A model generated the notes under the pieces. That model had not been told where the DNA came from, did not search any database, and was given only the letters and a program-made list of their open reading frames with translations. A stretch of 10,301 nucleotides of DNA, taken from the NCBI GenBank assembly GCA_020348445.1, contig CP070751.1:1370518-1380818 (forward strand), written 5' to 3'. Source of the stretch: Thermoplasmata archaeon (GTDB lineage Archaea; Thermoplasmatota; Thermoplasmata; GCA-020350865). How positions within the stretch are numbered: the stretch's first letter is position 1; the number at the start of each line of letters is the position of its first letter. A program made the translations under genes and the position numbers. Positions 1-10,301 of the stretch are shown here, piece by piece.

Positions 1-1
1 A

Positions 2-838
2 GGCGTTATTGGCGCTGGTCAGATGGGGCACGGCATCGCCCTAGTGGCTGCTAAAGCTGGTTTTGACGTGATTTTAAGAGACATTAAAGATGAGTATGTT
101 AAAAAGGGTTTGAGTAAGATAGAGCGTTTTCTTGATAAAAGCATCGAGAAAGGGAAGATGAATGCAAATGAAAAGAATACGATTCTTTCCCACATAAAGG
201 GGACTACCAAGCTTGAGGATCTCAAAGATGTTGATATCGTTATTGAAGCGATCTTTGAAAATGTGGAAGTCAAGAAACAATTGTTTAAGGATCTCGATAA
301 GATTTGTAAGAAGGAGACATTTTTTGCATCGAACACGTCAACCATTCCGATAACCGATCTCGCCTCGGTTACTACAAGACCTGAACATTTCATTGGCATG
401 CATTTCATGAATCCTGTTCCTATTATGAAACTTGTAGAGGTTATACGAGGGTTGAGAACATCTGATGAAACAGCATCTTTAATTAATAAACTTGCAGAAA
501 AAATGGGAAAAGTACCTGTCGAAGTGAATGATGGACCTGGCTTTGTATCAAACCGTGTGCTTATACCTATGATAAACGAAGCAGTATTCTGCCTTATGGA
601 TGGTACAGGTACTGCTGAATCTATTGACAATGTCATGAAGCTAGGTATGAACCATCCAATGGGGCCATTAGAGTTGGCTGATCTTATAGGTTTAGATGTT
701 TGTCTGGATATAATGAACGTGTTGTACCAAGGGTTTAATGATTCTAAATATCGACCGTGTCCGTTATTGAAAAAGATGGTACAAGCAGGCCATCTCGGAA
801 GAAAAACAGGGAAAGGATTTTATGATTACAATAAGTAG
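2..838 (+). CDS. hbd: 3-hydroxybutyryl-CoA / 3-hydroxyacyl-CoA dehydrogenase, 5'-partial (start lies left of the window)
   Basis: The frame is open from nt 2: [13 protein letters not shown] contains the Rossmann GxGxxG motif, so the track's ATG at 23 is internal. Also has acidic RD after beta-2, [15 protein letters not shown], catalytic [28 protein letters not shown] and [11 protein letters not shown]. Stop TAG at 836-838. Confidence 0.92.
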
Positions 839-842
839 GTGG
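837..842 (+). promoter_or_regulatory. Shine-Dalgarno site (AGGTGG) for crt, overlapping the hbd stop codon
   Basis: AGGTGG lies 7 nt upstream of ATG 850 and resembles the extended GGAGGTGA anti-SD complement. Confidence 0.6.
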
Positions 843-849
843 TTATGTT

Positions 850-1629
850 ATGGCCTATAGAAACATAATTATAGAGAAAAAAGATGGTGTCGGAACCATT
901 AAAATCAATAGACCCAAGGTGTTGAATGCCTTAAACAAAGACACCGTGGGGGAGTTTTCAAAAGCAGTTGGAGAACTAGAACAAGATAAAAACATAAAAG
1001 TCGCCATATTAACTGGTGAGGGGAAGGCGTTTATCGCTGGGGCTGACATAGGAGAGATGAAAGATATGAGCTCATTAGAGGCCAAAGAATTCGCTGAGAT
1101 AGGACATAATCTGTTAATGAAGATTGAAAACTCTCGAATCCCCTTTATTGCAGCGGTTAACGGATATGCACTTGGTGGTGGATGTGAGGTATTGATGGCA
1201 TGTGACATTTGTATTGCTGGTGTGAGTGCAAAGATTGGTCAACCTGAGATTAACTTGGGGATTCATCCTGGTTTTGGAGGTACACAACGGCTACCAAGAC
1301 TTGTAGGGCGGATGAAGGCGAAGGATCTCCTCCTTACAGGTCGTAGCATTGATGCAAAAGAAGCCTTTCAAATTGGATTGGTAAACAAGGTTGTTGAAGA
1401 TGAAAAACTCATAGATGAGGCTAGGAAACTAGCTAATATGATTGCAGAGAAGTCTTCAGTACAGACCGGTTTCATAAAGTCACTGGTAAATAAAGGTGCT
1501 GACATTGATTTACATTCAGCGTGTTCTTTGGAGATTTCATATTTCTCATCGAGTTTCTCTACAGAGGACCAGAAAGAGGGTATGACAGCTTTTCTTGAAA
1601 AAAGAAAACCCATGTTTAAGGGAAAATAA
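850..1629 (+). CDS. crt: Enoyl-CoA hydratase / 3-hydroxybutyryl-CoA dehydratase (crotonase)
   Basis: Motifs INRPKVLNALN, KAFIAGADIGEM (oxyanion hole), NGYALGGGCE (catalytic Glu), GQPEINLGIHPGFGGTQRLPRLVG (second Glu) and C-terminal EGMTAFLEKRKP. Confidence 0.92.
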   Translation: MAYRNIIIEKKDGVGTIKINRPKVLNALNKDTVGEFSKAVGELEQDKNIKVAILTGEGKAFIAGADIGEMKDMSSLEAKEFAEIGHNLLMKIENSRIPFIAAVNGYALGGGCEVLMACDICIAGVSAKIGQPEINLGIHPGFGGTQRLPRLVGRMKAKDLLLTGRSIDAKEAFQIGLVNKVVEDEKLIDEARKLANMIAEKSSVQTGFIKSLVNKGADIDLHSACSLEISYFSSSFSTEDQKEGMTAFLEKRKPMFKGK

Positions 1630-1641
1630 AAATTTTCTTTT
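1622..1641. terminator. Putative bidirectional oligo-T terminator at the convergent crt/meaB junction
   Basis: Only 10 nt separate the two stops. The + strand reads TTTTCTTTT (1633-1641) after the crt stop, and the - strand reads TTTTTATTTT (1632-1623) after the meaB stop. GAAAAT/ATTTTC forms an inverted repeat (1622-1627/1632-1637). Confidence 0.5.
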
Positions 1642-2581
1642 ACTTCAGAATTTTACCTAGTATTTCATCTGCAGCAGTATACGGATCAACTTCCTTTTTG
1701 CTCATCTGGTCAATAAGTGATTCAACCTTGCCTGTAAACTTTGGCTCATCGAAAATAAAATCCATAAGTCGTTTCCGGATGATTTCAACAAGCTCAGCTT
1801 CATAACGCTTCCTTCGCTGTGCATCAAATCTTTTGGTTTTTTTCAAATATTCTCTATGCTTATCGATTTCATAAATTAGTTCACTAATTCCTTTGCTTTC
1901 TTTAGCAATAGTTGAAAGAACAGGTGTCTTTCTGTCCCTGTCTGTATTTGCAATATCAATATAACTCTCTATCTCAGCAATGGTTTGTTCGACACCCGAT
2001 CGGTCAGCCTTATTTACCACAAATATGTCAGCAATCTCCATAACACCTGCTTTAATTGTTTGAATAGAGTCACCAAGACCTGGAACCAAAACAACAAGTG
2101 TGGTATCAGCGATCTTTATCACATCCACCTCTGCCTGACCTATACCAACAGTTTCAACCATTACAATATCCTTACCAGATGCATCAAGGATCTCTACAAC
2201 ATCATACACAGCACTAGTTAGCCCACCAAGCATACCACGAGTTCCCATACTTCGAATAAAGACACCATCATCAGTGGCAAGCTCCATCATCCTCACTCGA
2301 TCTCCTAGCAAAGCACCACCGCTAAACGGACTCGTGGGATCAATGGCGATTATACCAACTTTTAACCCCTGTTGTCGGTATTCACGAGTAAGCTCATAAA
2401 TCAACGTACTCTTTCCACTCCCCATCACCCCAGTGATACCTATAACATAAGCATTGCCCGTATGAGGATGGATATCTTTCATTGCGCTCATAACATCAGG
2501 ATCATTGTTTTCAGCTAAGGTGATTAAACGAGCAATGGATCGAGCATCACCCTTTAAAACCTTGGCAACAATTTCATTCAT
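1640..2581 (-). CDS. meaB: MeaB/ArgK-family GTPase, G-protein chaperone of B12-dependent acyl-CoA mutase
   Basis: Motifs [10 protein letters not shown]-loop [62 protein letters not shown]. The start overlaps the small-subunit stop (ATGA, 2578-2581), suggesting translational coupling. Confidence 0.92.
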
Positions 2582-2973
2582 CGTTTCACATTCTTCCTGA
2601 TAAACTCAACAATCTCCTCACAATGAGTACCTGGTCCAAAAACACCTGTAACACCCGCTTTTTTCAACTTGGGAACATCCTCCTCTGGGATGATACCGCC
2701 ACCAACAACCAAAACATCCTCAATACCTTTCTTCTTTAAAAGCTGGGTGACATCTAAAAACAATGTCATATGTGCACCAGACAACAAACTCAGACCAATA
2801 ACATCTACATCCTCCTGGACTGCAGATTCTACAATCATTTCAGCTGTCTGATGCAAACCAGTGTATACAACCTCCATACCAGCATCTCGCAGTGCACGAG
2901 CGACGATCTTTGCACCACGGTCATGACCATCAAGTCCAGGTTTTGCCACAAGCACCCTAATCTTCCGTTCCAT
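2578..2973 (-). CDS. Acyl-CoA mutase small subunit, stand-alone cobalamin-binding domain (methylmalonyl-CoA mutase C-terminal / IcmB-like)
   Basis: [12 protein letters not shown] (DxHxxG, base-off/His-on), [17 protein letters not shown] (SxL) and VVGGGIIP (GG). SD AAGGAGG at 2984-2990. Confidence 0.93.
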
Positions 2974-2983
2974 TTCAGCACAT

Positions 2984-2990
2984 CCTCCTT
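2984..2990 (-). promoter_or_regulatory. Shine-Dalgarno site (AAGGAGG) for the mutase small subunit
   Basis: Overlaps the large-subunit TAA and lies 10 nt upstream of ATG 2973. Confidence 0.7.
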
Positions 2991-4665
2991 AATACATAGC
3001 AGGTTCTGTATATTCTCCAAAAACCTCTCTCAAAACATTACAGGTTTCACCTAAGGTAGCATAAGCATGCACACAGTCAAGAATATATGGCATAAGATTC
3101 TCATCACCTTCTGCTGCTTTCCCAAGGCGATCGAGGTTCTTATCAACCTTTGACTGATTTCTTTCCCTCCGCAGTTTCTTTAACCTATTGATTTGACGTT
3201 GTTCGCCTTTCTCATCCATCTCTAAAATCGGGATAGAAAGTGGTTCATCCATCTTATACTTATTTACGCCAACGATTACACGGTTGTTTTCATCAATTTC
3301 TTTCTGATACTTATAAGCACTTTCAGCGATTTCACGCTGGTAAAATCCTTTTTCAATTGCCGGTAACACTCCACCAAGTTTTTCGGCTCTGTCAAAATAT
3401 TTGTAGGTTTCCTCCTCCATTTTATCCGTTAGCCACTCAACATAATATGAACCACCTAATGGGTCAATGGTATTGGTGACTCCGCTTTCCTCAGCAATGA
3501 TCTGCTGCGTTCGTAAAGCGATGCGCGATGCTTTTTCGGAAGGTAAGGCCAACGCTTCATCCATAGAATTCGTGTGTAACGATTGTGTACCACCTAATAT
3601 TGCAGATAGAGCCTGTAGTGTTACACGAGCAATATTAATCTCAGGCTGCTGAGCAGTCAAAGAAACACCAGCAGTTTGGGTATGAAAACGCATAAGTAAG
3701 GAACGGGGTTTCTTAGCACCTAGCTTTTTCAACTCCCTAGCCCAAATGCGACGAGCAGCGCGATACTTTGCGATCTCCTCAAAGAAATCACTATGTGCAT
3801 TAAAAAAGAAACTCAATCTATATGCAAAATCATCAATCTTTAGACCACGCTCCATTGCAGCCTTCACATACTCAAGCCCATCGCCAAGTGTGAACGCTAA
3901 CTCTTGAACCGCTGTAGCACCAGCCTCGCGGATGTGATACCCGCTAATACTAATCGTATTCCAACGAGGAACTTCTTTAAACCCATACTCGAACGTGTCA
4001 ATAATCAAACGCATACTAGGTTCCGGAGGGAAAATAAAAGATTTCTGTGCAATATATTCTTTTAAAATATCGTTTTGAATTGTACCGCCAATCCCGCGTT
4101 TATTGATGCCCCTATTCTCAGCATTCGCAATATACATCGCCCAAATAATTGCTGCAGGGCCATTAATTGTCATGCTGGTAGTAATCTTGTCCACAGGTAT
4201 GCCTCTGAATAAAATCTCCATATCCTTCAAGCTACTAACTGCAACACCACACTTCCCAAACTCACCACGAGAATGAGGATCATCCGTATCATATCCGTAC
4301 AATGTTGGATAATCAAAAGCTACGCTCAAACCTGTTTCACCATGTTCTAACAGATATTTATAACGCTTATTTGTCTCCTCAGCGCCTCCAAAACCAGAAA
4401 ACATACGCATAGTCCACAAACGACCACGATACATCGTCGAATGGATGCCACGGAGAAATGGATATTCTCCAGGGAAACCCAAATCCTTGATGTAATCTAA
4501 ATGAGCAACATCCTCGGGAGTATATAGGTTCTTTATCGTAATCCAAGATAAATTTTCAAATTTTTTTTTCTGTTCGGGATTATCTTTTACCAATTTAGAG
4601 TAGCAGTTTTTTTCCCATAGAGTTCTTTTTTCTTTTACTTGGTTCAACTCTTCTTTATCATTCAT
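2989..4665 (-). CDS. Methylmalonyl-CoA mutase family large (substrate-binding TIM-barrel) subunit with an isobutyryl-CoA mutase (IcmA)-type active site, 558 aa
   Basis: Motifs [68 protein letters not shown] and [10 protein letters not shown]. No C-terminal B12 domain. I moved the start from 4707 to ATG 4665 because GGGAGG (4674-4679) precedes it and the 4707 start would overlap the adenosyltransferase gene. Family confidence is high; substrate assignment is inference. Confidence 0.92.
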
Positions 4666-4673
4666 ACAAGTGT

Positions 4674-4679
4674 CCTCCC
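4674..4679 (-). promoter_or_regulatory. Shine-Dalgarno site (GGGAGG) for the mutase large subunit
   Basis: Lies in the 16-nt gap after the cobO stop, 8 nt upstream of ATG 4665. Confidence 0.7.
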
Positions 4680-4681
4680 GT

Positions 4682-5206
4682 TTAGTAGTCAATACCTTTC
4701 CGGGCAATTACACCATTGTGGTAGGGATGTTTTATCTCAAGCATCTCAGTGACAAGATCTGCCATCTTTATTAACTCAGGATGAGCATACCTCCCTGTTA
4801 AAATTAGTTCAACTTTTTCTGGTTTTTCTTCAACGAGTTTCAGCACATCATCTAGAGATATAAGGTTATAGTCAATGGCAACGTTTATCTCATCAAGGAT
4901 AACAATATCATATTTTCCTTTTTTCACGATCTCCTGGGCATGTACAAAACCTTGCTGCGCTAAATCGATATCAATTTGCTCTGGATTTTCTTTTGATACA
5001 AATTCATCGCGACCATACTGGACAATGGTAAAATTGGTGAGATTTTCTGTCGTATCTAGCTCGCTATACCGTCTTCCTTTCATAAATTGGATCATATACA
5101 CCTTAAGACCTGCACCGGCAGCCCGTATTCCTAATCCAAGTGCAACAGTGGTTTTGCCTTTTCCGGGTCCAGTATATACATGAATATAGCCTTTTTCTAA
5201 TGACAT
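4682..5206 (-). CDS. cobO: Cob(I)yrinic acid a,c-diamide / corrinoid adenosyltransferase, CobA/CobO/BtuR type
   Basis: Motifs [13 protein letters not shown] (CobA-type P-loop), [23 protein letters not shown] and [22 protein letters not shown]. Confidence 0.92.
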
Positions 5207-5233
5207 AATTTCCTTCCTTTAATCGGATAGGTT

Positions 5234-5249
5234 GTTATATTTCTTTCTT
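5234..5249 (-). promoter_or_regulatory. Possible BRE-TATA promoter for the cobO-mutase-meaB operon
   Basis: The - strand reads AAGAAAGA-AATATAAC, with the TATA-like box starting ~35 nt before ATG 5206. The match to consensus is weak. Confidence 0.25.
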
Positions 5250-5279
5250 TTATCTCAATTTTTCTCCTGTGCTACATAT

Positions 5280-5292
5280 AGAAAGCTTTATG
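5280..5292 (+). promoter_or_regulatory. Archaeal-type BRE-TATA promoter (AGAAAGC-TTTATG), probably giving a leaderless acyl-CoA dehydrogenase transcript
   Basis: A purine-rich BRE directly precedes TTTATG (5287-5292), whose first T is 31 nt before ATG 5318. This ATG has no SD, unlike the internal genes. Confidence 0.55.
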
Positions 5293-5317
5293 TTTACTAA
5301 TTTTATTCCCAGCCCCA

Positions 5318-6457
5318 ATGAGATTAGAATTAAATGATCAACAGAAGATGATACAAAAGATGGTAAGAGAGTTCGCTGAAAAAGAAATAGCACCAATAGC
5401 CGCAGAATTAGACAAAAAAGAAGAATACCCTACAAAAATCCTTGAAAAAATGGCCAAACTCGGGCTTCTTGGAAGCATTATACCGACTGAATATGGGGGA
5501 GCGGGCCTTGATACAATCAGCTATGCGGCAATAATTGAAGAAATATCCCGAAAATGTGCATCGACAGGGGTTATTACCTCTGTGCATAACTCTCTTGTTG
5601 CCTCGCCGATAATAAAATATGGCACCGATGAACAGAAAAAGAAATATCTTCCAATTCTTGCAAAAGGAGAGAAAATCGGGGCGTTTGCTGGTACAGAACC
5701 TAATGCTGGTTCTGATCTTGGATCGATGAAAACAACCGCGGTGCTTAAGGGTAACAAATACATCATAAATGGCGATAAAACATTTATCACTAGTGGTCCC
5801 AAGGCTGGTGTTATCATTGTTTTTGCTGTAACTGATAAAAGTGCTGGGGCAAATGGGATTAGTGCTTTTATTGTCGAGAGCGATATGAAGGGGTACAAGG
5901 TTGGTAGTATCTATGAAAAACTAGGTATAAATGCATCTCAGACTTCAGAACTTATTTTCGAAGACATGGAGGTCCCTAGGGAAAACCTTCTAGGCAAGGA
6001 GGGTGAAGGATTCAAAATCGCTTTAAGTACTTTAGATGGTGGAAGAATTGGTATCGCTGCACAGGCTGTTGGTATTGCTCAAGCAGCACTTGATGAGAGT
6101 ATAGAATATTCAAAGCAGAGACAACAGTTTGGAAGACCGATATCTAAATTTCAGGCTATACAATGGATGATAGTTGATATGGCTACCCATATCGAAGGAG
6201 CAAGATATCTAGTCTATAACGCAGCCTATGTAAAAGATAAGGGTGAACGTTTCAGCAAAGAGGCGGCGATGGCCAAACTTTTTGCGTCAGAGACTGCAGT
6301 AGATGCCGTGATAAAGGCAGTGCAAATCCATGGCGGCTACGGATATACAAAGGAGTACACCGTTGAACGTTTGTTCAGAGATGCTAAGATTACGGAGATA
6401 TATGAAGGTACTTCAGAGGTGCAAAGAATGGTAATAGCAGGTAGCCTGCTCAAATAA
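5318..6457 (+). CDS. Acyl-CoA dehydrogenase, short-chain / butyryl-CoA dehydrogenase (Bcd)-like
   Basis: Motifs EYGGAGLD, YGTDEQKKKYLP, TEPNAGSD, NGDKTFITSG, TLDGGRIGIAAQAVGIA, RQQFGRPI, QIHGGYGY and ERLFRDAKITEIYEGTSEVQR (catalytic Glu). Confidence 0.93.
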   Translation: MRLELNDQQKMIQKMVREFAEKEIAPIAAELDKKEEYPTKILEKMAKLGLLGSIIPTEYGGAGLDTISYAAIIEEISRKCASTGVITSVHNSLVASPIIKYGTDEQKKKYLPILAKGEKIGAFAGTEPNAGSDLGSMKTTAVLKGNKYIINGDKTFITSGPKAGVIIVFAVTDKSAGANGISAFIVESDMKGYKVGSIYEKLGINASQTSELIFEDMEVPRENLLGKEGEGFKIALSTLDGGRIGIAAQAVGIAQAALDESIEYSKQRQQFGRPISKFQAIQWMIVDMATHIEGARYLVYNAAYVKDKGERFSKEAAMAKLFASETAVDAVIKAVQIHGGYGYTKEYTVERLFRDAKITEIYEGTSEVQRMVIAGSLLK

Positions 6458-6477
6458 TATATGCTCCAGTAGAATTC

Positions 6478-6483
6478 AGGTGA
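6478..6483 (+). promoter_or_regulatory. Shine-Dalgarno site (AGGTGA) for the acyl-CoA ligase
   Basis: AGGTGA lies 7 nt upstream of ATG 6491. Confidence 0.7.
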
Positions 6484-6490
6484 GATAGTT

Positions 6491-8113
6491 ATGGGGGATT
6501 TTAACTACGAAAAAGAGTTTAAAAAGTGGAAATGGGACATCCCTGAAAAGTATAATATTGGAGTTGACATTGTTGACAAGCATGCTGAGAGTAGAAGTAA
6601 AAACAAGGTAGTATTGTATTGGGAGAACGCTGAAGGTTTTGAGAAGAAGTTTACTTTTTGTGAAATGAAGAACCTCACCAATAAATTTGGAAATGCCCTA
6701 AAAAAACTTGGTTTTAAAAAAGGAGATAGATTCCTCCTTAGACTTCCAAATCTTCCAGAGTTTCATGTCTCGTTTCTCGGTGGAGTAAAGATAGGTGCTA
6801 TTCCTATTCCCTCAAGCGTGATGTTCAGGGGACATGAAATAGAGTATAGGATAAACGATAGTGGTTCTAAAGCTGTAATAACAACACCTAGATATGTTGG
6901 AGAAATAGATAAAATCAGGGACAAATGTCCAACATTGAAACACATCATAATCGTCGGAGAGGCATATGGAGATCAGCTTTCATACAGCGAATTGATGAGA
7001 GAATCCTCCTATTATTTGAAGGCTGAACCTACAAATAGAGACGACATGGCGTTTTTTTGTTACACCTCTGGTACAAAAGGTAATCCAAAAGGGGCAGTAC
7101 ATTTGCATCGATGGGTTCCAGGAAATGACCCAAGCGTAATTTTCTGGCAGCAGGCAAAAGAGAACGATTTAATAGCCCATACTGGTGATTTAAACTGGAT
7201 TTTTCCACTTGGAAATGGTTTTCTATACCCATGGCGCTGGGGAGTATCCACGCTTATATATGATGGTAGATTTGACCCAGTGCATTGGTTTAAACTTATT
7301 GAGAAATACGAGGTTACTAATCTTGCTTCACTGCCTACTGCCTATCGCCTATTTCTAACAGTTAAAGATGCTGAGAAGAACTATGATCTTTCATCGTTAA
7401 GGCATTGTATCTCTGCTGGGGAGCCATTAAACCCAGAGGTTATTAAAGAATGGAAACGGAGATTTAATCTCGATGTATATTATGGCATCGGTATGACAGA
7501 GATCATGGTTTATCTCTCGAACTTCAGGGGTATGAAGATTAAACCAGGTTCATGTGGTAAACCCCAACCAGGTCATGTGTGTTCGGTCGTTGATCTTGAA
7601 GGCAAGCCTCAACCAAGAGGTGAATCTGGTATAATTGCAGTGAAACAAAATGATCCTGGCCTGTTTAAAGAGTATTGGAATAAACCTGAGATAACCGCTA
7701 AGAGTTTCAAAAATGGTTGGTTCTTAACCGGTGATGTTCTTTATCAAGATGAGGATGGTTATTATTGGTTTAGCGGCCGAGACGATGATCTCATAATGTC
7801 GAACGGATATCGTATCTCGTCTTTTGAGGTTGAATCAGCGATTATTTCACATCCCGAGGTATTGGATTCAGCAGTGGTGACAAGTCCTGACAAAATGCTT
7901 GGAGTGGTTGTTAAGGCTTATGTTGTTCTTCACAATAACAGTAAAGCATCTGATGAGTTAGTGGAGGATATTCAGGAGCATACGAAAAATATTGCTGCTC
8001 CATATAGGTATCCTGTAGAGATAGAATTTGTGAAAGAACTTCCTAAGACTCAAAGTGGGAAGATAAAAATAAAGGAACTGAGAGGGTTAGAGAAGAAAAA
8101 GAAAGAAGTGTAA
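6491..8113 (+). CDS. AMP-forming acyl-CoA synthetase/ligase (ANL superfamily) with benzoate-CoA-ligase-like motifs; substrate unknown
   Basis: A3 YTSGTKGNPKG, SAGEPL, A5 GIGMTE, A7 TGD, A8 GRDDDLIMSNGYRI..FEVES and A10 LPKTQSGKI. Confidence 0.88.
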   Translation: MGDFNYEKEFKKWKWDIPEKYNIGVDIVDKHAESRSKNKVVLYWENAEGFEKKFTFCEMKNLTNKFGNALKKLGFKKGDRFLLRLPNLPEFHVSFLGGVKIGAIPIPSSVMFRGHEIEYRINDSGSKAVITTPRYVGEIDKIRDKCPTLKHIIIVGEAYGDQLSYSELMRESSYYLKAEPTNRDDMAFFCYTSGTKGNPKGAVHLHRWVPGNDPSVIFWQQAKENDLIAHTGDLNWIFPLGNGFLYPWRWGVSTLIYDGRFDPVHWFKLIEKYEVTNLASLPTAYRLFLTVKDAEKNYDLSSLRHCISAGEPLNPEVIKEWKRRFNLDVYYGIGMTEIMVYLSNFRGMKIKPGSCGKPQPGHVCSVVDLEGKPQPRGESGIIAVKQNDPGLFKEYWNKPEITAKSFKNGWFLTGDVLYQDEDGYYWFSGRDDDLIMSNGYRISSFEVESAIISHPEVLDSAVVTSPDKMLGVVVKAYVVLHNNSKASDELVEDIQEHTKNIAAPYRYPVEIEFVKELPKTQSGKIKIKELRGLEKKKKEV

Positions 8114-8135
8114 AATTTAGGGGGTAGAGAATTTT

Positions 8136-8903
8136 ATGAATATTGTTGTTTGTGCGAAACAGGTTGTTGATGTATCCGAGATGAAGGTTGATTCATCTAC
8201 AAAAAAGCCGATTTTGCAAGGTATACCGCAGAAGATTAGTGATATTGATAAGAATGCTATAGAGGAAGCAATTAAGATCAAGGAAAAACATGATGGTAAG
8301 ATAACGGTGGTAACGGTTGGTCCAAATGATGCTAAGGAACGTATTAAGGAATTGTTGGCGATGGGTGCTGACGAGGGCGTTTTGATTCCTTATTCCGAAA
8401 AGTACGATTATCATGTAGTTTCTAGTCTCTTGGCAGGAGCTATAAAGAAGATTGGTGAATATGATATTGTTTTATGTGGTGAGGCATCGATTGATTTGTT
8501 TTCGGGACAAATTGGACCAAGGTTGGCTGGTTTATTGAATATTCCACAGATTACGTATGCCCAGAGCGTTAATGCTGAAGGGGTTAAGGTTGTCGCTGAG
8601 CGAAATATGGGTGATAAGATGGTGACAACCGAGTCGTCTTATCCTGTTCTTATTACTGTGACTAAAGAAATTAATGAGCCCCGTCTCCCGAGTCTTATGC
8701 AGATTCTCGGGGCAGCTAATAAACCAATTAATGAATGGAGTGCAAATTCACTCGTACAGGATAAATTAGAGCCTGTGATTGAGATTGTTGAGTTAAAAGG
8801 AGTCCCTATGGAGCGGAAGAACATTGTGTATCAGGATGATTTGGACGAGTCGATTGAGAAATTGGTTGATAGTCTTGCTAAGGAAGGAGTATTGGGGGGA
8901 TAG
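8136..8903 (+). CDS. etfB: Electron transfer flavoprotein beta subunit (FixA-like)
   Basis: Motifs MNIVVCAKQV, DKNAIEEAIKIKE, LLAMGADEG, LCGEASID..GQIGPRLAG, PQIT and NEPRLPS. SD-like AGGGGGT at 8119-8125. Confidence 0.92.
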   Translation: MNIVVCAKQVVDVSEMKVDSSTKKPILQGIPQKISDIDKNAIEEAIKIKEKHDGKITVVTVGPNDAKERIKELLAMGADEGVLIPYSEKYDYHVVSSLLAGAIKKIGEYDIVLCGEASIDLFSGQIGPRLAGLLNIPQITYAQSVNAEGVKVVAERNMGDKMVTTESSYPVLITVTKEINEPRLPSLMQILGAANKPINEWSANSLVQDKLEPVIEIVELKGVPMERKNIVYQDDLDESIEKLVDSLAKEGVLGG

Positions 8904-8906
8904 AAT

Positions 8907-9863
8907 ATGGTGCTTGTTTTTTCTGATGATGATAAACTTTGTTTGGAGATTCTATCTAAAGGAAATGAGCTAGCAAAGGAGTTGAGTAAAAAGCTCACTG
9001 CAGTAATAATTGGAAAGAGTGATGATGCGCTGGCAAGGAAATACATAGCCCATGGTGCTGATACGGTAGTAGTTGCAGAGACCGATCTAGATTCATTTAA
9101 GGCGGAGGAGTACACTGGGATTTTGGAGAATATCCTGAAAGAGACAAAACCTGAGATTATATTAATTGGTTCCAATAAGAATGGCAAAGAGCTTGCTCCT
9201 CGGCTTGCATCTAAGCTTGGAGCTGGTTGTGTGACTGATTGCACAAATCTTTATGTAAAGAATAAAAAGTTGACTGCTGAACGTATAGTGTATAGTGGGA
9301 ATGCTGTTGCAATAGAACAGTTTACCTCGAGACCAAATATCGTTACCATTCCAAGGAAGGTTTTTGAACCATTGCCAAAGAATGAGAAACACAGTGGAAA
9401 TATAGTTAAGAAGAAAGTGGAAGTGAAGAAAACAGCTTCTAAAGTGCTGAAGGTTCAAGAGATGCAGACTGGTGATGTCAACGTTGAGGATGCAGAAATC
9501 ATTGTCTCATGTGGCCGTGGGTTTAAGAACAAAGATGATATCAAATTAATTAATGAGTTAGCCGAGGTTTTAAAGGGAAGGACTGTTGGGTGTAGTCGAC
9601 CAATTGCTGCTGATTTGAAGTGGCTATCCGAGGATCATTGGATTGGCTTGTCTGGTCATAAGGTAAAGCCTAGGTTGTATATTGCGGTTGGTATCAGTGG
9701 TCAGATTCAACACATCGCGGGTATGCGGGATTCAGGTATCATTGTTGCGATTAACAAGGATCCTGAAGCGCTAATTTTTAAGTCTGCTGACTATGGAATC
9801 GTTGGTGATTTGTATCAGGTTGTTCCAAAATTGACAAACGCGGTTAAAGAGAAAATGGGTTAA
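8907..9863 (+). CDS. etfA: Electron transfer flavoprotein alpha subunit (FixB-like)
   Basis: Motifs AHGAD, ELAPRLA, AEIIVSCGRG, VGCSRP, KPRLYIAVGISGQIQHIAGM and IIVAINKDPEALIFKSADYGIVGDL. SD-like GGGGGGA at 8894-8900. Confidence 0.93.
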   Translation: MVLVFSDDDKLCLEILSKGNELAKELSKKLTAVIIGKSDDALARKYIAHGADTVVVAETDLDSFKAEEYTGILENILKETKPEIILIGSNKNGKELAPRLASKLGAGCVTDCTNLYVKNKKLTAERIVYSGNAVAIEQFTSRPNIVTIPRKVFEPLPKNEKHSGNIVKKKVEVKKTASKVLKVQEMQTGDVNVEDAEIIVSCGRGFKNKDDIKLINELAEVLKGRTVGCSRPIAADLKWLSEDHWIGLSGHKVKPRLYIAVGISGQIQHIAGMRDSGIIVAINKDPEALIFKSADYGIVGDLYQVVPKLTNAVKEKMG

Positions 9864-9925
9864 AAATCAGTTGTCATACCAGTAGGGTATATAGTCGATC
9901 ACACGTCGTTTATGGAGGAATAAAT

Positions 9926-10301
9926 ATGGTTAGAGATGAGGATAGAAAACTAATTGCAGAGATTCCGAAGGAGAAGATCGCAGATTTTATTTTCATGCAT
10001 TTAAGAAATATGTGGACTGTTGATGGACTATATTTCATTGGCATTGAGGAGGCTTTTGGTACAGAAGCTGCAGCTACAATAGATAGAAAGGTTTGGGAGA
10101 TTATGGGTAAAATAGAGGCTCGTAGATTAAAGAAGTTTTTTGATATATCAAGTAATGACATTCCTTCTATGATTAAGGCACTCCGTCTTTCAGGTTGGGC
10201 ACTTGATCTAGAAGACAAAGAAATCGTCGTTGAGAATGGTAAAGCGGTTGTGAGAAATATAAAATGTCGTGTTCAAAATACTAGAATAAAAAAAGGTCTA
10301 A
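9926..10301 (+). CDS. DUF6125-like protein (V4R/ATC-hydrolase-like fold suspected), 3'-partial
   Basis: Not in the ORF track because it runs off the window. GGAGG at 9914-9918, ATG at 9926, and 125 open codons: MVRDEDRKLIAEIPKEKIADFIFMHLRNMWTVDGLYFIGIEEAFGTEAAATIDRKVWEIMGKIEARRLKK...KCRVQNTRIKKGL. The W..DG.(W/Y)F...E..FG...A...D..VW.....EA.R and CRVQ..R..KGL pattern matches my recollection of DUF6125. Existence of the CDS is well supported; the family label less so. Confidence 0.75.
   Translation, partial: MVRDEDRKLIAEIPKEKIADFIFMHLRNMWTVDGLYFIGIEEAFGTEAAATIDRKVWEIMGKIEARRLKKFFDISSNDIPSMIKALRLSGWALDLEDKEIVVENGKAVVRNIKCRVQNTRIKKGL

Follow-up and report, generated by a model that had tools for sequence, protein, structure and literature searches.

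A candidate B12-dependent isobutyryl-CoA isomerisation and beta-oxidation cluster on an archaeal metagenome contig

The window, a stretch of 10,301 nucleotides that makes up one entire contig of a metagenome bin, carries a gene cluster that we consider probably to be a catabolic module funnelling C4 acyl-CoAs to acetyl-CoA, by way of a B12-dependent isomerisation of isobutyryl-CoA. Behind this reading we observe which genes are present, their active-site signatures and a conserved gene order, and from these we infer the substrates, the direction of flow and the electron route.

Gene inventory and proposed pathway

Genes were called from the open reading frame (ORF) listing together with Pfam and NCBIfam profile scans. 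All ten genes named by a first-pass annotation of the DNA were recovered, intact and closely spaced (Table 1), and they are followed by an eleventh that was absent from its list, a DUF6125 gene. This gene closes the visible part of the acd operon; it is conserved, and is found after etfA in relatives of the f24 family. The window is bounded on both sides by 100-N spacers, which join the 353 contigs of the assembly into a single "genome". Since the cluster is of a Thermoprofundales (MBG-D)-type lineage, which differs from the bin's own order, the contig is either mis-binned or recently transferred, and its host assignment is doubtful.

Table 1 Features of the window, with coordinates, strand and supporting profile matches
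Feature	Coordinates	Strand	Evidence
hbd, (S)-3-hydroxybutyryl-CoA dehydrogenase	2-838	+	PF02737 (3HCDH_N) 2.6e-67; PF00725 3.6e-38
crt, short-chain enoyl-CoA hydratase (crotonase)	850-1629	+	PF00378 (ECH_1) 1.8e-75
meaB, G-protein chaperone of B12 acyl-CoA mutases	1640-2581	-	PF03308 4.5e-88; TIGR00750
icmB, B12-binding small subunit of mutase	2578-2973	-	PF02310 7.9e-28; TIGR00640 178 bits
icmA, large catalytic mutase subunit	2989-4665	-	PF01642 2.8e-223
CobA/CobO/BtuR-type ATP:cob(I)alamin adenosyltransferase	4682-5206	-	PF02572 2.6e-65
Divergent intergenic region, mutase operon / acd operon	5207-5317	.	conserved A/T-rich boxes
acd, short-chain (butyryl-CoA-type) acyl-CoA dehydrogenase	5318-6457	+	four ACAD domains
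AMP-forming short/branched-chain acyl-CoA ligase	6491-8113	+	PF00501, PF13193
etfB, electron-transfer flavoprotein small subunit	8136-8903	+	PF01012
etfA, electron-transfer flavoprotein large subunit	8907-9863	+	PF01012, PF00766
DUF6125 gene, truncated at contig 3' end	9926-10300	+	PF19620 5.1e-18

In the proposed pathway, the AMP-forming ligase would activate free isobutyrate (or butyrate), or else isobutyryl-CoA could be derived from valine through a 2-oxoacid:ferredoxin oxidoreductase; Por/Vor-type oxidoreductases, a possible source of isobutyryl-CoA, have been reported for Thermoprofundales (PMC6461988). The two-subunit adenosylcobalamin mutase IcmAB, its cofactor loaded and protected by MeaB and the CobA-type adenosyltransferase, would then convert isobutyryl-CoA to n-butyryl-CoA, which would enter Etf-linked beta-oxidation and be taken by crotonase and Hbd to acetoacetyl-CoA. 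A thiolase would finally cleave acetoacetyl-CoA into two acetyl-CoA; its gene immediately precedes hbd in relatives but has been lost here beyond the contig end. This order of events, linearisation followed by oxidation, had been suggested in the first-pass annotation, and all the in silico checks proposed there speak for it, with substrates and direction presumed.

Active-site signatures of the mutase and its partner enzymes

An alignment of icmA to the human and P. shermanii methylmalonyl-CoA mutases (MCM) and to HcmA, combined with a motif scan, placed the acyl-CoA pocket in the segments WTMRMFSGF and KEYIAQK, where Phe89 and Gln207 (numbered from the ATG at 4665) stand at the positions of MCM Tyr89 and Arg207, respectively, as is typical of isobutyryl-CoA mutase (ICM). 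The ATG was preferred to a TTG at 4707 because the homologues are 558 amino acids long. The pocket is thus neither of the methylmalonyl (Tyr/Arg) nor of the 2-hydroxyisobutyryl (Ile/Asp) type, which upholds the earlier assignment to the ICM type, and we infer from these residues that IcmAB interconverts isobutyryl-CoA and n-butyryl-CoA. The DxHxxG motif of icmB reads DGHDRG (residues 15-20), and TIGR00640 (icmB), TIGR00750 (meaB, 341 bits versus a cut-off of 241) and TIGR00708 (adenosyltransferase, 176 bits versus 168, with NF004637 at 198 bits versus 185) all exceed their cut-offs, giving the combination of separate B12 subunit, MeaB and adenosyltransferase seen in two-subunit ICM. Compared by description, IcmA/IcmB of Streptomyces cinnamonensis (EC 5.4.99.13) likewise has separate large and small subunits, the Phe/Gln pair and DxHxxG, although it feeds polyketide building blocks, unlike the catabolic role proposed for the cluster. 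Methylmalonyl-CoA mutase was considered and rejected as an identity for the enzyme, the carboxylate-binding Tyr89 and Arg207 being replaced by Phe and Gln, and the NCBIfam MCM equivalog PRK09426 (cut-off 876) reaching only 647 bits. A mutase paralogue elsewhere in the bin does carry Tyr/Arg.

As another point of entry, the first-pass annotation had raised 2-hydroxyisobutyrate, in which case the mutase would be a 2-hydroxyisobutyryl-CoA mutase supplying 3-hydroxybutyryl-CoA to Hbd. While HcmA (4r3u) is the top-scoring solved relative of icmA, at 555 bits, we regard this as very improbable, since Phe stands in place of HcmA Ile90 (RMFSGF versus RQIAGF) and Ala in place of Asp117 (GLSVAFD versus GISTDFD), and since such a route would give Acd/Etf and crotonase nothing to do.

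The partner enzymes are of short-chain type. The hbd product scores 449 bits with PRK05808 (cut-off 408) and begins at model position 8, so that approximately 7 codons have been lost at the 5' end of the contig; in NCBIfam, crt matches best to PRK05809, a model for short-chain enoyl-CoA hydratase, but its 340 bits fall short of the cut-off of 394. No NCBIfam equivalog cut-off was reached by acd in the NCBIfam scan, and its top solved relatives are Bcd of Clostridioides difficile (5ol2_C, 476 bits) and the Acidaminococcus fermentans enzyme (4l1f, 455 bits), followed among other acyl-CoA dehydrogenases (ACADs) by 1jqi (408 bits), 2jif (318 bits) and the isobutyryl-CoA dehydrogenase 1rx0 (279 bits). 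Judged by similarity, acd is therefore nearer to Bcd/SCAD than to the branched-chain ACADs, and its greater distance from isobutyryl-CoA dehydrogenase would fit an isomerisation that precedes dehydrogenation.

For the ligase, NCBIfam ranks MbcS first (498 bits, cut-off 850), and the PDB relatives are 9g79 and 3etc; NCBIfam calls the MbcS family just "acyl-CoA synthetase MbcS", and both MbcS and 3etc, an enzyme of M. acetivorans, presumably act on branched short acids. Gly334 aligns to the second Trp of the DTWWMTE segment of acetyl-CoA synthetase (9g79), the acyl-pocket Trp of acetate-specific enzymes, which we take to be Trp414 of Salmonella Acs. An acetate-specific acetyl-CoA synthetase was rejected on the grounds that Gly334 replaces this pocket-closing Trp and that the acetate--CoA ligase models remain under their cut-offs. 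As a counterpoint to an isobutyrate pathway, activation by an AMP-forming ligase makes the oxidation of free isobutyrate energetically poor.

The Etf and the electron route

Among solved structures, acd, etfB and etfA are nearest to Bcd-EtfAB of C. difficile and A. fermentans (5ol2, 4l1f, 4kpu), the best PDB match of etfA being 5ol2_A at 194 bits. The association of the three genes is common to the cluster and these systems, whereas only in the cluster does a ligase gene stand between acd and etfB. In bifurcating Etfs, a DGDTAQVGP stretch of EtfB with an invariant Gly binds the second FAD (PMC9232219, PMC12630350). Residues 120-128 of the cluster EtfB read DLFSGQIGP instead, with Leu replacing the invariant Gly, and this variant without the second-FAD motif is kept in every copy of the cluster. 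We therefore rejected an electron-bifurcating EtfAB: the substitution makes flavin-based bifurcation with NADH unlikely, and the loss of the second-FAD site suggests that the Etf is probably a plain carrier of electrons to a further acceptor. Two further EtfB paralogues of the bin retain DGDTAQVGP.

Candidate acceptors of the Etf electrons in relatives are HdrCBA-like proteins. HdrABC-like genes directly follow etfA in one relative family, and in some others their distance downstream from the cluster is within 0.4-4.5 kb. As points against the proposed oxidation, an ETF:quinone oxidoreductase was not found in five relatives, and no low-potential electron sink, required for butyryl-CoA oxidation, is visible on the contig. 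One could tentatively speculate, as a possibility well short of even, that EtfAB represents a distinct subclass, descended from bifurcating Etfs with loss of the second FAD, that gives high-potential electrons from butyryl-CoA to a soluble HdrABC-like complex. If so, abundant sediment archaea would overcome the energetic problem of oxidising butyryl-CoA by a quinone-independent, confurcation-type HdrABC route. In any case, this unusual Etf, together with the Hdr-like genes nearby, provides a concrete handle on the disposal of acyl-CoA electrons in archaea without ETF:quinone oxidoreductase.

Conservation, alternative readings and known systems

Synteny of the mutase with hbd, crt, acd and etf had been proposed as a check on the pathway, and the ten genes indeed occur in identical order at 18 loci from many genera, a recurrence that argues against a chance arrangement. 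The thiolase is not on the contig, which ends approximately 7 codons into hbd and thus leaves it out of sight; as predicted from the window, 15 of the 16 loci that are informative have it immediately upstream of hbd. In four of five relatives the sole bacterial-type thiolase is located beside the cluster (in the fifth, G330, it is approximately 9 kb from hbd), and four of the five have no acyl-CoA mutase besides that of the cluster. Neither mmsA nor mmsB rose above the family cut-off in the five cluster-bearing relatives, in agreement with the suggestion that the usual valine route might be missing. Outside the archaea, Phe/Gln mutases adjoin thl-hbd-crt-acd(-etf) in several bacterial phyla. 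In relatives the cluster runs on into a gene resembling that of 4-hydroxybutyryl-CoA dehydratase (AbfD-like), and in some also into HdrCBA-like genes; the AbfD-like neighbour shows that the cluster serves as a wider crotonyl-CoA hub, the main substrate of which may be other than isobutyrate.

The same enzymes might also run reductively, taking crotonyl-CoA from amino acids or 4-hydroxybutyrate to butyryl-CoA as a fermentative electron sink and part of it on to isobutyryl-CoA, with butyrate or isobutyrate being excreted. Every step but the ligase is reversible, the AbfD-like gene found after the cluster in 19 relatives is reminiscent of 4-aminobutyrate fermentation, Bcd of Fusobacterium is supplied by a canonical Etf in the reductive direction (PMC12630350), and formation of isobutyrate via such a mutase has been proposed for clostridial chain elongators (PMC7764203). 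We nevertheless consider this direction unlikely: the cluster has an acid-activating, AMP-forming ligase and no acid-releasing CoA-transferase, kinase or thioesterase, an EtfB without the NADH-reactive second-FAD site leaves no evident electron donor, and the isomerisation of butyryl-CoA to isobutyryl-CoA yields no energy. Unlikely, too, is a division of labour in which the beta-oxidation genes serve straight-chain butyrate and 4-hydroxybutyrate and the mutase acts on another pair of acyl-CoAs, for instance C5 isomers such as 2-methylbutyryl/valeryl-CoA or isovaleryl/pivalyl-CoA. Phe/Gln mutases can act on C5 acyl-CoAs, as IcmF-type enzymes do, the pocket residues define only a missing carboxylate or hydroxyl on the substrate, and the second ligase carried by relatives, which shares only 40-45% identity with the first, may point to several acid substrates; the conserved partners, however, are of C4 type (a Bcd-like dehydrogenase, an Hbd that exceeds the cut-off for 3-hydroxybutyryl-CoA dehydrogenase, and a short-chain crotonase), and propionyl-CoA derived from C5 acids would need a methylmalonyl-CoA mutase, whereas four of five relatives are without a second mutase.

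A further interpretation assigns crt, hbd, the thiolase and the AbfD-like gene to the 4-hydroxybutyrate half of the autotrophic dicarboxylate/4-hydroxybutyrate cycle, with the mutase and Acd/Etf as bystanders. Zhou et al. 2019 interpret Thermoprofundales genes in this manner, as an "incomplete DC/4-hydroxybutyrate cycle" in the same lineage that shares crotonase, hbd, thiolase and the AbfD-like gene with the cluster; mutase, butyryl-CoA dehydrogenase and Etf go unmentioned there (PMC6461988). We find this improbable, given that the AbfD-like protein has Tyr instead of the cluster ligand His292, and that the genes in question sit within a conserved block with mutase, Acd/Etf and acid-activating ligases, a block without a role in the cycle, which argues for C4-acid catabolism over CO2 fixation. 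If C4-acid catabolism is correct, the Thermoprofundales genes known as "autotrophic 4-hydroxybutyrate" genes, and read until now as part of a CO2-fixation cycle, would become a catabolic C4-acid hub.

The isobutyrate isomerisation route is already known in bacteria: Syntrophothermus lipocalidus, which carries an ICM-ATR-MeaB cluster, breaks isobutyrate down in this way (PMC5017805). Compared by description, Slip_0757-0760 of strain TGB-C1 likewise encode a two-subunit Phe/Gln-type B12 mutase, an adenosyltransferase and a MeaB-like chaperone (PMC5017805), and both systems would pass butyryl-CoA through Etf-linked beta-oxidation to two acetyl-CoA. The present cluster differs in its archaeal (Thermoplasmatota) host, in joining the mutase module in one block with hbd-crt(-thl) and acd-ligase-etfBA-DUF6125, in activation by an AMP-forming ligase, and in an Etf without the second-FAD motif. 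The first-pass annotation had known of no characterised archaeal version, and a literature search found no description for these archaea. Thermoprofundales, which are seen as degraders of protein, rank among the most widespread marine-sediment archaea. If they convert valine or isobutyrate to two acetyl-CoA in a B12-dependent manner, they would gain more ATP from branched amino acids and would consume isobutyrate, which fermentation commonly produces, and their carbon use would be linked to the supply of cobalamin.

Within the divergent intergenic region, a box, TTATATTTCTTTCTTTTA, is identical in the window and in three related loci (L017, L170 and L172), and a CTTTAT(G/T)TTT box lies approximately 35 nt ahead of the acd ATG; these conserved A/T-rich boxes are candidate archaeal promoters.

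Gene order in the contig and among its relatives

ORF listing and profile scans show the 10,301-base window to be densely coding, with eleven genes in three blocks (+, -, +), neighbours within a unit either overlapping or lying 3-62 bp apart; the scans recover every gene listed in the first-pass annotation, to which only a DUF6125 gene has to be added. The 'genome' record strings together 353 contigs with spacers of 100 N, and since a spacer flanks the window on each side, the window is one whole contig; the 15-kb stretches to either side of it in the record are unrelated contigs across the spacers and were ruled out as flanks. The hbd alignment begins at position 8 of the NCBIfam model, which places the contig break about 7 codons past the start of the gene. 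The divergent spacer carries an A/T-rich 18-nt box, TTATATTTCTTTCTTTTA, identical in four genomes of different genera; a sigma-70 promoter scan returned 31 sites against 28 expected, with a model that is uninformative for an archaeon.

Features of the window, and Hdr-like genes in fetched loci of relatives (L numbers)
Feature	Position	Strand	Remark
hbd	2-838	+	5' end at contig edge
crt	850-1629	+	
meaB	1640-2581	-	
B12-binding subunit	2578-2973	-	131 aa
Mutase large subunit	2989-4665	-	
CobA-type adenosyltransferase	4682-5206	-	
Divergent spacer adenosyltransferase/acd	5207-5317		111 bp
Acyl-CoA dehydrogenase (acd)	5318-6457	+	
AMP-forming ligase	6491-8113	+	
etfB	8136-8903	+	
etfA	8907-9863	+	
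DUF6125 gene	9926-10300	+	truncated
HdrC/HdrB/HdrA-like genes	L188:4819-8193		also L186, L189, L195, L196, L176, L184, L180, L193

Sediment metagenomes contain hundreds of sequences 82-86% identical to the mutase large subunit, and one of these relatives comes from SCGC AB-539-N05, a Thermoprofundales single-cell genome according to Zhou et al. 2019 (PMC6461988). Of 400 genomes sampled evenly across the phylum, 49 have ligase orthologues (62-77% identity), concentrated in the families f24 (36/53), f27 (9/24) and f19 (2/2). Up to 20 kb around 32 of these 49 was then examined, and 18 loci preserve the order of all ten window genes, the closed CP070724 genome (2.32 Mb) and two long contigs being included in this count; the proposed archaeal synteny of a Phe/Gln mutase with hbd, crt, acd and etf is thus conserved. 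A bacterial-type thiolase, predicted to lie upstream of hbd, does so as its immediate neighbour in 15 of 16 loci with enough sequence on that side, and the ENA copy of one further contig has it as well. The crt-hbd pair is replaced by acd paralogues in f27. Phe/Gln mutases are also co-located with thl-hbd-crt-acd in several bacterial phyla, independently.

Relatives further show what lies beyond the contig edge. In 19 loci DUF6125 is immediately followed by the gene for a 485-aa protein (e.g. L170:12947-14401) related to the 4-hydroxybutyryl-CoA dehydratase/vinylacetyl-CoA isomerase 1u8v (345 bits); this AbfD-like protein keeps the Fe-S cysteines Cys99, Cys103 and Cys299 and has a Tyr at the fourth-ligand position, His292 of AbfD. 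A second ligase lies upstream of the thiolase in four loci. With the AbfD-like gene, the second ligase and the Hdr-like genes of relatives counted in, the full unit is a hub around crotonyl-CoA that has two or more entries and a candidate electron outlet. The DUF6125 gene itself (~177 aa; L017:4264-4797 in one relative) directly follows etfA in f24 copies, the place taken by HdrC in f27, and in a protein atlas its only companions are further DUF6125 clusters, some of which bear the automatic name '4-vinyl reductase domain' or 'ATC hydrolase'.

Mutase pocket and the predicted carbon route

Alignment with solved mutases places RMFSGF in the large subunit where methylmalonyl-CoA mutase (MCM) has RQYAGF and HcmA, of 2-hydroxyisobutyryl-CoA mutase (HCM), has RQIAGF; YIAQK stands at the site of MCM MVRNT, and GLSVAFD at that of HcmA GISTDFD. 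The aligned pocket carries Phe and Gln, the pair typical of isobutyryl-CoA mutase, and lacks the Asp of HCM. PMC7238569 confirms both sites as accepted determinants of specificity. The B12-binding small subunit carries DGHDRG, and both MeaB and the adenosyltransferase score above curated family cut-offs. The dehydrogenase best matches the Bcd of the C. difficile (476 bits) and A. fermentans (455 bits) Bcd/Etf systems, with isobutyryl-CoA dehydrogenase far more distant (279 bits), and Hbd exceeds the 3-hydroxybutyryl-CoA dehydrogenase cut-off despite its truncation. The closest relatives of the ligase are MbcS and 3etc from M. acetivorans, enzymes active on branched short acids, and its Gly334 aligns with the pocket-closing Trp of acetyl-CoA synthetases.

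The best reading of the cluster is an oxidative route that would convert isobutyryl-CoA to two acetyl-CoA, favoured by the mutase pocket, the C4 character of the partner enzymes, the presence of a ligase that activates acids, the conservation of the block and the co-location in bacteria. Isobutyryl-CoA, from valine or from isobutyrate activated by the ligase, would be isomerised, then dehydrogenated, hydrated, oxidised and thiolysed; an isobutyrate route by isomerisation has a precedent in Syntrophothermus (PMC5017805). The cluster could possibly operate in the opposite direction, as a reductive sink. Entry of 2-hydroxyisobutyrate at 3-hydroxybutyryl-CoA, also raised in the first-pass annotation, fails the residue test, the mutase being devoid of the HCM pocket residues. 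In the published reading, part of these genes belong to an incomplete DC/4-hydroxybutyrate cycle (PMC6461988), which we disfavour, as it leaves the conserved gene block unexplained.

For metabolic context we searched five f24 genomes with a completeness of 83-94%, including two single-contig ones. The cluster mutase is the sole acyl-CoA mutase in four of the five, and all five have a single bacterial-type thiolase, which adjoins the cluster except in CP070724, where it is ~9 kb away from hbd. Neither methylmalonate-semialdehyde dehydrogenase (mmsA) nor 3-hydroxyisobutyrate dehydrogenase (mmsB) of the valine route scored above cut-off in any of the five. Por/Vor-type oxidoreductases have been reported for Thermoprofundales (PMC6461988); matches to the VOR delta-subunit model in relatives are all below cut-off.

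It is already known that archaea such as Cuniculiplasma have annotated isobutyryl-CoA mutase-type enzymes, and a pathway of this logic is known from bacteria. Full-text searches turned up no paper that ties Thermoprofundales/MBG-D to isobutyryl-CoA mutase, butyryl-CoA dehydrogenase or Etf, in keeping with the first-pass annotation, which knew of no characterised archaeal version of the layout; these enzymes go unmentioned in two genome papers on the lineage and in a protein-degradation stable-isotope-probing study of sediment archaea. What could be new is the altered Etf together with its link to Hdr.

The Etf variant and its candidate electron partner

The closest solved relatives of EtfB and EtfA are all bifurcating Etfs, for which PMC9232219 gives DGDTAQVGP as the second-FAD stretch of EtfB and PMC12630350 describes its Gly as invariant. 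The window EtfB reads DLFSGQIGP, with Leu replacing this Gly; D[LM]FSGQxGP is found in every cluster copy among relatives, and the bin's two other EtfB paralogues retain DGDTAQVGP. Because the second-FAD stretch is altered, and is so across cluster copies, we read the Etf as a probable one-flavin carrier rather than part of a classical NADH-dependent bifurcating Bcd/Etf.

HdrC-, HdrB- and HdrA-like genes come next after etfA in f27, at 48 to ~490 nt (4/4 loci with downstream sequence), and 0.4-4.9 kb past the last cluster gene in five other loci, f24 genomes among them. Their products are candidates for the electron partner of a one-flavin Etf. An ETF:quinone oxidoreductase domain was absent from all five f24 genomes searched (83-94% complete). 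The bin has two further acd/etfBA sets with the canonical bifurcating EtfB motif DGDTAQVGP at 1042673-1045801 and 2945058-2958702 of its joined record (G000:C1), one of them inside a larger beta-oxidation cluster with an archaeal-type thiolase, hbd, crt and ligases.

Host of the contig

The six species of the bin's own GTDB order have no orthologue of the window mutase, ligase or EtfB, the best matches there being 70% (a different paralogue), 37% and 43%, respectively. A phylogeny of 119 large subunits unites the archaeal sequences in one clade (SH-aLRT 97) next to Chloroflexota; among the archaeal sequences, that of the window nests in the f24/f27 clade (SH-aLRT 99) and the bin's native Phe/Gln paralogue groups with same-genus kin (SH-aLRT 99). 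Given the missing orthologues and this placement, the contig was either mis-binned from a Thermoprofundales-type organism or recently transferred. With a GC content of 0.40 and a tetranucleotide distance at the 66th percentile, the window suits the bin and one Thermoprofundales-type relative equally well, so composition has no power to discriminate between hosts. A search of the bin gave no contig continuing the window, since its AbfD-like gene (71% identity) is mid-contig. In one relative (ENA ERZ27227668), two integrase-family genes (Phage_int_SAM_4, Phage_integrase) lie beside the thiolase end of the cluster, a hint compatible with mobility. The cluster should not be interpreted from the remainder of this bin.

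The bin's 16S rRNA is a mere 123-nt fragment, scoring best as archaeal. The bin measures 5.1 Mb, against 2.3-3.7 Mb in same-genus relatives, and the first 252 contigs of the joined record are length-sorted (1.97 Mb), the remainder (3.15 Mb) unsorted. Its largest contig bears a second Phe/Gln module, icmB-meaB-icmA (G000:C1:48303-51362; L099:7298-10366), 70% identical and orthologous to genes of same-genus relatives, with a V4R-domain protein adjoining and no beta-oxidation genes nearby; BLAST finds no similarity between this V4R protein and DUF6125. Another contig (G000:C1:672825-677391; L100:6853-11391) has an hbd paralogue (65% identical to that of the window) alongside a bacterial-type thiolase, then a membrane H+-pyrophosphatase, and also bears archaeal Rpb7/RpoE and S24e genes. 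A further one (L002:5735-9909) encodes two HGD-D subunits and two BcrAD/BadFG ATPases, a set of the 2-hydroxyacyl-CoA dehydratase or benzoyl-CoA reductase type, adjoining a GNAT acetyltransferase.

Follow-up and report, generated by a model that had tools for sequence, protein, structure and literature searches.

Methylmalonyl-CoA mutase (MCM) grips the carboxylate of its substrate with Tyr89 and Arg207, and at these two positions IcmA, the large subunit of the isobutyryl-CoA mutase (ICM) of Streptomyces cinnamonensis, has Phe and Gln. IcmA/IcmB is AdoCbl-dependent and consists of separate large and small subunits, the latter with a DxHxxG motif, and in these respects it resembles the archaeal mutase described here. 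The archaeal locus differs in that the genes for the small subunit, MeaB and an adenosyltransferase share an operon with that for the large subunit, and in that its host is an uncultured Thermoplasmatota archaeon. IcmF (C. metallidurans 4XC6; NF045497) has the same three functional parts, namely the B12 domain, the G-protein and the substrate domain, and shares the Phe/Ala/Gln triad of the archaeal protein, as checked on a Streptomyces IcmF; however, it is a single polypeptide of ~1080 aa, whereas the archaeal parts are encoded by three genes and the large subunit misses the cut-off of the IcmF equivalog NF045497 (359.8 bits, cut-off 1500). HcmAB, from Aquincola tertiaricarbonis (4R3U) and M. 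petroleiphilum PM1, is likewise split into subunits and accompanied by MeaB, has a Gln at the Arg207 position, and lies within the same non-MCM clade, but HcmA carries Ile90 and Asp117 in place of Phe89 and Ala116, its genes are adjoined by that of the HCL ligase, and it is only 46.7% identical to the archaeal protein. Split MCMs, such as P0002 of the same bin and the enzyme of the Ilyobacter polytropus operon, share its length and domain structure at 57-61% identity, yet they are of the Tyr/Arg type and coupled to an epimerase, in Ilyobacter also to a decarboxylase.

In Syntrophothermus lipocalidus TGB-C1, an ICM cluster (Slip_0757-0760) of adenosyltransferase, large subunit, small subunit and MeaB has been tied to the isomerisation of isobutyrate to butyrate before beta-oxidation (PMC5017805). 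In gene content, the archaeal operon is the same four-gene module; S. lipocalidus is a bacterial syntroph, whereas in the archaeon genes for beta-oxidation and a ligase adjoin the module.

Organization of the operon

The window, by which we mean the whole stretch of 10,301 nucleotides analysed, corresponds to an entire contig from a concatenated bin, its edge being marked by an N spacer, so that any statement on the same genome rests on binning. Two flanks initially taken as neighbours of the window (L227 and L228) were discarded, as they belong to other contigs across 100-N spacers. The operon has the order adenosyltransferase–large subunit–small subunit–MeaB and is flanked by genes for a Bcd-like dehydrogenase, EtfBA, a short-chain acyl-CoA ligase, crotonase and Hbd (Table 1). 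The start of meaB overlaps the stop of the small-subunit gene by 4 nt. The divergent intergenic region upstream of cobA presumably holds promoters, and an Rfam scan of the window returned no RNA family, cobalamin riboswitch included.

Table 1. Features of the window and residue codons of the mutase large subunit
Feature	Coordinates	Strand	Basis
3-Hydroxybutyryl-CoA dehydrogenase (Hbd), 5' end lost at contig end	2..838	+	NF004474 434.2 bits (cut-off 408), match from profile position 14
Crotonase (short-chain enoyl-CoA hydratase)	850..1629	+	PF00378 254 bits, NF004475 340.5 bits
MeaB-type G-protein chaperone	1640..2581	-	TIGR00750 341.3 bits (cut-off 240.75), PF03308
Mutase small subunit, 131 aa, B12-binding, DGHDRG (DxHxxG) His-on motif	2578..2973	-	TIGR00640 178.5 bits (cut-off 57.45), PF02310
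Acyl-CoA mutase large (substrate-binding) subunit, 558 aa, Phe89/Ala116/Gln207	2989..4665	-	PF01642, TIGR00641, residue reading
His244 codon	3934..3936	-	codon script
Tyr243 codon	3937..3939	-	codon script
Gln207 codon (MCM Arg207 position)	4045..4047	-	alignment, codon script
Gln197 codon	4075..4077	-	codon script
Ala116 codon (HcmA Asp117 position)	4318..4320	-	alignment, codon script
Phe89 codon (MCM Tyr89 position)	4399..4401	-	alignment, codon script
CobA/BtuR-type ATP:cob(I)alamin adenosyltransferase, first gene of operon	4682..5206	-	TIGR00708 175.8 bits (cut-off 167.75), PF02572
AT-rich divergent intergenic region, cobA / dehydrogenase gene	5207..5317	.	sequence reading
Butyryl-CoA-dehydrogenase-like acyl-CoA dehydrogenase	5318..6457	+	Pfam Acyl-CoA_dh N, M, C; best NCBIfam AcrC 536 bits, under cut-off
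Short/medium-chain acyl-CoA synthetase, MbcS-like, not HCL type	6491..8113	+	NF047394 (MbcS) 497.9 bits, under cut-off
Electron transfer flavoprotein beta subunit	8136..8903	+	PF01012
Electron transfer flavoprotein alpha subunit	8907..9863	+	PF01012, PF00766
DUF6125 protein, 3' end lost at contig end	9926..10300	+	PF19620

Translation of the minus strand gave a large-subunit frame that is stop-free throughout. ATG 4665 is a sensible start, since a GGGAGG lies 8 nt upstream, a gap of 16 nt separates it from cobA, a gene that would be overlapped by a start at the alternative TTG 4707, and the resulting length of 558 aa is common to more than 100 homologues. The protein has a full-length MM_CoA_mutase domain (PF01642, 742.7 bits, profile positions 4-512 of 512) and scores 788.8 bits against TIGR00641. 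The best PDB matches of the ligase are 9g79 and 3etc, and its best family, MbcS, is that of a ligase for branched short-chain acids (methylbutyrate/isobutyrate).

Active-site signature

The first-pass annotation of this DNA had read Phe89, Ala116, Gln197, Gln207 and Tyr243/His244 in the large subunit, and translation together with a codon script returned each of them at the codons given in Table 1, with the surrounding motifs also as it had given them; in the alignment, Gln197 and Tyr243/His244 (MCM numbering, catalytic) as well as Ala116 are conserved. Its equation of Phe89 and Gln207 with the carboxylate-binding pair of MCM is borne out by a phmmer search against PDB chains, which places them on Tyr89 and Arg207 of P. 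shermanii MCM (1REQ_A) with gap-free flanks around both positions (rpwtirqYagfs / fmvRntyiypp). For IcmF, HcmA and pivalyl-CoA mutase, the residues that it had quoted are borne out by direct reading as well: Phe, Ala and Gln stand at the aligned positions of a Streptomyces IcmF that scores above the cut-off of its equivalog (1917.6 bits), the counterparts in HcmA (4R3U_A) are Ile90, Asp117 and Gln208, and Xaut_5043, presumably the characterised pivalyl-CoA mutase, has Leu/Leu/Asn, with segments reading WTQRQLIGLG and FIANHQF and a Gln replacing Tyr243, in all of which the window protein differs. Split MCMs are Tyr/Ala/Arg.

Among ~280 family members no mixed type was found: every Phe was paired with a Gln, every Tyr with an Arg, and every Ile was accompanied by both Asp and Gln. 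The Phe/Ala/Gln triad was present in all 80 of the nearest genome relatives and in all 119 close metagenome homologues. The Phe/Gln pattern is not due to chance. Scans of genome contigs with a codon-biased DNA pattern for WTMRQFAGFG and with a Gemmatimonas Phe/Gln protein as seed returned no Streptomyces Phe/Gln gene; the Streptomyces plasmid homologues inspected were Tyr/Arg, and a 2.35-Mb Streptomyces record held one Tyr/Arg-length copy and one IcmF.

Phylogeny and distribution

In a careful ML tree, built without two long branches and from sequences other than S. cinnamonensis IcmA, the Tyr/Arg proteins form a basal grade and the Phe/Gln and Ile/Asp proteins a single clade (support 90/99), only two state changes being required. 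Several origins of Phe/Gln, as suggested by a quick ML tree with haloarchaeal Phe/Gln proteins among Tyr/Arg MCMs, find no support in the careful tree and were dropped; IcmF is very divergent, with a very long branch (2.6 in the quick tree), and does not anchor the clade.

HcmA-type enzymes are nested within the Phe/Gln clade, and clade membership alone thus leaves the substrate unfixed. One could accordingly imagine a mutase acting on 3-hydroxybutyryl-/2-hydroxyisobutyryl-CoA, the product of which the adjacent Hbd would convert to acetoacetyl-CoA, all the more so as HcmA (4R3U) is the top-scoring PDB structure for the large subunit (554.7 bits, human MCM reaching 499.6) and the cluster comprises both hbd and a CoA ligase gene. 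We nevertheless regard such a substrate as quite unlikely. In proteobacterial HCL-linked loci, against which the Ile/Asp signature was checked, the HCL-adjacent large subunits had Ile/Asp in 73 of 73 cases (Gln was read in 72 and unread in one), as opposed to Phe/Ala here; the window ligase does not resemble M. petroleiphilum HCL (E 0.28), and Bcd, EtfBA and crotonase would be left superfluous. The search seeded with that HCL recovered proteobacterial loci only and not Kyrpidia RcmA. RcmA of Kyrpidia tusciae reportedly has Val at the position of HcmA Asp117, whereas the window protein has Ala, as do MCM and IcmF.

Mutase paralogues of the Phe/Gln type, the presence of which in other archaea the first-pass annotation had expected, occur in Bathyarchaeota, haloarchaea and other Thermoplasmatota, and in marine-sediment Thermoplasmatota there are more than 100 sequence clusters (90% clustering) with 82-86% identity to the window protein. 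The mislabelling that it had foreseen is also found: in their sources, close homologues are listed either as 'methylmalonyl-CoA mutase' or as 'methylmalonyl-CoA mutase family protein'.

Genomic context

On another uncultured archaeal contig (L017, 79% identity) the whole cluster is syntenic, with the DUF6125 gene likewise after etfA and with a thiolase gene added beside hbd; thiolase is absent from the window contig. Among 81 Phe/Gln loci, 19 have bcd nearby, 23 have crt and 12 have hbd. These neighbours speak for the role assigned below, but that they accompany only a minority of the loci counts against it.

Epimerase and carboxylase genes, already noted as missing from the operon, are absent from the whole window contig in a Pfam/NCBIfam profile search, and the epimerase of the bin follows a different mutase, since the Tyr/Arg paralogue P0002, placed in the same bin by binning, directly precedes a methylmalonyl-CoA epimerase gene. 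Similarly, five Chloroflexota contigs with a Phe/Gln copy carry a second, Tyr/Arg copy directly before methylmalonyl-CoA epimerase, and in Ilyobacter and Acetoanaerobium the epimerase gene lies inside the same mutase operon. Epimerase-like genes near the Chloroflexota Phe/Gln copies were considered as counter-evidence and ruled out, as the epimerase follows the Tyr/Arg subunit each time. Taken at face value, the names of close homologues and the 57-61% identity to split Tyr/Arg MCMs would make the window protein a true MCM with unusual pocket residues. This we consider highly improbable, as both carboxylate-binding residues are substituted, the contig is without epimerase or carboxylase, the same bin has a separate epimerase-coupled Tyr/Arg paralogue, and the five Chloroflexota carry a Tyr/Arg copy on the same contig as the Phe/Gln copy. 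The score against the MCM equivalog NF006944 (647.3 bits, cut-off 876) points in the same direction, but is by itself a poor argument, as NF006944 models the fused form and split MCMs also miss its cut-off, including P0002 (700.3 bits).

The bin contains two Phe/Ala/Gln paralogues that are 70% identical, the second being of a type with a bare small subunit-MeaB-large subunit operon. It is conceivable, if unlikely, that C5 compounds (valeryl-/2-methylbutyryl- or isovaleryl-/pivalyl-CoA) are the main substrates of the window enzyme and C4 compounds minor ones, and that the two Phe/Gln lineages of the bin split C4 and C5 between them. The affinity of the ligase to MbcS would fit such substrates, and IcmF, with an identical Phe/Gln pair, rearranges isovaleryl-/pivalyl-CoA as well (PMC10481361), so that side activities are possible for the window enzyme. 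On the other hand, the pivalyl-CoA mutase candidate Xaut_5043 has a pocket unlike that of the window protein, Bcd, Crt and Hbd are the classic C4 set, and the four pocket motif segments of the two paralogues are identical except for a Y/F difference just after GLSVAFD and an F/Y difference at 210. The related idea that the Thermoplasmatota Phe/Ala/Gln lineages diverged in substrate, with C4 substrates left to one and C5 substrates (such as 2-methylbutyryl-/valeryl-CoA, derived from isoleucine or valerate) to the other, appears similarly improbable; if true, it would mean that an acyl-CoA mutase specificity is hidden behind the ICM triad, and benthic protein-degrading archaea would have a B12-dependent means of linearising the branched skeletons of amino acids.

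Discussion

Judging from sequence and context, the ORF at 2989-4665 is probably the large-subunit gene of a two-subunit, AdoCbl-dependent isobutyryl-CoA mutase (EC 5.4.99.13, IcmA/IcmB type). [quoted passage not shown]

By analogy with the respective families, the CobA-type adenosyltransferase would provide AdoCbl, the loading of which onto the 131-aa small subunit would be controlled by the MeaB GTPase, and the small subunit would hold the cofactor base-off/His-on via the His of DGHDRG while acyl-CoA binding falls to the large subunit. The Co-C bond would then break homolytically, yielding a 5'-deoxyadenosyl radical that takes a hydrogen from the substrate, and a 1,2-shift of the thioester carbonyl would interconvert isobutyryl-CoA and n-butyryl-CoA. 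Here, Phe89 and Gln207 instead of Tyr89 and Arg207 would create a neutral pocket suited to a methyl group. The neighbouring genes suggest that isobutyryl-CoA could be supplied by the ligase acting on isobutyrate, or by valine catabolism, and might be converted by the mutase to the straight butyryl-CoA, which Bcd/EtfAB, crotonase and Hbd would take to acetoacetyl-CoA, with a thiolase completing the route, although it could run backwards too.

The isobutyryl-CoA mutase is a known and widespread enzyme type, and what we present is an annotation correction and no new enzyme type or mechanism: the label 'methylmalonyl-CoA mutase (family protein)' should become isobutyryl-CoA mutase large subunit, and the correction extends to a family common in marine-sediment Thermoplasmatota. 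It carries the prediction that these archaea could turn isobutyrate or valine-derived isobutyryl-CoA into butyryl-CoA and hence into acetyl-CoA, a prediction that touches models of the turnover of protein and volatile fatty acids in sediments.

Specificity residues of the mutase large subunit

Residues, clade and conserved gene context together support the interpretation, proposed in the first-pass annotation, that the window mutase is of the n-butyryl-/isobutyryl-CoA mutase (ICM) type rather than a methylmalonyl-CoA mutase (MCM). All residues and codons that it had placed in the large subunit (P0001), namely F89, A116, Q197, Q207 and Y243/H244, were reproduced by script, counting from the ATG at 4665, which seems a sensible start given a GGGAGG upstream, the 16-nt gap to cobA and a length of 558 aa common to more than 100 homologues. 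In a phmmer search against all PDB chains, the alignment was gap-free around both specificity sites and placed F89 on Tyr89 (segment 'rpwtirqYagfs') and Q207 on Arg207 (segment 'fmvRntyiypp') of P. shermanii MutB (1REQ_A), so the claimed equivalence to the MCM carboxylate binders holds. The corresponding columns of the 2-hydroxyisobutyryl-CoA mutase HcmA (4R3U_A) are Ile90, Asp117 and Gln208, the first two as the annotation had stated.

Named reference mutases, taken from public plasmid records, were aligned and read at positions 89/116/207. The triad is I/D/Q in M. petroleiphilum HcmA, Xaut_5021 and a Mycobacterium ELW1 homologue, and Y/A/R in the enzymes of Ilyobacter and Acetoanaerobium, three Streptomyces plasmid enzymes, one haloarchaeal enzyme and Rhizobium ScpA. 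Xaut_5043, which we take to be the characterised pivalyl-CoA mutase (PCM), reads L/L/N, in line with the Leu/Asn expected of it. A 1261-aa Streptomyces ORF scoring 1917.6 bits on the NCBIfam IcmF equivalog (cut-off 1500) has F/A/Q at the aligned positions, which confirms Phe/Gln for this fused ICM, and the triad it shares with the window large subunit is thus exactly that of a verified isobutyryl-CoA mutase.

Features of the window contig, with the specificity codons of the mutase large subunit
Feature	Position	Strand	Basis or remark
hbd, 5' part lost at contig end	2-838	plus	equivalog cut-off passed
crt	850-1629	plus	
meaB	1640-2581	minus	equivalog cut-off passed
mutase small subunit	2578-2973	minus	DGHDRG, His-on B12 motif (motif reading)
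mutase large subunit, 558 aa	2989-4665	minus	stop-free translation; Pfam MM_CoA_mutase covered end to end
Gln207 codon	4047-4045	minus	script placement
Ala116 codon	4320-4318	minus	script placement
Phe89 codon	4401-4399	minus	script placement
cobA	4682-5206	minus	equivalog cut-off passed
Bcd-like acyl-CoA dehydrogenase	5318-6457	plus	
acyl-CoA synthetase	6491-8113	plus	best family match MbcS; best solved relatives 9g79, 3etc
etfB, then etfA		plus	3' of the acyl-CoA synthetase gene
DUF6125 gene, partial	9926-10300	plus	after etfA

Phylogeny and conserved gene context

In a careful IQ-TREE tree of 55 sequences, rooted on fused ScpA and leaving out the very long IcmF and PCM branches, the Y/R proteins branch off at the base as a grade and a single clade (support 90/99) takes in every F/Q and I/D protein, so that the three triad labels require only two changes, the minimum possible. 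Several origins of F/Q, read from a quick tree, were withdrawn on this result. The HcmA-type I/D/Q group is nested inside the F/Q clade as sister to haloarchaeal F/Q proteins (93/98) from Natrialba sp. (L122) and Halorientalis brevis (L167), which suggests that hydroxyisobutyryl-CoA mutases derived from an ICM-type ancestor. P0001 falls in a Thermoplasmatota clade (100/97) with L017, L018, L045 and P0003, a paralogue from the same assembly, and this clade sits, with weaker support (85/84), within a mainly Chloroflexota group.

Every one of the 119 database proteins closest to P0001 (82-86% identity) is F/A/Q; their sources are sediment metagenomes and bins labelled Thermoplasmata or Thermoplasmatales archaeon, SCGC AB-539-N05 among them. 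Where a source has given the protein a name (methylmalonyl-CoA mutase, methylmalonyl-CoA mutase family protein, 'N-terminal domain/subunit'), it shows the mislabelling that had been predicted. Among 185,579 species genomes, the best 80 of at least 598 matching stretches have the F/A/Q triad in 80 of 80 cases and belong to Thermoplasmatota, Bathyarchaeota, Chloroflexota, Acidobacteriota, Actinomycetota, Bacillota, Thermus and others; with F/Q mutase genes also in haloarchaea, the suspicion that such paralogues exist in other archaea proved correct.

Within the window, three transcription units are present: hbd-crt (plus), cobA-large-small-meaB (minus; spacing 16, 15 and -4 nt) and dehydrogenase-ligase-etfB-etfA-DUF6125 (plus). 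Family profile searches found no epimerase or carboxylase gene anywhere on the window contig, extending what had been said of the operon, and an Rfam search of the window found no RNA family. The ligase of the 2-hydroxyisobutyrate type (HCL) is the companion of Hcm/Rcm mutases, and the window acyl-CoA synthetase has no detectable similarity to it (E 0.28). Across 81 loci (80 F/Q, one Y/R), the neighbours include bcd at 19, crt at 23 and hbd at 12; large subunits adjoining an HCL ligase are I/D in 73 of 73 cases, with Gln read in 72; and methylmalonyl-CoA epimerase lies next to Y/R copies. Triad and gene context thus go together: C4 beta-oxidation genes accompany F/A/Q, an HCL ligase I/D/Q and the epimerase Y/A/R.

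The whole window cluster recurs in the same order in L017, a 28-kb contig of uncultured archaeon LFW-68_2 (79% identity), with a thiolase gene adjoining hbd in addition. There too (L017:777-2768) DUF6125 follows etfA, and is itself followed by a gene of the HpaB/AbfD family, which includes 4-hydroxybutyryl-CoA dehydratase; the C4 acyl-CoA cluster may thus extend past the window contig. The L017 large subunit (7914-9677), the closest genome-collection homologue among the matches listed, has an in-frame TAA near L017:9345 that ends its ORF at 476 aa while similarity runs on to the normal end, which points to a pseudogene or else to an error in the assembly.

Paralogues and the binned assembly

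Three large-subunit genes are complete in the assembly. One encodes P0001 itself, which shares 70% identity with P0003, an F/A/Q protein within a small-MeaB-large operon, and 61% with P0002, a Y/A/R protein with a methylmalonyl-CoA epimerase gene directly after its stop (TIGR03081, 152 bits). In addition, a third small-subunit gene (136 aa) adjoins a thiolase-like gene (G000:C1:3075839-3077670 in the source assembly, numbered 5840-7670 within locus L229) and is followed by a fourth large-subunit gene, of which only some 40 initial codons precede the contig end.

The 5.16-Mb 'single contig' consists of 354 contigs ordered by decreasing length with 100-N spacers between them, and hence 'same genome' for the three paralogues rests on binning. 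N runs at 1370418-1370517 and 1380819-1380918 flank the window exactly; it is one whole contig, and genes beyond it, such as a peptide-maturase cassette and a TPR protein, are not physically linked to it. Completeness of the bin is 81.7% and contamination 3.8%, and its size exceeds the 2.3-3.7 Mb of its congeners. Four same-genus genomes have P0003 orthologues at 86-88% but none of P0001, which they match at only about 70%, and the 82-86% relatives of the window copy occur in other sediment Thermoplasmatota. The window contig may thus be a lineage-specific (lateral) acquisition or may come from a related population and have entered this bin.

The functional argument is independent of the bin, as Chloroflexota contigs carry both large-subunit types on one piece of DNA: L021, L030, L035, L036 and L039 have a tandem Y/R large subunit, methylmalonyl-CoA epimerase and F/Q large subunit. 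A single small subunit is also present on L021, L036 and L039, and MeaB on L021 and L036, so a pair of large subunits that differ in specificity appears to rely there on a common B12 subunit and, on L021 and L036, on a common chaperone.

Proposed function and significance

From family knowledge, CobA would make AdoCbl and MeaB would gate its loading onto the small subunit, after which Co-C homolysis would start a radical 1,2-shift of the thioester carbonyl. With Phe89 and Gln207 the pocket would be neutral and suit a methyl group, where MCM holds a carboxylate with Tyr89/Arg207. The likely flow would run from isobutyrate or valine-derived isobutyryl-CoA through butyryl-CoA, crotonyl-CoA, 3-hydroxybutyryl-CoA and acetoacetyl-CoA to acetyl-CoA, a route reversible in principle.

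The module of adenosyltransferase, large subunit, small subunit and MeaB matches the four genes described as an ICM cluster in the isobutyrate-isomerising syntroph Syntrophothermus lipocalidus (PMC5017805), and an 'isobutyryl-CoA mutase subunit B' has been annotated and detected in the proteome of the cultured Thermoplasmatales archaeon Cuniculiplasma divulgatum (PMC7285479). Among the papers available to our literature search, none connected ICM with Thermoprofundales/MBG-D. That ICM-type enzymes are mislabelled as MCM is a complaint already in print, in a passage of PMC7764203 citing Cracan et al. 2010. The window mutase appears to belong to a known enzyme kind, and the gain is a useful re-annotation.
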